This document shows positions 1-64,000 of a DNA stretch of 64,000 bases, in pieces. How positions within the stretch are numbered: position 1 is the first letter of the stretch; each line of letters opens with the position of its first letter. The position numbers were made by a program, and so were the translations under genes. Below the pieces are notes generated by a model, which searched no databases, was not told the origin of the DNA, and was given only the letters and a program-made list of their open reading frames with translations. This stretch comes from a virus. The stretch covers positions 47,203 through 111,202 of the IMG/VR virus record IMGVR_UViG_3300025072_002799; one strand, written 5' to 3'.

Positions 1-1
1 T

Positions 2-187
2 GGTGATGTAGTTGCTAGGTTTTGGCTTTTTGGAGATGGAGAAAGTTTTGATCAAGATGACCCAAATGAACACACGGCAACTCACACTTATGCTATTCCT
101 GGGACATACGAACCATCTGTATTGGTTCTTTTTAGCGACCAATCACTTCAAAGAATATTTTTACAAGAAACAATAACGGTTACTTAA
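2..187 (+). CDS. 3' end of a PKD-domain virion protein (truncated by window start)
   Basis: Frame from position 2 reads GDVVARFWLFGDGESF...HTYAIPGTYEPSV...TVT*; WxFGDG and HTY..PGTY are PKD motifs. Confidence 0.75.
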   Translation, partial: GDVVARFWLFGDGESFDQDDPNEHTATHTYAIPGTYEPSVLVLFSDQSLQRIFLQETITVT

Positions 188-188
188 T

Positions 189-2429
189 ATGGCTGAACCT
201 ACAGTAAGCAATTTCCCAACATCATTAGACAATGATGAAAATCTATATGTTGTTCACGACAGCTTAAGACTTAGATTGGCAGAAGATTACACTCCAGGGG
301 ACACAACTATAACCGTAGATTTGAACACGCTGGTTATGGAAAACTTTCCTGATTCAGGGCTGATAACATTGACAGATCAATGTAGCGATCTTGCCATAAG
401 AGCAATATCCTTTCATTATACAGCGAGGACAGAAACTACATTTACTGGCGTTACTGTAAAAGAAGGGTTTACTGATGTAGCCAAACAAAAGAAAATAACA
501 AACGTAACAATGAATGTTATGGAAGATCACCATAACAATTTAAAAGACGCTCTCATAGCCGCTGAAGAGTTCATTGGAATAAAAGGAACTATAGACGGAT
601 CTCCATTTGGCGACACAATGGAGGGGCGTATTAATTTTTTACATAAAATTGCCTTACGCCCCCATGCTTGGTTTTCCGTGAACAAAAGGGTTGGCGTCAT
701 TCCTTTAGAAATAGAGTTTACGGACTTAAGTTTAAGGACTGCCACTGGATGTGAGGTTGGCACTGTATCATATATATTTGATTTTGGTGATGGAACGACA
801 TCAACGACCTCTGTAGAGTTTCCGTCTACCACTGAAAGTACGCTTTCTGTAACTGATCTCAATGGAGGCACCGTAAGCAAGATATACGCCGCACCTGGGA
901 TTTACAATGCCTCCTTGACCGTTATAGACAACTTTGGAACAGATACGATTGTTTTCCCTAATTTAATTAACGCAAGGCTAGAGGCTCCCTCAGAGGCAAA
1001 TATAATAATTGTTCCAACTACGCAACAGACATTAGAGGATGATGTTCTTAGAACTGCCTCTGACACTCTTATAAACATTCAGATTTTAGAAGGAACAGAT
1101 CCAGGCACTTCAGATCCAGAAAGAACATATTCTGGCGAAGAGGTGGATGGCAATGGAGATCCTTTAGATCCAATTACAGTTTACACTTGGGACTTGTCTG
1201 ATGATTTAGAGCATGAAAACACGCAGAACACCTTCGCCTCTTATAGTGTTGGCGGACTGTATGACATTGCATTGAGAGCGGACACTCAATTCGGCGCATA
1301 TAGAATTACATCTGTAGATAGTTCTATTGATGTTGTTGAGAATTCTAATTTATGGGTATGGACAGCACCAAGTTCATCGTTGCCAAATACAGTCCAAGCA
1401 TATGAAATGGGACTCATAAGCGAAAGCTTCAAAGTTGGATCTGGTCAAACAGTTTCTTTAGATAGAGATGATTCATTCTTAGATGGAACAAACAATGAAA
1501 CGCAAGCAAAAAGAGAATTTAACAGGAATAATGGATTTGCTTCTAGGCAAACAACTGGTTCTAACAAGACAGGATCTACAACATTAATTTATAACGCAAC
1601 AGGACGTACAGATGCAGAGCCATCTACATCTGAGGAAGTTGCATTCTTTTCCTACAATGGATTTCTAGACTCTTACACATCAGAGTCTTCAATAACTAGA
1701 CCTTGGAACTGGGCTACATTTTCTTCAACAAGCAATGCATATTTGTTTTCTGGAACTGAATCAGGATCAATACCAGCAAACACTGCACCAACAAATCAAT
1801 TAAGGGCAGCAATTGATTTATCGACACTCTCTGCTTCAAACATAACATTTACATCTGGAAGTTACTTAAATGGTGCGGAAGAACTTGAAGAATACGTAGC
1901 AACGTTTGAAGAAGGCACAGTTCCAGATGATGGATATTTTGGAGTTCACAGAACTGCGTGGAAGGGTACGACAGGATATTTGATAAGAAACTCTGGTGTT
2001 GGTTCGTTTTTTAGACTATTGAACTTTTATCAAACAGACGGTACATTTTCAGATAACTTCACTCAAATGACAAAATTAACCGATATGCTTGGAACAGTAA
2101 AGTTAGAAGGGCAACTTGTTGACTTATCAGAGGGTGTTTATTTTTTCAATAACTCTGGAGCGATTTCTGCATACAATACAACAGATCAATCATGGCATAC
2201 TGGTGGGAATGTCAACTCGGCAGCATTTGTATCACTTCAAGACGCCACAATATCTGGGTTTAGTAGTGCAGAAAACACGCTTTTGGCTACATCAAACGGA
2301 GACAGACTTGCATATCTGAGTTTTGACTATAGCCCTTCTGCTATGACTAAATTTAATGAAGTTGATACAACATTCACATCATTGGTTTCTAGACCTAGTG
2401 GAGATCAATGGTTAATGGGTATTTACTAA
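189..2429 (+). CDS. Virion structural protein with PKD domain(s)
   Basis: 746 aa, S/T-rich; FDFGDG...YAAPGIYNASLTV PKD motif; N-terminal domain paralogous to the next gene (FPxxxDxDxxL, HHNxLxxA..xExFxG). Confidence 0.75.
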   Translation: MAEPTVSNFPTSLDNDENLYVVHDSLRLRLAEDYTPGDTTITVDLNTLVMENFPDSGLITLTDQCSDLAIRAISFHYTARTETTFTGVTVKEGFTDVAKQKKITNVTMNVMEDHHNNLKDALIAAEEFIGIKGTIDGSPFGDTMEGRINFLHKIALRPHAWFSVNKRVGVIPLEIEFTDLSLRTATGCEVGTVSYIFDFGDGTTSTTSVEFPSTTESTLSVTDLNGGTVSKIYAAPGIYNASLTVIDNFGTDTIVFPNLINARLEAPSEANIIIVPTTQQTLEDDVLRTASDTLINIQILEGTDPGTSDPERTYSGEEVDGNGDPLDPITVYTWDLSDDLEHENTQNTFASYSVGGLYDIALRADTQFGAYRITSVDSSIDVVENSNLWVWTAPSSSLPNTVQAYEMGLISESFKVGSGQTVSLDRDDSFLDGTNNETQAKREFNRNNGFASRQTTGSNKTGSTTLIYNATGRTDAEPSTSEEVAFFSYNGFLDSYTSESSITRPWNWATFSSTSNAYLFSGTESGSIPANTAPTNQLRAAIDLSTLSASNITFTSGSYLNGAEELEEYVATFEEGTVPDDGYFGVHRTAWKGTTGYLIRNSGVGSFFRLLNFYQTDGTFSDNFTQMTKLTDMLGTVKLEGQLVDLSEGVYFFNNSGAISAYNTTDQSWHTGGNVNSAAFVSLQDATISGFSSAENTLLATSNGDRLAYLSFDYSPSAMTKFNEVDTTFTSLVSRPSGDQWLMGIY

Positions 2430-2455
2430 AATTGATGGAGAATCATAAATAAAGT

Positions 2456-4525
2456 ATGGCATCTATAGGCTTTCCACCCGAACCCGTATTCCCTAACGCA
2501 ATTGATTCAGACAGAACGTTGTTTCTTGTGTATAATAGCACAGAAAGCATTCTTGCTGTGGACAATGAGCCTTGGTGTACGGAAATTGAAATAACACCAG
2601 TATTAGAAGATGATGACGATTTTTGGGCTGATAATGGATTTGGAAACATTGACGGAGAGCTTTTCTATTACGACAGCGTAGAAAAGGACTCTAATGGAAA
2701 GGTTTCCAAGTTACTAAAATGCGCCCGTAATTTGGGTGGGATACAAACTCACTTTGTTAAATCTGGTGGTAGCAACTGCCAAGTCAGATCATTTGTTGTT
2801 GCAGAGCATCACAATCAGTTAGTAAAGGCTATTTGCCAAGTAGAGAAGTTCGTTGGATTTAATTTCGACACAGACACAGACACCCTTGACTTTAGAATCA
2901 GATGCCTAAGAGAAGTTCCAATCTGTCAAGATGACTTTAATTGCCCTGTTGTGACATTTAAGACCAGTGTTGTAGATGACGATCCTTGTGACGGAATTTT
3001 AATAGATTATGAAATAGACATAGATGGAGACTTCTCTGGCGTATTGATTAATTTTGGTGATGGAATAACCACAGATACAATTGTTGCTGGTCAGCATCGC
3101 TATCCGCCAGGAGTCTCAGTTGACCCTGTAGTGACCGTTACTAGCACAAATTGTCAGATTTGCGCTACGCCAAGTGAGAGAGAAGGTGACAATACATTAT
3201 GTGCAGTTGTTGTTCCTGAGCCGTTTACTATTCCGATACCAGAAGTGACGCTGCCAAATATAAGTTTTACAATACCTGAAATCCCAGCGCCACAAGTAGA
3301 GTTGCCTCCTGTAATTCTTCCGTGCGTAGAATTGTCCGTACCTGAGTTTCCAGAGTTTCCTGAAATTTCTATACCTGATTTTCCTGGCATAAGCATTTCT
3401 ATTCCAGATATTGACATTCAAATTCCAAGCGTAATAACCATTGTGCCTGACACGATCAGCATTGTTCCAAATGAAATAACAATCAGTCCTTCTGTAATTG
3501 AGTTTGGGAATGTCCCATTCATTCCAACTCAAATTGCATTTGTTAACAACCCAACAATTACATCTACAATTACATGGATTAACAACCCAACAATTACGTC
3601 TGTAATTTCATGGGCAGAGACACCTGTAATTCCAGACGTTTCATGGGCAACCACACCTGTAATTCCAGACGTTTCATGGGCAACCACACCTGTAATTCCA
3701 GACGTTTCATGGGCACCTACACCTACAATTCCAGACGTTGGATGGGCACCTACACCTTCAATTTCTGATGTTCAATTCGCAGATGCACCAGTAGTTTCAG
3801 TGGAGTGGGGAACGCCACCAGATTGTTCTTGTACTGTTGTCATTGAATGCCCAGCAACGAGCATTGCTGCTGGAATGAATGCAAAAAGAAACAGTGCAAG
3901 CGCTGCTTTTGACGAAGATTGGAGTAATCTCGTTGATTCTTGGGAAGACAATGATGAAGACAATTTGAAAATGCAAATGGACCTAAACAACATAGGCATA
4001 CCATCTGAAATTAAGGTCATTGCACCAGAAAGAATGCCAGATGTTAAGGTGTTTCATGATATTCCTGATGTAATTTCTGTTGAATTTCCAAAAATACCTA
4101 CTGTTATAAATGTAGAGCATGATATACCACATAAGATTGAATTGATTGACAAGCTTCCAGAATTTATAAAACTTGAGGTTCCTGGTCCGATTAAGATTGA
4201 TGCCTCTGATTTACCAGCATTAGTGTTAGAGTTGTCGGATAATTTTCCAAGTGTGTTCAAATTGGAAGCCATTGGAATACCAGACAAAATTCAAGTGGAA
4301 GGAATACCAGATACAATCGCAGTGTTGCATGATATTCCAGATGTAATTGAACTTATATTGCCTGGAGATCCAAAAGTTAGTTTGGTTATGCCAGATAATC
4401 CAAAAATAGAAATGGTGTATGAAGGTGCTCCTATAGAAATGAAAGTCAAATTAGGAGTGGACACGGCGCTAGGTGGAGATGACGATGACAATCCTTGCGT
4501 CATGATTGTTCCATGCAATAAATAA
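2456..4525 (+). CDS. Virion structural protein, PKD domain plus Pro/Ile/Val-rich repeats
   Basis: 689 aa; INFGDG..HRYPPG; N-terminal domain shared with 189..2429; IPE/IPD repeats. Confidence 0.7.
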   Translation: MASIGFPPEPVFPNAIDSDRTLFLVYNSTESILAVDNEPWCTEIEITPVLEDDDDFWADNGFGNIDGELFYYDSVEKDSNGKVSKLLKCARNLGGIQTHFVKSGGSNCQVRSFVVAEHHNQLVKAICQVEKFVGFNFDTDTDTLDFRIRCLREVPICQDDFNCPVVTFKTSVVDDDPCDGILIDYEIDIDGDFSGVLINFGDGITTDTIVAGQHRYPPGVSVDPVVTVTSTNCQICATPSEREGDNTLCAVVVPEPFTIPIPEVTLPNISFTIPEIPAPQVELPPVILPCVELSVPEFPEFPEISIPDFPGISISIPDIDIQIPSVITIVPDTISIVPNEITISPSVIEFGNVPFIPTQIAFVNNPTITSTITWINNPTITSVISWAETPVIPDVSWATTPVIPDVSWATTPVIPDVSWAPTPTIPDVGWAPTPSISDVQFADAPVVSVEWGTPPDCSCTVVIECPATSIAAGMNAKRNSASAAFDEDWSNLVDSWEDNDEDNLKMQMDLNNIGIPSEIKVIAPERMPDVKVFHDIPDVISVEFPKIPTVINVEHDIPHKIELIDKLPEFIKLEVPGPIKIDASDLPALVLELSDNFPSVFKLEAIGIPDKIQVEGIPDTIAVLHDIPDVIELILPGDPKVSLVMPDNPKIEMVYEGAPIEMKVKLGVDTALGGDDDDNPCVMIVPCNK
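3608..3772 (+). repeat. 33-bp coding tandem repeat (SWATTPVIPDV, about 5 copies)
   Basis: tcatgggcaaccacacctgtaattccagacgtt repeated with progressive divergence. Confidence 0.9.
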
Positions 4526-5385
4526 TGAGAATTAGAAAACACGAAAACAAAAACCATTACATACGAACTCCTGAAGGCGTATGGGTGAGAGACTTTACGA
4601 AAGTCGGTGTCGTTCCAAAAGACATAAACAGCTTATCTAATCTTGACGATAAGAGAATTCTTCTGAAAAATGAGTTTGAAAACATAAGAAAAAAACTCAA
4701 CATTGTAGAAGACATTAGACAAGTCTATAATAATGTAGTCATTGTTTCTGATGGAAACAAATTCAAAGAAAGACATCGCATAATTTCAGATATGCCTACA
4801 GCAGTTCCAATAGGAGTCAATGGATCTCTCAGAAAATGGGAACTAGCTGGCGATGATTGCCCAGCAGAAAAGCAACGCAACATGTTTTATGTTGTAAACA
4901 ACCCATATGATGAATGCAATAAATATCTTCCTAACGATTCATTCTATCCAAACTGTTTGGCATCTTTAAGAACTAATCCAGATTTCATAAAAGCATACAG
5001 AGGAGAAGTTTATAGATACTCAACAACGCCAGAAGTGAAGTTTCACAATCCATACAATGATGCAGAGTACACAATAGACGATTACAGAAACTCAATTTGT
5101 GCCGCCATTTGTTTTGCAAATGTGTTCAAAGTTAAAAAATTATTATTACTGTGTTGCGATGATTCATTCGAACAAGAAAGACCAGGATCTATCGAGACTG
5201 GCAAAGGAACGTGGATGTATCCACAACAAAAAGAATTGCATAACATCATTGACGCTAATCTATTTTGGCTAAAACAAAACGATGTTGAAATTGCAGAATA
5301 TTCTGACGGACCTCATTATAATAACGCTACATACATACAGTCAGATGACGAAGCTATTCAATTTTTTAAGGATGACAATGAATAA
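4525..5385 (+). CDS. Hypothetical protein, possible glycosyl/sialyltransferase-like Rossmann fold
   Basis: 286 aa; VVIVSDG, IGVNGSL and KKLLLLCCD echo the IIGxG/IxVN/IxLxGxD pattern of DUF115-like proteins. Confidence 0.4.
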   Translation: MRIRKHENKNHYIRTPEGVWVRDFTKVGVVPKDINSLSNLDDKRILLKNEFENIRKKLNIVEDIRQVYNNVVIVSDGNKFKERHRIISDMPTAVPIGVNGSLRKWELAGDDCPAEKQRNMFYVVNNPYDECNKYLPNDSFYPNCLASLRTNPDFIKAYRGEVYRYSTTPEVKFHNPYNDAEYTIDDYRNSICAAICFANVFKVKKLLLLCCDDSFEQERPGSIETGKGTWMYPQQKELHNIIDANLFWLKQNDVEIAEYSDGPHYNNATYIQSDDEAIQFFKDDNE

Positions 5386-5671
5386 TAATAACAACGAAGG
5401 ATTTTTTGACATTAATGAATTCAAGAAGTGGATGGAAGAAGATCCATCCAACAAACAAAAGAGATCTAAGTTCATTGGAATCCAAGTTGAGTCTAAAATA
5501 TCGTCAAGCAAGCTTGTAAACAAAATAGAAACCGAAAATGAAATTGATGAAGTAGTTGAAGACTTTATTGAAAACGGTGGTTTCATCACAAATGTTGAAG
5601 GCAATTGGTTTACAGTTGAAGTAAACTCTGGTGATTTTATTGTTCCAAGAAAATACGTTCGCCGTTCTTAA
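5378..5671 (+). CDS. Hypothetical protein
   Basis: Likely start MNNNNNEG overlapping the previous stop; contains EFKKWMEE. Confidence 0.6.
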   Translation: MNNNNNEGFFDINEFKKWMEEDPSNKQKRSKFIGIQVESKISSSKLVNKIETENEIDEVVEDFIENGGFITNVEGNWFTVEVNSGDFIVPRKYVRRS

Positions 5672-6030
5672 CGACCCTTTCTTATCATAGTTTTTTGATG
5701 TGGAAGCTTGTCCGTTTTAATGGATGGTGCTTCCATAATCTTTTTCAAATTCATTATAGACGCAGGCGACATAGGGATTTGCTTGTACCCTCTAGACGCA
5801 ACAGCCTTTCTAAATTCTTGGTAAGACGAAGCACTCTCTGCCCACACTTCCCACATCATTCTGTTTTTGTGAATTATTGCTTCCATCTCTGACTCTAAAT
5901 CTTGAGGAAGTCCAAGAACCTTAGGGCTTTCCATCTTTGTTGGATTCACCTTTTGAGGAGCGTTTAATATCGCTACCACCTTCACTGCCTTCTTGTCTCT
6001 CCTCGCCAGATAAACGTATATCTTTTCCAT
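5668..6030 (-). CDS. Hypothetical protein
   Basis: 120-aa ORF with GAGGA SD-like sequence upstream. Confidence 0.65.
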   Translation of the reverse strand: MEKIYVYLARRDKKAVKVVAILNAPQKVNPTKMESPKVLGLPQDLESEMEAIIHKNRMMWEVWAESASSYQEFRKAVASRGYKQIPMSPASIMNLKKIMEAPSIKTDKLPHQKTMIRKGR

Positions 6031-6152
6031 TTAATATTTCCTCTAAAAAGACTTCTAATACCACTCTTTTATAAACAGAGTTTTCTTTGCCAAGTAAATC
6101 AAAGAAATTGACCAATCCCTCTGATGCTTCTACTTCTTTTTTTTGTTTTTTC

Positions 6153-6470
6153 ATGTTTATTACCGATTACATAAAAGTCAAAGACAAATACCTGCTATGC
6201 TACTTTGGATCTGATGAAAAGTGCATAAACCAATTAATATATTTACGCCCACTGATTGAAAAAGAATTCCCAGGCATTACAATATTCCTATCATTCTCTG
6301 ACAGGATACTAGAAAGCAATTTCATCAAAAGATCAAAAATAGATAAGTACGAATGCAAAAAATATGCTTATGTTAGATCTCTAAAAGGAGAAGATCCAAT
6401 AAGACAATTGTTGGAAGAGTCTCATTTATGCCATTTGAATAAAGAATTGCCAACTGAATTGCGTATATAA
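6153..6470 (+). CDS. Hypothetical protein
   Basis: Probable start MFITDY within ORF 6087..6470. Confidence 0.5.
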   Translation: MFITDYIKVKDKYLLCYFGSDEKCINQLIYLRPLIEKEFPGITIFLSFSDRILESNFIKRSKIDKYECKKYAYVRSLKGEDPIRQLLEESHLCHLNKELPTELRI

Positions 6471-6522
6471 ACTTGTAAGCTGGAGTATTAGTAAGGCTCA
6501 ATTATTCACAGGGAGTATACAA

Positions 6523-7143
6523 ATGAGCGTATTTAGAGTAAAATTAAACAACACCGACCAGGGAGTAATGGATCTTGATCCAAGCACCGCATCTGCTGAC
6601 GTGTTGGGAAGTCAAATGGACCCTTCGATTCAACGTAGCGTATACGTAATGGGACCAAATCTAATCAATCGTCTTTTGGTTGATGGTTCAACTTTCACCG
6701 ACTGCAATTACTGGAAGCGTTTTGCGTATCCACAAGTTGCTTTGAATGAAGCAATTGTTGAAGTTGTAACCGATGACGGAAGCGTATATTCTGACGTTGC
6801 ATCAGAAAACACCTTCCCAGTTGTGTATGATCGTAGCATTGCTGCGGCTGACACCTATGGTGACAACGAAATTGACATCGTAACTGATCATGGCGGATAT
6901 GCTGTCTTCACCCAGATCACCAATCAGGAAACTGCTGGTGGCGGATTGGACATCAAGGTTGGTCTTAATGGTAGCGTTGGTACGCCAGCAGCCATCTTCG
7001 ACCTAGTAGCTGGCGACACTCAGATTTTCAACGCTGGTGACTTGAGCGTAAGCTTGATCCAGTTTGATAATAGTGTTTCTGGTGCCGGTGGCCCAGTTGA
7101 TGTTCAGGTTCTTCTATCTGTTCGTTCGGTATGCAATAGCTAA
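6523..7143 (+). CDS. Probable virion structural protein
   Basis: 206 aa, beta-rich acidic composition, strong GGGAG SD, followed by a terminator. Confidence 0.6.
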   Translation: MSVFRVKLNNTDQGVMDLDPSTASADVLGSQMDPSIQRSVYVMGPNLINRLLVDGSTFTDCNYWKRFAYPQVALNEAIVEVVTDDGSVYSDVASENTFPVVYDRSIAAADTYGDNEIDIVTDHGGYAVFTQITNQETAGGGLDIKVGLNGSVGTPAAIFDLVAGDTQIFNAGDLSVSLIQFDNSVSGAGGPVDVQVLLSVRSVCNS

Positions 7144-7167
7144 ACCAAGCTATAAAACCAAAATAAG

Positions 7168-7195
7168 AAAGCTCAGCGAAAGCTGGGCTTTTTTT
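7168..7195 (+). terminator. Rho-independent terminator
   Basis: aaagctcagc-gaaa-gctgggctttttt. Confidence 0.85.
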
Positions 7196-7218
7196 ATGCA
7201 CCAACATAAATAACTTTA

Positions 7219-7716
7219 ATGCATTATTATAAAATACTAGAAGTTCCAATTACGGCGACAACAGAAGAAATAAATGTTGCTTACAGAAATCTTGCAATCA
7301 AATACCACCCAGATTCAAGCAAAGACCCAAATAGCGTTAAAAAATTCAAAGAAATAGCTGCCGCTCATGAAACCTTAAGTGACAAAGGAAAGCGTGCGCA
7401 ATACAATCTGAGATATTCAATATTAATATCACCGCCTCCAAAACAAAGACCAGTTCAAAAACCTTCGTCCAAGCCAAAGCCAACTCCTAAGCCAACTCCT
7501 AAGCCAAAATCTGACCCTCAAAAACAGTATCCTCACAATGTCCATACAATTAATGATGCAAATAAACCAATACCACCGGATTTGAGAGGGACATCATTAA
7601 ATGGAGATGTTGGAACTGTAGATTTATGGAAACAATCTGGGCTTGAGGAATATGAAAAGCCTGCCTTTCAATATTATAAAAAACAACCACGACAATCAAA
7701 TTTCATTGATCCATAA
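7219..7716 (+). CDS. J-domain (DnaJ-like) protein with Pro/Lys-rich tail
   Basis: YYKILEV...AYRNLAIKYHPD...FKEIAAAHETLSD. Confidence 0.92.
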   Translation: MHYYKILEVPITATTEEINVAYRNLAIKYHPDSSKDPNSVKKFKEIAAAHETLSDKGKRAQYNLRYSILISPPPKQRPVQKPSSKPKPTPKPTPKPKSDPQKQYPHNVHTINDANKPIPPDLRGTSLNGDVGTVDLWKQSGLEEYEKPAFQYYKKQPRQSNFIDP

Positions 7717-7730
7717 ACTCTTTTAATTAC

Positions 7731-8687
7731 ATGATAATTAAGAGATCTCTGAAACAATCAAATAAACCAGAAGATTTATCTATAAAAGACTTTTACCAAA
7801 TGAGAAACAAGGTATTGGTCTTAAGACAAACTGGTGGCATAGGAGACATTCTTATGCAAAGAATGATGTTTGAGGATTTTAAACGTATATTCCCAGAGTC
7901 GCACATAACTTATTCATGCCCAAGCAAGTACAAATCACTAGCAATGAATCACCCGTTCATTGATGAATGGCTTCCATCTGAAGATATTGACCTGTCAAAG
8001 TATCTACTGTATTTCAACATCACAACTGCATGTAATCGTCACGAAATGAGAGTTGCACCATTAAGCGATAAACATAGAAGCGATATATGGGCAAATAATT
8101 GTGGAGCCATTCTATCTAACCACAATATGCACATTACAATTGAAGAAGAAAATAAAAAATACGCCCAAGAAAGGCTAAAAGAATTAAACACTGAAGGAAA
8201 ACCAACCGTATGTTTTTGCCCAATATCTGCGATGTTGGGCAAAAACCTGCAAAGCGAGCAAATAACAGACACAGTTAAAGGTCTTTGGGATATGGGTCTT
8301 TTTGTTTATTCAACTCACATCAGAGATATTCCAGAACTTACTAAACTAAAAGTGCCAGTAATCAAGGATATATCCGTATCTCAGTGGATGGGAGTCATTG
8401 ATGCTGCTGACCATGTTGTTAGTGTTGATACTGGAGCATTTCATTTAAGTGGGGGACTCGGAAAGCCATTAGTTGGGGTTTTTGGATGGACTGATGGAAA
8501 GGTGTATGGGCGTTATTATAAATTCGCTTTGGTACAAAGACACAGAGATGATGGCGATTGGGATTGCGGACCTTGCTACAGTTGGCATGGATGTCCTAAG
8601 GAAAGGCAAAACAGAAGAAAACCCTGCATTACCAGCATTACGGCAGATAACATACTAAAAGCGACAGAGCAAATACTGGATAAATAG
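7731..8687 (+). CDS. Glycosyltransferase family 9 (heptosyltransferase-like)
   Basis: GGIGDILM, VSVDTGAFHLSGGLGKPLVGVFG, C-terminal CGPC...C...C. Confidence 0.9.
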   Translation: MIIKRSLKQSNKPEDLSIKDFYQMRNKVLVLRQTGGIGDILMQRMMFEDFKRIFPESHITYSCPSKYKSLAMNHPFIDEWLPSEDIDLSKYLLYFNITTACNRHEMRVAPLSDKHRSDIWANNCGAILSNHNMHITIEEENKKYAQERLKELNTEGKPTVCFCPISAMLGKNLQSEQITDTVKGLWDMGLFVYSTHIRDIPELTKLKVPVIKDISVSQWMGVIDAADHVVSVDTGAFHLSGGLGKPLVGVFGWTDGKVYGRYYKFALVQRHRDDGDWDCGPCYSWHGCPKERQNRRKPCITSITADNILKATEQILDK

Positions 8688-8701
8688 CATATATAAGAAT
8701 T

Positions 8702-8944
8702 ATGGCTCAATTAGTAAAATCACAACAAGTACAGGTCACTACGTCTAAGGGCGAGTGTCACATCACTTTGGATATAAACATCACTCTTAACCACCAAGGA
8801 TTAATCCAACAGGTTGGCGTAGATGCTACGGAAGCTACTATGATAGATAAGAAGGAAAAAAAGGACCCAGAAGAAGAGAAGTTCAAATGGGAAATACCCG
8901 ATTTTGAAGATGGTCCATCAGAAAAAATTGATTTTGGTAAATGA
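8702..8944 (+). CDS. Hypothetical protein
   Basis: 80-aa ORF preceded by CATATATA. Confidence 0.65.
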   Translation: MAQLVKSQQVQVTTSKGECHITLDINITLNHQGLIQQVGVDATEATMIDKKEKKDPEEEKFKWEIPDFEDGPSEKIDFGK

Positions 8945-8960
8945 TTAAAAGGAGATAGTT

Positions 8961-9971
8961 ATGAGTGCTCGCGGAATGGACATGGGGACGTACAATTTAA
9001 TTGCTTGTCATCGTGATGATAATGGAGATTTCGTACACAAGAGGGAAATCAATGCTTTTTTGGAATTGCCACTAGAAGAAAGATTTGTTTTCAACATGAT
9101 GAAAAAGTCTGGCGTCCCTCTCATTGAACGTGAAAAGGTTGCATACGCTTTGGGCGAAGCTGCCGTAAAGATGGCTTATACAATGCCTAATATAGATTTA
9201 AAACGCCCAATGAAAGATGGGTGTTTGAATCCTCAAGAAAAAGATGCTATGAATATCATAAAAGTTATGATTCACAGTTTGATAGGCGAAATTGAAGAAG
9301 ATGGAACATTAATTTATTACTCTATTCCGGCTAACGCCATCAACGAGGAAACCGATGCCGATTATCATTCAGAAGTTTTGGCTTCCATATTGAGATCTTA
9401 TAGTTCATCAGATGGTTACAAACTAGATCCAAGACCAATCAATGAAGGTTTGGCTTTGGTGTTTTCTGAGTTGGGAGAAAAGCAATTTACGGGAATTGGA
9501 ATTAGTTGTGGCGCAGGAATGGTGAACGTATGCTTTTCCGTATTTTCCCACCCAGTGTTTAGCTTCTCAATTGTCAATAGTGGAGACTGGATTGACAAGA
9601 TGGCTGCTAAAGCGGCTGGAGAGAATGCAACATATATAAATCAAAGAAAAATGACTGTTGCCCTGGATAAAGAGCCAGAAGATATTGTTGAAAGAGCCAT
9701 TCAAACCCAATACAGATTGATGATTATGAATACAGTCAAACACATAAAGGAAGGTTTGTCCGATGCAGGCAAAAAGGCTCGTACTGGCGCACCAATAGAT
9801 ATTGTTATCGCTGGTGGAACGTCTTCTCCTCAAGGATTCGACACATTGTTTGCAGAAGTCCTTAAAGAGATGGACCTGCCAATTGATGTAGGAAATATAA
9901 TTCGCCCCAAAGATCCGCTTTACAGTGTAGCGAAAGGTTGCTTAATTGCAGCAGAAAACTCTGTGTCTTAA
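8961..9971 (+). CDS. Actin-fold ATPase, volactin/MreB-like
   Basis: GMDMGT phosphate-1, PINEGLALVFSEL, GIGISCGAGMVNVC, SGDWID, IAGGTS. Confidence 0.85.
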   Translation: MSARGMDMGTYNLIACHRDDNGDFVHKREINAFLELPLEERFVFNMMKKSGVPLIEREKVAYALGEAAVKMAYTMPNIDLKRPMKDGCLNPQEKDAMNIIKVMIHSLIGEIEEDGTLIYYSIPANAINEETDADYHSEVLASILRSYSSSDGYKLDPRPINEGLALVFSELGEKQFTGIGISCGAGMVNVCFSVFSHPVFSFSIVNSGDWIDKMAAKAAGENATYINQRKMTVALDKEPEDIVERAIQTQYRLMIMNTVKHIKEGLSDAGKKARTGAPIDIVIAGGTSSPQGFDTLFAEVLKEMDLPIDVGNIIRPKDPLYSVAKGCLIAAENSVS

Positions 9972-9997
9972 AGTCAATTAGAAAAGTAGGAGATAAG

Positions 9998-10849
9998 ATG
10001 GGAAATGAGAAAAAGGTGTATGTCGATGACATAAGTTGCATGCAGCCAAAGTTAAGAAAGTCATCAGTGATTTCTACAAGGGAATTCAATGATACCTTAA
10101 GTGATGAAGATGTTGACTATAACGAAAGGTTGGTTAAAGCATCATTGGAATTTAAGGTAACGCCAGAAAAAATAAAAAAAGTAATTTGTCCTGAGTTGTC
10201 GGCTAAAAAGATGTGTGAAAGTCCAGCTTATGAAAATTTTGGAGATTCGGAAAAGGATTTTGGAAAAGATGGTGTAATCGACTTAAACAAAGGCATTCCA
10301 ATAACAGGTCACGATGGAGTGCCATCTCGTGATCCTGGCGGAGTATTGCCAGGAACGGGTGGAGGAACCACAGTAGATGAGTACGTCCATCTTAGAAATT
10401 TGATTAAACATGCTTATGGACATAATTCAGCAACTATCATACCTGATAAAAAGCCAGAAATGTACGAATTCAAAGAATGGACTGAGGAAGAGTTGAATTC
10501 ACTTAAAGAAAAGGAGGGATATTTCGAATTGTCGATGACATATGAAAATGATGATGATTTATCAATGCATGAAATATTTGAAATTGCAAATGGTCCAGAA
10601 GACAGTGAATGTTACAAAAATTTGATTTCAGACTTAAATGAAGAGTTTCCAAAAATGGACTTTACGTGGATCTGCGCAGATCTATCAATTGAATGGAAGT
10701 CTGGGATATTGAATGGGAACAAAGTAATAACGGCTATCAATAAGCCTATTGTTGACGAACTAAAACAAACGCTTGAAAAGATAATGGATGATGAAACAAA
10801 AGTATACGATATTGTAAAGCGATCCATTATAGAAGCACTAGATTTTTAA
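9998..10849 (+). CDS. Hypothetical acidic protein
   Basis: Start MGNEKK after AGGAG SD within ORF 9938..10849. Confidence 0.65.
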   Translation: MGNEKKVYVDDISCMQPKLRKSSVISTREFNDTLSDEDVDYNERLVKASLEFKVTPEKIKKVICPELSAKKMCESPAYENFGDSEKDFGKDGVIDLNKGIPITGHDGVPSRDPGGVLPGTGGGTTVDEYVHLRNLIKHAYGHNSATIIPDKKPEMYEFKEWTEEELNSLKEKEGYFELSMTYENDDDLSMHEIFEIANGPEDSECYKNLISDLNEEFPKMDFTWICADLSIEWKSGILNGNKVITAINKPIVDELKQTLEKIMDDETKVYDIVKRSIIEALDF

Positions 10850-10867
10850 AGAAAGAAAGAGAAAGAA

Positions 10868-11323
10868 ATGGGAAAAGTTTATAAACACGTTAGCGACTTG
10901 GGAATGGCTGCTTATTTGTTGATGCATGGCTACGATGTGGCTGGCAAGAAAGGCAGATCATATTACTTCAATATCAATGAAGATGATGTAAAAGCATTAG
11001 ATGATTTAACATTGGATTATTTCAATGAGAGAAACTATCATCTATTTGATCACTGCATCATGTCTATGAAGAAAGTCCTTGAAGTTAAAATGTCATCCAA
11101 TTCACTTAAGTCTGTAAATGACTTAGGATTGGCTGCTTATATCTTTATGCATGATTTTGATATTGCTGGAAGACAGGGAGGGAGCTTCTTTTTCAAGGTA
11201 GAAGATAATGAATTAGAAGAAAAATTCAATAAATTGACAATGGAATATTTGTCGAGTCAATTTCATAGATTTGATCATTGCATCATGGCACTGAAAAAAG
11301 TCCCTGAGTATTCTCCTAAATAA
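10868..11323 (+). CDS. Protein with two tandem copies of a DUF5659-like domain
   Basis: DLGMAAYLLMHG...FDHCIMSMKKV and DLGLAAYIFMHD...FDHCIMALKKV. Confidence 0.7.
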   Translation: MGKVYKHVSDLGMAAYLLMHGYDVAGKKGRSYYFNINEDDVKALDDLTLDYFNERNYHLFDHCIMSMKKVLEVKMSSNSLKSVNDLGLAAYIFMHDFDIAGRQGGSFFFKVEDNELEEKFNKLTMEYLSSQFHRFDHCIMALKKVPEYSPK

Positions 11324-11361
11324 AGAATATGCGACTCATATATAAATGAAAAGGGACAATT

Positions 11362-12852
11362 ATGAGAACTTTCGGACAATATCTTGAAGAAAATGCACCT
11401 GAAGAACCAGTTATGGCCACTGCTGTGGAGCCAGTTGACTTAGATGCAAGCTTGGATGCAATGGTAAACTCTTTAGTAGTAGACCTTAAAAAACGCATTA
11501 AATCCGCAATTCCACAAAGGGAAAAGAAGAAAAACCTTTTTGACCGATTTGGGAAGTGGTGGAAAGATATGAACGACCCAAATTATGAGACGCCCTACAC
11601 ACCTGGACATCGCATGAATCAAAATCGTGCTGCTGGGCTTCATACTGGGCAAGCCAGCGATTTGGGAGAGTCCGTGATCCCTATTGAGGTTTATAATTTC
11701 TTTAAGGAGTCTGCCGAGAAGATTTGCGAAGCAGAAGCTCATGACATAGATTCGCCAAATTTGCATGGAGATCCAAGCAGATATGGAACTTATGAATTTA
11801 GCCCAAATCCAGAAGTTGCAGCAGCAGCTAGAGCGGGAAGACAGCCTCCACAATCATCTCAGCACTTAGGTCCTGGCATGACTCATGTTGGAGGGAATTA
11901 TTATCACAATCAAGAAACAGGGAAGACTCAACAGATCAATCCAGTGGCTCAGTTGGGAATTTATTTAGATGGTGAATTTAAGAAAAAATTGAAGGGAATA
12001 TTAAGCGCCCATATGAAAAACGCACAAAGCAACAAAGACATAGAAGCTGGAAACATACCTGCCGCACCAAAAGCGCCTCAGGCTGCTGGTCCAAATGATC
12101 CACCGACAGCACCAACAGCACCAAAGTTTTCTGATGGACCCGCTTCTGAAAGACCTCCTGTTGGACCTGGACCTTCATTAACAGATGACAAAGCAACTTC
12201 CGCTTCTTCTGCAAAGCCAGTTTTAAGTCCAAATGACGATCACAAAAAACTAGTGGCTTCTGCCGACAGCAAAAAAACAGACGAAGAAAAGGCTGAAGTG
12301 TATTTGCCAAATTACAAACAAAATCACACTGCACAAGAAGTAATGGATGCTGTAGATAAACTTATGGATGGTGGAAAAGCTTTTGATGATACAATTGTAA
12401 GTGTGCAAGATTTTAGAGATGACTTAAAAACTGTGTTAGGTGTCAAAATAAAACCTAAATCAACCCCATCTGACTTCAATCAAGTTGATGAAGATGAAAG
12501 TAGCAGTAAGTTAATCAACATGCTTGGGAACAAAAGTGATGAACAACAGGCTGAATTGCTTTCTCCTGGTTATGAAGAAAAAGGTTATAAAGTTGATGAT
12601 ATTTTGCAAGGCGCTAAGAGTCTTCAACAACATGACAAGAAGAAGAAAACTGTTAAGCAATTCCGTGATGGACTTGATCAATATCTTGGATTGACAATTG
12701 GACACGCTGAATCCAATATGGTTGACAGATACAAGCAAATGTTGAGAGAGCAAGATCTAAAAGGCTACATGACACCAGTGGTAAGATGGAAAGTGGACGA
12801 TTTGCCCGTTTCTGAACGAGCAAATTATTACCGTCAACTAATGCGTAATTAA
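11362..12852 (+). CDS. Putative internal head protein (capsid-targeting-like N-terminus)
   Basis: MRTFGQYLEE; Pro/Ala-rich low-complexity middle. Confidence 0.65.
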   Translation: MRTFGQYLEENAPEEPVMATAVEPVDLDASLDAMVNSLVVDLKKRIKSAIPQREKKKNLFDRFGKWWKDMNDPNYETPYTPGHRMNQNRAAGLHTGQASDLGESVIPIEVYNFFKESAEKICEAEAHDIDSPNLHGDPSRYGTYEFSPNPEVAAAARAGRQPPQSSQHLGPGMTHVGGNYYHNQETGKTQQINPVAQLGIYLDGEFKKKLKGILSAHMKNAQSNKDIEAGNIPAAPKAPQAAGPNDPPTAPTAPKFSDGPASERPPVGPGPSLTDDKATSASSAKPVLSPNDDHKKLVASADSKKTDEEKAEVYLPNYKQNHTAQEVMDAVDKLMDGGKAFDDTIVSVQDFRDDLKTVLGVKIKPKSTPSDFNQVDEDESSSKLINMLGNKSDEQQAELLSPGYEEKGYKVDDILQGAKSLQQHDKKKKTVKQFRDGLDQYLGLTIGHAESNMVDRYKQMLREQDLKGYMTPVVRWKVDDLPVSERANYYRQLMRN

Positions 12853-13775
12853 TTTCCGTGTTCTGCCGTAACCCATCTGATAGTTTTGCTTTCAGATCTC
12901 ATGAACACTGAGTTAGTGGTCGGTTTCGCTCTATTCCACTTAACACCTCTCAACAGACTGCCATCGGTGATTCCCGTTCCAGCAAACGCACACTCTCCTT
13001 TAACTAATTCATTTTCATCCAAAATAGGCTCAGAAGACTCTCCTTCTTTAGTGCATTCTTGACCTTGTAGCCCTCCACCCAAGCATTTGATCGCACAAGC
13101 GGACAGAATAGCCTCTGGCGAGCCTCCAATGCCATAAAGGATGTCTATGTCACTATCTGGAAGGCAAGCCGCAACAGCCCCAGAAACGTCACAATCTTGA
13201 ATTAATTTAATTCTGCACCCTAGTTCTCTTAATTCTTTGATTGCCTCATGATGTCGTGGTCGATCTAAAATGCATACCAACACCTGTTCTGGCTCCTTTC
13301 CTGTTGCCGAACAAACCAATTCTATGGTTCTTTCTAGTGGGTCGTTTAATTTTAATTCTACTTTACTTGCTATTTCAGGTCCGTATGCCAACTTTCTCAT
13401 ATAATACGAAGACGGACTAAACATAGCTCCTTCTAGTGCGACAGAAATGACGCTCATAGCTTCTGGTCCAGAAGTTACAGTTGGAGTTGTTCCTTCAATT
13501 GGATCTATTGCTATATCATTGAATTTTCCGTGGTATCCATCGCATGACCCCCACCTACTTCCGATTTTCTCTCCTGCGAACAAGCCATATGACTTATCCT
13601 TTTCTCCTTCGCCTATTACAATCTTTCCAGCAAAGTCCATTCCATTAAGACGATCTCTCATTGCATCAGTAGCGGCTTTATCTGATTCTAGTTTATTTCC
13701 GCTTCCGACCCACTTTGAGCCTGCTATTGCTCCTGCTTCTGTAACTCTAATTAAATCAAGGCTTATATGTTTCAT
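12849..13775 (-). CDS. glpX: Fructose-1,6-bisphosphatase class II
   Basis: RVTEAGA, VIGEGEKD, DIAIDPIEGT, LDRPRH, YGIGGSPE, TGITDGSLL. Confidence 0.95.
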   Translation of the reverse strand: MKHISLDLIRVTEAGAIAGSKWVGSGNKLESDKAATDAMRDRLNGMDFAGKIVIGEGEKDKSYGLFAGEKIGSRWGSCDGYHGKFNDIAIDPIEGTTPTVTSGPEAMSVISVALEGAMFSPSSYYMRKLAYGPEIASKVELKLNDPLERTIELVCSATGKEPEQVLVCILDRPRHHEAIKELRELGCRIKLIQDCDVSGAVAACLPDSDIDILYGIGGSPEAILSACAIKCLGGGLQGQECTKEGESSEPILDENELVKGECAFAGTGITDGSLLRGVKWNRAKPTTNSVFMRSESKTIRWVTAEHGN

Positions 13776-13990
13776 TGTTGTTCCGTTAATGAGTATGTTT
13801 TATTTCTAAATCGGTCACATGAAACCCAAAAGTTTCTAACGCCATCAACAACAGGAAGATGACCAGAACTTGGATGTATCCAATATTTTATTCCTGGCTT
13901 AGGATTAGACCAACATGTGTGTGGATAACCAGGAAGTATTATGCCGGGACTTGTTGTGTTTGAAGGTGGAAACCCTTTCAGAATTGCCAT
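13772..13990 (-). CDS. Hypothetical protein
   Basis: 72-aa ORF overlapping the start/stop codons of both neighbours. Confidence 0.5.
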   Translation of the reverse strand: MAILKGFPPSNTTSPGIILPGYPHTCWSNPKPGIKYWIHPSSGHLPVVDGVRNFWVSCDRFRNKTYSLTEQQ

Positions 13991-14454
13991 TAATCCTCCT
14001 CTTTGAATTTCTTAGCCAGATTAGATAGTTGATTAACATCTACAAATGGACTTTTATTTTCTGGTTCTTCTTCATCCAGCCAAGTTGGTTCTTTTTCTAT
14101 CTTTGGCATTTCAGGCTTTTGTTCTTCACGATGTGCGAATTTAGCGCCTTTCTTTTCTTCCATTTTCTTTTCATATTCATCCATGATTGCATCATAATTG
14201 GGGTCATCTTTTTTAAGAACTTGTTCCTCTGCGAATCCGATGAGATGCGTCCAGGTGTAGAAATTCTTGCTCAAAGTTGTTGGGTGCGTAAGCCAAATTC
14301 CCAATTCACAAATATAGTCCACTCTTCCAACGAAGTAGTCTGTCATTTGTGAATCTTTGAAGTCCCAATTTATATTAGCAACAAACATTGTTACAACTTT
14401 TCCAACAAAATAGTTGGATAAGCGATTTAGTTCTGTTTCGTTTGGTGTTTCCAT
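13990..14454 (-). CDS. Hypothetical protein (possible Sm/SH3-like N-domain)
   Basis: 154 aa, in the primase operon. Confidence 0.6.
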   Translation of the reverse strand: METPNETELNRLSNYFVGKVVTMFVANINWDFKDSQMTDYFVGRVDYICELGIWLTHPTTLSKNFYTWTHLIGFAEEQVLKKDDPNYDAIMDEYEKKMEEKKGAKFAHREEQKPEMPKIEKEPTWLDEEEPENKSPFVDVNQLSNLAKKFKEED

Positions 14455-14461
14455 AATTTCC

Positions 14462-15484
14462 TTATCTAGGATTTGGCCATTTAGTGAACGGCACTGTTGT
14501 CTTGTTGATGTATTGTTTTATTGTTTCTGGATTTATGACCTGCAACATAGCATTCCAATCTTTGAATCCTTCTGGTGGCGAAACCTGTCTAACTTCTATT
14601 CCATTGGAATTCAAAGAATCACCAATAACCTTTAGAGCACTTTTGCCAGCACTGTCATTGTCTAATGCAATGCATACATTGAACCCACGCAACATCTCTA
14701 GCTGCTTAGGAGTTAATGTTTTGCCTCCACAGGCAACAGAGGCACGCCCACAAGCTATTGTCAGGCTAATGGAGTCCAATTCTCCTTCGGTCAAGAATAC
14801 CCAACCATCATTCGGCCAATAAGTAAAAAATAAAACGTCTCTTTTTCCAACTCCATAGACCTCTTCTTCTGGACCGAGGTACTTTGGCTTGGCACTATCT
14901 GAAAGATGTCTTCCATTCCAATAAATTAAATTTCCATCTTTATCGTAATATGGAATGATGATTCTATTTCTGTACTTGTCTTGAGTGCAGAATTCTATAT
15001 TAAACTTTTCGTAATCTATTTTCCTAGATTCAAGATAGGCAATTGCTTCTGAACCTTTATAGTGTTGTGTCAATTGAGACAAAGGATATGTGAATGGAGG
15101 AAGCCTCATGTGTGGAGGCTTTTCTGGATCAATCTCTATCTTCGCTGGCTTTTTGTCAGACTTTTTATTCGCATTAAAAAAATCGTCTAGATCGCTGTAG
15201 ACTTTTGACATTTCTGTTTCGCCACGGATTTGATAAACAGCCTCTTCGTAAGGCAATCCATCAACCTTCATGACTAAACCAACTAAGGTTCCTCTCTTGT
15301 CACTCTTCCAGCACCTAAACACGCCGTCTTCTCTGCCATTCTTTCCCCCATCGACATTACACCAGAGGTGATTTTTATTGTCGTCCGCAAAGGGGCTATT
15401 AACCATGATCTCTCGACCATTGGTTTTTACATTGTCAAAACGGCTCTCAGCCCATGACAGAAAAGCATCGTAATCTATTGACAT
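14462..15484 (-). CDS. DNA primase (DnaG/TOPRIM, T4 gp61-like)
   Basis: NRIIIP, YWNGR, KPKYL, LTEGELD, IALDNDSAG, KDWN. Confidence 0.92.
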   Translation of the reverse strand: MSIDYDAFLSWAESRFDNVKTNGREIMVNSPFADDNKNHLWCNVDGGKNGREDGVFRCWKSDKRGTLVGLVMKVDGLPYEEAVYQIRGETEMSKVYSDLDDFFNANKKSDKKPAKIEIDPEKPPHMRLPPFTYPLSQLTQHYKGSEAIAYLESRKIDYEKFNIEFCTQDKYRNRIIIPYYDKDGNLIYWNGRHLSDSAKPKYLGPEEEVYGVGKRDVLFFTYWPNDGWVFLTEGELDSISLTIACGRASVACGGKTLTPKQLEMLRGFNVCIALDNDSAGKSALKVIGDSLNSNGIEVRQVSPPEGFKDWNAMLQVINPETIKQYINKTTVPFTKWPNPR

Positions 15485-15489
15485 AATTT

Positions 15490-15855
15490 TTACTCTGTGA
15501 AGCCAGATTCCAAACTTATGAAATTGATGTCTGAACTAGAAGCCCTAACTGGGAGCAAAAATATAGCAATATCGTCAGGAAGTTTTTTGTTTGCTTTTTC
15601 TAGATCTCCAAGCAATTTATCTTTCATTCTCTCCGCAAGATTAATACCCTTTTCTGAAGAAAGTGTACCAATATTTACATTCATTGCTAAAATGCCTCTG
15701 ATCTCTGTTGGATTTGCGGCATAGGGTTTGTCGTCTTCGTGCATATTTGCATCCATCTTTGCCTCCTCTTGACAATATCCGTCTGGTCTGCAATTAAATT
15801 CTTCACCCACATATAATTCGCCACCAACGCCATTATTCAAATTTTCTGCTGCCAT
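15490..15855 (-). CDS. Hypothetical protein
   Basis: 121-aa ORF in operon. Confidence 0.6.
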   Translation of the reverse strand: MAAENLNNGVGGELYVGEEFNCRPDGYCQEEAKMDANMHEDDKPYAANPTEIRGILAMNVNIGTLSSEKGINLAERMKDKLLGDLEKANKKLPDDIAIFLLPVRASSSDINFISLESGFTE

Positions 15856-16820
15856 AATCTTTCCTCTATTTGTTTGATATAATCTTCGTATAGCTCAAAT
15901 CCAGTATACAATCTTTTTAAGCCAATGCAAGCCAATGCTGTAGTTCCTGAACCCATAAATGGATCAAGAACCAAGTCTCCTTCGTCTGTGGTTAAAAGTA
16001 TTAATTTCTCCACAATTTCAAGGGGATAAATTGCTGGATGCTTGGTTCCTTTAATGCTCTCAACGGGGCATTCTATTATATCTTTTAACATAGTCTTGCC
16101 AGATAATCTAATTACAGAAAAGCCGTTGTTTTTTATCTGGTTATTGCGACCGCCCTCCTGTCCACCAAACGCCAAAGCGTGAATGCCTCTGACTTTCATC
16201 CTAAACCCACTGATTTTGCCACTTTTGACTTCATCTATGACAGCACCTAACTCATTAATAGCATTGCACTTCTCTTCTTCAGATAAATCAGAATTTTCTA
16301 TAATTTTAAAATATTTACGCCCCACTTTAGTATCGGGATTTGGCTTATTTTCTTTAACCTTAGTCAACCTATCTCCGTAATACTTGTATTTGTTAGATTT
16401 CACAAAATGAAAGAATGGTTCATGTGATGACACCATTCTTCGATTGAATTGACGTGGAACAGGGTTTGATTTAGACCAAGATATGTTGTTAATTAAAATG
16501 GCGTCAGTTTCGTCTACCACTTTGGCTGCGAATCTATAAGGTGCCAATTGTAGCGAACTATTCAAATATTTATCGCCCATATTCCATATGATGCTTCCAT
16601 CTTCTTTTGTGACTCTAAGACACTCTCTGAACACTTCCAATAAAACATCAAGATATTCATCTAAATCACCCTCTTGACCTATCTCTTCTTTGTCTCCATA
16701 TTCTCTTTGTAAAAAATATGGTGGACTGGTAATTGTCAAATCAACTGTGTTGGTCGTTAAATTTTTAATTAGTTGACGGCAATCGCCTTGGATTATTTTA
16801 TTTTTCACTATAGATTTCAC
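15837..16820 (-). CDS. Site-specific DNA methyltransferase (beta class, probably N4-cytosine)
   Basis: TSPPY catalytic motif, HPAIYP, DPFMGSGTT SAM motif. Confidence 0.93.
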   Translation of the reverse strand: MKSIVKNKIIQGDCRQLIKNLTTNTVDLTITSPPYFLQREYGDKEEIGQEGDLDEYLDVLLEVFRECLRVTKEDGSIIWNMGDKYLNSSLQLAPYRFAAKVVDETDAILINNISWSKSNPVPRQFNRRMVSSHEPFFHFVKSNKYKYYGDRLTKVKENKPNPDTKVGRKYFKIIENSDLSEEEKCNAINELGAVIDEVKSGKISGFRMKVRGIHALAFGGQEGGRNNQIKNNGFSVIRLSGKTMLKDIIECPVESIKGTKHPAIYPLEIVEKLILLTTDEGDLVLDPFMGSGTTALACIGLKRLYTGFELYEDYIKQIEERLWQQKI

Positions 16821-16834
16821 TTTTTAATTACGAT

Positions 16835-17617
16835 ATGATTGACAACATGAATATAAATCACATATCTGTTTCAAGAGATTCTACTTGGAAACAATGCCAA
16901 TATCAATATAAATTTAGATACCATGAAAAAATTCCTCGTCCTGGTGAAGAACCATTTTATTTCGTGTTTGGAAAACTTGTTCATAAGATATTAGAATTGT
17001 ACGTAGAAGGCAAAGGTGAAGTTTCATCTGAGGAATGCACTCGTATGGTTTTAGAGGGGGAAGCAGAGCTTGAGCCAAATAAATTTGCGCCCCCTCTTAA
17101 CGAATGGGCAAAAGGATACAAACCAAGACTTCCTCGTTGTGTTGCAAATGGAGTAAAACTAGCTGACAAAATGGGTTTTGGAAATGACATTCTAGAACAC
17201 AAATTCCATTATGACCTAGATGGCGAAGGTCGTCACGTTATGGGATTCATTGATTGGCTAAAAGATCATGGAGATGGAAAATACACAGTCATTGATTACA
17301 AAACCACAAAAAAAGGTCCGTTTAGGGAAACTGCTCAAACAGTGACCAAGAATCTTCAGCTTCGCACATACGCTCGCGTGGTACAAAAGGAATTTGGTGC
17401 CAAACCCGAAGATATACGTTGTGCTTTGTATTATCTTGAAGACGCTTCATTAATTGCTGCCAAGTTCAATGAAGAGTCGTTAGAGTTTGCAGAAAAGCAA
17501 CTTTTGGAAGCATACAAGCAAATTGAACAAACTACCGCTGAAAAGGCTTGGCCAAATGTAGGTCGTCATTGCTCAAGATGCGATTACAAAACTTTATGCA
17601 TGCATTACAATGTGTAA
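16835..17617 (+). CDS. Cas4/RecB-like PD-(D/E)XK exonuclease
   Basis: QC...FGKLVH, GFID, IDYKT, QLRTY, C-terminal CxxC-x4-C. Confidence 0.9.
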   Translation: MIDNMNINHISVSRDSTWKQCQYQYKFRYHEKIPRPGEEPFYFVFGKLVHKILELYVEGKGEVSSEECTRMVLEGEAELEPNKFAPPLNEWAKGYKPRLPRCVANGVKLADKMGFGNDILEHKFHYDLDGEGRHVMGFIDWLKDHGDGKYTVIDYKTTKKGPFRETAQTVTKNLQLRTYARVVQKEFGAKPEDIRCALYYLEDASLIAAKFNEESLEFAEKQLLEAYKQIEQTTAEKAWPNVGRHCSRCDYKTLCMHYNV

Positions 17618-18016
17618 TTACATGCCTTGTTGCATTGGTGGCAACTGAGCGTTCTGCGTAGGAATTTGTCCAGGCTGTTGCTGACCTTGCTGCTGTTGGT
17701 TTGGCTGCTGTTGCTGTTGCTGCTGTTGCTGCTGTTGTTGCTGTTGCTTCATCATTGCTTCAACTTCATGTTTTGGAAAGACAGCTTTGAATATATCATC
17801 ATAAACTGCTTTGTCCCCATATTGTTGAATCTGGCTCTGGAGAAAACCCTCTCTTTCTCTTCTAGCGACTTCATTGCTGAATAGGCTGTATTTGTTTGAC
17901 TGCGTGATCATCTGCTGTTGAGCGGGCGGCAATCCTTCAAATGCAGTCTTGGAGCTTTGTCCTATCTGACTTCCAGATAATTCTTGTTCTGTTAGAAATG
18001 TTTTCCAGTTTAGCAT
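17618..18016 (-). CDS. Poly-Gln putative internal head protein
   Basis: MLNWKTFLTE N-terminus; CAG/CAA run encoding poly-Q. Confidence 0.7.
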   Translation of the reverse strand: MLNWKTFLTEQELSGSQIGQSSKTAFEGLPPAQQQMITQSNKYSLFSNEVARREREGFLQSQIQQYGDKAVYDDIFKAVFPKHEVEAMMKQQQQQQQQQQQQQQPNQQQQGQQQPGQIPTQNAQLPPMQQGM

Positions 18017-18068
18017 GTTTTAGTCCTTTTGCAGAATCCTTTATTTATGCATCTAACTACATTATTGC

Positions 18069-18938
18069 ATGGCTAAAAATAACAGAACTATAATCCTAAC
18101 AGATGAAGACAGAAAACGTCTAAAGCCCCAAATTGGGCGTAATATTTTTAATTATGATTGCATGGAAATGGAATGGGAGAAAGATTCCATAGACATGTTG
18201 TTTTTGGACCCTCCCTACAATATGTCCAAAGACTTTGGGAAGATTAAATTCAAAAAACGAACTATAAATGATTATGGTGATTACACACATGCCATTATAA
18301 ATCATTTTTATCCTGCCATCAAAGAAGGCGGTTCAATCTTCTTTTGTGGAGATTGGCAAATGAGTTATAATATTTTCGAGGCGATGAACTCCCGTTTTGA
18401 AGTCAGAAATCGTCTTACGTGGCAACGTGAAAAAGGCAGAGGAAGCAAAACTAACTGGAAGGCTGGATGCGAAGACATTTGGTGGGCGACCAAAGGAAAA
18501 GATTATAAGTTTTATCCAGACCGCATAAAAGTTAGAAAACAAGTCATAGCTCCTTACAAAGAAGATGGGAAAGCCAAGGATTGGGATGAAAAAACAGGAT
18601 TCAGGGATACTGGGGCGTCAAATTTTTTAAATATATTTTCCGTCCCATTTTGGTCGATGCCAGAGAATACGCCACACAAAACCCAAAAACCTGAAAAACT
18701 TTTGGCAATGCTTATGTTGGCTGTTACAGATGAGGGTGATACGGTTGTAGATCCATTTTTAGGGTCTGGAACCACTGCTGTCGTCTCTCAGAAACTTAAT
18801 CGCAATTTCTCAGGGTGTGACATTGATGAAGATTGGTGTCTTTATGCTCTAAAGCGCATGGAGTCTGAAGATAAATCCATTCAAGGATACAATGATGGCG
18901 TGTTTTGGGAAAGAAATACTTTAAAGTATCAAAAATAA
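18069..18938 (+). CDS. Site-specific DNA methyltransferase (beta class, probably N6-adenine)
   Basis: DPPY, HKTQKP, DPFLGSGTT. Confidence 0.93.
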   Translation: MAKNNRTIILTDEDRKRLKPQIGRNIFNYDCMEMEWEKDSIDMLFLDPPYNMSKDFGKIKFKKRTINDYGDYTHAIINHFYPAIKEGGSIFFCGDWQMSYNIFEAMNSRFEVRNRLTWQREKGRGSKTNWKAGCEDIWWATKGKDYKFYPDRIKVRKQVIAPYKEDGKAKDWDEKTGFRDTGASNFLNIFSVPFWSMPENTPHKTQKPEKLLAMLMLAVTDEGDTVVDPFLGSGTTAVVSQKLNRNFSGCDIDEDWCLYALKRMESEDKSIQGYNDGVFWERNTLKYQK

Positions 18939-18940
18939 AA

Positions 18941-19063
18941 CTACTTTGGCGTTTTATTTTTAGCTATTCTTGCCTTATGCTCTAAAAGCTTCTTTTTTGA
19001 GGTTGGCTTCTTAGTTTTCCTACTTCTTCCTCTTCCGCCTCCTCCGCCTTTGCCACAACACAT
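18941..19063 (-). CDS. Small basic peptide MCCGKGGGGGRGRSRK... (40 aa, absent from ORF track)
   Basis: Manual translation ATG 19063 to TAG 18941; fills the intergenic gap. Confidence 0.5.
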   Translation of the reverse strand: MCCGKGGGGGRGRSRKTKKPTSKKKLLEHKARIAKNKTPK

Positions 19064-19168
19064 ATATTTGCCATTCCTTATCTCTGAGCGTCCCATATGG
19101 GGCGTTTAATTAATTATTTGGAATCCTAGAGGTAAATTAGCCGAATCGCTCATATGGGGCTTCTGGGG

Positions 19169-19369
19169 TCATTTTTTGCTTTGTTTCTTCTTTTGCTTCT
19201 TTTTCATTGCTTTTTCGTTCCCTGGCAATGGTTCCATGTCATATTGGGGCATTGCTCCCGTTCCTTTCTTGGCTTGATCTCTAACTATGCGATCTGGTCT
19301 TTGCTGCGGTGGAGCAAGCCCATAGTTATCACCAATTTCCAACTTAATTAGCCATTTTTTGAATTCCAT
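19169..19369 (-). CDS. Small putative internal head protein
   Basis: MEFKKWLIKLE N-terminus, Lys-rich C-terminus. Confidence 0.65.
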   Translation of the reverse strand: MEFKKWLIKLEIGDNYGLAPPQQRPDRIVRDQAKKGTGAMPQYDMEPLPGNEKAMKKKQKKKQSKK

Positions 19370-19385
19370 AACTTTATATATAATT

Positions 19386-19889
19386 ATGGCAGACTTTCAC
19401 TTAATGACAATTTTGGAAATAGAGCAGATCCGTGATGGCAAAGTCATCTGGCAAGCTCAAAATTTAAAAAACGTTCTTCATGACTTGGGCGAAAAATATA
19501 TTTTAGATGCAGCATTTACAGACACCACTGTTGTGCCAACTAATTTCTATTTTGGTTTAGACAATCGCACATCTGTAGATGCATCAGATACTATGGCTGA
19601 TTTGACTGATGAGCCAAGCACTAATGGATATGCAAGACAGTCTATTAGTTCCGATGGAGAATTCACTGTTGCCCTGAATGACAGCAGCATTTATGAGGCA
19701 ACCAGTCCCATAATTAACTTTTCCGCTTCAGGAGGTTCGTGGGGTCCAGTTAATGCTTTGTTTTTAACTACGTCCGCTACTGGTAGTGGGATTTTAATTG
19801 CGACCGTAAGTTTAACTTCATCGTTAACTGCGAACAGTGGAGATTCTTTCAATATGAGATTAGGCTTAGCCCTTAGTGGCGGATCTTAA
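19386..19889 (+). CDS. Virion structural (fiber/tail-associated) protein
   Basis: Start MADFH; EPSTNGYARQ..., FSASGGSWGPV; paralog-like to 52996..53436. Confidence 0.7.
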   Translation: MADFHLMTILEIEQIRDGKVIWQAQNLKNVLHDLGEKYILDAAFTDTTVVPTNFYFGLDNRTSVDASDTMADLTDEPSTNGYARQSISSDGEFTVALNDSSIYEATSPIINFSASGGSWGPVNALFLTTSATGSGILIATVSLTSSLTANSGDSFNMRLGLALSGGS

Positions 19890-20389
19890 AAGCAAAGCGA
19901 CTCTTCTAGATCTGTTACATCTTTGATTTCTACATAATTCTTAATCATAAGCATCTTTTCACTTTTGATTCTTTTATTATGCTGAGTCCAATGTAGATGT
20001 TTTCCTCCTCCATCAATTGGATCAAGAAGGAATTCGCTATTAAGTGGTATTTTGTTATCTGTATACCATTCGCTTCTCTCTTCCTCTGACATACTCCTCC
20101 ACTTATCTAAGGGGACTTGATCTCTTTTGAAATTTTCTGGGAGTTGCGGAAGATTGAATTGATAGCCATCTTTTATTGTGTAAATGATAGGATCGTCTTC
20201 TTTTTTGTTTTCTATAATATATCTACAAAAAACTTCCGTGGCTGGTTCAGAAGTGTTGCCACGATAAAACCAAACAGGCAGTGAAACTCCTGTAGCTTCA
20301 ACTCTTACGCCTTTGTGCAACGCATAGCGATCTTGTTTTGTAAGATATATGTAATGAGACAGTGATAATACTATTTGCTTTCTTGCCAT
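19886..20389 (-). CDS. Hypothetical protein
   Basis: 167-aa ORF. Confidence 0.65.
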   Translation of the reverse strand: MARKQIVLSLSHYIYLTKQDRYALHKGVRVEATGVSLPVWFYRGNTSEPATEVFCRYIIENKKEDDPIIYTIKDGYQFNLPQLPENFKRDQVPLDKWRSMSEEERSEWYTDNKIPLNSEFLLDPIDGGGKHLHWTQHNKRIKSEKMLMIKNYVEIKDVTDLEESLCF

Positions 20390-20494
20390 TATCTAATGTA
20401 GTTATTTATGCTTCATTCATAAAATAAACAGCGCACACATATGCCAAAATACATATATACTATGTTATTATGGCAATTAAAGAGGTGGTAGAAT

Positions 20495-21412
20495 ATGAAG
20501 AAATATAAAGAATGGACTCTAGGCGTTATTTCTATTTTAGGTCTTATTATTTTAAGCGTTGCATTTGCACCTGATGAAAACAAAATACTTTACAATCACC
20601 CTCTTGACAACATGCCAGTTGTTGACGGTCCTGTCTACAAAACAAACACTGTTGCCCCACAGGAAGATAGAGGAGAAGAATATCGCACATGGCTTGCAGC
20701 CAGTGTAAGAGTTAAGGTTGGCAAATTTTATGGCTCTGGAACAATCTGTTATTACGATGCAGAAAAAAAGGAAGCGTGGGTCATTTCATGTGGTCACTTA
20801 TGGAGTGGAACAAAAAATGCTGGCGCTTTAAATATGGGTACGGCAGAAATATCTGCTTGGTATCACAATGAAAAAAAGCTTGCTTTTCCAAAAAAGTATA
20901 AAGCGAAAGTAATCTTTTACAGTAACACAAAAGGATATGATGTATCGTTGCTGAAATTCACTCCAGATTGGGAACCCGAATATTTTACAATTGCTCAATC
21001 AGATTATAAAATTGAAGTCGGCAAAACATATCATTCTACAGGATGTGATTCAAGCAAAGAGGTCGCAAGATATGAAGTTGAAATTTTAACAGTTGGATCT
21101 CGACCTGGAGTTGACACAAGAGCAAAAAAAAATAGCCCACGACCTGGAAGATCAGGAGGGGGGCTACTTACAAATGATGGATATTACATTGGCACATGTT
21201 GGGGAACAACGGATAAAGTAAATGGAAACGGACAAGGAATATTCACATCAATACCTTCGATTAGGAAACATTTCAAAAGTCAGGGATATGAATGGTTATT
21301 GAATTTAACGCCACCTAATGGCGCTAGAACAATTCCTATAATAGACAGGAACAATCCTGGCGCAAGGTTTCCAATAGATTATATTCCATTTCCATTCAGG
21401 AATATGTTTTAG
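20495..21412 (+). CDS. Membrane-anchored/secreted trypsin-like (S1) serine protease
   Basis: N-terminal TM; SCGH (His), DVSLL (Asp), GRSGGG (Ser). Confidence 0.9.
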   Translation: MKKYKEWTLGVISILGLIILSVAFAPDENKILYNHPLDNMPVVDGPVYKTNTVAPQEDRGEEYRTWLAASVRVKVGKFYGSGTICYYDAEKKEAWVISCGHLWSGTKNAGALNMGTAEISAWYHNEKKLAFPKKYKAKVIFYSNTKGYDVSLLKFTPDWEPEYFTIAQSDYKIEVGKTYHSTGCDSSKEVARYEVEILTVGSRPGVDTRAKKNSPRPGRSGGGLLTNDGYYIGTCWGTTDKVNGNGQGIFTSIPSIRKHFKSQGYEWLLNLTPPNGARTIPIIDRNNPGARFPIDYIPFPFRNMF

Positions 21413-21636
21413 TCCCAGTTGTCGGTATCATCGCCGTGCCAATATATATCTTCGTCAAAATCGTCATCATCATCGTCGTCGTCGTTCCAATCGTCCTCTG
21501 ATTCATCGTCTAAATCGTCTTCGTCTTCATCTTCGTCATCTTCTAGATCCTCATCATCTTCCTCAATCCAATCATCGTCATCTGAGCAACGAATTGCACC
21601 TTTTTGCCAATTACCAAATTCTTCTTCATACTTCAT
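21409..21636 (-). CDS. Small extremely acidic protein
   Basis: 75 aa, more than half Asp/Glu with spaced Trp. Confidence 0.6.
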   Translation of the reverse strand: MKYEEEFGNWQKGAIRCSDDDDWIEEDDEDLEDDEDEDEDDLDDESEDDWNDDDDDDDDFDEDIYWHGDDTDNWD

Positions 21637-21689
21637 AGTTTTGTATCCTAAATATCACGAGACGCTAATTTTACATATAGGGAGTTTTT

Positions 21690-22115
21690 ATGAAAAATTT
21701 TTCAACAATTTTTATACTTTTTTTAGCCTTAACCGTATCAGGATGCGGCTTTGAATTCATTGCAGCGCCTATAATTAGCGGTGTAATCATGTGGTATGAG
21801 GGCGAAGCAAATAAATATTATAACTATGAGTCTGAGGTAATGTACAGGGCTGTTAAGAGAACTGCGGAAGAATTAAATTTCGAAATACATGAGAATAGAT
21901 CGCCTGATTCTGATGGAGATTCTTATGTTGCTGTAGGAGAAAATGACAGATTCAAGATAACAATTAGTAAAATTGAATCAAACATAACACTTGTTGCAAT
22001 TAGAATAAATTTTATGGGTGACAAACCTTATGCAGAGTTGTTTTACGAAAGATTAGACAATCAGGTTAATACTATTGCATTCGAAAATGGAGTTCCAGTT
22101 GCTAATAAACATTAA
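21690..22115 (+). CDS. Lipoprotein (DUF3568-like)
   Basis: Signal peptide with lipobox VSGC; IRINFMGD motif. Confidence 0.7.
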   Translation: MKNFSTIFILFLALTVSGCGFEFIAAPIISGVIMWYEGEANKYYNYESEVMYRAVKRTAEELNFEIHENRSPDSDGDSYVAVGENDRFKITISKIESNITLVAIRINFMGDKPYAELFYERLDNQVNTIAFENGVPVANKH

Positions 22116-22121
22116 TGTTTA

Positions 22122-22292
22122 TTAGCAACCTCTGATTCTAGCATTGCAGCAAGACTTGATTGTTTTGCCACAACAAGATTTAATGCTAATAGAACATCCT
22201 CGTTTAACTGGGGATGAATCAGTTTCTTCTTTTTCGTCTGTCTTTCCGCAACAACCAGTGTTGTTTGCTGATTTGTATTCTCCCTCAGACAT
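22122..22292 (-). CDS. Small Cys-rich peptide
   Basis: MSEGEY...GCCGK...SCCGK..SCC...GC; purine-rich SD-like sequence before ATG 22292. Confidence 0.5.
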   Translation of the reverse strand: MSEGEYKSANNTGCCGKTDEKEETDSSPVKRGCSISIKSCCGKTIKSCCNARIRGC

Positions 22293-22327
22293 CCCTTTTC
22301 CAACGCCAGTAATTGATGTTGCACCCA

Positions 22328-23773
22328 TTAGTGTCCTCCGCAATTGCAAACAATTAAATTTCTGTTTATTTTATTTTCTACAATCTCAAACATTGAATCT
22401 TCGCCATTAACTAGATCATGCTGAGATATGAAGTTTAAGCAGTTTGATGCATCACTGACAATTTCTCTGTCTGAACTTTGCAAGTGATGAATTAATTGTC
22501 CATTCTCGTCAACATCATAATAAATGTCTCCAGCCACTTCTATTTCACAATCATATAAAGGATTATGAACCATGGCTGATATTCCCAACTTGTCGGACAA
22601 CCTAATTGTTGTGTTTCTCTGACATCTAACGATCTTTCCATGCTCGCCTTCAATAACATCTGTTCCTTGAGCAAGAAGGTATTCCATTTTTTGTCCATCT
22701 ATTTTTTTTGCCAACATCTTTATTTGTGGGCGTAAAATTTTTCTTTTTATAAACACACCCTGCAATATATTTTTGTGTTCCCCGCCTTCGATACGAGAAA
22801 CTGAAACCATCGCATTTGCAATTGCATTATAAAATTTTGTAGTTCTTGGAGCAACTTTTAACCCCTCTACAACATACCCATATGCTGCACTTACGGCAAC
22901 TTTCATGGCTTCCTTTTGCGACATTCTTTTTGACTCAAATTCATAAATCCCTACCATAATGTCGTACCACGCCGCAACAAACAATCTTCCGAAGTTATGG
23001 CATTCGCCACCAAGCTTGTCTTGTCCAGGGTTATGTGGCAACTTGTGTGGAGGTGCATAAGTGAAATTGTTGATTGCATTTCGCAACGCTCCTGGCTTGA
23101 AGCCCCTTCTGGAATATGCTATAGCATTTCCCATTTCTTCTGCGATTCTAGATATGACATTGTGTTTTCTCAAATCTCCTTTAGTTTCTTTAAGAGCATG
23201 TTCTAGAACGCCATCATAAAGCATGACGGTTGCAATCGCATTAATATCTCCAAATGCTTCGTGGAATGCCCATATTTCACTTGCTTGCACGTTCCAAAAA
23301 TCGGGGCGCATTGAATCCAATAAAGCGTGACCCAATTCATGTGCAACAACATCAACTGAATCTGCCGTAAACACATCTTTCCCATTGACTTTCTTATGAA
23401 AGAATTTCAAGTTTTTTCGATCATAAAATGCATTCAATTGCTTTCCTGCGGTTGGGTGAACTTTAAGCAGTTTGGTTGCTGCCCATTTTTTAGTTTTTTC
23501 TCTATAGCTAGAAAAATGATCAATAGAGTTTACCATTGTTGCGTAAACATTCGCCGCTCTACCATGCGAAGTTCCAGCCTCTAGGTGCTTCGGATTGAAT
23601 CCATTAACTTTGAAATTTAGTATATTTGGCTTCTTTGGAACTGGAATTTCAACCGTTAGTCCTGGGGTTGTTGGGTCATTTAATTGATAATTAATCATAT
23701 CTTTGTTGACATGAGCCGCAACATCTGTCTTGTTTTCGCAACAAGAGAACATATTTTTAAAAATTTCTAGCAT
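22328..23773 (-). CDS. Gluzincin metalloprotease (M4/M36-like)
   Basis: NAFYD, DVVAHELGH, HEAFGD, ECHNFG. Confidence 0.88.
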   Translation of the reverse strand: MLEIFKNMFSCCENKTDVAAHVNKDMINYQLNDPTTPGLTVEIPVPKKPNILNFKVNGFNPKHLEAGTSHGRAANVYATMVNSIDHFSSYREKTKKWAATKLLKVHPTAGKQLNAFYDRKNLKFFHKKVNGKDVFTADSVDVVAHELGHALLDSMRPDFWNVQASEIWAFHEAFGDINAIATVMLYDGVLEHALKETKGDLRKHNVISRIAEEMGNAIAYSRRGFKPGALRNAINNFTYAPPHKLPHNPGQDKLGGECHNFGRLFVAAWYDIMVGIYEFESKRMSQKEAMKVAVSAAYGYVVEGLKVAPRTTKFYNAIANAMVSVSRIEGGEHKNILQGVFIKRKILRPQIKMLAKKIDGQKMEYLLAQGTDVIEGEHGKIVRCQRNTTIRLSDKLGISAMVHNPLYDCEIEVAGDIYYDVDENGQLIHHLQSSDREIVSDASNCLNFISQHDLVNGEDSMFEIVENKINRNLIVCNCGGH

Positions 23774-23818
23774 AATTACCTCGATAAGTGATCTATTTTA
23801 TATGTAGGGGTAATAAGA

Positions 23819-24340
23819 GTGTTTGAGTGGCTTAGAGTCAGAAGAAAAAAACAAATCAATTCAATAGGTCGTGCTAAGAATGAGTTTGAGAGAGAGATAG
23901 AAAATCTAATAGGCAAAAAAGAATACGATGAATTCAAAAAATTTGCCTTCAAAAAAAGCATGACAGAGATGGCAATTGCCTTCATGTTAGGCGCTGCTTT
24001 TAAGAAGCTGATAACTTCTCTCTCCGACAACTTGGTAATGCCCCTTGTGAATTTTATAATCGCCGCAACTGGAGAAGATTGGAGATTATGGGAGTTTGCT
24101 CCAATAGAAGGTCTGACATTTGAGACAGGGCAGTTTTTAGGATCTTTTGTTGATTTCATTCTTTTATCAATAATTCTATATTTACTTTATAGAAAATTTA
24201 TCGCCCCAATATTGGCAGAGGAAGAGAAAAACGAAATAACTGTAGTGGACACAATTGAATGTCCCAACTGTTACGAGAGAGTTTTCTACAAATCAAAAGT
24301 ATGCAAATTTTGCACTAGAGAAATCAAGTTGTTTGATTAG
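23819..24340 (+). CDS. mscL: MscL-like mechanosensitive channel with C-terminal zinc ribbon
   Basis: EFKKFAF..MAIAFMLGAAFKKLITSLSDNLVMPL, GQFLGSFVDF, CPNC...CKFC. Confidence 0.85.
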   Translation: MFEWLRVRRKKQINSIGRAKNEFEREIENLIGKKEYDEFKKFAFKKSMTEMAIAFMLGAAFKKLITSLSDNLVMPLVNFIIAATGEDWRLWEFAPIEGLTFETGQFLGSFVDFILLSIILYLLYRKFIAPILAEEEKNEITVVDTIECPNCYERVFYKSKVCKFCTREIKLFD

Positions 24341-24348
24341 GTAATAAT

Positions 24349-24906
24349 ATGAGTCAGTACGAAGAACAAATACGTAAGGAAAGGACTTTTGAGGCCATTA
24401 GAAAGAATTTAATGGGCAAAAGTGGCAAAGTAAGTGCCATCGCAATGATTATGGGATCTCCGATGATTGCAGATGGAGGATCTGACATGACGTTTATGGA
24501 TAAGCCTTGGGAGGACATGGACGACAATGCCATCCCATACTTTGGGGATTCATCGTCTTATTTAAGAGGATGGATATGGGATGGACTAAGAGAAGGAATT
24601 CACATGGAGATAAAAGTGGACGGATATTGCGATGAATTTGACCGACCAGACAAATTCATACTAAGCGAAATAAAAGTATCATTTGAGGGATACCCTGTAT
24701 ATCACGAAAGTAGTGGAACGCTACAACTCTACACGCCTAAGCATCCCATAGTTGGATTGTGGGAAGGAAATATTGATCGACTTTATGAAAGGGCTTTGAC
24801 AATGCGAAAAAGAAATGTCAAACTTAGCGAAACTGAAGAGAAGGCGAAAGAAAAAAGTTTCGCTGCCAAGATGTTGGAAAAGCTTACAATGAAGTGGGGC
24901 GATTAA
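24349..24906 (+). CDS. Hypothetical protein
   Basis: 185-aa ORF followed by a bidirectional terminator. Confidence 0.7.
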   Translation: MSQYEEQIRKERTFEAIRKNLMGKSGKVSAIAMIMGSPMIADGGSDMTFMDKPWEDMDDNAIPYFGDSSSYLRGWIWDGLREGIHMEIKVDGYCDEFDRPDKFILSEIKVSFEGYPVYHESSGTLQLYTPKHPIVGLWEGNIDRLYERALTMRKRNVKLSETEEKAKEKSFAAKMLEKLTMKWGD

Positions 24907-24935
24907 AAAACCCTATTGTTTCCAATAGGGTTTTT
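24906..24935. terminator. Bidirectional intrinsic terminator
   Basis: aaaaaccctattg-tttc-caatagggttttt between convergent genes. Confidence 0.85.
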
Positions 24936-25034
24936 GCATCAAATATCTGCTTTTCTTAAAGTGTGTGACTTTTGCAGATTTACTTACATAGACGATAAAT
25001 TTATCAAAGTTGTGAAGTTTATATTCTCCCCAAT

Positions 25035-25562
25035 CTAGATACACATCCAAACAAATATCGCTGCTTCTACGACAATCAGTACGGCCAATGTCCATGTGAA
25101 CCACTTGCCTCCACCTGTGGAATTGTCTTGTGTTGCACAATGTTGTGCTATTTTAGCCTGTGGTCTAACCCTAGTATCGTTGTTTGCATTGTTTGCATTG
25201 ATTGCATGCATCAATTCTTCTCTGGTTACACAATTGCAGTCAGAAGACTTGGCTTCTTCTACGATTGGCTTGCTGTTAATGTGTTCAACCATTTTCATCC
25301 TTGAATCCATTGGGTCAACGGATTCAACTCTGCGGTCTACTACATTGCCGCTTTCATCTACTACGTCAATTGTTCTTTCGTAGACTTCTGCACGATAATG
25401 CTCAGTAACGACTTCTTCCAACTTCAAGTCACTTTTTGGCTCAATGTATAGTTTGGTAACTACAGTTTTGTTGCCTTTGTCGTCCAATGAAGTGGTTACG
25501 TGTCTCTCGCCACAACGATCATCTTCGGTCTTTATTTTTTTAATATGTCCATTATCTGTCAT
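25035..25562 (-). CDS. Hypothetical protein with C-terminal TM anchor
   Basis: 175 aa ending WFTWTLAVLIVVEAAIFVWMCI; AGGAG SD. Confidence 0.7.
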   Translation of the reverse strand: MTDNGHIKKIKTEDDRCGERHVTTSLDDKGNKTVVTKLYIEPKSDLKLEEVVTEHYRAEVYERTIDVVDESGNVVDRRVESVDPMDSRMKMVEHINSKPIVEEAKSSDCNCVTREELMHAINANNANNDTRVRPQAKIAQHCATQDNSTGGGKWFTWTLAVLIVVEAAIFVWMCI

Positions 25563-25639
25563 AATTGCTCCCTATGTTTAGAAGTCCAGTCTTCTATTAT
25601 ATATGGAAAACAATTATTTTAAATAAAGGTTTCAGAAAC

Positions 25640-26548
25640 TTATGGAGTGACTAAATCGCCACTTGCTAGTGTGTATGGTATTTCTGTAGTTTGGTCTGGA
25701 AACGTGTTTGTGCTTGTGTAGGTGTTTGTTGTCTTGCGAGCCAAGTCACCAACGCCAGCCCCAGCCTGATATTCAATGATCTCTGTGATTCTGTCGCTTC
25801 CATCAACCGTTATTTTCTTGAATGTATATAAGCCAGATCTTCCATTCAATAATTGGTAATCGGCTTGCACCGTGGTAGAATCAAGTCCCAACGAAGATCC
25901 ATTTTTGTCTGTCGCCTCATCAACTACATCATCATCTACGTTTGAATTGGAATTATCTAATCCAATTATTAAAGAGGCACAGTCTGTGTACTCAAACCTA
26001 TCGTTTGTCAACACAAGTTCGCCATCAGATGAATTATATGCGCCGATTCTATGACGATCAAAATATGTTGGAATCTCTTTGACGCCAGCACGAGCATTGA
26101 ATTTGAGCAATGTTTCTGCTTTACCATTGTGAATAAAGAACTTAATCTTGGTTGAATCAAGATCAGTCGTTATCATCAGACGATCTACTCCATTGTTGAA
26201 TTTAGCGACAGAAGCGGTGAAGTAGCTCGCAAATACCGAGTCTGCGTTTAGGTCAGTAACAATTTCACGAACCGTAACAGCAGAGCTTGACGATGGGGTT
26301 ATTGTAACCGTATGTGTAGCCCATCTTTGGAACTCAGCATCAATAGCCCAACTATAGGTTAGATCTAACTCGCTGTTGCTGTCGCCATCATTGCCACTCA
26401 TGTCATATGGCCCTTCAGCATATGATACAACAATAGTCTCACTACGACCAGTGTTTGGTGGTACATCGAAAACTAAACTCTGGCTTCTGTCGCCAAGAAC
26501 CCAGTTTCCTCTAAATTCTACGCTGAATGGATTTTGAAAGAAGGTCAT
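25640..26548 (-). CDS. Probable virion structural protein
   Basis: 302 aa, S/T/D-rich beta composition. Confidence 0.6.
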   Translation of the reverse strand: MTFFQNPFSVEFRGNWVLGDRSQSLVFDVPPNTGRSETIVVSYAEGPYDMSGNDGDSNSELDLTYSWAIDAEFQRWATHTVTITPSSSSAVTVREIVTDLNADSVFASYFTASVAKFNNGVDRLMITTDLDSTKIKFFIHNGKAETLLKFNARAGVKEIPTYFDRHRIGAYNSSDGELVLTNDRFEYTDCASLIIGLDNSNSNVDDDVVDEATDKNGSSLGLDSTTVQADYQLLNGRSGLYTFKKITVDGSDRITEIIEYQAGAGVGDLARKTTNTYTSTNTFPDQTTEIPYTLASGDLVTP

Positions 26549-26584
26549 ATTTCCTCACTGAACCGTTAAAACTTGATCTTGTAT

Positions 26585-27247
26585 TTAGTCTTTTTTAGGC
26601 AATTTAGGAGGAGGCAGTTCATAAAACTGTATATCGCCAGGGATTTTATAGTTATAACTCCCACTTCCTTGCCCTTGCCCATCGCCTTTTCCGTCGCCTT
26701 TGCCCTCTCCATCGCCATCTCCATCGCCATCTCCTTCTCCTTCCATGCCACCATCTTTGCCACGCTTGCCATAAAATTTCTTGCCCTTAGCAATTCCTTT
26801 CTTCAACTTATTTATTTGCTCTCTAGCCTCTTTGGAATAAGGGAGTTTATGCAATCTTGGCTCATTTCTTGATTTGGGAGAAAAATTAATTAGATATTTT
26901 TCTAGAAAAGAGTCTTCTTCATAAGACTCGTCTGGAGTTTCATCGTCTTTGTCTTTTTCAATCTTTATTTCCTTGACCCAAACATAAACCGCTCCTGGCG
27001 TTCCATTTCTCTTATTTGGCTCTTTAACTTCTGCCCAATAAATTCTAAATGTTTGGGGAAGAGGACTATCTGAAGGCCACCCAAACAAATTGCCAACCGA
27101 GTTAAATACGGCGAAACTAAAATATAGAGAAAGAACAATGAATGCACACTTCAACCACCACCATCCCCTTGCGCCAATGATTAGCCATAAAGCCATTACC
27201 ACCAAAACTACAAAAGAAAGCGGTATTCCAACTGTATCAAAATTCAT
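26585..27247 (-). CDS. Membrane protein (2 TM, GD-rich linker) co-encoded with the ExbB/ExbD-like pair
   Basis: Two N-terminal TMs, GWP motif, GEGDGDG repeats. Confidence 0.7.
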   Translation of the reverse strand: MNFDTVGIPLSFVVLVVMALWLIIGARGWWWLKCAFIVLSLYFSFAVFNSVGNLFGWPSDSPLPQTFRIYWAEVKEPNKRNGTPGAVYVWVKEIKIEKDKDDETPDESYEEDSFLEKYLINFSPKSRNEPRLHKLPYSKEAREQINKLKKGIAKGKKFYGKRGKDGGMEGEGDGDGDGDGEGKGDGKGDGQGQGSGSYNYKIPGDIQFYELPPPKLPKKD

Positions 27248-27251
27248 CTTA

Positions 27252-27947
27252 CTATCCTTCTAAATTGTTGTATTCTTCATATTCTTCACTTTCTTCACTT
27301 TCTTCACCCTCTTCAATTGATGGCGGCTCTATACCTCCGTCGAAGTCTTCGCCATTGTTCTGAGATCGTTGTATTATATTTTTGGGATCTTCATTCACAT
27401 CAGTTATATTCCCATCTTTATCTACACTAAAACGAAACGCAGTTCTTGAATCACCATTTTTGGCTAAAGTAACAGTCCTAGATGCAATCAAAGACAGGCT
27501 TGGATTTATTTTCTCCGCGATTATTGTGACCTCCACCGGCCTCTTGTCACGCTTGGTGTAGGCATGAACGTTGACGACATACTCTCCAGGGACGACTCCA
27601 CGTAATGTTATTATTTCCCTGTTCTCTTTATATTCAACTACGGTTCCATGAGGAGTATAGACCCTATCATTCCTGTTTCCTAAATCATCTCTATCCAAGT
27701 GCATTAGACCAGCTTCTCTACTATTGAAGTAAACAATTTCGCCATTTGGATCTTCCATGTAAATATCAATGTCATCATTGAATTCAACTGGCCATGTCAT
27801 GCTGATTATGAAATCGGCAAATACATTGACTTTTTTATCATCCTCAGATGGATTGATGAGCAAAAAGGAAATTAAAAATAACGCCCCAAACACCAATATA
27901 GTTCCAAACAAAAGATCAATTAGGGGCGTATTATTTTGATTATTCAT
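27252..27947 (-). CDS. ExbD/TolR-like TM helix fused to a YfaP-like periplasmic domain
   Basis: TPLIDLL helix with the conserved Asp; DIDIYMEDP, LDRDD, NREII, GEYVVNVHAY. Confidence 0.75.
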   Translation of the reverse strand: MNNQNNTPLIDLLFGTILVFGALFLISFLLINPSEDDKKVNVFADFIISMTWPVEFNDDIDIYMEDPNGEIVYFNSREAGLMHLDRDDLGNRNDRVYTPHGTVVEYKENREIITLRGVVPGEYVVNVHAYTKRDKRPVEVTIIAEKINPSLSLIASRTVTLAKNGDSRTAFRFSVDKDGNITDVNEDPKNIIQRSQNNGEDFDGGIEPPSIEEGEESEESEEYEEYNNLEG

Positions 27948-27950
27948 GAA

Positions 27951-28463
27951 TTAAATATCTTTGTTTAATGACTTGTGTGTTTTGATAGATTGTCCCAAGA
28001 TGAAATATTGTAGTTGCAACAACATTCCACAAATTAGACCACTTGCAGTCGTATAAAATGCGGTAGAAGCACCAAGCCCAATTGTTTGCAACAAATTGAT
28101 TTTGGCTTCTGCCGTAGTCAAATCCATTTCATCAAAAGATGAGAACATGATGGTAAGTCCAATGATGGTTCCTAACATTCCCAACTGGAAAAAGGCACCA
28201 CACACAAAATTGCCCACCTCCTCCAGCCTCTCAAATTTAACTACCATCTCATCTTCAATATAAATGTCTTGTCTTCCCCACACCCAAACTTTCCATCCAC
28301 ACCAAGTTGTCATAAGACCAAATATTGCTGCAATTGCAAAGCTTATTTTAGTGGCATCTTTTTCCCAAACAATTTCTGCCAATCCAGACTGCCAAAAAGC
28401 AATTGCACCAATCGAAATAAGTACAACTAACAACCACCATTTTAAAAATAAAGCGTATTTCAT
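27951..28463 (-). CDS. MotA/TolQ/ExbB proton-channel family protein
   Basis: LGMLGTIIGL...STAFYTTASGL; 4 TM; likely start MKYALF. Confidence 0.85.
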   Translation of the reverse strand: MKYALFLKWWLLVVLISIGAIAFWQSGLAEIVWEKDATKISFAIAAIFGLMTTWCGWKVWVWGRQDIYIEDEMVVKFERLEEVGNFVCGAFFQLGMLGTIIGLTIMFSSFDEMDLTTAEAKINLLQTIGLGASTAFYTTASGLICGMLLQLQYFILGQSIKTHKSLNKDI

Positions 28464-28478
28464 AAGTTTTCTCCAAAA

Positions 28479-28508
28479 AAAAAGCCTGCCCAATAGTGGG
28501 CAGGCTTT
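28479..28508 (-). terminator. Intrinsic terminator
   Basis: aaagcctgccca-atag-tgggcaggcttt with a poly-A flank on +. Confidence 0.8.
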
Positions 28509-28532
28509 ACGTAAATGACTGGTAGGGGGTGA

Positions 28533-28852
28533 CTATACGCCGCTCACTACAAGGTCTATCAGTCCACTACGAGTTAATGTAGTATTGGCATTACGATTTT
28601 GTCGCTTGGATCTAGATTTGTTGTCCATGCGAAGTTCACCGTAGGTGGCAATATTTTCTCTTGAGAAAGACCGAATTGGTGCATTCTCTGCTTTCAAGAC
28701 TTTCGATCCACTACGCAATTCATATCCCTTAATGATCTTAGATGTTTGTTCAACAACTAAAACAGTTCTACGAATTGGATGGCTGTGATTGCCTTTGTAA
28801 TAAAATCTTGCGACTGGAAGATTTCTAACAGGGTTGTAACGAAGGTTCGTCA
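28533..28852 (-). CDS. WYL-domain-like protein
   Basis: FYYKG...RRTVLV...GYELR...IRSFSRENI. Confidence 0.6.
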
Positions 28853-28935
28853 TTTTTAATGTCTCCACGTTTAATAAAGGTTGTTTTTGTTACTCTTTCA
28901 ATTATCTACATTTTCTAATCGAAAGCAATATCAAT

Positions 28936-29241
28936 TTATTGAATTTCATCATTTTTTTCTACTTCATAAAATAATGTTTCACCATCATCTGAAACATTCA
29001 ACTTAATCCGTCCAGCTAATACGCCTTGCAGTAGCAGGTGATTTGTTCTAGCCATAGTTGCCCATTTGACAACAGAGCAAACATCTTCTGCGCTAATATC
29101 TTTAGGCATTTCATCTTTGTCTAAGATGGCAGCAGTTATTACTTTTTCAATTTCTTCGTCACTTAAAGCAACGTATTTATTTTCGTCTTCATTCCAGTAC
29201 AAATCGTCTATTTTTAAGCATTCGTTAATCATTTTCCACAC
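28936..29241 (-). CDS. Hypothetical protein
   Basis: 101-aa ORF. Confidence 0.6.
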   Translation of the reverse strand: MWKMINECLKIDDLYWNEDENKYVALSDEEIEKVITAAILDKDEMPKDISAEDVCSVVKWATMARTNHLLLQGVLAGRIKLNVSDDGETLFYEVEKNDEIQ

Positions 29242-29245
29242 CTAT

Positions 29246-30418
29246 TTAATTATGGTTGTGTTCCTCGCCACCAAAAGGAGATTCTGGGTGGCCGTGATCA
29301 TGCGTGTATTCCATTTCTTCGAATGAAGCATGGTCAAATACAGGAGTTTTTTCTGATTGACATATTTGCCAAATCAAATCAAAGCAATATTTAGAAACTT
29401 GCTCTACTCCCTGATAATCTATCTTATCAGCAGTATCATCTGGCGTGTGGTAATATCGGTGAAGCCCCGTATGCAAAAAAGCCACTGGGACTCTTTTATT
29501 ATAGAAGGAGGCATGGTCCGATCCTCCACCCTTTCTGCTGGTGATCTGTTTTGCAAAAGCGTACTTGCTGTTGAGTCCATCAATTATACGACTTATATCA
29601 ACAGAACTATCTCCTCCATGAAACCCTGCAAAGTAAGCTCCCTTACCAAGATAACCAACCATGTCTAGATTAACCATCGCAACATGCTTTGTCATACTAG
29701 GTGAGTTTATCGGAAATTTAGGATTGTTGCAATAAAATCTAGAACCATGTAATCCCATTTCTTCGGCTGAGTACCACTGAAACACAATGGTTCTTTTGTT
29801 TTTGCCTTTAAGGATTGAAACCGCTTTTGCCATTGCAAGCAAAGCCGTAGATCCTGATGCATTATCGTCCGCACCATGATGAACTTCTGTGGTTCTTCCG
29901 CGAGACATGGACGGACCATATCCTACGTGATCTAGATGAGCGCCAACAACAACGATTTCGTCTTTTAATTCTGGGTCGTTTCCTTCAACCCACGCATATA
30001 CGTTATTGCACCAATCGTCGCCCACTTCTCTGTTCGGTCCAGGGTTTATTCCGCTAATCCTACGTCCAATATCTTTGGATGTGAATTTGTGGAACATAAC
30101 ATTCAGTCCCCATTCTTCGCACTTTTTCTTTACGAAGTCTTCTGCTTTCCTATGACCCCTCTTTCCAGTCATTCGACCTTCAAGATCATCTGATGCTAAG
30201 TAATAAAGATTTTTCTTTATTTCATCTTCTTTGATAGAATCTAAAGCATCGGAAAAGGTCTTTGGCTTAGGAACTTCAACCTCAACTTCAGGAGTAACCT
30301 CTGGAGTGACTTGAGGAGGATCAACAACATCAACCCTATTCATTAAAGCCATGCCAACAATGCCGATTGCTAGTAAAACAACTACCAATAACAACTGATT
30401 TTTATTTACGCCCATCAT
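29246..30418 (-). CDS. Secreted M28 family aminopeptidase
   Basis: Signal anchor; GAHLDH, GADDNASG, AEEMGLHGS, NLDMVG, SDHASF, YHTPDD. Confidence 0.95.
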   Translation of the reverse strand: MMGVNKNQLLLVVVLLAIGIVGMALMNRVDVVDPPQVTPEVTPEVEVEVPKPKTFSDALDSIKEDEIKKNLYYLASDDLEGRMTGKRGHRKAEDFVKKKCEEWGLNVMFHKFTSKDIGRRISGINPGPNREVGDDWCNNVYAWVEGNDPELKDEIVVVGAHLDHVGYGPSMSRGRTTEVHHGADDNASGSTALLAMAKAVSILKGKNKRTIVFQWYSAEEMGLHGSRFYCNNPKFPINSPSMTKHVAMVNLDMVGYLGKGAYFAGFHGGDSSVDISRIIDGLNSKYAFAKQITSRKGGGSDHASFYNKRVPVAFLHTGLHRYYHTPDDTADKIDYQGVEQVSKYCFDLIWQICQSEKTPVFDHASFEEMEYTHDHGHPESPFGGEEHNHN

Positions 30419-30480
30419 TACTCCGTTTCTGTTGTGGATTTAGGAGTAAATTCTATCGAGCGCAGGATAGAGAATCAATG

Positions 30481-30669
30481 CTATTTTTCTTTTTTCCATA
30501 AGTTTTTTAAAATATTCCATCCTTTCTTAAAGATGTTCACCGCAATAAAGCTAATTACTGCTTTAATTCCTTCTAAAAAAATGAAAGTAATAACCGCAAT
30601 TGTTGTTGGAGATGAAATAAATTCCTTCTTTTCCAATTCATTTTCTTCGTTTAAGTGTTCGTCTGCCAT
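30481..30669 (-). CDS. Small membrane protein
   Basis: 62 aa, hydrophobic stretch, AGGAGG SD. Confidence 0.65.
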   Translation of the reverse strand: MADEHLNEENELEKKEFISSPTTIAVITFIFLEGIKAVISFIAVNIFKKGWNILKNLWKKEK

Positions 30670-30736
30670 TTGTCCTCCTTAAAAGTGGCTTTACATACGC
30701 ATATATAAGTATTAACGTTTATGAAAGGACGATAGC

Positions 30737-32668
30737 ATGACAAATGAGAAAATTGAAAATAATGACGATGGGCATATCCCACGTCATGCGCCACCCGTAG
30801 ATAACGGCAAAGACTGGGCAAAATTAGGATTTCGTAGATTCGAGTCTTTTGCGGAGAAGTGGGAAGACTATTACGACTCTTTAGAAGATTTCTATACTAG
30901 CGAATTTGATCCAAATTATTTTAAATTTGAGCAATGGGAACTAGAAATTGATCCCAAAGAAACTGAAGATGATGTTGAAGCTTACGCTGATTATGACAGA
31001 CATGGAGAAGTCATTGAAACTGATAAAACAAGGGAAGAATGGCAAAAGTGCGCACAAAGCTTTCCTTACTTTTGTCATAAGTACGTAAAGATTGGGCACC
31101 CTAAAAGGGGGTTAGTTCCATTTAGGCTGTACAATTATCAGCGTCGAGTAATTGGAGAATACGACCAGCATCAGTTTAATATCATCTCAAAATTCCGACA
31201 AGGTGGATTAACGACAGTATCTTCTCTGTGGGGACTGTGGAGATGCATGTTTCGATTAGACCAAAATATTATGGTCTTATCAAAAACAGATCGTGAAGCT
31301 ATTGCTGCTGGAGAAATTGCTGCTAGAGCTTTGGAACACCTTCCGAAGTGGCTGAAGCCAAAATTTGGAAAAAACAATGACCACCAGCGACAATTTAAGG
31401 AAACTGGTTGCTGGCTTTATTTCTACACGCCCGAAGCTGCTCGTGGTAAATCTATTACATATTTGATCATTGACGAAGCTGCGTTCATTAACGATATGCA
31501 TAGACACTGGAAATCCATGTATCCAACGCTCTCGACTGGGGGTAACTGTATTGTTGTCTCAACGGTTAATGGTATTGGTAATTGGTATGAAGACACCTAC
31601 ACAAGAGCAAAAGAGGGTCGAAATGAATTTAATATTATCGACCTTGATTATTACGAACATCCTGACTATCACGATGATGACTGGGTTCGAAAGACAAAGG
31701 CAAACTTAGGAGAAAAAGGTTGGAAGCAGGAAGTCCTTAGACACTTCCTTGGATCTGGTGAAACCTATATCAATAGCGAAATCATTGGCGAGTTGATGCA
31801 ATTAACTCAGAAAACGCCACCATCGAGAAAATTATTTACTAAATTCACCAATGCCGACAAAGACATTGATTACATGGATGAATTCAATCGTGGAGCATTA
31901 TGGGTGTGGAAGGAGCCAATAGATGGTCATGAATATATAATGGGAGTAGATTGCGCAGAGGGAATTGGAGAAGATAATGACAATAGCACATTTCAAATAC
32001 TTGATATGTCAACATTGGAACAAGTAGCAGAATTTTATTCAAATGTTACACCTCCTCATGTATTTGCACAAATAGTTAATGAAGTTGGAGTTATGTACAA
32101 TACAGCAATTGTTGTTGTTGAAGCTGCTGCCCCTGCTGGTGGTGCCGTACTAAATAGCCTTCACCATAAATTATATTATGAAAACCTTTATTGGGACACC
32201 GGAAAAACAAGAGCTTCCGGTCCTGGCTTAAAGTCAAACCAAGCTGTACGACCAGTTATTTTGGAATGCATGTCATCTAGACTTCTTGACAAAACTCTAA
32301 AACTATATAGCACGCGATTAGTTGATGAAATAAAGACATTTATCTACAATGGTCAAAAAAGAAGGGCTGAGGCTTTGGCTGGTAAGCACGATGATGCAAT
32401 TATGGCTTTATGCATTGCATTGTATGCTAGAGAGTCCATGTCAAGGGACGTTCCAGTTGGATCAGAGATGCCAGATGAACTTCAAAGTGTTTTGGACTCG
32501 TCAGTTTACAAAGAAATTAAAGAAGAGTTGAAACGTGGCGCTCCTATAAATTGGCTAGAAGATGATGGATCGGACGAAGATTTACTCGGATATAATGAAG
32601 ATCAGAACGCACTTTGGGATTATAAGCCTAAATATCATAAACTACTTAGAGAATTTGGATGGTGGTAA
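30737..32668 (+). CDS. terL: Terminase large subunit (T4 gp17-like)
   Basis: FRLYNYQ, KFRQGGLTT, LIIDEAAF, VSTVNG, MGVDCAEG, HDDAIMA. Confidence 0.96.
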   Translation: MTNEKIENNDDGHIPRHAPPVDNGKDWAKLGFRRFESFAEKWEDYYDSLEDFYTSEFDPNYFKFEQWELEIDPKETEDDVEAYADYDRHGEVIETDKTREEWQKCAQSFPYFCHKYVKIGHPKRGLVPFRLYNYQRRVIGEYDQHQFNIISKFRQGGLTTVSSLWGLWRCMFRLDQNIMVLSKTDREAIAAGEIAARALEHLPKWLKPKFGKNNDHQRQFKETGCWLYFYTPEAARGKSITYLIIDEAAFINDMHRHWKSMYPTLSTGGNCIVVSTVNGIGNWYEDTYTRAKEGRNEFNIIDLDYYEHPDYHDDDWVRKTKANLGEKGWKQEVLRHFLGSGETYINSEIIGELMQLTQKTPPSRKLFTKFTNADKDIDYMDEFNRGALWVWKEPIDGHEYIMGVDCAEGIGEDNDNSTFQILDMSTLEQVAEFYSNVTPPHVFAQIVNEVGVMYNTAIVVVEAAAPAGGAVLNSLHHKLYYENLYWDTGKTRASGPGLKSNQAVRPVILECMSSRLLDKTLKLYSTRLVDEIKTFIYNGQKRRAEALAGKHDDAIMALCIALYARESMSRDVPVGSEMPDELQSVLDSSVYKEIKEELKRGAPINWLEDDGSDEDLLGYNEDQNALWDYKPKYHKLLREFGWW

Positions 32669-32853
32669 TGAGATCATATGACGAATGGATTAATGAAAAT
32701 ACAGAAATTGGGGGCGTAAATTTATCTTTAAATAATGTCCATAGAGCCATTTCAAACATATCTAATCCTGGGTTAAAATCAGAGGTTACGGAAGAGTTGA
32801 ACAAATTTCAAGAATCGCTCAACAGACTGATGGAGAAATATTCCCAACAATGA
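32668..32853 (+). CDS. Small putative internal head protein
   Basis: MRSYDEWINE start overlapping the terL stop. Confidence 0.6.
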   Translation: MRSYDEWINENTEIGGVNLSLNNVHRAISNISNPGLKSEVTEELNKFQESLNRLMEKYSQQ

Positions 32854-33179
32854 AAAATAACACAGAATCCTCTAAATCTAAACTTTTGAGTGCAATACAG
32901 TCATTGCCACAAGACTTCGCATTGACTGAAGCAAGACAGTTAATGAACTCGGCGCTTCAAAAGATTGAGATTGTAGAACAAAAAAGATCAAAAAGAGAAT
33001 TAAAAAATACGCCCCACGCAGAGTGGCAGGGGTCTATTTCTAACGGCATAACCAATCCTCTTGACTACAATCAAACTGTTCAAACAATTGACCAGATGAT
33101 TGCAGAAGAGAAGGCTAAATTAGAAACTCTGAAAGAGAACAGAAAGAATGTTGGTGATGAAGGGCAAATCAATGATTAA
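32850..33179 (+). CDS. Hypothetical helical protein
   Basis: 109 aa, ATGA-coupled. Confidence 0.65.
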   Translation: MKNNTESSKSKLLSAIQSLPQDFALTEARQLMNSALQKIEIVEQKRSKRELKNTPHAEWQGSISNGITNPLDYNQTVQTIDQMIAEEKAKLETLKENRKNVGDEGQIND

Positions 33180-33181
33180 TC

Positions 33182-33496
33182 CTACAGTTCATGATATGTT
33201 GTATGATGTCTAATTTCTAGAAACTTAATTCCTTCTTCTTTTAGCAACTTATTCAACTCAATTACTTCTTCTCTTTGGATGAAAATAAAACTTATACAAA
33301 TGGCGTCTATTACTTTAATGTCAGTATCTAAATGTTCGCAAAATTCATCAGATTTGATTCGTGAATCTAACCATCCTTCTTTAGAACCAAATGTAGTTAG
33401 TTTATACCCAGTTCTTAGGTCGCTTAACCCTTTGATATGATCTCTGTTCAATTTGCTTATTGTTAAAGCCAATTTGTTAATATTCATTTCATTCAT
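33182..33496 (-). CDS. Hypothetical protein
   Basis: 104 aa, coupled to the phosphatase. Confidence 0.55.
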   Translation of the reverse strand: MNEMNINKLALTISKLNRDHIKGLSDLRTGYKLTTFGSKEGWLDSRIKSDEFCEHLDTDIKVIDAICISFIFIQREEVIELNKLLKEEGIKFLEIRHHTTYHEL

Positions 33497-34046
33497 TTTG
33501 CGCCTTTTTCATAATTCCATGAACTAATATGTTGGGCGAATAAAGTTTATCGAAGAATTTAGAAAACTCTGGCTGTAATTCTTCAGACATCGCCTTTCCC
33601 ACTGCTGTGGACCTAGAAACTCCAGCATTGCAGTGAATCATCAGCAAATCAACTGAATCCCAATTCTTGCGTACAAATGATACGATCTCATTGGCTTGTT
33701 CATCTGAAATTTGTTGCATATTAGGTCGCGGCAAATCTATGTCATCAAATTCCAACCTAAGAAGATCTATACGATTTTCTTCGCTAATGGGCAATTTATT
33801 GTGAGGCATATCACCTCCTGGGTCTGAAATACTTATGCAAGCCCATGGCTTATCGTATTTGAACTTTGTTGCTGAACGTCTATTTAAAATTAAAATTTTG
33901 CCTAGAACACGCCTTTCAAAAAAGACTGGGGCGTTAATTAATTTCTTTTCCAATTCCTTTTCAGCTTCTTCCATAAGAACTAATTTCCTTTCTGCCTTTT
34001 CTGACAGTTGTTTAATTATATCCAACTCTTCTTCTGAAAACATCAC
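33489..34046 (-). CDS. Protein tyrosine/dual-specificity phosphatase-like
   Basis: ISISDP, LEFDD, IHCNAGVSRS (CX5R). Confidence 0.9.
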   Translation of the reverse strand: MMFSEEELDIIKQLSEKAERKLVLMEEAEKELEKKLINAPVFFERRVLGKILILNRRSATKFKYDKPWACISISDPGGDMPHNKLPISEENRIDLLRLEFDDIDLPRPNMQQISDEQANEIVSFVRKNWDSVDLLMIHCNAGVSRSTAVGKAMSEELQPEFSKFFDKLYSPNILVHGIMKKAQNE

Positions 34047-34636
34047 ACCATCCTCAAATCTAATTTTCTCATATAGCCATAATATTTTTCATAAGCCTTT
34101 TGTGCTTTGTCTATAAAGGACTTATGAATAGTGCCACTCATTTCTCTTGGCTCAAGATCCATATATTCCAATGGTTCTTCAAGTTCCAAATATTCTTCAA
34201 CAAGATTTAATCCTTCTTTCTTTACTAGATTATTCCATGTGAGAAACACGGCACCAGGAGTCATTTCTGCTAGTTGAGCAATTCTTCTCATGCGAAACAG
34301 ATAGTGATTTAATGCTGACGTTGGCGTATGTGTGCCAAAATCCACCATTTCATGCAATGAATTCAATGGTGGACGTATGAAGTAGACGAATTTTGAAAAA
34401 TCGACAACACCTTTATGAGAAAGCATTGAATTCATCAAAAGAGGGGTCATATAAGTTGCCAATGGGCTGTCACTTTTGTGTTCATTCATCATTAGAAGTC
34501 CCATAATTTCGTTGGGGTGTGAGAATGTATATTCAGTGATAATTGTTTGAACTAATGGGTTCCTATCCATTAGCTCAAATATAGCCTCATAGCCCGATCC
34601 GAAGTGGCTGGTAATAAATAAAAGTCTTTTCATCAA
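34043..34636 (-). CDS. Sulfotransferase-like P-loop protein (divergent)
   Basis: FITSHFGSG..L.RNP, YFIRPPL, LTWNNL echo the 5'PSB/3'PB motifs. Confidence 0.45.
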   Translation of the reverse strand: MMKRLLFITSHFGSGYEAIFELMDRNPLVQTIITEYTFSHPNEIMGLLMMNEHKSDSPLATYMTPLLMNSMLSHKGVVDFSKFVYFIRPPLNSLHEMVDFGTHTPTSALNHYLFRMRRIAQLAEMTPGAVFLTWNNLVKKEGLNLVEEYLELEEPLEYMDLEPREMSGTIHKSFIDKAQKAYEKYYGYMRKLDLRMV

Positions 34637-34689
34637 AATAAAGGAGTATTTTAATAACTATATTAGTCAATTAGAAAAAGGAAAATATT

Positions 34690-37335
34690 ATGGCTTGGTG
34701 GGATTTCTACAAATTATGGTCTTATACTAGAAGACAAGACCCGTTTTCACAAAAACTTCAAAACATAAACATTAGCGGTGCAGGCGTAACACAGCCTGAC
34801 GCTATACCAGATGTTCGTCAAGGTGGCGAATTCTGGAGTGGTTCAAAAGGAGTCATCCGTATGCGGGACTCCAATGATTTTGTTGATTTATCTACGGTTC
34901 AGAATCGCGTTTCTAGATATAAAGAATACGAACGATTAAGAGCAATGCCTGAAATAGAGACTGTAATGCAGATCTTTTCAGACGAAGCATGTGTGGCTGG
35001 CAATACTAAAATTGCCACCCTTGAGCATGGACTCAAGACAATTGCATGGCTTGAAGAACACAAAAGAGGCGAAAGATTCCCTGTTTACTGCTGGGATTTC
35101 TCAAAAGGAGATTACACAATCGGTTGGGCTTCCGAACCTCGTGTTGTAAAAGAAGCGGAGACAGTAAGAGTTAAATTTGATAATGGAGATGCAATTGTCT
35201 GTACCAAAGACCACAGATTCCTCTTAAGAGATGGAACATGGGCAGAGGCAGGCGATTTGGGCTTGGGATCTGAAACCATGCCATTCTACAGACTCAAGGC
35301 TGATACGTTCCTAACAGAAAATAAAAGAAGACAATTTCCTCGCATCTTTACATTCAAAGATGGATGGAAGCATGAGAGATGGTTTGTAAATCAGTGGAGA
35401 GATGGAGAGGTTGACCCACATACTCAAAAGTTGATGGAAATCATACAGATGATTGGTGCTGGGCTTAATACCCGTCAAATAGAAGCAAAGACAAGTCACC
35501 AATGGTGTACAATTAAAAAATGGCTAGAAAAAGAAGGCTTTAATTGGAAAGACCTACAGATCCTTTACAAAAAGAAGGACCGTCGTAGAGTTATAGATGT
35601 AGAGCCTTGGACAACTCAAAAGGTTTATGATCTCTCAGTTGAAAAGCATGAAAACTTCTGTACTGACTCTTGCGTTTTGCACAATTGCCAGAAAAATGAT
35701 GAAGGACATGTAATTGACATACACTGTTCGAATAAGAAAATAAAAGATGAACTAGAGTTCCTTTTCTACCATCGAGACATGTTGAACATCAATCGAAGGT
35801 TGTGGAGTTGGGCGAAAAATTTATTTATCTTTGGCGATTTCTTTATTGAATGCATATTGAATCCAGACAACCCTAAGGCTGGAATATTAAAGGTTCTGCC
35901 CTTACCTCCTGAAAGTGTATTCAGAATTGAAACCACAAAAGGAAAGTTGATTGAATTTCAACAAGGAAAAGAAGGTCCAGACTTCCAAGCGTTAACAAGA
36001 GCGCCTATTACGCAATCTACGGAGGCAGAACTTCAACAGTCAACAGCATTAAGATTCCATCCAGACCAAATCATCCATATGAAAATTGGCGAAGATAGAA
36101 ACGCATTTTATCCATACGGAGTGTCTTTGGTCGAATCCGCAAGGGGTCCAGCACATCAATTGAGATTGATGGAAGATGCTATGGTCGTATATCGCCTCAC
36201 GAGAGCGCCTGAAAGACGTGTATTTTACGTTGATGTCGGTCAATTGCCTCCATTTAAAGCAGAAGCTTTCATGGAACGCATGAAAGACATGTATCGTAAA
36301 AAGAAGGTTACTGGAAGAGGAAACAGAGAAGGTGGAAATGCTGTCGAAGAAAGATGGCACGCACCCGCTCAAGATGAAGATTTCTGGATTCCAATTAGAC
36401 CAAATACAAACACTCGTGTTGAAACTCTCCCAGGTGCTCAAAACTTAGGAGAAATTGACGATGCAGTTTACTTTAGAAATAAATTATTCACCGCTTTGCA
36501 ATTCCCAAAAAATTACTTAACTCAGGAAGACCCTGGACAGACAAGAATTACACTTTCTGCGCAAGATGTTAAATTTGCTCGAACTGTGGAAAGATTGCAA
36601 GATCCTATGACTGATGGACTAGTAGAAATTGCTCACAGACACTTGAGTTTGCGCGGGTTCCCAGAAGAAATGTTCGATGATTTGAAAATTAAAATGACGC
36701 CCCCATCTGATTGGCGAGAGCTAAGTAGAGCGGAAGTTATTACAAATCGTTTGAACAATGCAAGTAATCTCAAGGGATCTCAATTAATGCCTGACTATGA
36801 TATTTATATCGACTGGCTTAAGTTAGCACCTGAGGAAGCAGAAGAAAAATTGTCTCGTCTTAAGATCCAAAAACTTGAAGATCTAAAACTTCAAGTTCTG
36901 GCTTCTAATCCAGCACTATTAGGTGTTGGACAGCCTGGACAAAGCGATATGGAAGTTGGGGCTGATGGAGCAGGACCAAACCCAATGATGGGACCAGAAG
37001 GGGGAATGCCACCAGGAGGAGAAATGGGTGGGATGCCAGGAATGCCACCAGGAGGAGGAGGAATGCCACCTGGAGGACCGCCGCCTACAATGGCTATGTC
37101 TGATGGTGGACCACCTCCTGTGCCAGGAGCAGAGGGACAAGATCCTAATCAAATGCCGCCTGATCCTAATATGCAAGATCCAAACCAGCAAATGCCACAA
37201 GGACCTGGAACAATGCCAGCACAGCCAATAGCTTTGCCTGATGTCGAAAAAGAAGACATAAAGAAATATGATCTTGAAATTCAAGATTATGAGTCTGAGC
37301 AGGATGCTGAAGATGTTGATTATAGCGAAATGTAA
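34690..37335 (+). CDS. Portal protein (T4 gp20-like) with intein and Pro/Gly/Met-rich C-terminus
   Basis: QLRLMEDAMVVYRLTRAPERRVFYVDVGQLP, EDFWIP, TLPGAQNLGEIDD. Confidence 0.96.
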   Translation: MAWWDFYKLWSYTRRQDPFSQKLQNINISGAGVTQPDAIPDVRQGGEFWSGSKGVIRMRDSNDFVDLSTVQNRVSRYKEYERLRAMPEIETVMQIFSDEACVAGNTKIATLEHGLKTIAWLEEHKRGERFPVYCWDFSKGDYTIGWASEPRVVKEAETVRVKFDNGDAIVCTKDHRFLLRDGTWAEAGDLGLGSETMPFYRLKADTFLTENKRRQFPRIFTFKDGWKHERWFVNQWRDGEVDPHTQKLMEIIQMIGAGLNTRQIEAKTSHQWCTIKKWLEKEGFNWKDLQILYKKKDRRRVIDVEPWTTQKVYDLSVEKHENFCTDSCVLHNCQKNDEGHVIDIHCSNKKIKDELEFLFYHRDMLNINRRLWSWAKNLFIFGDFFIECILNPDNPKAGILKVLPLPPESVFRIETTKGKLIEFQQGKEGPDFQALTRAPITQSTEAELQQSTALRFHPDQIIHMKIGEDRNAFYPYGVSLVESARGPAHQLRLMEDAMVVYRLTRAPERRVFYVDVGQLPPFKAEAFMERMKDMYRKKKVTGRGNREGGNAVEERWHAPAQDEDFWIPIRPNTNTRVETLPGAQNLGEIDDAVYFRNKLFTALQFPKNYLTQEDPGQTRITLSAQDVKFARTVERLQDPMTDGLVEIAHRHLSLRGFPEEMFDDLKIKMTPPSDWRELSRAEVITNRLNNASNLKGSQLMPDYDIYIDWLKLAPEEAEEKLSRLKIQKLEDLKLQVLASNPALLGVGQPGQSDMEVGADGAGPNPMMGPEGGMPPGGEMGGMPGMPPGGGGMPPGGPPPTMAMSDGGPPPVPGAEGQDPNQMPPDPNMQDPNQQMPQGPGTMPAQPIALPDVEKEDIKKYDLEIQDYESEQDAEDVDYSEM
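34990..35685 (+). mobile_element. Intein (232 aa) in the portal
   Basis: Begins CVAGNTKI; block B CTKDHRFL; block F VYDLSVEKHENF; ends VLHN followed by Cys +1. Confidence 0.93.
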
Positions 37336-37343
37336 AAAAAAAT

Positions 37344-37381
37344 TGGGGGGCGTAAAATTAAAATTAAAACGCCCCCCTTTT
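37344..37381. terminator. Terminator hairpin between convergent genes
   Basis: ggggggcgt...acgcccccc-ttt. Confidence 0.7.
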
Positions 37382-37385
37382 GATT

Positions 37386-39020
37386 TTAAAGATTAATTCC
37401 TCTCCAACTAGCTTGTTCTATAACTTCGTCATTGAAGTGTTCTTCGTCGAATTCATAATGTTCACGATCATCGAACGAAAATTTCATCGTACTTGCCACA
37501 TCGTGTTCATCTGCGTCGAAATTAGGGCTGTTATAAATTTCTTTCAATGAATCTACATTTACACAAAGCTCGAAAGGATATTCTCGCCCCTTCTTCGTAA
37601 CTTGGTATCCATCTTTGAAAATTCTAACATAAAAATGTCCATCTAAATCTTCCAATTGCTTAACTGCATCACTATATTCAGCCGCTTGTGACCCCCATTC
37701 CCATCCACGATAGGCAGCATCTTTTATGGCAGATTCAAGATCATCATCTTCCGCTATCTTCTCTTCTAAGCTTATATCATCATTCCAGAACTCTATATCT
37801 CCATCTTTCTCTTTTTGATCTAGGTAAGATTCAATTTTCTTTATATTTTCTTTGCTCAAATTTCCAATAGCTTCACTCATGTCAACATCATACCGTCTGT
37901 CAAAATTCGGGTTATCAAGATTGCTTAAATTAGATCTAAAATTAGCCCCATGACCTTCAAGACCTTTTTGGGTGTCTTCCCAATCCGACCAACTATCAAG
38001 CACAACAAATCTTTCTTTTCCTACAGTCCTAACGTTTTCCATAGATGTGCCTGGGAACAGATTTTGTATCCTGCCCATAAGATCTTCATCATTTTTTGAA
38101 GATCCCATCAAATAATCAAAAGGCTGATCCATATAAGGCTTTGCTTTAATAATTTTGTTTCTAATGACTTCATCTAAATCATTCATTCCAAAATTAGCCT
38201 CTGGCATATATCCTCCACCTTTAATAGATTCCACATATTTCGACATTAACAATGGAACAATCGCTGGGTGAAATTGGGGTGATGGCTTGTGGTTTCCATG
38301 CCCTTTCATCTCTCCAAGGACTTTATTATTCACAATAAAGGTCAAATGAACTCTATTTCCTTCATCCCTCAAAGAAAGTATGTTATCTCCTTCTCTTTCG
38401 CCAGCATTTCCGCAATGACCTCCTGCGTCAGCTTCATATCTGCAAGAGCCTCTACCTAAAGACAGCCATTTCCAACCTTTGAAGCCGGGGACTTTATCGA
38501 GGTTTATGATTGTATTCCCTTCACCGCCGGGAATTCTTTTTTTGGACGCCAACAATTCGTGCCAATGCTTGGAATCAGCACTCAGCATTTCTGGGGCGTA
38601 TGATGGGTCGTTTAATTTTGATAGTGCCGCAGCGTTCCCTGTATTGATTGCGTTAATAAGATAGTCCCCACTTTCTTCCATCCAACGCCTTGCACTATTG
38701 TAGCCTACAGCAGAGATAGCTCGAAACATCTCTTCTATCTTGGAGGGGTCTTTCTCTTGTTGAAGAGACTGTAAAAATTCATTATTATTTAAAGAAAAAT
38801 AGTGCAAAGACCAATACACGTAATAATTTACAAGTTTATCAAGCTGTTTTATGGCTGCTGGCTGCTTTAGAGCAGGGTATGCTGCCATTAAGTTGTTCCT
38901 ATATTCCTTCCTAAGAACCTTAACTCCTGCAACTGGCCACTGTTTAGATGTTTTAAGAAGTTGCGAAATAGCCTGAGATTCTATTAAAAATTGTTTAAAA
39001 TTAAGCTCAAGGGAAAACAT
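37386..39020 (-). CDS. Putative internal head protein with PcfJ-like domain
   Basis: Start MFSLELNFKQFLIE; GHCG...LSLRD...HLTF...GEMKGHGNHKP. Confidence 0.65.
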   Translation of the reverse strand: MFSLELNFKQFLIESQAISQLLKTSKQWPVAGVKVLRKEYRNNLMAAYPALKQPAAIKQLDKLVNYYVYWSLHYFSLNNNEFLQSLQQEKDPSKIEEMFRAISAVGYNSARRWMEESGDYLINAINTGNAAALSKLNDPSYAPEMLSADSKHWHELLASKKRIPGGEGNTIINLDKVPGFKGWKWLSLGRGSCRYEADAGGHCGNAGEREGDNILSLRDEGNRVHLTFIVNNKVLGEMKGHGNHKPSPQFHPAIVPLLMSKYVESIKGGGYMPEANFGMNDLDEVIRNKIIKAKPYMDQPFDYLMGSSKNDEDLMGRIQNLFPGTSMENVRTVGKERFVVLDSWSDWEDTQKGLEGHGANFRSNLSNLDNPNFDRRYDVDMSEAIGNLSKENIKKIESYLDQKEKDGDIEFWNDDISLEEKIAEDDDLESAIKDAAYRGWEWGSQAAEYSDAVKQLEDLDGHFYVRIFKDGYQVTKKGREYPFELCVNVDSLKEIYNSPNFDADEHDVASTMKFSFDDREHYEFDEEHFNDEVIEQASWRGINL

Positions 39021-39021
39021 T

Positions 39022-39363
39022 TTATTCTCCTTCTCCTCCGCCATCTCCTTGATCCCCAGCATTGTCAACCGAAGATGGTACTATCTCATCATCGGGTGGT
39101 CCGTTTTCTTTGTTGTTTGCTCCAGAGACATCGCCTAATCCCTTCTCAGAATCTTCTAATTCCCTATTTATTTCCTCATCTCCAAGGCTTTTAAGAAAGT
39201 CAACAGTCTTGTTTTTATATCCCTTTTTGACCGCCAATTCTATAACACTATTGAGACAATCTGAATTTTCATTCGCTGTCTCTATTCTCTGATCATTGTT
39301 CTGGAACTCGTCATTTTCATATAAACAGTCCATTGAGACAACGTATTGCGTAAAGGATTTCAT
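39022..39363 (-). CDS. Small acidic putative internal/core protein
   Basis: Start MKSFTQYV. Confidence 0.6.
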   Translation of the reverse strand: MKSFTQYVVSMDCLYENDEFQNNDQRIETANENSDCLNSVIELAVKKGYKNKTVDFLKSLGDEEINRELEDSEKGLGDVSGANNKENGPPDDEIVPSSVDNAGDQGDGGGEGE

Positions 39364-39510
39364 AGTATTTCCGTTCGTTTTTGGGCTTACATGCATACTA
39401 TATATGTAGCGAAAGTTTTGGTATTAAATTAATATTCATAAAAACACGCACAAATTAAAACACAGTTGCTTTAATATATTGAAAACAATCCGGCGAGGAG
39501 TTAAAAAGCT

Positions 39511-41364
39511 ATGAAAAGAACGCTTATAAATTTTGACGTGCTGAAGCGCATGGAAGAGGACTCCTTATCATCAGCAGAGGCAGAATTGGCCTTAGCCGAA
39601 GATATTGTAAGTTCCGCCCTAGATCAGGACATTTCTGGTCTGCACAGTTTCACTCGTGAAGAAGTCATTTACGAAACAAGAGATGGTAACTTCATACACG
39701 CAAATTACAAAATCGACAACGATAGCATTTTGCTTGAGAATATCGAAGAACTTGTAATTGATGAAGAATCAGAAAAACAAGAGGCAAGACAAGCACTTGC
39801 TAAAATGGTTGAAATGATATTAGACGGAAAGGATGAAGAAGCAAGCGAAGCGTTTGCTGAATACATCAACCTACCTTTCGTTGAAAGATCTTTCAACGAA
39901 GGCTTTAAGGTCGTAAAGTCCAATCCAACAGGAGGTCGAAGCAAGCTTTTCGGCAAGAAGCAATCTACTTCATTGATTAATGCCAGAACAAGAGGCAGAA
40001 AGAAGTCTTTGGCAAAAAGAAGCCCAGGTCAAAAAGCTGCTGCAAAGCGTGCAAGAGACAGAGTTAAGGGCAGTCTTGGCGGAAACAAGAGAGCAAGAGC
40101 TATCTTGCGTTGGGACAAGCCAAAGAAGAAAAAGATGGTCAGCGAATGTTTGAACCTGTGTGAAAGCGTTACAGATTACATCAACTATCGCGAGTTTGGA
40201 CCTGTATTGGACATTGTTCAATCAAGACTTGATGAAAGCAGTAATGTCGAAGCGTTGAAAATTCCTACTTACAAAGTAAGAAACGAAGCTAGAATTCTTA
40301 GCTTCAACTGGAAAACTTTGGATCACAAAGTTAAAAGACATCGCAGTGCTGGCAAAAACCTATCTGAAGACAACAACTTCTGCAAAGCAGTTGCCGATCT
40401 AAAGAGAAGTAATGCAATTTCCGACATGGACGCAATCGAAGAATCCATTGACACAATCGTGGCACAATGGGCAAACGTTCTTTACTTAACTCAAAATGAG
40501 TTGTCCAACATCATCGGTGAAGCACTTCACACGACTGGTGCTAAAAATTATGACGACGACATGTGCAACTTCATGGCTGAGGGAATCCTCAGAAAAGCTC
40601 ACGAAGCTTATACCGAAAAAGTTGACACAATCACAAAGTTGTCTGGGACTACTCTTAAGTCAGAAGAAAATCAAGACGCTTACGAACAATTCCGTGGTTT
40701 GGTAGATGGTTTTTATCCGACCCTTGACGAAAACGCTTCTAACGAAATGCAGGTCTTTGTTGACCTTTATAATGCAGTTCGTGACGTACACGAAGAAGCA
40801 GTAAGTCAACGAAACGATTTTGTTGCAGAGGAAGCCGAAGATCATCTAAGAGAACTTGGTGCAGTTGTTTCACAACAAATAAATCCTGATATTGAGCTTG
40901 CTGAAGAAGTAAGCGATTGGCTTTATGACTTGCTAGAAACCAACTTGGGAAGTAGCGACTGGAATGTGAGCAATAAGCCTCATATGACAGTAAGTGGCGA
41001 CCACCCAGATATGGCTAAGAAAGCTTCTCAAGGATACTCTCCTAAGGGCGACTTCTCTGGCGACTGGGGAGATTCTGCTCCTGTAAGCGATGGCAAGAGT
41101 TACAAAAATGGTCTTGCTGACCAAATGAGAAATAGATCATGGGGAAATGTTGGCGACAACACAGACCCAGGAATCAGCAATCCATACATCCCAGCAGGTG
41201 GAGATTTCACCATGAAGGGAGAGCCTGGAGTTGACAAGTCTCAAGACGGACTTGTTTACAAGTCTGGCAACACTTGGCCAGAACTTCAAAACCCATACAG
41301 TCCTTCAGCACCGGGTGCAGATGGATGGAGAATGAAGTCCGACAACTTAGTTATTGATCAATAA
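39511..41364 (+). CDS. Putative prohead core protein
   Basis: 617 aa acidic with a K/R-rich internal segment; lies between portal and protease, as T4 gp67/68 do. Confidence 0.6.
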   Translation: MKRTLINFDVLKRMEEDSLSSAEAELALAEDIVSSALDQDISGLHSFTREEVIYETRDGNFIHANYKIDNDSILLENIEELVIDEESEKQEARQALAKMVEMILDGKDEEASEAFAEYINLPFVERSFNEGFKVVKSNPTGGRSKLFGKKQSTSLINARTRGRKKSLAKRSPGQKAAAKRARDRVKGSLGGNKRARAILRWDKPKKKKMVSECLNLCESVTDYINYREFGPVLDIVQSRLDESSNVEALKIPTYKVRNEARILSFNWKTLDHKVKRHRSAGKNLSEDNNFCKAVADLKRSNAISDMDAIEESIDTIVAQWANVLYLTQNELSNIIGEALHTTGAKNYDDDMCNFMAEGILRKAHEAYTEKVDTITKLSGTTLKSEENQDAYEQFRGLVDGFYPTLDENASNEMQVFVDLYNAVRDVHEEAVSQRNDFVAEEAEDHLRELGAVVSQQINPDIELAEEVSDWLYDLLETNLGSSDWNVSNKPHMTVSGDHPDMAKKASQGYSPKGDFSGDWGDSAPVSDGKSYKNGLADQMRNRSWGNVGDNTDPGISNPYIPAGGDFTMKGEPGVDKSQDGLVYKSGNTWPELQNPYSPSAPGADGWRMKSDNLVIDQ

Positions 41365-41372
41365 GGAGTAGC

Positions 41373-42074
41373 ATGAATCACTTGCTAGAATATGGCGTTG
41401 GTGAAAGCTCAATGCTACTCGTTGACTGTTGTGCCAGTGGAACTGACTTTCAATATGAACTTATTGAAAGTAATAGTTCCAACGGAAACTCAAAGTTCCG
41501 TGGAAAATTGCAAGAGGCAGACGCAGTTAACAAAAACAAAAGAATGTATCCTTTTGACGTGCTTAACAGCAATGTTTCAAGGTTGAATGAAGTGGTTGAT
41601 GCAAGGGGTTTGATTGGTGAGTTAGATCATCCGTCAGATTCCATCATCCACTTTGAAAAAGCTTCTCACTTAATTACTAAGTTATGGTGGGAAAACAAAG
41701 TCTTGATGGGTGAAGGAGAAATCCTTAATACCCCTCATGGAAAGGTTTTGAAAAGCCTCATGGAAAGCGGTGTCCGTATTGGCATGAGCAGCAGAGGCGT
41801 AGGAAACGGAACTTCAAATGAAAGTGGAGTTTTCGTTATTGGAGAAAGTTATAAGTTGATAACTTTCGATGCTGTAGCAGACCCAAGTACGTTTGCTGCT
41901 TTCCAAGAAAAGGTGGTAAAAGGCAAGCAAGAGAGTATTGCTTCGCAAAATATCACAGTTGAGTCGCCCAAAAATGAAGCCACGCGCATAGATATTAACA
42001 AAGATGTAGTTAAGGCTTTACTAGGCGGAATAATTAAAGAACATACCAAAGAAGCAAAAGCGAGGTTAGGTTAA
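41373..42074 (+). CDS. Prohead protease (T4 gp21-like)
   Basis: NKNKRMYP, GELDHP, GMSSRGVG, FDAVADPS. Confidence 0.96.
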   Translation: MNHLLEYGVGESSMLLVDCCASGTDFQYELIESNSSNGNSKFRGKLQEADAVNKNKRMYPFDVLNSNVSRLNEVVDARGLIGELDHPSDSIIHFEKASHLITKLWWENKVLMGEGEILNTPHGKVLKSLMESGVRIGMSSRGVGNGTSNESGVFVIGESYKLITFDAVADPSTFAAFQEKVVKGKQESIASQNITVESPKNEATRIDINKDVVKALLGGIIKEHTKEAKARLG

Positions 42075-43006
42075 TGGACAAAATCATTGAGGCTCTTACA
42101 AAGTTGCTTCCTGAAGATCAAGTGAGTGAAGTTTCCGAAGCTGTTACTGACATGATTGATGAATCAAAAGAGGAGCTTAACAAAGAGTACAACGATAAGC
42201 TAGAAGAAGCTTACGCTCAGCTTTCCAAAGAGCTAAAAGACGCCGAATCTGTCGCGGTTCAGGGCTATGAAGAAGCTTACGGAATCATCAATGATTTGCG
42301 TAATCGCCTTGAAATGCAGCGAGAGGAATACGAGGCCGCTCTTAAAGAAGGCTACCAAGAAGCATACGATATGCTTGTTGATGAGCGTGGCAAAAATGAA
42401 AATCTTGAAGTTGGTGTTTACGAAGAATACGAAGAAAAGCTTGGCGAAATGAAAGGCTACATCGTTGACAAAGTAGACCAATTTCTACACTACAAAGGTC
42501 AGGAAATTTACGAGAACGCTAAGCGAGATGTGCTAAGCGACCCACGTATGGCTGAACACAAAGTCGTGCTTGATAAAATCGTAGACTTGACTTCAGGTTA
42601 CTTGTCTGAAGAAGAAGCAGTCTTGGCAACTAGCGCTAAGCTAGATAATGCAAACAAGATTGTTGAAGAACTAAAAGGACACAAGAAAATTCTTGAATCC
42701 AAAGTTGTCAGACTAGACAGAGAAAGAAAAGAGCTTACGGAAGCTGTTGCTGTTGGTTCAAAGTTGTTGGCTGAAGCTAATGACAACCAAGAGTCAGTTG
42801 TTCTTGAGCAAAAAGAAAGAATACAGAAAGCTAAGGACATAGAAGGAAAAGGTAGTGGACACAATGGTCCGGTAGAAGTTATTGCCGAACACAATGAAGC
42901 CACTTCAGATAATGCCGACCAGAACGAAGACACTATCGTAGAAAGTGTTGGAGGAATTGATCTAGATCAACTCGCCGTACTTTCTGGTCTTAAAAAAGAA
43001 AACTAA
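42074..43006 (+). CDS. Prohead scaffold protein (T4 gp22-like)
   Basis: Acidic coiled coil between protease and capsid genes. Confidence 0.8.
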   Translation: MDKIIEALTKLLPEDQVSEVSEAVTDMIDESKEELNKEYNDKLEEAYAQLSKELKDAESVAVQGYEEAYGIINDLRNRLEMQREEYEAALKEGYQEAYDMLVDERGKNENLEVGVYEEYEEKLGEMKGYIVDKVDQFLHYKGQEIYENAKRDVLSDPRMAEHKVVLDKIVDLTSGYLSEEEAVLATSAKLDNANKIVEELKGHKKILESKVVRLDRERKELTEAVAVGSKLLAEANDNQESVVLEQKERIQKAKDIEGKGSGHNGPVEVIAEHNEATSDNADQNEDTIVESVGGIDLDQLAVLSGLKKEN

Positions 43007-43031
43007 ATTAGATTCATAGAGGTATATTATT

Positions 43032-44486
43032 ATGATGAGTGCTAACTCCGCGTTCCTAAACGAAGCAAAGGAACTAGAGAAGCGCTGGGCGAAGACGAAT
43101 CTTCTTGAGGGCATTGACAACACATATGTTCGCAAGACGGCTTCTGTTCTTCTAGAAAATCAGCGTTTAATGAACGAGGTTTCCACCGATACTGGAGACG
43201 TTGCTCAATTTAAGAGAATCAGCATCCCGTTGGTTCGCAGAATTTATCCCCAGTTGATCGCAAACAAGATCGTATCAGTTCAGCCACTACTTGGCCCAAC
43301 TGGCTTGGTCTACTACTTGCGTTTCCGCTACTCCAGCAACAAGGGTGCCATCCGTGGTGCAGATAACAATGCTGGATTCCCAGGTGATGACGCTAACTCC
43401 TTGCAGCAACTTGCAAGTGGTGACGCTAACTTGGACATTTTCTACAGTCATCAGTTCGTACAGAACGAAACCAGCAGCACTGATGCTGGTGGAACCGCTT
43501 CTGGTCACGTTTCTGTGTTTGCTCCCCTAGAGCATACTCCAGTTTTGGCTGGAACAATGACTGGAACTTTGTTCCGTGGTGCTACTGCTGTTCAGACTTT
43601 CGTAGTCGCCAGCGATGGAACCTACACCTTTACCGACATCGGTGCCCCAACCATTCAGGCTGTTAGCGGTACTCTTGATGTCAACACTGGCGAAATGACT
43701 TTGACTTGGGACACCGATGGTGATCCAACTGCAAACCATGTTGTCGTGTCTTACGAATACAATCTTGAATGTCAGCAAGACCTTCCTGAAATCAACCTAG
43801 TTGTTGAAAGTGAAGAGATTGCAGCCAAGACTCGTAAGCTAAAGGCTGTTTGGTCATACGAAGCTCAACAAGACCTTCGTTCACAGCACAACCTCGATGC
43901 CGAAGCTGAATTGACTGCCGTACTCGCGCAGGAAATCAACCTTGAAATCGACCGTGAAGTCTTGACTGACTTGCGTAACAATGCTGGAACCGTGGCGACA
44001 TGGGACTTCAACACCGCTTTGGGTGACACAATCAAAGAAAAGTATGAAGCTCTTTACGTGAAAATCGTAGAAGTTTCAAACGTCGTACACCGTAAGACTC
44101 TACGTGGTGGTTGTAACTGGATCGTAACTTCTCCTGAAGTTGCTTCGATCTTCGAAACAGCAACCGCAGGTTTTGCTCCTGCTTCAAGTGAAACTTTCAC
44201 TTCCAGCTTGGGTATCCAGTACGTCGGTACTATCAACAACCGTTGGAGATTGTACAAAGATCCATTGTTCCCAACCGGACAATTGCTAATGGGTTACAAG
44301 GGCGACTCTTACATGGATAGTGGATACTTCTACTGCCCATACGTGCCGCTAACACAAACCCCAGTAGTCTTGGACCCAGAATCCTTTTGCCCACGCAAAG
44401 GAATTTTGACGCGCTATGGCAAGAAATTGCTTAGAGAAGGTGCCAAATTCTACGCGAGAGTCACGATTGCTAATTTTGTTATATGA
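43032..44486 (+). CDS. Major capsid protein (T4 gp23-like)
   Basis: PLVRR, VQPLLGPTGL, TRKLKAVWSYEAQQDL, EINLEIDREV, YCPYVPL, TRYG. Confidence 0.97.
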   Translation: MMSANSAFLNEAKELEKRWAKTNLLEGIDNTYVRKTASVLLENQRLMNEVSTDTGDVAQFKRISIPLVRRIYPQLIANKIVSVQPLLGPTGLVYYLRFRYSSNKGAIRGADNNAGFPGDDANSLQQLASGDANLDIFYSHQFVQNETSSTDAGGTASGHVSVFAPLEHTPVLAGTMTGTLFRGATAVQTFVVASDGTYTFTDIGAPTIQAVSGTLDVNTGEMTLTWDTDGDPTANHVVVSYEYNLECQQDLPEINLVVESEEIAAKTRKLKAVWSYEAQQDLRSQHNLDAEAELTAVLAQEINLEIDREVLTDLRNNAGTVATWDFNTALGDTIKEKYEALYVKIVEVSNVVHRKTLRGGCNWIVTSPEVASIFETATAGFAPASSETFTSSLGIQYVGTINNRWRLYKDPLFPTGQLLMGYKGDSYMDSGYFYCPYVPLTQTPVVLDPESFCPRKGILTRYGKKLLREGAKFYARVTIANFVI

Positions 44487-44530
44487 TTTTTACCATACAA
44501 AAGTAAAGCAAGCGTAAGATTTTTTGAAAC

Positions 44531-44563
44531 AAAAACGTCCTCAGAAATGGGGGCGTTTTTTTT
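44531..44563 (+). terminator. Intrinsic terminator after the capsid gene
   Basis: aaaaacgtcctca-gaaa-tgggggcgttttt. Confidence 0.85.
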
Positions 44564-44583
44564 ATTTAAACAAAAATCAACGC

Positions 44584-44612
44584 TTGACTTACTAACTAAG
44601 GTATGCTAAGCT
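44584..44612 (+). promoter_or_regulatory. Sigma70-like promoter
   Basis: TTGACT-17bp-TAAGCT with extended TG. Confidence 0.5.
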
Positions 44613-44638
44613 ACAATGTTCAATAAAAAGGAAATATT

Positions 44639-45826
44639 ATGTATTTGCAAAGTCAAGAAGGCATTTTGCCAAGTCAAAAAATAAAGATAAAATATGATTG
44701 CAGTAGTGGATTTGAACGTTGTGGAAAAGAGTGGGAAATAAAATTAAAAGATGCATTAAAAAATGAGCAAAAAAATAAAGGAAAGCACATTTGTAGAAAA
44801 TGCACATTAAAATGTAACAACCCCATGAAGAATAAAGAAAACATTGAAAAAATAAAGAGGACAAATTTGAAAAAATATGGAATGGAACATCCATTAAATT
44901 CAAAAAAAGAAATTGATAAGCGAAAAGAATTAATGAAAGATCCAGAATTTAAAAAGAAATGGATAGAAAGTAAAAAGCAAGGATCTATTAAAAAGTATGG
45001 AGTAGATCATCCTATGAAAAGTGATATATGCAAAAAGAATTTAGTTAACACCATGCAAAAAAGATATGGCGTTGATCATATGTTGCAAGATCCTGAAGCT
45101 GTCAAAAGGATGCAGGAGACTAACGTTAAGAAGTATGGCGTTAAAAATGTGGCATCTTTGCCAGAAGTTCGTGATAAAATGAAAAAAACAATGTCGGAAA
45201 GATATGGAGTTAATCATTACAATCAACTTCCAGAAATGAAAAAATACTTACGAGAAAATTGCCGTGAGTGGTTGTCAGAAAGTTACAAAAACCCTTGGGC
45301 AAAAGGAATTACAAGACCAAAGGAATGGAATGAAAAGCAAAGTGTATCCATGAACAATTTGATTGAGAGCGGACAATGGAAAGGAGGCGGAAATAACACT
45401 TACAAAGGAACTTATGATTCCACAAAATGCATAAGAGGAAAGTCCATTTACAGGTCAGGGTATGAACTACAAACGCATGTTCATTTAGATAATGATGAAA
45501 ACGTAGAATTTTATGATTATGAGCCATTTCAAATTCCATATTATGACACGGAAGATCACAAAAGATATTACACCATTGATTTTATAATCAAGTATAAATC
45601 AGGAGGTTTATTAGCAGTTGAAGTTAAAAACAACTACACTAAAGAAGAATTTCTTAATCACAACAAGTATAAAGCAGCTAAGTCTTTGTTCGAAGAGGAA
45701 AAAATTGAATTTGAAATTTGGACAAATGATAAAATAGAAAGTTTAGGTTTAACTTTATCAGATTTATTGGAAGATGATCGAGTGAATTCAATAAGCGTTC
45801 CAAAGACTAAAACTGAAATAACTTAA
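44639..45826 (+). CDS. Putative homing endonuclease: KYG repeats plus TnsA-like PD-(D/E)XK domain
   Basis: Five K(K/R)YG-type repeats; YRSGYE, YEPFQIPY, YTIDF, VEVK. Confidence 0.8.
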   Translation: MYLQSQEGILPSQKIKIKYDCSSGFERCGKEWEIKLKDALKNEQKNKGKHICRKCTLKCNNPMKNKENIEKIKRTNLKKYGMEHPLNSKKEIDKRKELMKDPEFKKKWIESKKQGSIKKYGVDHPMKSDICKKNLVNTMQKRYGVDHMLQDPEAVKRMQETNVKKYGVKNVASLPEVRDKMKKTMSERYGVNHYNQLPEMKKYLRENCREWLSESYKNPWAKGITRPKEWNEKQSVSMNNLIESGQWKGGGNNTYKGTYDSTKCIRGKSIYRSGYELQTHVHLDNDENVEFYDYEPFQIPYYDTEDHKRYYTIDFIIKYKSGGLLAVEVKNNYTKEEFLNHNKYKAAKSLFEEEKIEFEIWTNDKIESLGLTLSDLLEDDRVNSISVPKTKTEIT

Positions 45827-46629
45827 AAATCAAACTCTTTCTGTTTAAGCTTAGGTTCTTCGCCTTCTGGTGTATCTACATCAAAAGCTATTTTCTTTAA
45901 TCTATTCAATGCTGGCCAAGCGGCATGTTTGAACTGTGCGATTATTTTTTTAAGATCTAATGATGGATGCGCATAATACGTGTATCTTTTCCCGTTTATC
46001 ACAACGACAATAGAGTACACGCCTGCATATTGTGATTTGCTAACAATAAATGGTTTATTATTTTCTGTGTTTTCATTTAGATCTGGGAATTGCTGTTTTA
46101 TCTTATCAATGTTTTGATGAACCCATGACATGAATTTTCTTTCTTCACCTTCTGGTCCTTGCTCAAAAGTTTGACCCTTTGTTTCTCTTTCTATTTCATG
46201 AGTAGCTTCATGAATAATTGTGGAAGCGATCTGAATAACTGCCTCCCAATCACTCTTTGCCTGCGACAGTATCCTATTTACGTTAACGTGAATGGTATCA
46301 CCACGCCTGATTGTTCTTTCATCTATGTCTGGGAAGTATTGTTTAATTACAGAAGTTGGGACATTGCCTATATTGTCTTTTGTTACATTTCCACGATATA
46401 TTAAATTCTGTTCTACGTCAGGAGGCATAATTTTTTTATTCTCTCCTGAGTTATACATCCCATAAGCCCCAGATGCTAGATTGGCAATTGTAGAGATATT
46501 TTCCAAAAACTTAGGATCATACATTCTAACAACATTTATAGCAATTTTTGCTTTGTCGTATAGATGCTCTATTTCATGAGAATCCACGTTTTGATCTTGT
46601 TGTGTTACAAATTCTTTAAAATTAATCAT
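45823..46629 (-). CDS. Putative internal head protein with HExxH metallopeptidase-like motif
   Basis: MINFKEFV; IIHEATHEIE. Confidence 0.65.
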   Translation of the reverse strand: MINFKEFVTQQDQNVDSHEIEHLYDKAKIAINVVRMYDPKFLENISTIANLASGAYGMYNSGENKKIMPPDVEQNLIYRGNVTKDNIGNVPTSVIKQYFPDIDERTIRRGDTIHVNVNRILSQAKSDWEAVIQIASTIIHEATHEIERETKGQTFEQGPEGEERKFMSWVHQNIDKIKQQFPDLNENTENNKPFIVSKSQYAGVYSIVVVINGKRYTYYAHPSLDLKKIIAQFKHAAWPALNRLKKIAFDVDTPEGEEPKLKQKEFDF

Positions 46630-46640
46630 AAATATCTTTT

Positions 46641-46883
46641 ATGGATTACGGTGAAAAACTACAAGTTTATATACCCAATGAACGAACAGAAATTTTAATG
46701 AAAGAGTGTGGGTACAAGGATTGCTCAAAGTTCCTTGATGACTCTTTATCAATCATAGAGTGGTTGGTGTCACACAAGCGTCAAGGAATGTGTGTTGGTG
46801 CGTTTACGCATGAGAACAAGAGATATTCTAAGATGTATCATCCAATGCTAGAAACAGTGTCAGCAAAAGCCTCAGAGGACTAG
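46641..46883 (+). CDS. Hypothetical protein
   Basis: 80 aa preceded by CATAAATA. Confidence 0.6.
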   Translation: MDYGEKLQVYIPNERTEILMKECGYKDCSKFLDDSLSIIEWLVSHKRQGMCVGAFTHENKRYSKMYHPMLETVSAKASED

Positions 46884-47254
46884 TCCCAATCAGGTCGCCA
46901 ATACATTGAGGAAGCAAAAGCTTTTGCAAGAGAATAATCTTGGTAACGACCCTTATTGTTTACAAATCCTGCGTTTTTGTAAAACCTTTGCAAAGCGGCC
47001 TTTTTTCGCGGCTCGGCTTCTGGTGCTAAAACTATTGGCTTTCCCACAGAAGCGGCATATTTTTTGAATCTATTCAAGACTTCAGACCCAACTCCTTTGC
47101 CTTGCACATCTGGGTATACCTTAATCGCACTAATTTCTATGCGACTGTCTGTTTCCCAAGCATATAGATCTTCAAGTTGAGGAAACTCTTTCTTGAGAGA
47201 ATCAACAAGCTGATCTAATGCCCCAGTGTTTTCAAGCCAAATTCTAAATTCCAT
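46880..47254 (-). CDS. GNAT acetyltransferase with capsid-targeting-like N-terminus
   Basis: Start MEFRIWLE; QGKGVGS acetyl-CoA motif; FYKNAGF. Confidence 0.88.
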   Translation of the reverse strand: MEFRIWLENTGALDQLVDSLKKEFPQLEDLYAWETDSRIEISAIKVYPDVQGKGVGSEVLNRFKKYAASVGKPIVLAPEAEPRKKAALQRFYKNAGFVNNKGRYQDYSLAKAFASSMYWRPDWD

Positions 47255-47318
47255 AATTTTATTCATACCGCCCTTGAAATCCATACTGTATTTAGGCAAA
47301 ATGAGCAAAGACTTACGG

Positions 47319-47346
47319 TTGACATATCAATTTTGTAGTCTACAAT
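47319..47346 (+). promoter_or_regulatory. Sigma70-like promoter
   Basis: TTGACA-16bp-TACAAT. Confidence 0.65.
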
Positions 47347-47398
47347 TGTTTGATCGGGCATTTTCCCGATAATTCTCGTTATTACCAGGAGTTAAAAG

Positions 47399-47743
47399 AT
47401 GAAAGCTTTTGTATTGTTTTGTGCTGTTGTTGGATGTTCGATGTTTGCAATGCCATCACAGGCTGATGCTGGATGTGTAGTACGCAGACCAGTCGTAAAC
47501 ACTGTTAGGTTCTTTAAGAACAAGAAGCCAGTTCGCACAGTAGCCAAGAATGTTGGCGTTAAAGTGAAGAATGTTGGCGTTAAAGTGAAGAATGTTGGCG
47601 TTAAAGTGAAGAATGTTGGCGTTAAAGTGAAGAATGTTGGCGTTAAAGTGAAGAATGTTGGCGTTAAAGTGAAGAATGTCGCTAAAGCAGCTAAGAAGGT
47701 CGTCTTCCGTAAGGTTGTCTTCCGTGGTTGTGGTTGTCGCTAA
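47399..47743 (+). CDS. Secreted cationic heptad-repeat peptide
   Basis: Signal peptide ending ADA; (KNVGVKV)x6; AGGAG SD. Confidence 0.8.
   Translation: MKAFVLFCAVVGCSMFAMPSQADAGCVVRRPVVNTVRFFKNKKPVRTVAKNVGVKVKNVGVKVKNVGVKVKNVGVKVKNVGVKVKNVGVKVKNVAKAAKKVVFRKVVFRGCGCR
47546..47679 (+). repeat. Perfect 21-bp tandem repeat, 6 copies plus partial
   Basis: aagaatgttggcgttaaagtg x6. Confidence 0.97.
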
Positions 47744-47748
47744 ACTTT

Positions 47749-47780
47749 AAAAAAACGCCCCTTCGGGGGCGTTTTTTTTT
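47749..47780 (+). terminator. Intrinsic terminator
   Basis: aaaacgcccc-ttcg-ggggcgttttttttt. Confidence 0.9.
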
Positions 47781-47830
47781 ATCTTTTTCAGATACATATC
47801 GTGTACTTATTTTTTAGCAAAGATCAAGCA

Positions 47831-48079
47831 ATGATTGAAAACCCTTCTGAGAATCACAGGATTATAATGGATAGAATTGAACAAAATGAGCGAAAGTCAA
47901 ATTGGGCAATGTTCAAAATCGCCCTATGTCTTTGGAGTTGTTGGTGCATCAGTGCTTTGTTTCTAAACCCAGTGTTATTGATATATCCTGCCGCTTGGCT
48001 GACAATCCTTAGTGGCTTCTTCATTTTCAATGCTGTTTACAACAAAGTGTCCAAGATAAGAAGCAGACCTACTTCTTAG
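47831..48079 (+). CDS. Small 2-TM membrane protein
   Basis: Hydrophobic helices; probable start MIENP. Confidence 0.55.
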   Translation: MIENPSENHRIIMDRIEQNERKSNWAMFKIALCLWSCWCISALFLNPVLLIYPAAWLTILSGFFIFNAVYNKVSKIRSRPTS

Positions 48080-48240
48080 GTTTTTTCTTCTTTTTCTTCT
48101 TTTTCTTTTTATCTTTACTTCCAAACGCCAACTCCCAGTTAGATGCGTACTTCTCATAAGAAACAAAGCTTTTTCTTGTTTTGTCGCCTTTTCCGTTCAT
48201 TTACTTCTCCTTTTTAACGATTTATATAAAGGAGTGTTGT

Positions 48241-48453
48241 ATGGACAATCTTGACTTGCATGGCATTCGTCACCATGAAGTGGAAAGAGAAGTAGAGAAT
48301 TTTGTCCTCACATGCCACTTCCCTTCTAGGATCGTAACTGGAAACAGTATTACCATGAAACGTATTGTGGAAAATGTTCTTGAAAGGTATAATCTTGTTG
48401 GAGATCCAGAAAGCGACTGGAATTTGGGATCATTAATTATTAAGGAAAGCTAA
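48241..48453 (+). CDS. Stand-alone Smr-like domain protein
   Basis: LDLHG...IVTGNS; AAGGAG SD before ATG 48241. Confidence 0.7.
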   Translation: MDNLDLHGIRHHEVEREVENFVLTCHFPSRIVTGNSITMKRIVENVLERYNLVGDPESDWNLGSLIIKES

Positions 48454-48454
48454 C

Positions 48455-49027
48455 ATGCTTCATGGTTTTGACTGGGACTTCGGACAGTTTTCTGTTGCTG
48501 ATTATAGCACATTAGACTTTTTGATAAAAATGCACGCTTCTGACTTTTCATTTTACCACACTGGTAGTAGGTTTTTGAAAAGCGATTTAGTAATGAATAA
48601 TACTGATTATGATTTTTTCATAAAGAGGGATGGTTTTATAAGTGAAATTGCCATACAAAGATTTCTTGAAAATTTAAGACATCCATCAGTTTGTCATTAT
48701 TCATTTAGGGAGCTAAGATTTCACCGCACCAACAATAATGGTGGATACTATATGGGAATAAGATTTAGAGCAGACACACACCCTTCAATAGATGTTTTCG
48801 TTTTGGAAGATGCTGAATTTGAACTTTACAAGGCTGCAAACGACGAGCTTAAAAATGACGAGAAAAGGGCGAAAGAAATATCGAAAGAAGAGAGGGTTCG
48901 ATTCTACGAAGAAAAGACGGGGATTAGAACCAGAGCTAGGAGGGGCGTCAGAAGAGGACAGCTACCAGGAGAAGGAATGCGATTGCATCAATGGCCTGTT
49001 TGGGACCACCCCGAAGAAATATTTTAA
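48455..49027 (+). CDS. Nucleotidyltransferase-like protein
   Basis: TGSR...TDYDF...IDVF pol-beta-type motifs. Confidence 0.6.
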   Translation: MLHGFDWDFGQFSVADYSTLDFLIKMHASDFSFYHTGSRFLKSDLVMNNTDYDFFIKRDGFISEIAIQRFLENLRHPSVCHYSFRELRFHRTNNNGGYYMGIRFRADTHPSIDVFVLEDAEFELYKAANDELKNDEKRAKEISKEERVRFYEEKTGIRTRARRGVRRGQLPGEGMRLHQWPVWDHPEEIF

Positions 49028-49049
49028 CGAAGTCGTACTAGAATATAGA

Positions 49050-49439
49050 ATGGCTTGGAAATTAAAATTACATAGCGAACAGCCCACATTGCCTCAAATT
49101 GGTGATGTTTGGCCCTGTCGCAAGGCATTGTCGCCCGAACATTCTCGATATTACTCTGAAAAAGTATTATCTGCCCGTTATTTCGTAGAATGGAGGTCAC
49201 ACAGACCTCCTCTGTACGTTCTTTTGCCAGATGGCACTGAGTTCTGCTTAGATGGCAGAGCGGCTTGTGATGGCACTGGGTGGACTGTGAGGGGCATGCC
49301 TCACAACATGAATGTTTCTCCTTCAATCCACATACGAGGCAGTTATCACGGCTTCATACGCAATGGGATACTCACAGATGATTGTGATGGGCGTAAATTT
49401 TTAAAAGAAAGTGATAATTCTATAGAGGTATTGAAATGA
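49050..49439 (+). CDS. DUF6527-like protein
   Basis: GWTV...VSPSIH..YHGFIRNG; probable start MAWKL. Confidence 0.6.
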   Translation: MAWKLKLHSEQPTLPQIGDVWPCRKALSPEHSRYYSEKVLSARYFVEWRSHRPPLYVLLPDGTEFCLDGRAACDGTGWTVRGMPHNMNVSPSIHIRGSYHGFIRNGILTDDCDGRKFLKESDNSIEVLK

Positions 49440-49796
49440 AATTAGCAATATTCAATTCAACTGTTGCCACATTTTGCTTTACAGTTGGCTTGTATTCCAA
49501 TTCATGTTATGTGATGTCACTGCTTTTTTTTCTGGCTGGGCTAAATATTGTTAGTGCATATCTTAATTACACGGAGTCAAATGATGTGTGAAAATTTCAA
49601 ACTACCTCTTTGCCCTAAATGCAAAGACACAAAATACGCGCATGCAAATCAAATACAGCTTTTGATTCCAACTTCTCCACAAATGCATTGTGACAAATGC
49701 AACATCTCTTGGTGGACCAGTGGTTTTCTTGGGCGTCATCTTCGTGGAACTATAAGAGATGACGAAACTGGGGAATATTATCATACATAATTCAGA

Positions 49797-50468
49797 TTAA
49801 CGCCTATTGATGGTTTGCTTGTAAGTTCTGAATTGACCATCATCACTCAACCTTCTAAAGTTTTCTGTTCCTTTAGATTTGCCTGTGTGTTTTTGAACTT
49901 CTGCTCTAACTTCAACAGTCACTAAGCCAGAGGCTTCTTTCCCATCACGCACAACAAATCTTCCAATGGCTGCTTCGCCTCCTGTGGTGATTTGGTCTTT
50001 TTCAATTTTGTCATTTTTGACCACAGTATCGGAACTTACTCTCATCCCTATTTTCCCTGCTGCTGATTGCAGAGCGTCAGATATAGCCTCTTCTTTAGTT
50101 GTTCCCCTACCTGTAACTGACACAACAGTATATTTCCCTGTGACACTTGTTGGAACAAAATCAACTTTATTGTCAGTCAAAGAATCTCTACTGACATTTG
50201 TGTTGTGTTTGACTAAAACGCCATTACCTCTAGCAGGCGTATAAACACCTCCACTTTCACGCCAAAACCTATTAATTGATGATGGAGAATGCATAGATTG
50301 AGTAACGCTTGGTGCGGCACGACCAGGGAATGATGTATTGATTGCGGCGTTGGCATTTGGTCCACCACCCATAAGACTTCCAGCCGCCAAAGTGCCTGCT
50401 AATGCCCAATCTTTCCATCCCTCTTCTAGGGACATTTCTTCATTCTCTAGCCACATCTTAAAATCCAT
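49797..50468 (-). CDS. Putative ejected protein: capsid-targeting motif, signal-like helix, LPP20/FlgT-N-like domain
   Basis: MDFKMWLENEEMSLEEGWKDWALAGTLAAG; GRGTTKEEAISDALQSA. Confidence 0.65.
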   Translation of the reverse strand: MDFKMWLENEEMSLEEGWKDWALAGTLAAGSLMGGGPNANAAINTSFPGRAAPSVTQSMHSPSSINRFWRESGGVYTPARGNGVLVKHNTNVSRDSLTDNKVDFVPTSVTGKYTVVSVTGRGTTKEEAISDALQSAAGKIGMRVSSDTVVKNDKIEKDQITTGGEAAIGRFVVRDGKEASGLVTVEVRAEVQKHTGKSKGTENFRRLSDDGQFRTYKQTINRR

Positions 50469-50498
50469 ACTTTATATAGTGTAATTCATACATAACGT

Positions 50499-51374
50499 AT
50501 GGATTTCTCTAAATGGCTAACAATAACAGAAGCTAAGTCTGACAAGATAATCGTATATCACGGAACGGTTTACGACAATCTAAGCGGTATAATGTCTCAA
50601 GGTCTTATCCCAGCGCCACCAAAAAGAGCTTGGGGGAAAGATGATGATACAAGTTATTATTCTGCCAGCAGAAAATCATTAGAAGGTATCTACGTAACAA
50701 CAAACCTTATGACTGCTGTAAGTTCCACAAGCAATGCCGCTAATCGTGGAAAAGATGGAATAATTGTCATTGCTGAAGTGCAACCAAAGACTGGATTTGT
50801 AGACGAAGATGACATGAACATGTTCGTTTCTGCTGCCCCAAATGAATACATTGTTAAACTTATTCATGTTGCCATTCAATCAAAGTCAAAAGATCCAATA
50901 GTAGAAAAATATTTTGACAAATACAAAGACAATCTAAAACATAAATTATCTGAATTAGTCAAAGACCCTCATCCAAGTATGATGAAAAGGCTTAGTCCTC
51001 TATTCTGGCAACTTTTTGTTAAATCCATAGCTAGACAAATGGTGTATGTTGATAAACGTACTTTCAAATATGATTATCCAGGCATACGAATACCAGACAA
51101 GGCTACAGCAGAAAAAGACTTCCTTAGAATAAAAGAAGAACTTACAAAAACATTAAAAATGTTTGCAAATCCTGCAAATCTAAAGGATGAAGGATTTAAT
51201 TTTACGACCCGTATTATGGAGCCAATAAGGTTCTCTGGGGCGAATAAAATTATTGCAATTGTGTCATATCCAAGAAGCGACGATCCACCAGAAGTTCTAT
51301 ACGGAACAGTCCCAGGAAAGTTTATAAAAGACTATGAGCAAGTGATTGGTAAATGGAAACCTAAGACAGAATAG
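50499..51374 (+). CDS. Putative internal head protein with ADP-ribosyltransferase-like fold
   Basis: MDFSKWLTITE; VYHGT...IMSQGL...IYVTTN. Confidence 0.6.
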   Translation: MDFSKWLTITEAKSDKIIVYHGTVYDNLSGIMSQGLIPAPPKRAWGKDDDTSYYSASRKSLEGIYVTTNLMTAVSSTSNAANRGKDGIIVIAEVQPKTGFVDEDDMNMFVSAAPNEYIVKLIHVAIQSKSKDPIVEKYFDKYKDNLKHKLSELVKDPHPSMMKRLSPLFWQLFVKSIARQMVYVDKRTFKYDYPGIRIPDKATAEKDFLRIKEELTKTLKMFANPANLKDEGFNFTTRIMEPIRFSGANKIIAIVSYPRSDDPPEVLYGTVPGKFIKDYEQVIGKWKPKTE

Positions 51375-52953
51375 CCTCTGCTGCATTTTTCCCACACGCT
51401 CCAACTACACCGCCACCAGGACTGGTTGCCGCTCCGCATAGATACAGCCCTTTAAGGGGCGTTTTATATTTTGATCTAAATGGACCCATTTGATGTGGTA
51501 TCATTGAACCTTGGAATATGTTTCCTCCGGTCATGCCATAAGTTCTCTCTATGTCAAGAGGTGTTAAGACGTGATGGTGAAGTATTCTCTCTCTGATGTC
51601 TGGGGCGTACTCCTCTAATGTGTCAATGCAAGTATTATAAAACGCCCTCTTGACATCATCATCATCCCAACTCATTCCGTCCAAGTGATATGGAGCATAT
51701 TGAACAAACATTTGCATCACATGATGTCCTTCTGGAGCCAAAGTTGGATCTACGACAGAAGGAGTTGTTATTTCAAGAACTGGTCTTCTGCTAAACCTTC
51801 CCATTCTTGCATCATGGTATGCTTGCTCGATGTACTTCAAATCGGGGGAAATGTGTATTGTTCCATTGTAACAGCCTTCTCTAGATTCCCGTCTTTCCAT
51901 GCCAGCAAATTTAGGCAATCCTTTAATTGCCATATTGACTTTCGCACTGGCGGAAGAGTAGTCAATGTTATTGACTCGTCTTACATATGATTCAGGGAAA
52001 TTCTCTGGGTTTGCCCATCTCATTGTGGTTGTTGCATCTACACTTGAAATTATATTTTTGGCACTCAAAGTTCTTGGAATCATTCTTTCGCCAGCATCTT
52101 TGACTCCAACTCCAACTGCCCTTCCTTTCTCGACATCTATCGCTGTTACTTCATGATTAAGTAAAATATCAACGCCCAAGTCTTTGCATGTTTTTTCAAG
52201 AGCATCGGCTAATCCTCCCATTCCTCCCTCTATGTATCCCCAAATCCCTCTCTGTCCACCAGCCTCGCCCATAACATGATGAAGCAAAATGTAAGAGGAG
52301 CCTGGATTGCTAGGGGATGTAAAAGATCCAATGATTGCATCGCCAGCCAATGATGCTTTTAATACATCACTTTTAAACCAACGATTCAAAATTGTTGCAG
52401 CATCACCAGTAAGGACTTCAATTGCCTCAGGTATTTTATCGCCCAATCTGCCGAATTTACGCAGCATATTCAAAGCTTGTATGCCAGCTTTTATTTTTTT
52501 AAAAACGCCCTTAGCCATAATATCAGGTGGTGCTTGCATAGCCATTGGCTCAATCACTTCTGCAAGATTTGTAAGTTCTTCCTCATACTTAGCATATGCA
52601 TCAGCATCAGGAGCACTATAGAATGATATTTCTTTATGGTTCTGCTCCTGATCTCCACTTAAAAGAAGACCTGGACCATTAAGATCTGGGGTAAAAGAAG
52701 ATGGATTTCTAGGAAGTATTTTAAGACCATTTTCCACAAGCCTTAAATCTTCCATTATTTCAGGAAGAAAAAGACTTATTACATAGGCTGCGGGAGATAT
52801 TTTATATCCAGGCCATAATTCCTCAGTTGAAGAACAGCCTCCTAAAATATGTCTTTTTTCAAGAACGCAGACTTTTTGACCAGATTTGGCAAGATATGCC
52901 GCAGTGACCAAACCGTTATGACCACCGCCTAAAATTATTGAATCGTATTTCAT
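51361..52953 (-). CDS. FAD-dependent oxidoreductase, phytoene dehydrogenase/PYROXD2-like (COG1233)
   Basis: GGGHNGL, LEKRHILGG, EGGMG, GGNIFQG, LYLCGA..PGGGV.GACG. Confidence 0.93.
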   Translation of the reverse strand: MKYDSIILGGGHNGLVTAAYLAKSGQKVCVLEKRHILGGCSSTEELWPGYKISPAAYVISLFLPEIMEDLRLVENGLKILPRNPSSFTPDLNGPGLLLSGDQEQNHKEISFYSAPDADAYAKYEEELTNLAEVIEPMAMQAPPDIMAKGVFKKIKAGIQALNMLRKFGRLGDKIPEAIEVLTGDAATILNRWFKSDVLKASLAGDAIIGSFTSPSNPGSSYILLHHVMGEAGGQRGIWGYIEGGMGGLADALEKTCKDLGVDILLNHEVTAIDVEKGRAVGVGVKDAGERMIPRTLSAKNIISSVDATTTMRWANPENFPESYVRRVNNIDYSSASAKVNMAIKGLPKFAGMERRESREGCYNGTIHISPDLKYIEQAYHDARMGRFSRRPVLEITTPSVVDPTLAPEGHHVMQMFVQYAPYHLDGMSWDDDDVKRAFYNTCIDTLEEYAPDIRERILHHHVLTPLDIERTYGMTGGNIFQGSMIPHQMGPFRSKYKTPLKGLYLCGAATSPGGGVVGACGKNAAEAILS

Positions 52954-52995
52954 ACCTTAATTATAGCAAGTCTAGGCACAAAAAAAAAGACCATT

Positions 52996-53436
52996 TTAGT
53001 CGAAGGCAATATTTAAATCACCAATGGCAAATTTGAATGTATCGCCACTTCCTACTGCTTTTGAAGCAGTCAAAGTACCGTAAAGAAGCATGTTTCCAGC
53101 ATCGTAAGTCGCACTATCGCAAATTGCAATTGCAACGATAGTTCCCCAAGATCCCGAAGCCTGTGGAAATGCTATCTCTGACAAGTTATCAGTTTCACCT
53201 TGAGTTCCAGCAGATGGATCAGACCAATTAGCGTCCAATGGATTCAAAGTCTGTCTTGCGTAAGAGTTTGAATTTGGAACTTCGACGCCAGTTCCAGTTG
53301 TAAATTGACCATCATCGGTTTCTGCTGCACCAGTAGTCAACAACGCAATAGAAAGAACTGTGGGCTTTGTGAATGAGCTTGTTCTAAAAATGTGCGTCAG
53401 CAACTCTTCTTCTAAATAATCGCTCATATCAGACAT
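52996..53436 (-). CDS. Virion structural (fiber-associated) protein
   Basis: MSDYLE, YARQ, FPQASGSWGTI, GNML.YG, GDTFKF. Confidence 0.8.
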   Translation of the reverse strand: MSDMSDYLEEELLTHIFRTSSFTKPTVLSIALLTTGAAETDDGQFTTGTGVEVPNSNSYARQTLNPLDANWSDPSAGTQGETDNLSEIAFPQASGSWGTIVAIAICDSATYDAGNMLLYGTLTASKAVGSGDTFKFAIGDLNIAFD

Positions 53437-53508
53437 AATTAATCACCTTTGGTTATACTCTTTATACCATATATATATTGCATAAACTTATTTTTGTTTG
53501 GATAATAA

Positions 53509-56500
53509 ATGGCTGCTGGTGACTTTCTAATTCGGCGTAACAACGCAGAGACAACGAATATACCCAATGCGGGTACGAACGTTGATGTCACTTGGGATAC
53601 CGAGGTCAAGGACAAGGGCAGCACTCTTACTTATTCTGCTGGTGAGATCACGGTTCCTGATACCGGACCTTATCTCATTATCTATAATGAAGAGTTCGCT
53701 ACTACAGAAACCACCAATAATGAACGTATCGAGATGCAAGGAGAAATCCTCATCAACGGTTCGCCAATCATGGGTGGGCGTGGTCAAGATTATATCAGAA
53801 AGGGTCAACAGGGGCATCAAGAGTGTGTTGTAAGTGGAGCATCAATTACTGAGCTTACTGCCAGTGACACAATTCAAATCAGGTTCTATAGAACCGACTC
53901 TTCGCCTGATGTTGCTGTCGATAGAGTCCCGCTTAAAGGTGGTTTGCAGGTTCTACAGTTAGACGATACCCACAACTACGGCATCTACTCTAAGACTACA
54001 TCCACTGCATTTACCACCACATTCACGGACGTTGCATGGGACAACACTATTCGACAAGATACTGGATTCACTAGGACTGGCGGAAGCATCGACATCGCCA
54101 ATGCCGGACGATACGTTGTCACCATCGGCTGCGACCTTACTAGAACAGATAACAGCACAAGAGTTTTAGCAAATACCAAGTTGCAATTGGATGCCGTTAC
54201 TGTAGCTGGAACTAGATCTTCTTGTTACATGCGTGGAAGTCAGGGTGGCGACAGTTCTAACGATGGTGCTTTGAATGGGATATGGATTATAGATGTGGCG
54301 GCAGGCGAAGATTTAACCCTTCAAATATTCCACAACAGTAACACTCCCGCAACAACCGCCACAGCTAATATGGAAATCTCCATCTGGCAACTTCCAGCAG
54401 ATAGTGAAGAGATCATAGTTGAAGCTACGACTGGTGATATGAATGCTGTCGGGACATTCACATGGGACACAAATCCAGTCATCGACACAGGATCGTTCAC
54501 ACATACCGTTGCAACCGCACCAATCGAAGTCGATGAAGACAACGATTACCTATTTGTCGCAACTACTGTCAGAGTCAACACTGTTACCGTCACTCGCGTG
54601 TCACCAGAACACGCTCTAGCCGTTGATGGCACTAGAGTGCAATACGGAATGGGCGGCGTCTTTCTTAGAGAATCTGCAACATCAAGAGGATCTATAACGG
54701 CAGCGGCGATTCTGCCTCTCACAGCAGGGCAAGAAGTTACCGTTGATGTCGCTAGGTTTTCCACCACAACTACTGCCGTTGCTAATGAGCGTGGACAGTT
54801 CGCAGCTATTAATCTTGGCAAGGCATTTCCTTCTGGGGAAGAACATCTTGGAGAAGTTGATGTGGCAGGCGTTGGAGACGTTACATCAGACGCCTCAATA
54901 GATCGCTTTGTTGATATTGGCATTGATGGAACTGGAACAGTTGATGCTTCTGCTAATGTTGATTTAGGTGGCGAAATAATACTTGATGGTGCTGGCACAG
55001 TTGATGCTACTGGAACTGTGTCAACCTCTGTTGTTGTTAATGGAGAAACAACCATTGATGGCACAGGAACAATTGATGCAGGTGCTATAACTGATCTTGT
55101 TGGGGATTCAACTCTTTGTGGCATAGGCATCATTGGAGAGGTGTGTGAGTTTGACGAATCTTTCAGTAGTGCGTTTCAAATTTGCGAACTATCTGGAGTT
55201 ACTGGAAGAGTTGATCGCGGAGGAGAGACAACGCTTGAAGGAACAGGAACACTTGATGTTAGTGCTTCTGTTGACCTTGGCGCAGACATTGACTTGGATG
55301 GAACAGGCGTATTAGATGCAACCGCTTCTATTGACCGCTTTGTTGACATTGATCTTGAAGGAACAGGAACACTTGATGTTAGTGCTTCTGTTGACCGCTT
55401 TGCAGAAATAACCCTAGACGGATCTGGGACTGTAAATGCAGATGCTTTGGTGGAACTTGCTGGGGATGTTGATCTTAATGGAGTTGCATTAGTTGATCCA
55501 ACTGCTTCTATTGATCGCTTTGTAGAAATTGACATAGACGGAACAGGAACATTAGACGTTACTGCTTCCGTTGACCTTGGTGCAGATGTTGACATTAATG
55601 GAATAGGATCTATAGGAACCACAGCCTCCATTGATCGCTTTGTTGAAATTAACATTAATGGAACTGGAACAATTGTTGCAGATGCAACAGTTGATGCTGC
55701 GGCAGAGATTCTTGGCGAAGTTGATCTTGAAGGAACAGGAACATTAGACGTTACTGCTTCAATTGATCGCTTTGTTGACATTGACATTGAAGGAACAGGA
55801 ACATTAGATTCCACGGCTTCTGTTGATCGCTTTGCAGATGCAACGCTTGAAGGAACAGGAACATTAGACGTTACTGCTTCTGCTGAATTTGGTGCTGAGA
55901 TAAACCTTGATGGGACTGGCGTATTAAACGCTGATGCTTCTGTTGATCGCTTTGCTGACATTGATCTTGATGGAATTGGAACACTAAATACAACTGCCTC
56001 TGTTGATCGCTTTGCTGACATTGATCTTGAAGGAATAGGGATATTAGATGTTGTCGCTTCTGTTGATCGTTTTGCAGACACAACACTTAATGGAACAGGC
56101 GTTATAGATGCAAATGCTTCTGTTAGGTTGTGTGCCAGCACAACTCTTTCTGGTTCAGGAGTCATTAATGCAACTGCAACTTTAGATACGGCAATCCAAA
56201 ATGGAGAAATAAACCTTCTTGGAGTCGCCAACATTGTAGCTGCTGCCACGGCTGATTTTGAGGCAGACACTACGCTAAATGGAACTGCATCAATTAATGC
56301 AAATGCCACCCTCGTAAAAGACCCAACTATCCCTCCAAGCCCTCAGTTGCCTCCACAAGGGTTCCCAGGAGATTTCGCCAATAGTCTTGGTGTTGGACCT
56401 GGAATACCGCTAGGGGTTGTGTCTGGCAATCTTAGGAAAGATATATGCCGAGATCCAAATGATGCTATAACTATCAAATTTAAGTATAAAAATAATATAT

Positions 56501-56622
56501 ATTCTCAAACGAACACTAAGAACGGCTGTATAGATATTGGTATAGAGAATATTAAAATAGCACCCAAAAAGAGATCTGAGTCGGGTATTAAAATAAGAAT
56601 TAACGAATTGCAAAAGGTTTAA
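53509..56622 (+). CDS. Large fiber/adhesin-like virion protein: three C1q/TNF-like domains plus 20-aa repeat shaft
   Basis: Three WD...I....G/D.Y modules; acidic 20-aa repeats. Confidence 0.75.
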   Translation: MAAGDFLIRRNNAETTNIPNAGTNVDVTWDTEVKDKGSTLTYSAGEITVPDTGPYLIIYNEEFATTETTNNERIEMQGEILINGSPIMGGRGQDYIRKGQQGHQECVVSGASITELTASDTIQIRFYRTDSSPDVAVDRVPLKGGLQVLQLDDTHNYGIYSKTTSTAFTTTFTDVAWDNTIRQDTGFTRTGGSIDIANAGRYVVTIGCDLTRTDNSTRVLANTKLQLDAVTVAGTRSSCYMRGSQGGDSSNDGALNGIWIIDVAAGEDLTLQIFHNSNTPATTATANMEISIWQLPADSEEIIVEATTGDMNAVGTFTWDTNPVIDTGSFTHTVATAPIEVDEDNDYLFVATTVRVNTVTVTRVSPEHALAVDGTRVQYGMGGVFLRESATSRGSITAAAILPLTAGQEVTVDVARFSTTTTAVANERGQFAAINLGKAFPSGEEHLGEVDVAGVGDVTSDASIDRFVDIGIDGTGTVDASANVDLGGEIILDGAGTVDATGTVSTSVVVNGETTIDGTGTIDAGAITDLVGDSTLCGIGIIGEVCEFDESFSSAFQICELSGVTGRVDRGGETTLEGTGTLDVSASVDLGADIDLDGTGVLDATASIDRFVDIDLEGTGTLDVSASVDRFAEITLDGSGTVNADALVELAGDVDLNGVALVDPTASIDRFVEIDIDGTGTLDVTASVDLGADVDINGIGSIGTTASIDRFVEININGTGTIVADATVDAAAEILGEVDLEGTGTLDVTASIDRFVDIDIEGTGTLDSTASVDRFADATLEGTGTLDVTASAEFGAEINLDGTGVLNADASVDRFADIDLDGIGTLNTTASVDRFADIDLEGIGILDVVASVDRFADTTLNGTGVIDANASVRLCASTTLSGSGVINATATLDTAIQNGEINLLGVANIVAAATADFEADTTLNGTASINANATLVKDPTIPPSPQLPPQGFPGDFANSLGVGPGIPLGVVSGNLRKDICRDPNDAITIKFKYKNNIYSQTNTKNGCIDIGIENIKIAPKKRSESGIKIRINELQKV
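54840..56310 (+). repeat. 60-bp (20-aa) coding repeat, about 23 diverged copies
   Basis: TASIDRFVDIDLEGTGTLDV consensus; ttgatcgctttg and ggaacaggaac recur with a 60-bp period. Confidence 0.9.
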
Positions 56623-56625
56623 TCC

Positions 56626-57327
56626 GTGGACAACAACATTATTTACAAGAATAAGGGCGAAACCTTTAAATGTAATTTCGACATTGATGGAGCATCAATT
56701 GATGACATTGCTGTACGACTTTGCTTAGAGTTCGGTGACAACAAAAACATGTTTTTCTATGGAAACATAGACGAAAAAGGAAATTGCGATGTCCACATTC
56801 CTCGTCTAAGTGAATTAGAAGACAAGTCTGGCAAAATGGTAATTGAAGCTATTGTTGATTCAACATACTTCAGATTGTATGAATGTCATGTTGAGTTGAA
56901 AAATTCCGTGAATGTCAAAATGAAGCAGATGGAAGGAACTTTCTTTCAAGATCGTGGTCCAACTAAAGAAGCGAAAATTCAACTTTCTGGGCTAGAAAGA
57001 GATACGCCAGCAGCAGAAAAGAGCCAAATTGTGCAAGAAGATAATAAGGGCGAAGAAAAAGAAATTAAAAAGCCTTCTTCAGGGTATAAATGGGGATACA
57101 AAGAAGAGGACAAGCCAAAATCTAAGCCAGAGATTAAAGAAGAGGCTACTTTGACAAAAGAAGATGCTACGAATCCCTACACAAGAGCAAAACACAATGG
57201 CTATGTAAGCCCAAAGCGTGAAAAAAAGGTCGTAGAGGCGCATGATGAGGCGCATGACGAGTCGCATGATAAAAGCCAAGGTTTTAGAAAATTTGAAGAC
57301 TTCTTGACATCTAATAATTTAAAGTGA
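56626..57327 (+). CDS. Hypothetical protein (N-terminal beta domain, charged tail)
   Basis: 233 aa, GTG start; its stop lies inside the IS-like right end. Confidence 0.7.
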   Translation: MDNNIIYKNKGETFKCNFDIDGASIDDIAVRLCLEFGDNKNMFFYGNIDEKGNCDVHIPRLSELEDKSGKMVIEAIVDSTYFRLYECHVELKNSVNVKMKQMEGTFFQDRGPTKEAKIQLSGLERDTPAAEKSQIVQEDNKGEEKEIKKPSSGYKWGYKEEDKPKSKPEIKEEATLTKEDATNPYTRAKHNGYVSPKREKKVVEAHDEAHDESHDKSQGFRKFEDFLTSNNLK

Positions 57328-57430
57328 ACCGTCCAACTAATCGTTGAACTTCATGCTTCACAGACAATTGGTTATTGCTAACTCTTACATCGTCTCCACA
57401 TGTGTAATCGACTGTCCCAGCCGATGTGTT
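57324..57430 (-). ncRNA. Putative omegaRNA scaffold and IS200/IS605 right end
   Basis: Minus strand tcggctgggacagtcgattacacatgtggagac...gtgaagcatgaagttcaacgattagttggacggttcac immediately after a tnpB 3' end, ending TTCAC. Confidence 0.7.
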
Positions 57431-57580
57431 TTAGTTTAATCCTTCATCAAGAATATTTTTTGCTGCGTTCAAGTCACGATCTAATTCATGACCATTGGCG
57501 CAAGTCCATTTTCTGTCTGAAAGTTTTAACTCTTGATTTATCCAACCACAAACATTACATGTTTTTCGGCTACCTTTCAA
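57431..57580 (-). pseudogene. tnpB: TnpB C-terminal remnant (zinc ribbon plus RuvC-III)
   Basis: Manual translation: [44 protein letters not shown]. Confidence 0.88.
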
Positions 57581-58137
57581 ACTTCAAACGAGCGGGCGGT
57601 TTGAGTTAATCCATCTTCCGATTCTACGGCAAATCTAAGTTTGCCTTTAATGGTATCATTGACAAACGTAACGTTTATCTTTTCCATTGGATCAAATGCG
57701 CCAAAAAGAGAATGAAACAACCCCTCCATTTGTAGAGGGGTTGTCCCATTGATTAGGATCTGTTGAGCAGCCATGCTCTGTTTACGGATTGCATTTACAT
57801 CACTTTCCTTGTATCTCCGATGATTTCCTTCAGTTCTCTCAGGGATAAGCTTCCCTTTTTCCTCCCAGTTGCGCACAGTTTGCTGTGATACGCCGAGAAT
57901 ATCAGCAACATCATTAATGGTTAGGTGACGGTCCTCGTTGCACTCGTCTTTAATGACTTGTTGGATATGAAGATTTTTATGCTTGGTGTCGGGGTCGTTA
58001 TATAAATTTTTACGCCCCTCTGCAAGCATATCTTTTCTGGCTTTAGCTGATGCTTCAGCCATTTCTGGGATAATGAGATCAATCTCATCTTCGATTTTTT
58101 TAGAAGGCATTCCGCCATCTCCTATTCTAATTGACAC
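57577..58137 (-). CDS. MerR-family HTH DNA-binding protein
   Basis: [38 protein letters not shown]. Confidence 0.88.
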
Positions 58138-58222
58138 TATTATATAGTAAGACTTTTAGAATATTTGTAAAAAAATCTACAATTTATTAAATTAATGTAA
58201 AATACTTGAAATGTAAATTACA

Positions 58223-58846
58223 TCAATCATCCATTATGGCAGCTAATGCTGGGTGAGTTGGAACTGTCCTAGTTCCCGTTTTCACTTGATGCACCTGTCT
58301 TGCTAACGGAGACTGCCTTATTTCTGGCTCTTTTTTACTTTTAAGCATTTGAGCAATTGGATCTTCAGGATCGCTAGATTCGCCTCCAGGCTTAAACATT
58401 CCCTTAAGACGACGCATTGTGTTTTTGGTAGCAAGAGCAGAACGCTCTCTGTCGGCTTGCTCTGAGTCTCGTGAAGCAGCTAATCGTCCACGTCTTCGTG
58501 ATTCACGACCAACCTTACTTGCTGGCATACTGACCCATAATCTACGCCCTTTAAGCTGCTTTTGACGATCATGAGAAATGTCAGATGGATCTTTTTCAAA
58601 GAACTGAGACAATTTAACTAATTCGTGTTTTTGGCTTCCCAAGATCTGCACAACAACATCTACTTTTCCGACTTCTTTTACTATGCCGTAATTAGATGTT
58701 TTTCGTGATGGGAATTCAACAATGTCACCTTTGTCCATTGTCATTCTAACATCATCTGCGTGATCTAAGTCTTTTCGCACTGCGTTTGTAGACGCCTCTG
58801 TAATGCTTAGCCATTCTGCAAATGACATGTTTGTTTCTTCGTTCAT
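58223..58846 (-). CDS. Putative internal head protein (KOW/SH3-like segment)
   Basis: MSFAEWLSITE; KGDIV...YGIVKEV. Confidence 0.6.
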   Translation of the reverse strand: MNEETNMSFAEWLSITEASTNAVRKDLDHADDVRMTMDKGDIVEFPSRKTSNYGIVKEVGKVDVVVQILGSQKHELVKLSQFFEKDPSDISHDRQKQLKGRRLWVSMPASKVGRESRRRGRLAASRDSEQADRERSALATKNTMRRLKGMFKPGGESSDPEDPIAQMLKSKKEPEIRQSPLARQVHQVKTGTRTVPTHPALAAIMDD

Positions 58847-58902
58847 CTCAGAACCTCAAAAAATTTAATATCACTATAGATATGCTTTTGAGTTTACAAA
58901 AA

Positions 58903-59079
58903 TCAACTAGATGCAGTCAAAAACAGCATAATTAAACTAACAGAAAACATCATAAATCCTGGCAAGAGCCACATTACAGCCATTATCGCTGGATCATGTC
59001 CTGGCACACTTTCCACAATGTATTTCCAAAAGAATAAATTGGAAATAATTATAGCAATTATTGACAACAACATCATCAT
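58903..59079 (-). CDS. Small 2-TM membrane protein (58 aa, absent from ORF track)
   Basis: MMMLLSIIAIIISNLFFW...LFLTASS*; start overlaps the upstream stop. Confidence 0.5.
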   Translation of the reverse strand: MMMLLSIIAIIISNLFFWKYIVESVPGHDPAIMAVMWLLPGFMMFSVSLIMLFLTASS

Positions 59080-59474
59080 TATAATTTGCCTGACTTCTTC
59101 AAGTTTTCATGAAATCCTTCAAGCAAGTTGTCTAATTCTTTATCGTCTAGAGAAAGCCCGCTTGTCAAATCATTCATTGTTTCAACAACAATATTGCAGA
59201 GAGTTAAAAACAAATCATCATCAGATGATTCTTCATTGAAGTGCTTGAGAAGATTAAGAACGCACTCTTGAACAATGTCTTCTTTGTCATAGCCAGAAAC
59301 AAAGTCCATGCTGTATTTTGAATAAATTAAATTTATCAAATCATATAATGCATAACCCAATTCGTTTGGATCATGCCCTAACCACACACTAGTGAGCCAA
59401 CCGTTGACTTTCTTTTTGTGGTTTTTATCGCCTGCTAATTCAAGCCATCTGTTTTTCATTTTTCGTCCCTCCAT
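59079..59474 (-). CDS. Hypothetical protein (weak sigma region-2-like segment)
   Basis: YDKEDIVQECVLNLLK. Confidence 0.5.
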   Translation of the reverse strand: MEGRKMKNRWLELAGDKNHKKKVNGWLTSVWLGHDPNELGYALYDLINLIYSKYSMDFVSGYDKEDIVQECVLNLLKHFNEESSDDDLFLTLCNIVVETMNDLTSGLSLDDKELDNLLEGFHENLKKSGKL

Positions 59475-59511
59475 AATTTGAAATGGGACACCTTAGCCTA
59501 ATGTATTTATG

Positions 59512-60102
59512 TTAAACTAAGCTCTTTTCCCAATCTTCTGCACATTTAGCTTTCATCTCTTCATAGAAAAGTTCCTTCTCTTCTAGGCGATAATACATAA
59601 AAGGGGGAGTTTCAGGGGCGATTATTTTTAAAAAATTATGCGTTCCTTCTTTGGTAAAAACTATGCGACCAGTATCTCTTTCCTTGCGTATATCACAAGG
59701 CATGTCAACCTCATTAAAAAACCTTTTTATAACTTTGTTTCCTGCCATTCCAAAAGAAGTTGTTCTCAAACATATCCTCTTTTTAGAAACGAAAAATCCT
59801 TTATCTAAAAACCATGCTGCCAGTGCTGCGCCTGTAAGTTGGTTTAAAGAATCCATGTTCATCTCATTGTAAAAACTTTTATGCAAATCAGTCCACACAG
59901 AGTTAGATTGGGATCTCCAATACCCTTGACTAACTGGCGATGGTCGGGCGTATTCTTCAAGACATTGACATTTAAAATTAAACCAATTTTCGTCTTCGAC
60001 TGGTGCCATAGTCATAAAATAATTAACGCCCGTTTTAGGCTTTGACAAGTAGGACTTCCCTAACAGAGTCCCATAGATCAATTGTTTTTGGTATATCTTC
60101 AT
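59512..60102 (-). CDS. LAGLIDADG-fold protein with both catalytic acids lost
   Basis: LIYGTLLGKS and LAAWFLDKG versus canonical GxLLGDG and WFMDDG. Confidence 0.8.
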   Translation of the reverse strand: MKIYQKQLIYGTLLGKSYLSKPKTGVNYFMTMAPVEDENWFNFKCQCLEEYARPSPVSQGYWRSQSNSVWTDLHKSFYNEMNMDSLNQLTGAALAAWFLDKGFFVSKKRICLRTTSFGMAGNKVIKRFFNEVDMPCDIRKERDTGRIVFTKEGTHNFLKIIAPETPPFMYYRLEEKELFYEEMKAKCAEDWEKSLV

Positions 60103-60226
60103 GTTCTTATTTATGCCATAAAATTATATAATTCGTCCTTATATATGCTATTTCTCCTTAATTATTGAATGTTGCAATCATATCTACTTTTGAATATCAA
60201 ACACTCTTTTTAACGAGGTAATTAAA

Positions 60227-60583
60227 ATGGGAGCAACATCCGTTACAGGAACAGGACATGGAGATGTCTCTGGACTAAATAGAGGCTCGGCTCATATGAC
60301 CCTAGCCGTAGGAAACTTGCTTGGACCAAAAGTTGTAGTCGCTGGCTATCACACTTTGACTTCTGGAAGCAACGTACTCAACATTGGAACACTTGAAGGT
60401 GATCTAGCAGACTATATGGTTTTGGTAAGTGATGACGGCGCAATTGGCGTGGCTGCTGCTGCGGGACAATTGACCGCTCTTAACCAAGTGACCATCCAAG
60501 GAACCAGCACTCATGTAATTCATTGGGCTGTAATTCACGTTGGTGATAATCCTGTCGCTGGTCATGCAGGTAGCACTGTCTAA
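60227..60583 (+). CDS. Probable small virion structural protein
   Basis: 118 aa, G/T/V-rich; GAGG SD. Confidence 0.6.
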   Translation: MGATSVTGTGHGDVSGLNRGSAHMTLAVGNLLGPKVVVAGYHTLTSGSNVLNIGTLEGDLADYMVLVSDDGAIGVAAAAGQLTALNQVTIQGTSTHVIHWAVIHVGDNPVAGHAGSTV

Positions 60584-60673
60584 CTGACAGTTTAACAATA
60601 CGTTTTTCACCCTTTGGGGTGGATTCCGTCTCCTTCCCCTATGGGAAGGTCATGTCTCCTTTCTAATTGACAG

Positions 60674-60712
60674 AAAAAACCCCTTAAGCGATGTAGCTTC
60701 TGGGGTTTTTTT
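60674..60712. terminator. Bidirectional terminator at the trailer end of the array
   Basis: aaaaaacccc...ggggttttttt. Confidence 0.75.
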
Positions 60713-60769
60713 CTTTTAAATGGAAAACATGGACTGATATGCATTTTTTTTGGTTTGCATTTTGTAGAT

Positions 60770-61173
60770 CTTGCACATACACCTCAAACATAGGTTATAT
60801 CATCTATTCCAGAACGCCCGTCTCACACGACCTTGCACATACACCTCAAACATAGGTCATATGCATCTAGAATAAAACTTTTGCATCATAACTTTTGCTT
60901 GCACATACACCTCAAACATAGGTCATATGCATCAAAAAAAAGAGACTGGTCAAGCCACTATAGCTTGCACATACACCTCAAACATAGGTCAGAAGAAGAA
61001 GTTGGCTTGCACATACACCTCAAACATAGGTCATATGCATCAGGCTGTCTGATAGCCCTTACGCCATCACTCTTGCACATACACCTCAAACATAGGTCAT
61101 ATGCATCAAAGGACACGGCGAATCAATCTACTCATTGCTTGCACATACACCTCAAACATAGGTCATATGCATC
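60770..61173 (-). CRISPR. CRISPR array, 7 repeats and 6 spacers; repeat GATGCATATGACCTATGTTTGAGGTGTATGTGCAAG
   Basis: Repeats at 60770 (degenerate, 35 bp), 60832, 60898, 60964 (truncated, 28 bp), 61006, 61072 and 61138; unique spacers of 27, 30, 30, 14, 30 and 30 bp; degenerate left end implies minus-strand transcription. Confidence 0.97.
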
Positions 61174-61234
61174 AGTTTGAATGTAAGTTCTTGTTTTCAA
61201 AGATCTTAGGTGTTTTCATAGGATTAAAAAACCT
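61174..61234 (-). promoter_or_regulatory. CRISPR leader with IHF-site-like motif
   Basis: AT-rich; minus-strand AAACAAGAACTTA (61184-61196) is one mismatch from WATCAANNNNTTR, 10 bp from the first repeat. Confidence 0.55.
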
Positions 61235-62704
61235 CTACTCGGCCCTCATCAATCTTTCCAAAGGTTCGAAAAAATCACATTTTGAGTTCAAGTCCTCAGT
61301 TGATTTCACACTATTTTTACAGACTAGCCGAGACAATTCTCTGACTTCTTTTTCACTTAACGCTGCCTGTAGGATTGTACATGATCCTGACCAAGACTCT
61401 CGTGCAAGGTCCGCGTTAAGCACATTGTTTTCAACAAAAGTCATTAAGTATGCCGAGAACAAATGTCTATCGGATTCTACGCCGCATTCACAAATGTGCC
61501 AACGTTCACTTAATTCCTTCTTCTTAATATTACCACAAAAACATGTTTGACTCAAGCTTGTTTTGAATGTATTTATTTCATTAAAATTACCACCGCTTTT
61601 TGTAACTCCATATTTTAAAATCTCAATAAATTGTGATGGTGCAAACCCATTAATGCTTCGACTAAATCTCTTGTCTTTTTGCCATTGTCCATAACTATTT
61701 GTTTCTACTCTAAAATCATTGCCCATTAACATTATGTGATTTGCTAATTTGCGATGATAGTTCTTCCTTTCGGCGGATTTCTTTCTATGAAGTTCTTTAA
61801 TTAACAACTTTGTTTCTAACATTCCTTTGGAGCGTTTTATTTTTGTTCCTTTTTTATAAGTTCCATTTTCATTAAAAGAGTCTGGGTTGTGCTGTCTGGT
61901 CTGTCTATCTAACTTTCTTTGATGCACTCTTAATTGTCTGTTCAGATTTTTAGAATCTTTTGTCATTAAAGGGAATTTCATAGCCATATTTGATGAAACT
62001 ACATCAATAAACCTTGGTCCAACATCAATTCCAACCTTCCCTTCTCCAAGTTCATGATCTGTTGGTGATTGTCCATCAATGACCAGTTGTGCATAGTATT
62101 TTGTCTTTTTAAATTCTGTTCGTCTAATCATACGAACATACCTAACATTTTGCTCTGCTCCAAACATAGTGTAACTATCATTTGGATCAGCTTCTATTTT
62201 AAGCTTTTTGAATTTAACAAAATAAAGATTGAGATCCCCCTTTTTTTCTTTTTTCCACTTTGCACAAGATCCGGTACGTCCTTCGATTGCATTGAATTGT
62301 TTATAACTGCTCATCTTTGGTCTGCCCTTCTTTCCAATAGCAAATTGATTAACAGAGGAAAAGGCAAGCCCAGTTGTAGCGGAAACAGTGTTAGCTCCAA
62401 TGTGATGATTGATCCATGATTTTGTAAATTGTGTAGACCAATTTTTAAGGCAAAACTCTGTAAATTTAAATTCTGTTCTTAATTCCTTGAAAGCTTCTTT
62501 TTTTTCTTTTCCATCTTTCATCTTACAAGCACGACTGTATCTCTTTGTTCTCCTCATTTCTTTTAGCCTTTTTAAGGCTTCCCCAACAACAGCGTTTCTG
62601 ACTTGCCTATTGGCTTCAAACGCCTTATCCAACTTCAAAGCTTGATGCGGAGTTGGTCTAAGAGCTATTTCGCAGATGTATCGTTCTTTTTTTTCTTTTG
62701 CCAT
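61235..62704 (-). CDS. CRISPR-associated TnpB-derived RuvC protein (candidate compact Cas12)
   Basis: EIALRPT N-terminus; GIDVG (D227); RVET (E334); SQTCFC...WHICEC zinc finger; DRHLFSA (H414 at the RuvC-III Asp position). Confidence 0.9.
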   Translation of the reverse strand: MAKEKKERYICEIALRPTPHQALKLDKAFEANRQVRNAVVGEALKRLKEMRRTKRYSRACKMKDGKEKKEAFKELRTEFKFTEFCLKNWSTQFTKSWINHHIGANTVSATTGLAFSSVNQFAIGKKGRPKMSSYKQFNAIEGRTGSCAKWKKEKKGDLNLYFVKFKKLKIEADPNDSYTMFGAEQNVRYVRMIRRTEFKKTKYYAQLVIDGQSPTDHELGEGKVGIDVGPRFIDVVSSNMAMKFPLMTKDSKNLNRQLRVHQRKLDRQTRQHNPDSFNENGTYKKGTKIKRSKGMLETKLLIKELHRKKSAERKNYHRKLANHIMLMGNDFRVETNSYGQWQKDKRFSRSINGFAPSQFIEILKYGVTKSGGNFNEINTFKTSLSQTCFCGNIKKKELSERWHICECGVESDRHLFSAYLMTFVENNVLNADLARESWSGSCTILQAALSEKEVRELSRLVCKNSVKSTEDLNSKCDFFEPLERLMRAE

Positions 62705-62709
62705 GACTT

Positions 62710-62739
62710 AAATTATGACATATCATAATTTTAAAGCAA
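62710..62739 (-). promoter_or_regulatory. Sigma70-like promoter overlapped by a palindromic operator
   Basis: Minus-strand TTGCTT-16bp-CATAAT (TG-extended), ATG 7 nt downstream; inverted repeat aaattatga-cata-tcataattt at 62710-62731. Confidence 0.6.
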
Positions 62740-62758
62740 TACATATTTAAGAATTAAA

Positions 62759-62852
62759 TGACACTGGCAGGATTTGAACCTGCATGGTGAGTTTCGTCAG
62801 ACGGGTACTCTTACCACACCTTCAACTTGCGTCTACATTCCGCCACAGTGTC
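62759..62852 (-). tRNA. tRNA-like gene with Leu-type D-arm but no canonical anticodon arm
   Basis: Acceptor GACACTG/CAGTGTC plus A; D-arm GCG-GAATGTAGA-CGC; T-arm GCAGG-TTCAAAT-CCTGC; aberrant 45-nt centre. Confidence 0.75.
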
Positions 62853-63374
62853 TTAAGAAATCATATTCTTTTTAATTGTTAAGGATTTGTTAGTTCCGAT
62901 GAACTTTTCATGTTTATAAGTCCAAAACCAACCTTCTGGCAATTCTAAGCAATGTTCAAAATAGAAACATCTGAATTTATCATTCTTAAAGGAGTCTGGT
63001 TTTATGTCTTTTGGAGCCTTCATTCCCTTTGATCCATCTTCATATGTAACTTCATCGTAATGCTTAATGCATTTAAGAGGATATGTAACCATATATTTGC
63101 CATGATCTTTGGCATATTGAATTGGGTCGTAATTATTTATGTAAATGTGAGTAAACCAGAGAAGACCTTGTTCGCTGTACTTAGGATCTAAAACGTAATC
63201 GTCTCCCTTTTTGTACAACTTATCTGTTCCATGATACAACTCTATAGAGTAAGGTTCAGATTTACGCTTTGTTGATATTATATTCTTTTTCTTAGGTCGA
63301 TCAAGCCCTGTTCCAGGTCCAAAAAGATCATCGAAATCTAAAGAATTCTCTAGGTATTTTTTAAATCTCATCAA
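62853..63374 (-). CDS. Putative internal head protein, ART-like motifs
   Basis: MRFKKYLE; LYHGT...LWFT...YAKDHG. Confidence 0.6.
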   Translation of the reverse strand: MMRFKKYLENSLDFDDLFGPGTGLDRPKKKNIISTKRKSEPYSIELYHGTDKLYKKGDDYVLDPKYSEQGLLWFTHIYINNYDPIQYAKDHGKYMVTYPLKCIKHYDEVTYEDGSKGMKAPKDIKPDSFKNDKFRCFYFEHCLELPEGWFWTYKHEKFIGTNKSLTIKKNMIS

Positions 63375-64000
63375 ACCTCTTTTGGAGACATGAATGTTGC
63401 GCCAGATCTTTTATCTTGTCCAACTATTTCTAATCCAAATCGTTTTTGCAATATTGGAATAAGTCTTTGATTGCGAACATCTAATTTAATGTGTGAGTCT
63501 GGGTTCGACTCTGAAAAATCATGGAACATATCAAGACCAATCTTTATTAGATTCATTCCAACAAAATTCCCGCCCTGTTCACCAATAATATCAAAGCTGT
63601 ATTCTCCAGAATTGTCGTAAGATGTATATAATCCTCCTAAAACCTTTCCGTTTTCATGCGCAACGACAGCTAACTCTTTGTCGCTAAGAATGTTAATTCC
63701 AGATTTTCTCTCAACTTGTTGCAATTGGTCATGCCAATTTTCTGGCAATCCGTCATCATCTGTATCTCCATAATTAACAAATGCATATTGAGTAGATTCT
63801 GACAGCCATTCTTTGAATGAAAGATTGTGAAATGGGGATACATCACGATAAGGATGGTCCAGAAGCCTGTCCATCTCTTCTTTCCCCTTGTGGCTTGAGA
63901 GAGCCTTCCACGCTTTGCGGTTATCTGATCGGTTATTCTTCTTGAAAGCCTTAGAAAGGGCTTTAGCGATGTCCATTACGGCTGTTCTTGGGCTACTCAT
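63371..64000 (-). CDS. Putative internal head protein (possibly 5'-truncated) with GNAT-like C-domain
   Basis: Internal LSFKEWLSE; KVLGGL...GGNFVG...LQKRFGL. Confidence 0.55.
   Translation of the reverse strand: MSSPRTAVMDIAKALSKAFKKNNRSDNRKAWKALSSHKGKEEMDRLLDHPYRDVSPFHNLSFKEWLSESTQYAFVNYGDTDDDGLPENWHDQLQQVERKSGINILSDKELAVVAHENGKVLGGLYTSYDNSGEYSFDIIGEQGGNFVGMNLIKIGLDMFHDFSESNPDSHIKLDVRNQRLIPILQKRFGLEIVGQDKRSGATFMSPKEV

Follow-up and report, generated by a model that had tools for sequence, protein, structure and literature searches.

A TnpB-family gene adjoining a short CRISPR-like array in a huge marine T4-like phage

The huge marine T4-like phage represented by IMG/VR record IMGVR_UViG_3300025072_002799 (111,202 bp) carries, on the minus strand, a gene for a 489 amino acid TnpB-family protein (61235–62704) whose stop codon lies 61 nt from an array of CRISPR-like hairpin repeats (60770–61173). 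Coordinates are those of the window, the 64,000 nt stretch of the record (its positions 47,203 to 111,202) that was analyzed here. We give a little better than an even chance to the interpretation that a TnpB of the IS200/605 type has here been domesticated and immobilized and takes its guides from the short array and not from a single omegaRNA, and we lean to the same degree toward its being a minimal type V-like (V-U / TranC / Cas12r-like) module of the phage. The lineage is new, the kind of system has been described before, and no new category is founded. Its most unusual feature, which the initial annotation of this sequence did not mention, is an Asp-to-His change at the RuvC-III catalytic position of the effector.

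The effector gene and its RuvC-III residue

The reading frame of the effector gene is intact, with no frameshift, and the protein has the motifs EIALRPT, GIDVGP and RWHIC and a Cys4 zinc ribbon (C388/C390 and C405/C407). Of the TnpB family models tested (NCBIfam NF040570, Pfam PF07282 and PF01385), the guided_TnpB model NF040570 matches residues 14–414 with 98.5 bits, 1.5 bits below its cut-off of 100, and PF07282 matches with 30 bits (cut-off 26.3); the Pfam TNB domain is found, phrog_506 matches at 1.6e-45, and 2651 cluster representatives match at E <= 1e-3. An AlphaFold2 model (pLDDT 91.4) has the WED, REC and split RuvC plus zinc ribbon fold of TnpB, and its top Foldseek matches are the TnpB proteins of ISFba1 (TM 0.76 on target) and ISDra2. 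The HMM searches and a tree place the effector in the QRDL(F/Y)SA family of TnpB proteins, nested among IS-type members, which agrees with the clade assignment first made from its motifs, and its domain order and size are those of its IS relatives, with no REC or WED expansions. The closest relative in the collections searched is 39% identical, and the five nearest proteins are P0016, P0028 (on a 354-kb contig), P0109, P0120 and P0132; searches of viral and metagenome collections for close relatives returned relatives at 28–32% identity only, and P0028 had no match when searched in viral contigs. An identical protein is also encoded on a 389-kb contig. The gene looks maintained, judging from its whole ORF, its ordinary branch length in the family tree and its retention of 51 of 61 family-conserved residues (10 deviations, compared with a family median of 6). 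Its GC content is 35.4%, and that of the phage is 38.7 +/- 2.4%.

Where the catalytic Asp of RuvC-III would stand, the effector has His414, whose CAT codon was read directly at 61463–61465 (minus strand) and is the same in contigs from four marine metagenome runs. The counterparts of this residue in LaTranC and in the structure of ISFba1 TnpB lie in an RD and in a mutated RA, respectively. Asp is found at this position in 106 of 107 family members and His in this effector alone; since all 106 nearest relatives have Asp, the change in the effector is a separate event of its own. The catalytic triad is D227, E334 and H414, as opposed to the D-E-D of TnpB, and D227, E334, R413 (beside His414) and the four zinc cysteines are all still present. 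If the locus does encode an array-guided effector, we would guess, with only slight confidence, that cleavage has been kept but altered; interference or repression by binding only falls just short of an even chance.

An Asp-to-His change at RuvC-III also characterizes the virus-enriched RIIIr-4 branch of TnpB proteins, which often have an RHH/MazE-like partner (PMC10691335), and the effector shares with that branch both the change and a virus-borne gene. Membership in RIIIr-4 was rejected because the His is unique among the 107 members of the effector's own family and no small RHH/MazE-like ORF is found beside the effector gene.

The array, its position and the absence of IS features

The initial count of seven repeats holds, with the qualification that five are intact 36-nt hairpins, one is truncated and one is degenerate. 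In the direction of transcription of the gene (all features on the minus strand), the stop codon is followed by an AT-rich 61-nt interval (61174–61234) that may be a leader or a former omegaRNA scaffold region, and then by repeat 1 (61138–61173), a 30-nt spacer of 43% GC (61108–61137), repeat 2 (61072–61107), a 30-nt spacer of 53% GC (61042–61071) and repeat 3 (61006–61041), all three repeats being intact. A 24-bp deletion has removed part of the next spacer, of which a 14-nt remnant is left (60992–61005), and the first 8 nt of repeat 4 (60964–60991), so that 28 of its 36 nt remain and its lower stem is unable to form. Beyond it lie a 30-nt spacer of 37% GC (60934–60963), intact repeat 5 (60898–60933), a 30-nt spacer of 23% GC (60868–60897), intact repeat 6 (60832–60867), a 26–27-nt spacer of 58% GC (60806–60831) and the gene-distal repeat 7 (60770–60805), which is degenerate, with one substitution and a 1-nt deletion in its 5' arm. 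Four spacers are thus exactly 30 nt long and the period of the array is 66 nt. Four marine metagenome studies (2017–2020) yielded an identical array; their contigs break inside it, as expected for repeats, so variants that differ in array length may exist.

Each intact repeat can form an 11–12-bp hairpin whose AAG end abuts the spacer. The fold has a predicted energy of -12.0 kcal/mol on the minus strand (z -3.4, 1/200 shuffles) and -5.1 on the plus strand, where it is weaker because two G-U pairs turn into C-A mismatches. Co-orientation of array and gene is supported by this preference of the hairpin for the gene strand only and by the gene-distal location of the degenerate repeat; the original description of a RuvC protein with TnpB hallmarks ending 61 bp before a co-oriented array is borne out in its ORF, motifs, gap and strand-specific repeat fold. 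A GC-rich inverted repeat between A and T runs (60674–60711) is likely a bidirectional terminator at the close of the gene-array unit, although the consensus scan did not call it. That scan, for promoters and terminators, found fewer sites than in shuffles and no promoter consensus in 61174–61234; an internal minus-strand site at 61474–61502 is a consensus match only. No stretch of 59.5–64 kb pairs with the repeat above background as an anti-repeat would, the 313 nt that lead up to and include the first repeat are no more structured than shuffled sequence (z 0.32), and no Rfam family matches in 56.5–64 kb.

Searches of the record, GenBank phages, PLSDB and IMG/VR revealed no protospacer for any of the spacers. 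The longest spacer matches in the phage's own 111 kb are 12–14 nt, which is chance level, the array has chance-level matches only to GenBank phages and PLSDB plasmids (E 2 to 6), and neither three spacers searched as 22-mers nor the exact repeat and its 20-nt core had a match in IMG/VR. The uniform 30-nt spacers suggest that they were acquired in the past by a Cas1-Cas2 integrase supplied in trans; the array is now static.

The relatives of the effector are encoded by IS200/605-type elements that occur in multiple copies and whose omegaRNA and right end are conserved; in one Nitrospirota MAG a 1.65-kb unit bearing hairpins at its ends is present >10 times, and the conserved right end is common to 47 loci and shows compensatory changes. 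The family omegaRNA covariance model has 162 positions. With model R1 the omegaRNA and right end were detected in 13 of 18 relatives, AT-rich viral ones included, and left-end hairpins in two; the best match of the model in the window is 2.9 bits (E 1.4, filters off), and the omegaRNA was not detected there. In the relatives the median distance downstream of the RD..SA.L (RuvC-III) motif is 296 nt for the right end (most 286–313) and 262 nt for the start of the terminal hairpin. The first repeat of the array occupies 272–307 nt after the same motif, which is the relatives' right-end position to within about 10 nt, and the earlier statement that the array sits where the omegaRNA would be is upheld by this comparison. 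The terminal omegaRNA hairpin of the relatives ends in AG before the guide, and the array repeat ends in AAG before the spacer. Repeat and family right-end hairpin have no significant sequence similarity (1214/5000 shuffles score as well), so the link between them is positional and architectural only.

The 111,202-bp record, about 22% of the phage genome according to CheckV and the scope of the absences given here, has no match to Cas1, Cas2 or Y1 TnpA (PF01797), as had been reported for the window. It contains a single copy of the effector gene, and within it the repeat is unique to the array. The family's right- and left-end hairpin model finds no IS end at the gene, which likewise agrees with the first reading. 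Immobilization of the element is supported by its single copy in the 111-kb record and by the lack there of TnpA, end hairpins and a canonical omegaRNA. The nearest phage, LR756511.1, has a major capsid protein that is 78% identical and lacks the effector gene; synteny with it failed as a comparison because the flanking proteins are too diverged. No RNA run containing the locus is listed among public runs.

Comparison with relatives and known systems

Among the loci of 137 relatives, a set outside which the contigs of P0016, P0028, P0109, P0120 and P0132 lie, downstream repeats were found only at L009 and L053. At L009, the nearest array-bearing relative, the omegaRNA runs into two I-E-like repeats; the root of the tree separates this relative from the effector, and the gene-array association in the present phage is therefore independent. 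At L053 a four-repeat array lies behind the gene, and its repeat resembles that of the window (score 11 versus a shuffle mean of -2.4; 0/5000 shuffles). In a mobile relative, L099, the right-end hairpin is tandemly duplicated, 93 nt apart. These three loci show the proposed route elsewhere in the same family. L063, L065 and L080 were rejected as parallels, since their arrays are ordinary type I or type III-like ones located upstream of or far from the gene. The initial annotation had suggested an independent, recent TnpB-to-Cas12 transition; independence is supported by the position of L009, and recency is not supported, given the 39% identity of the closest relative, the phage-like GC content of the gene, the undetectable family omegaRNA and the lack of IS ends.

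The novelty attached to such a transition was also overstated. Recruitment of TnpB into Cas12 systems, with arrays downstream and no adaptation genes, has been described for about 50 independent events (PMC10691335), TranC clades have been presented as transposon-CRISPR intermediates (Jin et al., Cell 2025, as represented in bioRxiv 10.64898/2026.03.27.714800 and 10.1101/2025.09.28.678669), and a phage Cas12r functions with crRNA alone (Trofimova et al., bioRxiv 10.64898/2026.04.20.719267). To the extent that these accounts describe them, TranC and type V-U systems (Altae-Tran et al. 2023, PMC10691335) share with our locus a TnpB-sized (300–600 aa) RuvC protein, a short co-oriented array and no adaptation genes; their arrays have 32–38-bp repeats in 3–20 copies, each arose independently from TnpB, and some TranCs (CauTranC9) are likewise in phage genomes. 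LaTranC is the best PDB sequence match of the effector (E 4.7e-7 with the protein, 2e-13 with the family profile), a weak likeness that covers the C-terminal half only and amounts to 16–18% identity in the structural alignment. The characterized TranCs, as portrayed in the same accounts, use a tracrRNA split off the omegaRNA, whereas none was found at this locus, and the effector differs from TranC in its RuvC-III His.

The Cas12r of Thermus Lalka phages is also encoded by a phage TnpB-like gene with a short array directly after it and no adaptation genes; it uses a crRNA without a tracrRNA, derives from a TnpB branch not earlier tied to arrays, and has a proposed role in conflicts among mobile elements. 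It differs from our effector in its length (564 aa), its 29-bp type I-E-like repeats, its thermophile hosts and its requirement for an intact RuvC in interference. A tblastn search of GenBank phages with the effector gave no Thermus phage match; provided that the collection includes those genomes, the two are therefore not closely related.

With the TnpB proteins of IS200/IS605 elements (ISDra2, ISFba1) the effector shares its family by HMM, its fold, size and domain order, whereas the locus lacks ends, TnpA, a second copy and any detectable scaffold of an omegaRNA, has an array where those elements have a single guide, and encodes a D-E-H triad in place of D-E-D. Identity with a named Cas12 subtype (a–n, j/CasPhi, lambda, pi, o or p) was rejected: NCBIfam gives TnpB models only, and the PADLOC Cas12u2 and Cas12f models match the effector at only 1e-11 to 1e-13, whereas TnpB models match it at 1e-28 to 1e-45; in the Foldseek search Cas12f, Cas12p, Cas12m, Cas12o, CasLambda and CasPi all fall below TnpB, and no Cas12j is in the top 50. 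TnpB models and structures thus outrank every Cas12 subtype compared, and the effector stands outside all of these, in support of the initial interpretation. The RuvC-impaired binders Cas12m, Cas12k and TldR may have a mode of action in common with the effector, namely binding directed by a guide so as to block transcription or replication, if His414 abolishes cleavage. In those proteins a larger part of the active site or all of the RuvC-III region is gone, whereas the effector keeps two of the three catalytic residues and the neighboring arginine; in the Foldseek ranking Cas12m structures occupy only places 19 to 29, and the guide of TldR is a single omegaRNA, not an array.

Alternative explanations and implications

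If the locus is an array-guided module, gene and array would be co-transcribed from the minus strand as far as the inverted repeat at 60674–60711. The repeats, which fold as hairpins, would be processed as such, ending in AAG before the spacer and mirroring the omegaRNA hairpin of the relatives, and the resulting repeat-plus-spacer units could be bound by the protein as crRNAs, with the handle at the 5' side and the guide at the 3' side. Further RNA would either be dispensable or might be an unrecognized tracr-like piece from the 3' end of the gene. The complex would then target complementary DNA beside a 5' motif, presumably in competing mobile elements or host genes. The lack of protospacers in the collections searched argues against this explanation, and a TnpB-sized protein that works without an RNA scaffold of ~150 nt would be unusual.

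Gene and array could instead be incidental neighbors, the array being an orphan mini-array of the phage that supplies crRNAs to the Cas proteins of the host, and the TnpB-like gene beside it an unrelated immobilized insertion. Phage arrays without cas genes are known from the huge-phage literature. IS200/605 elements do land beside arrays, ordinary CRISPR arrays adjoin the TnpB relatives L063 and L065 (type I-E-like 29-nt repeats) and L080, the 36-nt repeat with its uniform 30-nt spacers resembles the products of Cas1-Cas2 systems, and the repeat is not significantly similar to the family right-end hairpin. We nevertheless regard coincidence as unlikely: the arrays of L063 and L065 are upstream of the 5' end of the gene and those elements keep their own ends, whereas here the first repeat is co-oriented and at the right-end position, the family omegaRNA and right end, which would have come with an inserted IS, are missing, and random placement on the same strand within <=100 nt downstream would have a frequency of ~5e-4 in 111 kb by our estimate. 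Decay also fits several observations, namely the truncated and degenerate repeats, an array identical in four datasets and the lost catalytic Asp. The locus would then be the relic of an array- or omegaRNA-guided nuclease that was killed by D414H and whose array is eroding, with a universally conserved residue lost in this protein alone, a 24-bp deletion at one repeat, no spacer turnover over four studies and no targets in the searches made. We judge this slightly less probable still, given a whole 489-codon ORF of ordinary branch length that keeps D227, E334, R413, the zinc cysteines and 51 of 61 conserved positions; moreover, working arrays normally have degenerate terminal repeats, and the same Asp-to-His change is conserved in the RIIIr-4 branch, which its describers hold to be active (PMC10691335).

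Least probable, and in our view quite improbable, is that the protein is still an omegaRNA-type TnpB that uses only the first unit (scaffold, hairpin and "spacer"), for example so that the locus can home or be maintained in phage genomes, with the other repeats as by-products of tandem duplication of the right end. The duplicated hairpin of L099 and the right-end position of the first repeat are in keeping with such an origin, whereas a canonical scaffold is not detectable, seven copies with a 66-nt period and unrelated 30-nt spacers (23–58% GC) are unlike flanks collected by transposition, and the record has no left end, TnpA, second copy or matching target.

The array-guided interpretation has a bolder form, which we consider rather unlikely. 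In it a scaffold-free, TnpB-sized effector with 36-nt hairpin crRNAs alone and a D-E-H site would be a programmable DNA binder or repressor, or a nuclease of altered chemistry, used by a marine megaphage against host genes or rival elements, and together with the L053 lineage it would form an unnamed type V subtype born in a virus-rich TnpB clade.

If functional, the locus would bring to the TranC / V-U / Cas12r set one more independent array-guided effector, a very compact one of 489 aa. It would be notable for the apparent loss of the long RNA scaffold without growth of the protein, and as an array-associated protein whose RuvC-III Asp has naturally been replaced by His. Judged against 47 mobile relatives, the position of its first repeat makes it a clear example of an array in the place of the omegaRNA terminal hairpin and guide, and this replacement bears on the origin of CRISPR arrays from transposon RNAs.

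The gene-array locus and its phage

The 489-aa protein gene (61235-62704, minus strand) is followed, after a 61-nt gap, by a co-oriented array (60770-61173) in which a 36-nt repeat recurs seven times at a period of 66 nt, which confirms the gene and adjoining array of the initial annotation. Of these repeats five are intact, another is short of its first 8 nt and preceded by a 14-nt remnant spacer (a 24-bp deletion), and the last, gene-distal copy is degenerate. The 11-12 bp hairpin of the repeat forms in RNA of the minus strand alone (-12.0 kcal/mol, z -3.4; plus strand -5.1), a difference due to two G-U pairs, and a GC-rich inverted repeat (60674-60711) probably closes the gene-array unit. 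Spacer GC content ranges from 23% to 58% (phage 38.7%), and no match to a spacer was found within the 111-kb record, among GenBank phages or PLSDB plasmids, or, for the three spacers compared as 22-mers, among IMG/VR contigs. Marine metagenome runs of several studies contain contigs with a letter-for-letter copy of the locus, and four such datasets show no array variation.

The 111,202-bp IMG/VR virus record that contains it is about 22% complete (CheckV) and encodes a large terminase, a T4-type portal with an intein (34690-37335, plus strand) and a Gp23 capsid protein, the last of which shares 78% identity with its counterpart in the uncultured phage LR756511.1 (595 kb). Selfish elements abound in this region; besides the portal intein, a LAGLIDADG homing-endonuclease-like ORF (59512-60102, minus strand; phrog_11023 at 9e-7) lies 1 kb from it. 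At 57431-58137 (minus strand) a 49-aa TnpB C-terminal remnant (PF07282 at 3.3e-11), which has a zinc ribbon and the RuvC-III motif in the canonical form DRDLNAA, runs across the stop codon of a 186-aa MerR-type HTH protein. The HTH of that protein is a weak match to IS607 TnpA. The pair may represent an IS607-like element in decay, and the remnant adds a second and unrelated TnpB trace to this phage. Directly upstream of that gene is a tRNA-like fold (62757-62850, minus strand) with an acceptor stem of 7 bp, a stem resembling a D arm and a canonical T arm (GCAGG-TTCAAAT-CCTGC) and without a normal anticodon arm; ARAGORN and Rfam make no call for it. The 12-mer TTGAAGGAACAG, which occurs three times at CRISPR-like spacing (55726-55856) within a 1037-aa ORF (53509-56622), is probably a protein-coding repeat, and a 530-aa FAD-dependent amine oxidase-like protein is encoded at 51361-52953 (minus strand; PF01593 at 1e-19).

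A member of a mobile TnpB family

The kinship of the protein with TnpB is borne out by profile comparison, in which TnpB models (guided_TnpB, 98.5 bits; PF07282; phrog_506, 1.6e-45) are far stronger than the PADLOC Cas12u2 and Cas12f models (about 1e-12), and NCBIfam Cas12 models do not match. An AlphaFold2 model built from an alignment of 107 homologues is confident (pLDDT 91.4), and a structure search places the predicted fold closest to ISFba1 and ISDra2 TnpB, followed by Cas12f, LaTranC, Cas12p, Fanzor2 and Cas12m. An exhaustive HMMER search matched 2651 cluster representatives, the best of them 39% identical, and found no relative between 40% and 99% identity. In the tree the protein falls in a six-member clade (support 0.94), itself part of a larger clade of 28 members (support 0.95) in which viral contigs are abundant.

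The relatives belong to mobile elements of the IS200/605 type, in which the omegaRNA is conserved. The family is multi-copy in bacterial genomes, and one Nitrospirota MAG carries more than 10 copies of a 1.65-kb unit with hairpins at both ends. Forty-seven loci from many phyla and viral contigs share the right end GAACCCCC-NGGC-TTTA-GCCN-TGGGG-AG-GTTCAG, with compensatory changes in its stem and unrelated flanks beyond it. A covariance model, R1, which represents the family omegaRNA over its final 160 nt, detects that RNA in 13 of 18 relatives, AT-rich viral ones included (E 1e-8 to 1e-13).

The array in the position of the omegaRNA

Counted from the last codon of the RuvC-III motif RD..SA.L, the 47 loci show a median distance of 262 nt to the start of the terminal hairpin and of 296 nt (range 280-426, most 286-313) to the right end, taken as the first base of the guide. 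The first repeat of the window occupies 272-307 nt, so the array begins where the omegaRNA of the relatives ends, in support of the earlier proposal that it sits in the omegaRNA's place. With filters off, the best R1 hit in the window is 2.9 bits (E 1.4), which does not amount to a family omegaRNA, and the 111-kb record, about a fifth of the phage, contains no left-end hairpin, Y1 TnpA, second gene copy, cas1 or cas2. The gene is immobilised and its canonical omegaRNA scaffold lost. The correspondence of repeat and family hairpin is drawn from position and architecture, both having a lower stem, 3'-arm bulge, upper stem and 2-3-nt tail before the guide; there is no significant sequence similarity between them.

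Other family members also have repeats nearby. The L009 protein, from a 90-kb viral contig, is 37% identical, and its family omegaRNA (R1 43 bits) is kept; where this RNA ends there are two type I-E-like repeats of 29 nt with a 33-nt spacer between them (L009:5462-5730). L009 lies across the tree root from the window's protein, and its array is therefore an independent event. The initial proposal that the array in the window arose independently is supported. In the mobile relative L099, found in a Deltaproteobacteria MAG, the omegaRNA terminal hairpin is tandemly duplicated 93 nt downstream of the first (L099:2948-3075), possibly a first step towards an array. Viral contig L053, in the same 28-member clade, has at L053:2835-6003 a tyrosine integrase, a 499-aa relative (27% identical, zinc-finger cysteines lost) and, from 264 nt after its stop codon, four degenerate 33-nt repeats; a canonical omegaRNA was not detected there. 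The repeat ends are alike (GATGCAT...ATGTGCGAG in L053, GATGCAT...ATGTGCAAG in the window; alignment score 11, shuffle mean -2.4, sd 2.2, 0/5000 shuffles as good), and because the boundaries were picked after the match was seen, this likeness counts as a lead and does not prove common descent. The arrays of L063, L065 and L080 were rejected as parallels, being ordinary arrays in other positions.

Catalytic site and alternative readings

D227 and E334 are invariant among 107 family members, and the RuvC-III Asp is present in 106; the window's protein alone has His (His414, codon CAT), aligned with the Asp of the LaTranC RD motif and with a position that is Ala in the ISFba1 TnpB structure. The same codon stands in the contigs of four runs, each from a separate study, and is therefore not a sequencing error. 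A decaying, non-functional locus, to which this substitution and the degenerate last repeat might point, seems unlikely to us. Apart from His414 the protein is ordinary for its family, with 10 of 61 conserved columns deviating (family median 6, maximum 20) and a terminal branch of 0.8-0.9 (median 0.73). The same Asp-to-His change marks RIIIr-4, a whole virus-enriched TnpB branch that Altae-Tran et al. argue is still active, and Cas12m exemplifies gradual RuvC loss with binding-only interference (PMC10691335).

Another reading is that host Cas proteins use the array, an orphan, and that the TnpB-like gene next to it is an unrelated relic; this leaves the placement of the first repeat at the relatives' right end to chance, and we regard it as rather unlikely. 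A TnpB still of the omegaRNA type, for which the first unit alone is in use, would agree with that placement, and has to do without the family scaffold; it is quite improbable. On balance we lean towards a TnpB derivative that was domesticated independently and is guided by the array, of the type V-U, TranC or Cas12r kind, as judged from the sequence; it may cut its targets or only bind them. That the transition was also recent, as initially proposed, is unsupported, because the nearest relative is only 39% identical, the gene's GC content (35.4%) is phage-like and the scaffold has gone.

Some 50 independent TnpB-to-Cas12 recruitments have been described, with arrays downstream and mostly without adaptation genes (PMC10691335); TranC clades include a phage-borne, TnpB-sized member (bioRxiv 10.64898/2026.03.27.714800), and Cas12r, which Thermus phages encode as a TnpB-like gene with a short array, is functional with crRNA alone (bioRxiv 10.64898/2026.04.20.719267). 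The kind of system is thus already published, and the window's locus adds a new lineage to it, a candidate distinguished by its D-E-H site, missing scaffold and marine megaphage setting.

What the first reader, a model, noticed from the sequence alone, without database searches (positions are those of the whole stretch)
60770..61173. Repeat is a full-length hairpin with fixed 30-bp spacers, so the guide may be tracrRNA-independent
Seen: the minus-strand repeat folds TGCATAT with ATGTGCA, and ACCT with AGGT around an ATGTTTG loop. All four intact internal spacers are exactly 30 bp, and I found no clear anti-repeat nearby. Known: 36/30 geometry is typical of type II and VI-B arrays, while the GxTGCA...TGCAAx ends resemble Cas12f-type repeats. 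Inference: the repeat itself may be the scaffold, and spacers may be acquired in trans by a host Cas1-Cas2 with a 30-bp ruler.
Basis: partly seen in the sequence, partly recalled or inferred. Interest (0 to 1): 0.7.

Follow-up and report, generated by a model that had tools for sequence, protein, structure and literature searches.

The report
Phage TnpB-derived CRISPR with hairpin repeats
A large marine phage carries a transposon-type RNA-guided protein (TnpB) next to a small CRISPR array whose repeat is built like the last hairpin of the transposon's guide RNA. This is a natural example of how CRISPR guides may arise from transposon RNA, and whether the repeat works without a helper RNA is still open.

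Summary
There are seven 36-nt repeats at 60770-61173 plus a decayed eighth, and four spacers of exactly 30 nt. The minus-strand repeat folds into a 12-bp hairpin.

The array lies 61 nt downstream of, and runs the same way as, a 489-aa TnpB-fold gene in a tailed marine phage.

The gene sits inside a large family of mobile TnpB-only insertion elements that carry a conserved, covarying omegaRNA. None of about 137 relatives' loci has an array directly downstream of the gene like this one.

The family's omegaRNA ends in a roughly 12-bp bulged hairpin, then 'AG', then the guide. The repeat has the same build (12 bp, a bulge on the 3' strand, 'AG', then the spacer) but no sequence likeness.

No anti-repeat beyond chance was found in the leader or the 111-kb contig. 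A weak remnant of the omegaRNA scaffold lies over the gene's 3' end and the leader. It lacks the family's most conserved motif and its terminal hairpin.

So 'tracrRNA-independent' is plausible (about 45%) but unproven. Acquisition by a host Cas1-Cas2 finds no support: no Cas1 or Cas2, no matching host array, and an identical array in four studies.

The RuvC-III Asp is His, uniquely among 96 family members.

This is a new variant of a known kind (TranC / type V-U). The scan has noted similar phage TnpB mini-arrays on other DNA.

The parts
61235..62704 (-). Effector gene, 489 aa, TnpB fold (WED/REC/RuvC/zinc finger). RuvC-I D227 and RuvC-II E334 are kept.
   Evidence: Pfam Cas12f1-like_TNB, E 5.7e-7. 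NCBIfam guided_TnpB, 98.5 bits against a cut-off of 100. AlphaFold model pLDDT 91.6. Best Foldseek matches are ISFba1 TnpB 8IAZ, ISDra2 TnpB 8H1J and AsCas12f. The gene is nested in the family tree.
61463..61465 (-). Codon for His414, at the position of the RuvC-III catalytic Asp (SDRHLFSA against the family's QRDLYSA).
   Evidence: The aligned column is D in 95 of 96 family representatives and H only here. His414 aligns to the NRDINAA Asp of LaTranC.
61474..61502 (-). Sigma-70-like promoter match (TTGGCA-17-TAGAAT) inside the gene's 3' part. It could start a transcript covering the scaffold remnant and the array.
   Evidence: Consensus scan only. Three sites were found against 8.1 expected, so this is not evidence of function.
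61200..61373 (-). Weak remnant of the family's omegaRNA scaffold, spanning the last 46 codons and 35 nt of the leader. The three nested stems are mostly kept (12 of 14 pairs). The GGAUGUUGUA motif and the terminal hairpin are missing.
   Evidence: Covariance model R1, built from 39 relatives, gives its best match of the whole window on both strands here: 6.8 bits, E 0.05 over 9 kb and 0.36 over 64 kb. nhmmer finds nothing. Residues 465-489 have pLDDT below 50.
61174..61234 (-). 61-nt spacer between the stop codon (TAG) and the first repeat, i.e. the leader side of the array.
   Evidence: Read from the sequence. It has no likeness to the repeat (P 0.45) and no anti-repeat (P 0.4-0.96).
60770..61173 (-). 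CRISPR array read on the minus strand. Repeats lie at 61138-61173, 61072-61107, 61006-61041, 60964-60991 (the 5' 8 nt lost), 60898-60933, 60832-60867 and 60770-60804 (degenerate). Spacers lie at 61108-61137, 61042-61071, 60992-61005 (14 nt), 60934-60963, 60868-60897 and 60805-60831 (27 nt).
   Evidence: The polarity follows from decay at the 60770 end, from the G-U pairs and from the shared direction with the gene.
60725..60744 (-). Vestigial half repeat in the trailer (ATGCATATCAGTCCATGTTT against ATGCATATGACCTATGTTT).
   Evidence: Local alignment score 23. The null mean is 11.4 and 0 of 2000 shuffles reached the score.
60676..60714 (.). Interrupted G+C hairpin (CCCCTTAAGC...GCTTCTGGGG) between an A run and a T run. 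It looks like a two-way terminator that closes the array transcript and the + strand gene at 60227-60583.
   Evidence: Read from the sequence. The consensus scan did not list it.

Best explanation
This is a TnpB-derived, type V-like mini CRISPR module of a tailed marine phage.

The gene descends from a mobile TnpB-only insertion element. Its guide RNA (omegaRNA) ended in a hairpin of about 12 bp, then 'AG', then the guide.

In this phage that guide-proximal hairpin module, now completely changed in sequence, has become a 36-nt CRISPR repeat. The array is transcribed on the minus strand, downstream of the gene.

Each unit, a hairpin plus the spacer 3' of it, most likely serves as a complete short crRNA. 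The protein would bind it by the hairpin without a base-paired tracrRNA. The old upstream scaffold is decaying.

Because the RuvC-III Asp is His, the complex may bind its DNA targets rather than cut them, or cut them poorly.

Shown: the anatomy, the strand, the family descent, the matching build of the repeat and the omegaRNA end, and the lack of an anti-repeat.

Inferred: that the crRNA suffices alone, how it is processed, whether the complex binds or cuts, and what it targets.

The confidence given is for the whole statement, including the crRNA-alone step. The identity of the module alone I hold at about 0.85.
For: - Array, hairpin and strand.
- The TnpB fold and its place inside a TnpB family.
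- The relatives are multi-copy elements of about 1.7 kb. Their likeness to each other ends right after ...UCAG.
- Their omegaRNA 3' part shows compensatory changes in 19 of 23 pairs.
- The family's terminal module folds as a roughly 12-bp hairpin with bulges on the 3' strand. Two unpaired nt precede the guide in 20 of 39 cases, and all 39 end in AG. The repeat has 12 bp, one 3'-strand bulge, and AG before the spacer.
- None of about 137 relatives' loci has an array downstream of the gene (five have unrelated repeat arrays elsewhere in the 3-kb flanks).
- In the model's alignment to this locus, exactly the terminal hairpin (22 model positions) and the near-invariant AUGUUGUA stretch are missing.
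- No anti-repeat: the duplex with the scaffold and leader is -20.3 against a shuffled mean of -20.0, and ungapped helices give P 0.4-0.96.
- The guide-pseudoknot-stem core is shared by all Cas12 guides. A 'condensed and duplicated' omegaRNA was proposed as the origin of palindromic-repeat, tracrRNA-free arrays (PMC10097598).
- Cas12m2 uses a crRNA alone, with a stem that ends at -3 (PMC10442227).
- In some TranC clades no tracrRNA could be identified (bioRxiv 10.64898/2026.03.27.714800).
Against: - The nearest solved folds, TnpB and Cas12f, are known from the literature to use long guide scaffolds, and LaTranC and Cas12n are described as tracrRNA users in the papers read here.
- This protein has no extra domain compared with its omegaRNA-using relatives.
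- The family RNA model's best match in the window lies exactly where a scaffold or tracrRNA would be.
- The protein tail encoded there is disordered, as in Cas12n.
- A 6-nt ACACCU in the leader would pass the loose anti-repeat rule used in the field.
- One marginal anti-repeat-like site exists 27 kb away (-34.5 kcal/mol against null minima of -29.3 to -32.9).
- About 78% of the phage genome was not available.
- Two of the seven repeats are damaged and the array does not vary between samples, so it could be a relic.
- No target was found for any spacer.
Confidence: 0.45

Rival explanations
1. The system depends on a helper RNA. The omegaRNA-derived scaffold over the gene's 3' end and the leader (or an RNA encoded elsewhere in the unseen genome) acts as a tracrRNA-like partner. 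It would join each crRNA through short or non-canonical contacts, as in TranC, Cas12n and Cas12f. Alternatively, only the first unit, which is joined to the scaffold, works as an omegaRNA-like guide.
For: - The top match of the family RNA model lies at 61200-61373 on the correct strand, with 12 of 14 stem pairs kept.
- Residues 465-489 are disordered, parallel to the tracrRNA-encoding tail of Cas12n (bioRxiv 10.64898/2026.03.27.714800).
- The family profile matches LaTranC (E 2e-22) and RdCas12n 9J09 (E 4e-18) best among solved structures.
- Other phage TnpB mini-arrays noted in this scan have omegaRNA-derived leaders with anti-repeats (unchecked notes).
Against: - The score is marginal: 6.8 bits against a next-best chance hit of 6.3 bits.
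- The family's most conserved single-stranded motif and its terminal hairpin are absent.
- nhmmer finds the omegaRNA in relatives of equal protein divergence (E 1e-16 to 1e-23) but not here.
- No anti-repeat above chance was found.
- The repeat's own -12 kcal/mol hairpin would compete with any pairing.
Confidence: 0.3
2. The array is a relic or is idle. It arose once and is now decaying, and the gene is kept for another role or is itself on the way out.
For: - One repeat is truncated by a 24-nt deletion, one is degenerate and one is half-decayed.
- The catalytic Asp is replaced by His.
- The array is identical in four studies.
- No spacer target was found.
Against: - The ORF is intact and the model is confident (pLDDT 91.6).
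- D227 and E334 are kept.
- Five repeats are letter-perfect across 36 nt, which argues for recent constraint or a recent origin.
- The terminal branch is not unusually long (0.82 against a median of 0.68).
Confidence: 0.15
3. The array is not the TnpB's partner. It would be a phage-borne orphan array or an RNA decoy that mimics the repeats of a host CRISPR-Cas system, and the TnpB gene merely landed beside it.
For: - Phages are known to carry orphan mini-arrays and repeat decoys (general knowledge).
- The uniform 30-nt spacers suggest a Cas1-Cas2 ruler.
- Insertion next to an existing array is an accepted alternative origin (PMC10691335).
- The region is rich in mobile genes: a LAGLIDADG gene at 59512-60102 and a TnpB remnant at 57452-57574.
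Against: - The repeat matches no Rfam CRISPR-DR family.
- It occurs in none of 185,579 species' genomes, nor in IMG/VR or the JGI metagenome contigs.
- The array sits where the omegaRNA end and guide should be, on the same strand, with the family's hairpin-AG-guide build.
- The element's own terminal hairpin and guide are missing, rather than lying intact beside the array.
Confidence: 0.07

Closest known systems
TranC, transposon-CRISPR intermediates (Jin et al., Cell 2025, doi 10.1016/j.cell.2025.09.004; not held here, known through PMC13565253 and bioRxiv 10.64898/2026.03.27.714800); LaTranC, PDB 9JFO/9JFQ
   Same: - A TnpB-sized effector nested among TnpBs, with a short array downstream and no adaptation genes.
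- Some TranC systems are phage-borne (CauTranC9).
- Repeats are 32-38 nt.
- LaTranC is the best sequence match among solved structures.
   Different: - The defining step of TranC is a split of the omegaRNA into a tracrRNA and a crRNA that pair. No anti-repeat is found here, and the whole terminal hairpin stays inside the repeat.
- Identity to LaTranC is low, about 16-18% in the Foldseek alignments.
- Membership of a TranC clade could not be tested.
- The RuvC triad here is D-E-H.
Cas12m (type V-M), e.g. Cas12m2, PDB 8HHL (PMC10442227)
   Same: - A compact TnpB-like effector that uses a crRNA alone.
- The repeat-derived hairpin ends 2-3 nt before the guide.
- The RuvC triad is non-canonical and includes His.
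- It silences targets by binding, and it has no cas1 or cas2.
   Different: - Cas12m is about 600 aa and has a REC2 insertion.
- Fold likeness is only moderate (TM 0.42-0.52) and sequence likeness is weak (UnCas12m4a, E 1e-6 to the family profile).
- The His is at RuvC-I (HDD) in Cas12m2 and at RuvC-III here.
- This protein is not a member.
TnpB-omegaRNA (OMEGA) elements of the same family and of ISFba1 (8IAZ) and ISDra2 (8H1J)
   Same: - The fold (TM 0.70-0.75 to the targets).
- Family descent.
- The guide lies 3' of a terminal hairpin followed by AG.
- A scaffold remnant lies over the gene's 3' end.
   Different: - A multi-spacer array stands in place of a single guide.
- There is no recognisable intact omegaRNA.
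- The gene is single-copy in the contig.
- The RuvC-III Asp is lost.
Cas12n (type V-U4), RdCas12n, PDB 9J09
   Same: - A TnpB-near effector with a disordered C-terminal tail.
- The DNA for that tail encodes the guide scaffold.
- The array lies downstream.
   Different: Cas12n has a clear anti-repeat and a tracrRNA:crRNA duplex. None is found here.
Cas12j (CasPhi, PDB 7ODF) and CasLambda (PDB 9IZM) of huge phages
   Same: They are phage-encoded, need no tracrRNA (from general knowledge), use hairpin-bearing repeats of about 36 nt, and have no adaptation genes.
   Different: They are 700-800 aa proteins with only a distant fold match (TMq 0.33-0.38). They are separate lineages.

Membership tests
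CRISPR array (generic) | Three or more near-identical direct repeats of 23-55 nt, separated by unique spacers of similar length | tested here: met
   Seven repeats of 36 nt (five perfect) and four 30-nt spacers, all unique.
CRISPR array (generic) | Polarity: a leader at one end and repeat decay at the other | tested here: met
   Degenerate and half-decayed repeats occur only at the 60725-60804 end.
Type V / TranC effector | A single RuvC-containing TnpB/Cas12-fold protein next to the array, with the array downstream and in the same direction | tested here: met
   The gap is 61 nt and both lie on the minus strand.
Type V / TranC effector | An intact RuvC D-E-D triad | tested here: not met
   The triad is D227-E334-H414. 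H occurs in 1 of 96 family members.
TranC (split omegaRNA) | An omegaRNA-derived tracrRNA with an anti-repeat that pairs with the repeat | tested here: not met
   Only a weak scaffold remnant (6.8 bits) was found, and no anti-repeat above chance. The rest of the genome was not available.
TranC (split omegaRNA) | Dual use of CRISPR RNA and reRNA guides | not testable with these tools
   This needs biochemistry.
TnpB-omegaRNA transposon (IS200/IS605, TnpB-only type) | TnpB fold and family membership | tested here: met
   guided_TnpB scores 98.5 bits, just under the 100-bit cut-off. The gene is nested in the tree with 0.976 support for a clade of five.
TnpB-omegaRNA transposon (IS200/IS605, TnpB-only type) | An intact omegaRNA ending in the family's terminal hairpin plus one guide | tested here: not met
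   There is no nhmmer hit. The model alignment lacks the hairpin and the AUGUUGUA motif.
TnpB-omegaRNA transposon (IS200/IS605, TnpB-only type) | Mobility: several copies with defined ends | tested here: inconclusive
   There is one copy in the 111-kb contig, and the other TnpBs there belong to other families. Only about 22% of the genome was seen.
Cas12m (V-M) | Sequence or fold membership, including the REC2 insertion | tested here: not met
   TM is 0.42-0.52. TnpB and Cas12f rank higher.
Cas12f (V-F) | A tracrRNA with repeat:anti-repeat duplexes | tested here: not met
   No anti-repeat was found. Fold TM to AsCas12f is 0.6.
Host-type CRISPR repeat (orphan array or decoy) | The same repeat in a prokaryote's CRISPR-cas locus, or a match to a curated repeat family | tested here: not met
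   No hits.

The most novel reading that the evidence does not exclude
A TnpB-sized protein, still nested among mobile TnpBs, works with a 36-nt hairpin crRNA alone. If so, it shows the 'condensed and duplicated omegaRNA' route to tracrRNA-free Cas12 guides at its first step. The discarded scaffold is still faintly visible, and a D-E-H RuvC site suggests guided binding rather than cutting.
Probability: 0.4. Interest if true: 0.75.

Novelty: new variant of a known kind. Interest (0 to 1): 0.55.

Why it matters
Two routes from omegaRNA to CRISPR guides have been proposed: a split into tracrRNA plus crRNA, and condensation into a short palindromic repeat. Natural intermediates described so far (TranC, Cas12n) document the split.

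This locus may document the other route. The repeat keeps the build of the ancestral terminal hairpin, and the old scaffold is fading.

If the protein really works with a handle of about 36 nt, it would be among the smallest protein-plus-guide pairs known. It would also be a possible natural DNA-binding (non-cutting) variant.

For phage biology, it adds a marine huge-phage example of a fixed, adaptation-free guide set whose targets are unknown.

Tried and rejected
The 389-kb contig that carries the identical protein could therefore not be read.
- No RNA holder was listed among the public runs, so expression could not be examined. Only contigs, not reads, could be laid.
- The repeat is absent from IMG/VR, from the metagenome contigs (exact 30-mer) and from the species genomes (degenerate pattern).
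- Spacers have no match in the 111-kb contig at up to 8 mismatches, in the phage records or in plasmids. The PAM-proximal 22-mers of four spacers are absent from IMG/VR.
- Close relatives of the effector were not found in viral or metagenome contigs; the best is 37% identical.
- No relative of the flanking gene 62853-63374 was found, so no 'empty site' could be defined.
- 'Relatives' cannot be drawn for a virus record, so host genomes could not be scanned.
- Rfam gives no match in 58000-64000.
- The idea that the leader holds a decayed repeat copy was rejected (P 0.45).
- The leader's ACACCU, which pairs with AGGUGU of the repeat, is at chance level.
- The anti-repeat-like site at about 33803-33841 (minus strand) lies inside a phosphatase-like ORF between the terminase and portal genes. 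It is only 1.6 kcal/mol beyond the best of five shuffled strands, and four strand combinations were searched. It is judged probably chance.
- The omegaRNA ends of the two other TnpB genes of the contig show no likeness to the repeat.
- The 3' end of the Cas14/Cas12f repeat recalled from memory could not be found in the paper library.

Full report
**Observation.** The region 60770-61173 holds seven copies of a 36-nt repeat (+ strand CTTGCACATACACCTCAAACATAGGTCATATGCATC), mostly 66 nt apart from start to start.
- Four spacers are exactly 30 nt.
- One unit has lost 24 nt: the repeat at 60964 is cut to 28 nt and only 14 nt of spacer remain.
- The copy at 60770 is degenerate (35 nt) and is followed by a 27-nt spacer.
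- A further half-decayed copy lies at about 60725-60744 (0 of 2000 shuffles reached its score).

The minus-strand RNA of the repeat folds into a 12-bp hairpin: 8 bp, a bulged G on the 3' strand, 4 bp, and a 7-nt loop.
- Its energy is -12.0 kcal/mol (z -3.4).
- The + strand gives only -5.1 kcal/mol.
- Two of the pairs are G-U, so the structure exists only on the minus strand.

Three things fix the reading direction as minus: decay at the 60770 end, the strand-specific fold, and the direction of the neighbouring gene. The leader is then at 61174-61234. An interrupted G+C hairpin between A and T runs at 60676-60714 looks like a terminator (read from the sequence).

**Context.**
- The window is part of a 111-kb IMG/VR virus record that CheckV rates about 22% complete.
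- It encodes a large terminase, a portal protein and a major head protein.
- Eight marine metagenome runs hold 40% or more of the sampled words of the locus.
- The identical protein is on four contigs, the longest 389 kb.
- Contigs of four runs from four studies (2017-2020) cover the locus with no differences. They show the same spacers and the same truncated repeat, so no array turnover is seen.

**The neighbouring gene.** It lies 61 nt upstream of the array, on the same strand, at 61235-62704, and encodes 489 aa.
- It matches Pfam Cas12f1-like_TNB and NCBIfam guided_TnpB (98.5 bits).
- The AlphaFold model is confident (pLDDT 91.6) except for residues 465-489.
- Foldseek ranks ISFba1 TnpB, ISDra2 TnpB and AsCas12f first. 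Cas12p, LaTranC, Fanzor2 and Cas12m2 follow, and CasPhi and CasLambda are far behind.
- Among 1.84 billion representative proteins, 2651 are related, but none is more than 39% identical.
- In a tree of 96 representatives the protein is nested in a clade of five (support 0.976), with an ordinary branch length.

**The relatives are mobile elements with a conserved omegaRNA.**
- In Nitrospirota, Peptococcaceae, cyanobacterial and other genomes, copies are alike over about 1.67-2.2 kb. The likeness stops right after ...UCAG, about 200 nt past the conserved protein core.
- The last roughly 170 nt form a conserved RNA in which 19 of 23 predicted pairs show compensatory changes.
- None of about 137 relatives' loci has an array downstream of the gene. 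Five have unrelated repeat arrays elsewhere in the flanks.

**The repeat has the build of the family's omegaRNA end.**
- The family RNA ends in a 34-nt module: A-GAAC-CCCC-NGGC / UUUA / GCCN-(U)-GGGG-(A)G-GUUC-AG, then the guide.
- Folded singly, 20 of 39 representatives give a roughly 12-bp hairpin with bulges on the 3' strand and exactly two unpaired nucleotides before the guide. All 39 end in AG.
- The phage repeat is 36 nt: a 12-bp hairpin, one 3'-strand bulge, then AG, then the spacer.
- There is no sequence likeness, but the geometry is the same.
- It is also the 'guide-pseudoknot-stem' core that Nakagawa et al. found in all Cas12 guides. They suggested that palindromic-repeat, tracrRNA-free arrays arose from a 'condensed and duplicated' omegaRNA (PMC10097598).
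- In Cas12m2, which uses a crRNA alone, the stem likewise ends at position -3 (PMC10442227).

**Search for a helper RNA.**
- A sequence profile of the family's omegaRNA finds most relatives, including phage ones of equal protein divergence (E 1e-16 to 1e-23). It finds nothing in the window.
- A covariance model (R1) gives its best match of the whole window, on both strands, at 61200-61373 (minus). That is exactly the gene's 3' end plus 35 nt of leader.
- The score is only 6.8 bits (E 0.05 in 9 kb, 0.36 in 64 kb), and the next chance hit scores 6.3 bits.
- I expected a match in this place before running the search. The chance that the top hit falls in a roughly 300-nt target on the right strand is about 0.2%. 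I therefore take the region as homologous to the scaffold.
- In the alignment the three nested stems keep 12 of 14 pairs, and GAGUCAGAG, GAGGGCC and AGAGG are recognisable.
- The near-invariant AUGUUGUA stretch and the 22-position terminal hairpin are absent.
- The protein tail encoded here is predicted to be disordered. This recalls Cas12n, whose dispensable tail encodes its tracrRNA (bioRxiv 10.64898/2026.03.27.714800).

**Anti-repeat tests.**
- The best duplex between the repeat and 61174-61400 is no better than for shuffled sequence (-20.3 against a mean of -20.0).
- Ungapped helices with the leader are at chance (P 0.4-0.96).
- The leader is not a decayed repeat (P 0.45).
- In the 111-kb contig the best site is at about 33803-33841 (minus), inside a phosphatase-like ORF between the terminase and portal genes.
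- That site scores -34.5 kcal/mol with many G-U pairs. The minima of five shuffled strands were -29.3 to -32.9, and four strand combinations were searched. It is marginal and I take it as chance.

**Adaptation and targets.**
- The contig has no Cas1 or Cas2.
- It has one marginal Cas4-family nuclease 44 kb away, of a kind common in phages.
- The repeat is absent from Rfam families, IMG/VR, the JGI metagenome contigs and one genome each of 185,579 species.
- No spacer matches the contig, the phage records, plasmids or IMG/VR.
The exact 30-nt spacing remains unexplained.

**Active site.** D227 and E334 are invariant in the family. The RuvC-III Asp is D in 95 of 96 members and H only in this protein (SDRHLFSA), and it aligns to the catalytic Asp of LaTranC. 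Asp412, two residues before it, also occurs in 11 relatives that keep Asp414, so it is not a specific compensation. Cas12m2, with an H-D-D site, binds but does not cut DNA (PMC10442227). A binding-only or weakened enzyme is a reasonable inference here, not a result.

**Reading.** With high confidence (about 0.85) this is a TnpB-derived, type V-like mini CRISPR module. Its repeat corresponds to the guide-proximal hairpin module of the ancestral omegaRNA.

How the guide works is open.
- **crRNA alone, about 0.45.** The hairpin is self-contained with the right geometry, there is no anti-repeat, and the scaffold has lost its most conserved parts.
- **A scaffold or tracr-like helper, about 0.3.** The remnant sits in the right place, the tail is disordered, and all near folds use long RNAs.
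- **A decaying relic, about 0.15.**
- **A host-type orphan array or decoy, about 0.07.**

**Known versus new.**
- Independent births of type V systems from TnpB (about 50), downstream arrays, and the lack of adaptation genes in most V-U groups are established (PMC10691335).
- TranC intermediates, including a phage one, are described (Jin et al. 2025, via PMC13565253; bioRxiv 10.64898/2026.03.27.714800). For several TranC clades no tracrRNA could be identified.
- This scan has also noted similar phage TnpB mini-arrays on other DNA, most with anti-repeats (unchecked notes).
- What is particular here is the combination: an effector without close kin, a repeat that keeps the whole terminal hairpin instead of half of it, a fading scaffold, and a D-E-H site.
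- I class it as a new variant of a known kind.

Noticed in passing
window 61463-61465: The RuvC-III catalytic Asp is replaced by His in the effector. This is unique among 96 family representatives, while D227 and E334 are kept.
   Followed up: yes
genome C1:8769-9941 (+) and C1:21507-22658 (-), both before the window; window 57452-57574 (-): The same phage contig carries two more full-length TnpB genes of other families (390 and 383 aa, canonical DRDMNAA and NADLNAS motifs). It also carries a 50-aa TnpB C-terminal remnant next to a MerR-type HTH gene (57577-58137). Their RNA ends do not resemble the repeat.
   Followed up: partly
window 17246-17602 (+): A Cas4-family PD-(D/E)XK nuclease match (24.9 bits, just over the cut-off) in a 267-aa ORF, 44 kb from the array. 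It is probably a phage recombination nuclease.
   Followed up: no
window 33489-34046 (-): A 185-aa ORF with an HCNAGVSRS (CX5R phosphatase-like) motif lies between the terminase and portal genes. It contains the contig's best, but marginal, anti-repeat-like stretch at about 33803-33841.
   Followed up: partly
window 59512-60102 (-): A LAGLIDADG homing-endonuclease gene lies 670 nt from the array. The 57-63 kb region is a cluster of mobile-element genes.
   Followed up: no
L063:1781-2105, L065:2515-2717, L080:175-999: A few distant relatives of the effector have CRISPR-like arrays upstream of the gene (for example a repeat starting GTTTTCCCCACAAG in L065). These are probably TnpB insertions next to host arrays.
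   Followed up: no
window 53509-56622 (+): A 1037-aa protein with dozens of D-x-x-G-T-G-T-L/V-D-type repeats, probably a fibre or adhesin. A long antisense ORF (55176-56309) is an artefact of the repeats.
   Followed up: no

Follow-up and report, generated by a model that had tools for sequence, protein, structure and literature searches.

Histidine at the RuvC-III catalytic position of a TnpB-derived CRISPR effector in a marine phage

The window, meaning the whole 64,000-nt stretch of viral DNA that was analyzed, encodes a TnpB-like protein (P0001) with an incomplete D-E-D triad, in which D227 and E334 are kept and the third residue is histidine (His414). As judged by alignment, His414 sits at the RuvC-III catalytic position, and the gene lies beside a short CRISPR array. 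Our preferred reading, to which we give a rough probability of 0.4, is that P0001 has little or no cutting activity and works as an RNA-guided binder.

Fold and family of the effector

The gene was annotated as follows.

61235..62704, minus strand: TnpB/Cas12f-fold effector gene, open reading frame of 489 aa (P0001)

The Pfam domain Cas12f1-like_TNB matched residues 357-418 of P0001 with 30 bits against a cutoff of 26.3, along with weaker matches to OrfB_IS605 and HTH_OrfB. The score for NCBIfam guided_TnpB was 98.5 bits, where the curated cutoff is 100. PHROGs assigned the protein to a "transposase" family (1.6e-45), and PADLOC gave weak matches to Cas12u2 and Cas12f only. The AlphaFold2 model, built with 37 family sequences, showed a mean pLDDT of 88 and a pTM of 0.74. 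Disorder was predicted only for residues 462-489 (61235-61320, minus strand; pLDDT <50), which have no counterpart in relatives. In Foldseek, the best match of the model was ISFba1 TnpB (E 5.5e-16), followed by LaTranC and AsCas12f, at identities of 12-17%. By this predicted fold, with its WED/REC region, split RuvC and zinc-finger TNB domain, P0001 falls within the TnpB/Cas12 RuvC superfamily. When solved structures were searched with the family profile, LaTranC ranked first (2.6e-21), followed by 9yyg (9.7e-17), which is an AI-designed RNA-guided nuclease, RdCas12n and ISDra2 TnpB; the match of the single protein to LaTranC had an E-value of 4.7e-7. The protein family of P0001 is a TnpB clade that also takes in multi-copy IS copies of Clostridium phage c-st and a copy in Geobacillus virus E3.

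Histidine at the RuvC-III position

The catalytic residues and the zinc-finger segment were located as follows.

62024..62026, minus strand: Asp227 codon (GAT) of RuvC-I (GIDVG), intact; D in 159 of 162 family proteins
61703..61705, minus strand: Glu334 codon (GAA) of RuvC-II, intact; E in 161 of 162, aligned to the LaTranC Glu
61484..61543, minus strand: zinc-finger/TNB segment, with C388, C390, C405 and C407 all kept
61463..61465, minus strand: His414 codon (CAT) at the position of the RuvC-III catalytic Asp in the 162-sequence and LaTranC alignments

Of the 162 family proteins aligned with MAFFT, 153 had D in the column of His414 and P0001 alone had H; a single divergent member had R there, and seven truncated members were gapped. 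The HMMER alignment to LaTranC (PDB 9jfo) paired DRH of P0001 with NRD. The protein context of His414 is ...CECGVESDRHLFSAYL..., and the RuvC-III motif across the family reads Q/D-R-D-L-F/Y-S-A-Y/F-L, a divergent form of the usual DRDxNAAxNI. Both alignments thus agreed with the first-pass annotation, which had described His at the RuvC-III catalytic position with the RuvC-I Asp and the RuvC-II Glu intact.

The neighboring D412 was set aside as a stand-in carboxylate, as 18 relatives with D in this column also keep D414, which corresponds to ordinary variation. Relocation of the catalytic residue was considered and set aside; in proteins of this kind, the triad residue known to relocate is the Glu and not the motif III Asp. 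One triad residue can occupy an alternate position, as described for TldR proteins (PMC10705468).

Reality and spread of the substitution

Marine metagenome runs containing 40% or more of the words sampled from region 60700-62800 of the window numbered at least eight, and no RNA run was among those listed. In contigs from four of the marine metagenome runs, belonging to four studies (2017-2020), the depth at codon 414 ranged from approximately 8 to 45 and there were zero differences over the whole gene, at the consensus level of contigs, where rare Asp alleles within a sample would not show. The parts of the array covered by contigs of four metagenomes were identical as well. As the contigs of four studies agreed exactly, a sequencing or assembly error as the source of His414 was excluded. 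The wider supposition that His414 is either such an error or a rare strain variant has in its favor that one nucleotide separates CAT from an Asp codon. It is nevertheless highly improbable in view of this agreement over the codon and the gene, and of the identical protein present on four contigs from four source collections. The first-pass annotation had listed a binding-only regulator, a variant D-E-H site, and decay or error as the options; the list itself was sound, and its error part was refuted by the contigs.

The source record in IMG/VR is a fragment of 111 kb with a rated completeness of 22%, in which the effector gene is single-copy, and the longest of the four contigs with the identical protein is 389 kb. 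Taken together with the metagenomes that contain the region, these sizes indicate that the carrier is probably a widespread marine phage with a full genome of several hundred kb.

Search for relatives sharing the histidine

The nearest proteins in a library of 1.84 billion representatives were at most 39% identical to P0001, and the best relative in a full-length word search of a 5.8-billion-cluster library was 34% identical. When residues 380-430 were searched in the latter library, P0001 itself was returned and no second protein. Relatives found by the metagenome scan had identities of 28-32% only. A degenerate DNA pattern for the His motif, CG-x4-RH-x-[FY]-S-A-x-L, which covered TCN serine codons only and required the CG of the zinc finger, gave no match in IMG/VR; the Asp version of the pattern retrieved ten viral relatives. 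On this sequence evidence, His414 is confined to a single known lineage and is not a conserved trait of the family, so that selection for His414 cannot be shown. Comparison of homologs and reads, which had been proposed along with the initial observation, therefore gave a divided answer: the contigs show His, while homologs, at most about 40% identical, show Asp.

Conservation outside the substituted position

Among the 46 columns with a conservation of 85% or higher, P0001 matched the consensus at 39 and departed at seven, where the family median is three and the 90th percentile eight; His414 was its sole departure at columns conserved above 95%. Ranked within the family, the consensus match of P0001 was at the 16th percentile in the N-terminal lobe, at the 29th over the segment from RuvC-I to RuvC-II, and at the 33rd over the lid, TNB and RuvC-III. 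As the values of the nuclease lobe were not below that of the N-terminal lobe, the nuclease lobe was not preferentially decayed. The end branch of P0001 in the FastTree phylogeny was 0.92, compared with a family median of 0.72. In dead lineages such as TldR, the triad residues, the lid and the C-terminus are progressively lost (PMC10705468; bioRxiv 10.64898/2026.09.22.753285). Because such deterioration was not seen here, P0001 appears, from its sequence, unlike long-dead lineages, and either D414H is recent or the nuclease lobe is still needed.

CRISPR array and guide RNA

The elements downstream of the effector gene were the following.

60770..61173, minus strand: CRISPR array of seven repeats (36 nt) with 30-nt spacers, starting 61 nt past the effector stop codon
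60674..60712, no strand assigned: imperfect GC hairpin between an A-run and a T-run, recognized by eye, about 60 nt beyond the last repeat

The effector gene adjoins the array and is co-oriented with it, so that the layout of type V CRISPR-Cas and TranC-like systems is present. The distal repeat is degenerate, with 35 nt and a 27-nt spacer. One shortened unit (window 60964-61005) consists of a 28-nt repeat and 14 nt (GAAGAAGAAGTTGG) instead of 36 and 30 nt, and had the same form in the metagenome contigs covering it. On the minus strand the repeat folds into a full-length hairpin (-12 kcal/mol, z -3.4), whereas the plus strand folds poorly (-5.1, z -1.5). The presence of the hairpin on the strand of the gene only supports co-transcription of the array with the effector gene. 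The GC hairpin at 60674..60712, which was not called by a consensus scan, may act as a terminator in both directions at the end of the unit of gene and array.

No complementarity above background that would represent an anti-repeat or tracrRNA was detected within approximately 1.5 kb on either side. The last 28 codons of the gene together with the 61-nt gap offer the only room for a guide-RNA scaffold, and this region was not unusually structured (z -0.7); a cryptic scaffold may nevertheless exist. The Rfam search of window 56500-64000 gave no match, ARAGORN detected no tRNA-like element upstream, and no other viral contig was found to contain an exact 23-mer of the array repeat.

Gene neighborhood

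Among the eight neighboring ORFs, neither cas1, cas2 and tnpA nor any transposase domain was detected. The locus differs from an IS200/IS605-IS607 context in that the gene is single-copy, no tnpA is nearby, and a seven-repeat array occupies the place where a single guide would be.

A minus-strand TnpB remnant (window 57330-57481), unrelated to the effector, consists of a TnpB C-terminus with zinc ribbon and canonical motif, followed by a stop. This confirmed the earlier report of a remnant near 57.5 kb with a normal motif, as the minus-strand frame ending near 57340 shows CNVCG and the canonical motif. Just upstream on the same strand is a 186-aa ORF with a MerR-type HTH (57577-58137, minus strand; Pfam MerR, 2.4e-14). 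The order of the MerR ORF and the remnant recalls IS607, in which tnpA with a MerR-like N-terminus precedes tnpB; no recombinase domain was detected. Another minus-strand ORF of 196 aa (window 59512-60102) matched LAGLIDADG_2 (9.3e-15). If the first-pass annotation is right that its catalytic Asp residues are replaced, two RuvC/homing-type nucleases with altered active sites would lie within 3 kb. On the plus strand, a 1037-aa ORF (window 53509-56622) is filled with a motif of approximately 20 aa (…GTGTLDVTASVDRFADIDLE…) repeated in tandem dozens of times and probably encodes a phage fiber or surface protein.

Search for spacer targets

The best non-self spacer match in the 111-kb record, searched with blastn-short as the phage's own genome although about three quarters of that genome lie outside it, was 12-16 nt. 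Against GenBank phages, the whole array as a query gave one chance match (E 5). Exact 20-24-mers of spacers S5, S6 and S3 had no match in IMG/VR, and neither had those of S1 and S5 in GTDB genomes. The phage records of five relatives contained only 14-nt chance matches to the spacers.

Mini-arrays beside viral relatives

Short arrays were present 30-200 nt past the gene in four of approximately ten IMG/VR relatives, all of which keep the Asp. These four proteins are 31-40% identical to P0001. The arrays were located as follows.

L009, 5586-5905: mini-array
L006, 5701-6041: mini-array
L005, 5577-5736: mini-array
L003, 5638-5729: mini-array

The L009 array shares the design of that in the window, its repeat being a full hairpin of 36 nt and its spacer 30 nt long, and L006 is carried by a complete 512-kb phage. 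The period is 62 nt in the arrays of L003 and L005, the repeats of which appear to resemble type I-E (CCCC...GGGG). Zinc-finger cysteines are lost in several of the relatives with mini-arrays.

Comparison with known systems

TranC systems represent an intermediate between transposons and CRISPR, with solved structures of LaTranC (PDB 9jfo/9jfq; bioRxiv 10.64898/2026.03.27.714800, 10.1101/2025.09.28.678669). The locus resembles them in having a TnpB-sized effector by a short array; TranC repeats are 32-38 nt, and some TranC systems are phage-borne. LaTranC is the best match of P0001 among solved structures by sequence and the second-best by fold, at an identity of approximately 17%. TranC has, however, been described with a split omega-RNA scaffold, whereas neither an anti-repeat nor a tracrRNA was found at the locus in the window, and the characterized TranC nucleases are active and have Asp at RuvC-III where P0001 has His. 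By sequence and layout, the module in the window would be of the TnpB-to-CRISPR kind described for TranC, the phage form of which is known as Cas12r.

Cas12r of Thermus Lalka phages is, by description, likewise a phage TnpB-like effector followed by a short array. The Cas12r-CRISPR system uses crRNA only, is tracrRNA-free and has no adaptation genes, and the D238A mutation abolished interference, demonstrating that an active RuvC is required (bioRxiv 10.64898/2026.04.20.719267). Cas12r differs from P0001 in length (564 versus 489 aa) and repeats (29 bp versus 36 nt), and belongs to a thermophile-specific branch of TnpB. In a tblastn search of the phage collection, no Thermus or Lalka record appeared among the 25 records listed or in the organism tally.

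IS-borne TnpB proteins share approximately 30% identity with P0001 over about 90% of the length, and their RuvC-III motif belongs to the same QRD/DRD-L-F/Y-S-A-Y/F-L family. Examples are the 'putative IS transposase OrfB' of Clostridium phage c-st, present in five copies, and the protein of Geobacillus virus E3. Unlike the gene in the window, which has an array, no tnpA nearby and His, the IS-borne genes are multi-copy and mobile, lack an array and have Asp at RuvC-III.

TldR proteins are also TnpB-derived, often phage-encoded, and act as RNA-guided binders with a substituted RuvC (PMC10705468, bioRxiv 10.64898/2026.09.22.753285). They were defined operationally by fewer than two intact triad residues, that is, loss of two or more (PMC10705468). 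In many of them the zinc finger and the C-terminal portion of RuvC are missing, and a single fixed guide RNA serves in place of a CRISPR array. A TldR guide pairs with the promoter region of a host or neighboring gene; the spacers here gave no match in the sets searched. By the operational definition, P0001 was ruled out as a TldR, given two of three triad residues intact, an intact C-terminal lobe and zinc finger, and the array. Cas12m (type V-M) is similar to P0001 as a compact type V effector, and some variants have His in the triad. It interferes by DNA binding without cleavage; the His of its variants is at motif I (H-D-D), and variants with D-E-D are also non-cutting, so that the triad is not the sole determinant of cleavage in Cas12m (PMC11013384). 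Cas12m proteins, of approximately 600 aa, are only distantly related to P0001 (profile E 5.5e-6 to UnCas12m4a). Assignment of P0001 to Cas12m was rejected on this distant profile match, the lack of a Cas12m match in PADLOC, and the location of the His at motif III. The analogy to Cas12m and TldR drawn in the first reading of the sequence is accordingly a loose one, as Cas12m has its His at motif I and TldRs lose at least two triad residues, although the repressor function suggested there is plausible.

Functional interpretation

Mutation of any DED residue is stated to abolish the nuclease activity of TnpB and Cas12 (PMC10705468). Since such triad mutants and Cas12r D238A are inactive, D414H most probably means lost or strongly reduced Mg2+-dependent cutting. 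A mechanism can be proposed in which gene and array together make up a minimal, TnpB-derived CRISPR module of a marine phage with cosmopolitan distribution. The effector and the seven-repeat array, on the same strand, would probably be read as one transcript, and the hairpin repeats would yield the guides, with no helper RNA evident. With His in place of the third metal-binding carboxylate of RuvC, Mg2+-dependent DNA cleavage would be abolished or strongly reduced, and the complex would act mainly as an RNA-guided DNA binder with fixed guides, which would keep target DNA from being transcribed or replicated instead of cleaving it. The gene and array were identical across four studies, and a guide set that is static in this way is what hard-wired guides would predict. 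The array folds on one strand only and runs in the direction of the gene, and the superfamily includes binding-only relatives with an altered RuvC, namely Cas12m (PMC11013384) and TldR (PMC10705468), which also fits binding. On the other side, the His occurs in no relative, and D227, E334 and the nuclease lobe have not diverged further than other parts of P0001. Moreover, no spacer target was found in the sets searched, so that no promoter or gene can be named. RuvC-dead Cas12r, from the one tested phage system of such layout, gave no protection (10.64898/2026.04.20.719267), showing that binding alone is not always enough.

Several of the same observations would also be expected if the single GAT-to-CAT change were a recent neutral or mildly harmful inactivation of what had been an ordinary nuclease system, now an inert relic among phages that are nearly clonal; we regard this as somewhat unlikely, though close to the binding reading. 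The His is present in one lineage only with Asp in all relatives, the remaining catalytic residues and the nuclease lobe have not decayed further, which would fit a young change, and spacer targets were absent from the searched sets. The array is also worn, with a deletion in one unit and a degenerate distal repeat, and with zero polymorphisms across samples purifying selection cannot be demonstrated. Against a relic, the 489-codon ORF is intact, as are all but one of the seven repeats; four studies made over a span of years show the gene as fixed, and dead genes tend to be shed by phages. It is unlikely that random decay would first strike one of three catalytic residues in an intact 489-codon ORF; a first hit on such a residue that gives a metal-capable one would be a small share of inactivating mutations. 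A maintained binding-based function is thus favored, given an ORF that is otherwise intact and typical of the family, guides that do not change across samples, and the rarity of a random first hit on a catalytic residue.

The retention of D227, E334, R413, S417, the lid region and the TNB zinc finger, and a nuclease lobe conserved as in the Asp-bearing relatives, would alternatively suit a variant D-E-H site that still cleaves, be it slower, Mn2+-preferring, or limited to nicking or RNA processing. His binds catalytic metals in RNase H-fold nucleases, as in the DEDH tetrad of Argonaute and H983 of the Cas9 RuvC. DDE-family nucleases with one residue changed to Cys can still work with Mn2+ (bioRxiv 10.64898/2026.09.22.753285). 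Nevertheless, Asp was found in 153 of the 154 alignable family members, a distribution that speaks against His as an equivalent substitute, and single triad substitutions inactivate TnpB/Cas12 (PMC10705468) and Cas12r interference (10.64898/2026.04.20.719267). In addition, no natural or engineered RuvC-III His with activity was found reported in the literature. Residual cleavage of this kind is judged unlikely, and slightly more doubtful is the proposal that His414 completes a working D-E-H site (e.g. Mn2+-dependent, attenuated or nicking) that is used by the CRISPR module of a giant marine phage.

A one-residue change in a lineage without close relatives is not readable as adaptation from sequence alone, and the evidence here is weaker than where such a change is conserved across a clade. 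If the D-E-H site works, P0001 would be the first natural nuclease of the TnpB/Cas12 lineage to catalyze with a histidine at RuvC motif III; the functional definition of RuvC would be widened, and calls of dead nucleases made from sequence would change. In the preferred case of RNA-guided binding, P0001 would be a ready-made and very small "dead" Cas (489 aa) that arose from a single natural change, and another case of RNA-guided silencing by phages. By its sequence, P0001 represents a further, independent RuvC-altered CRISPR effector derived from TnpB in a phage.
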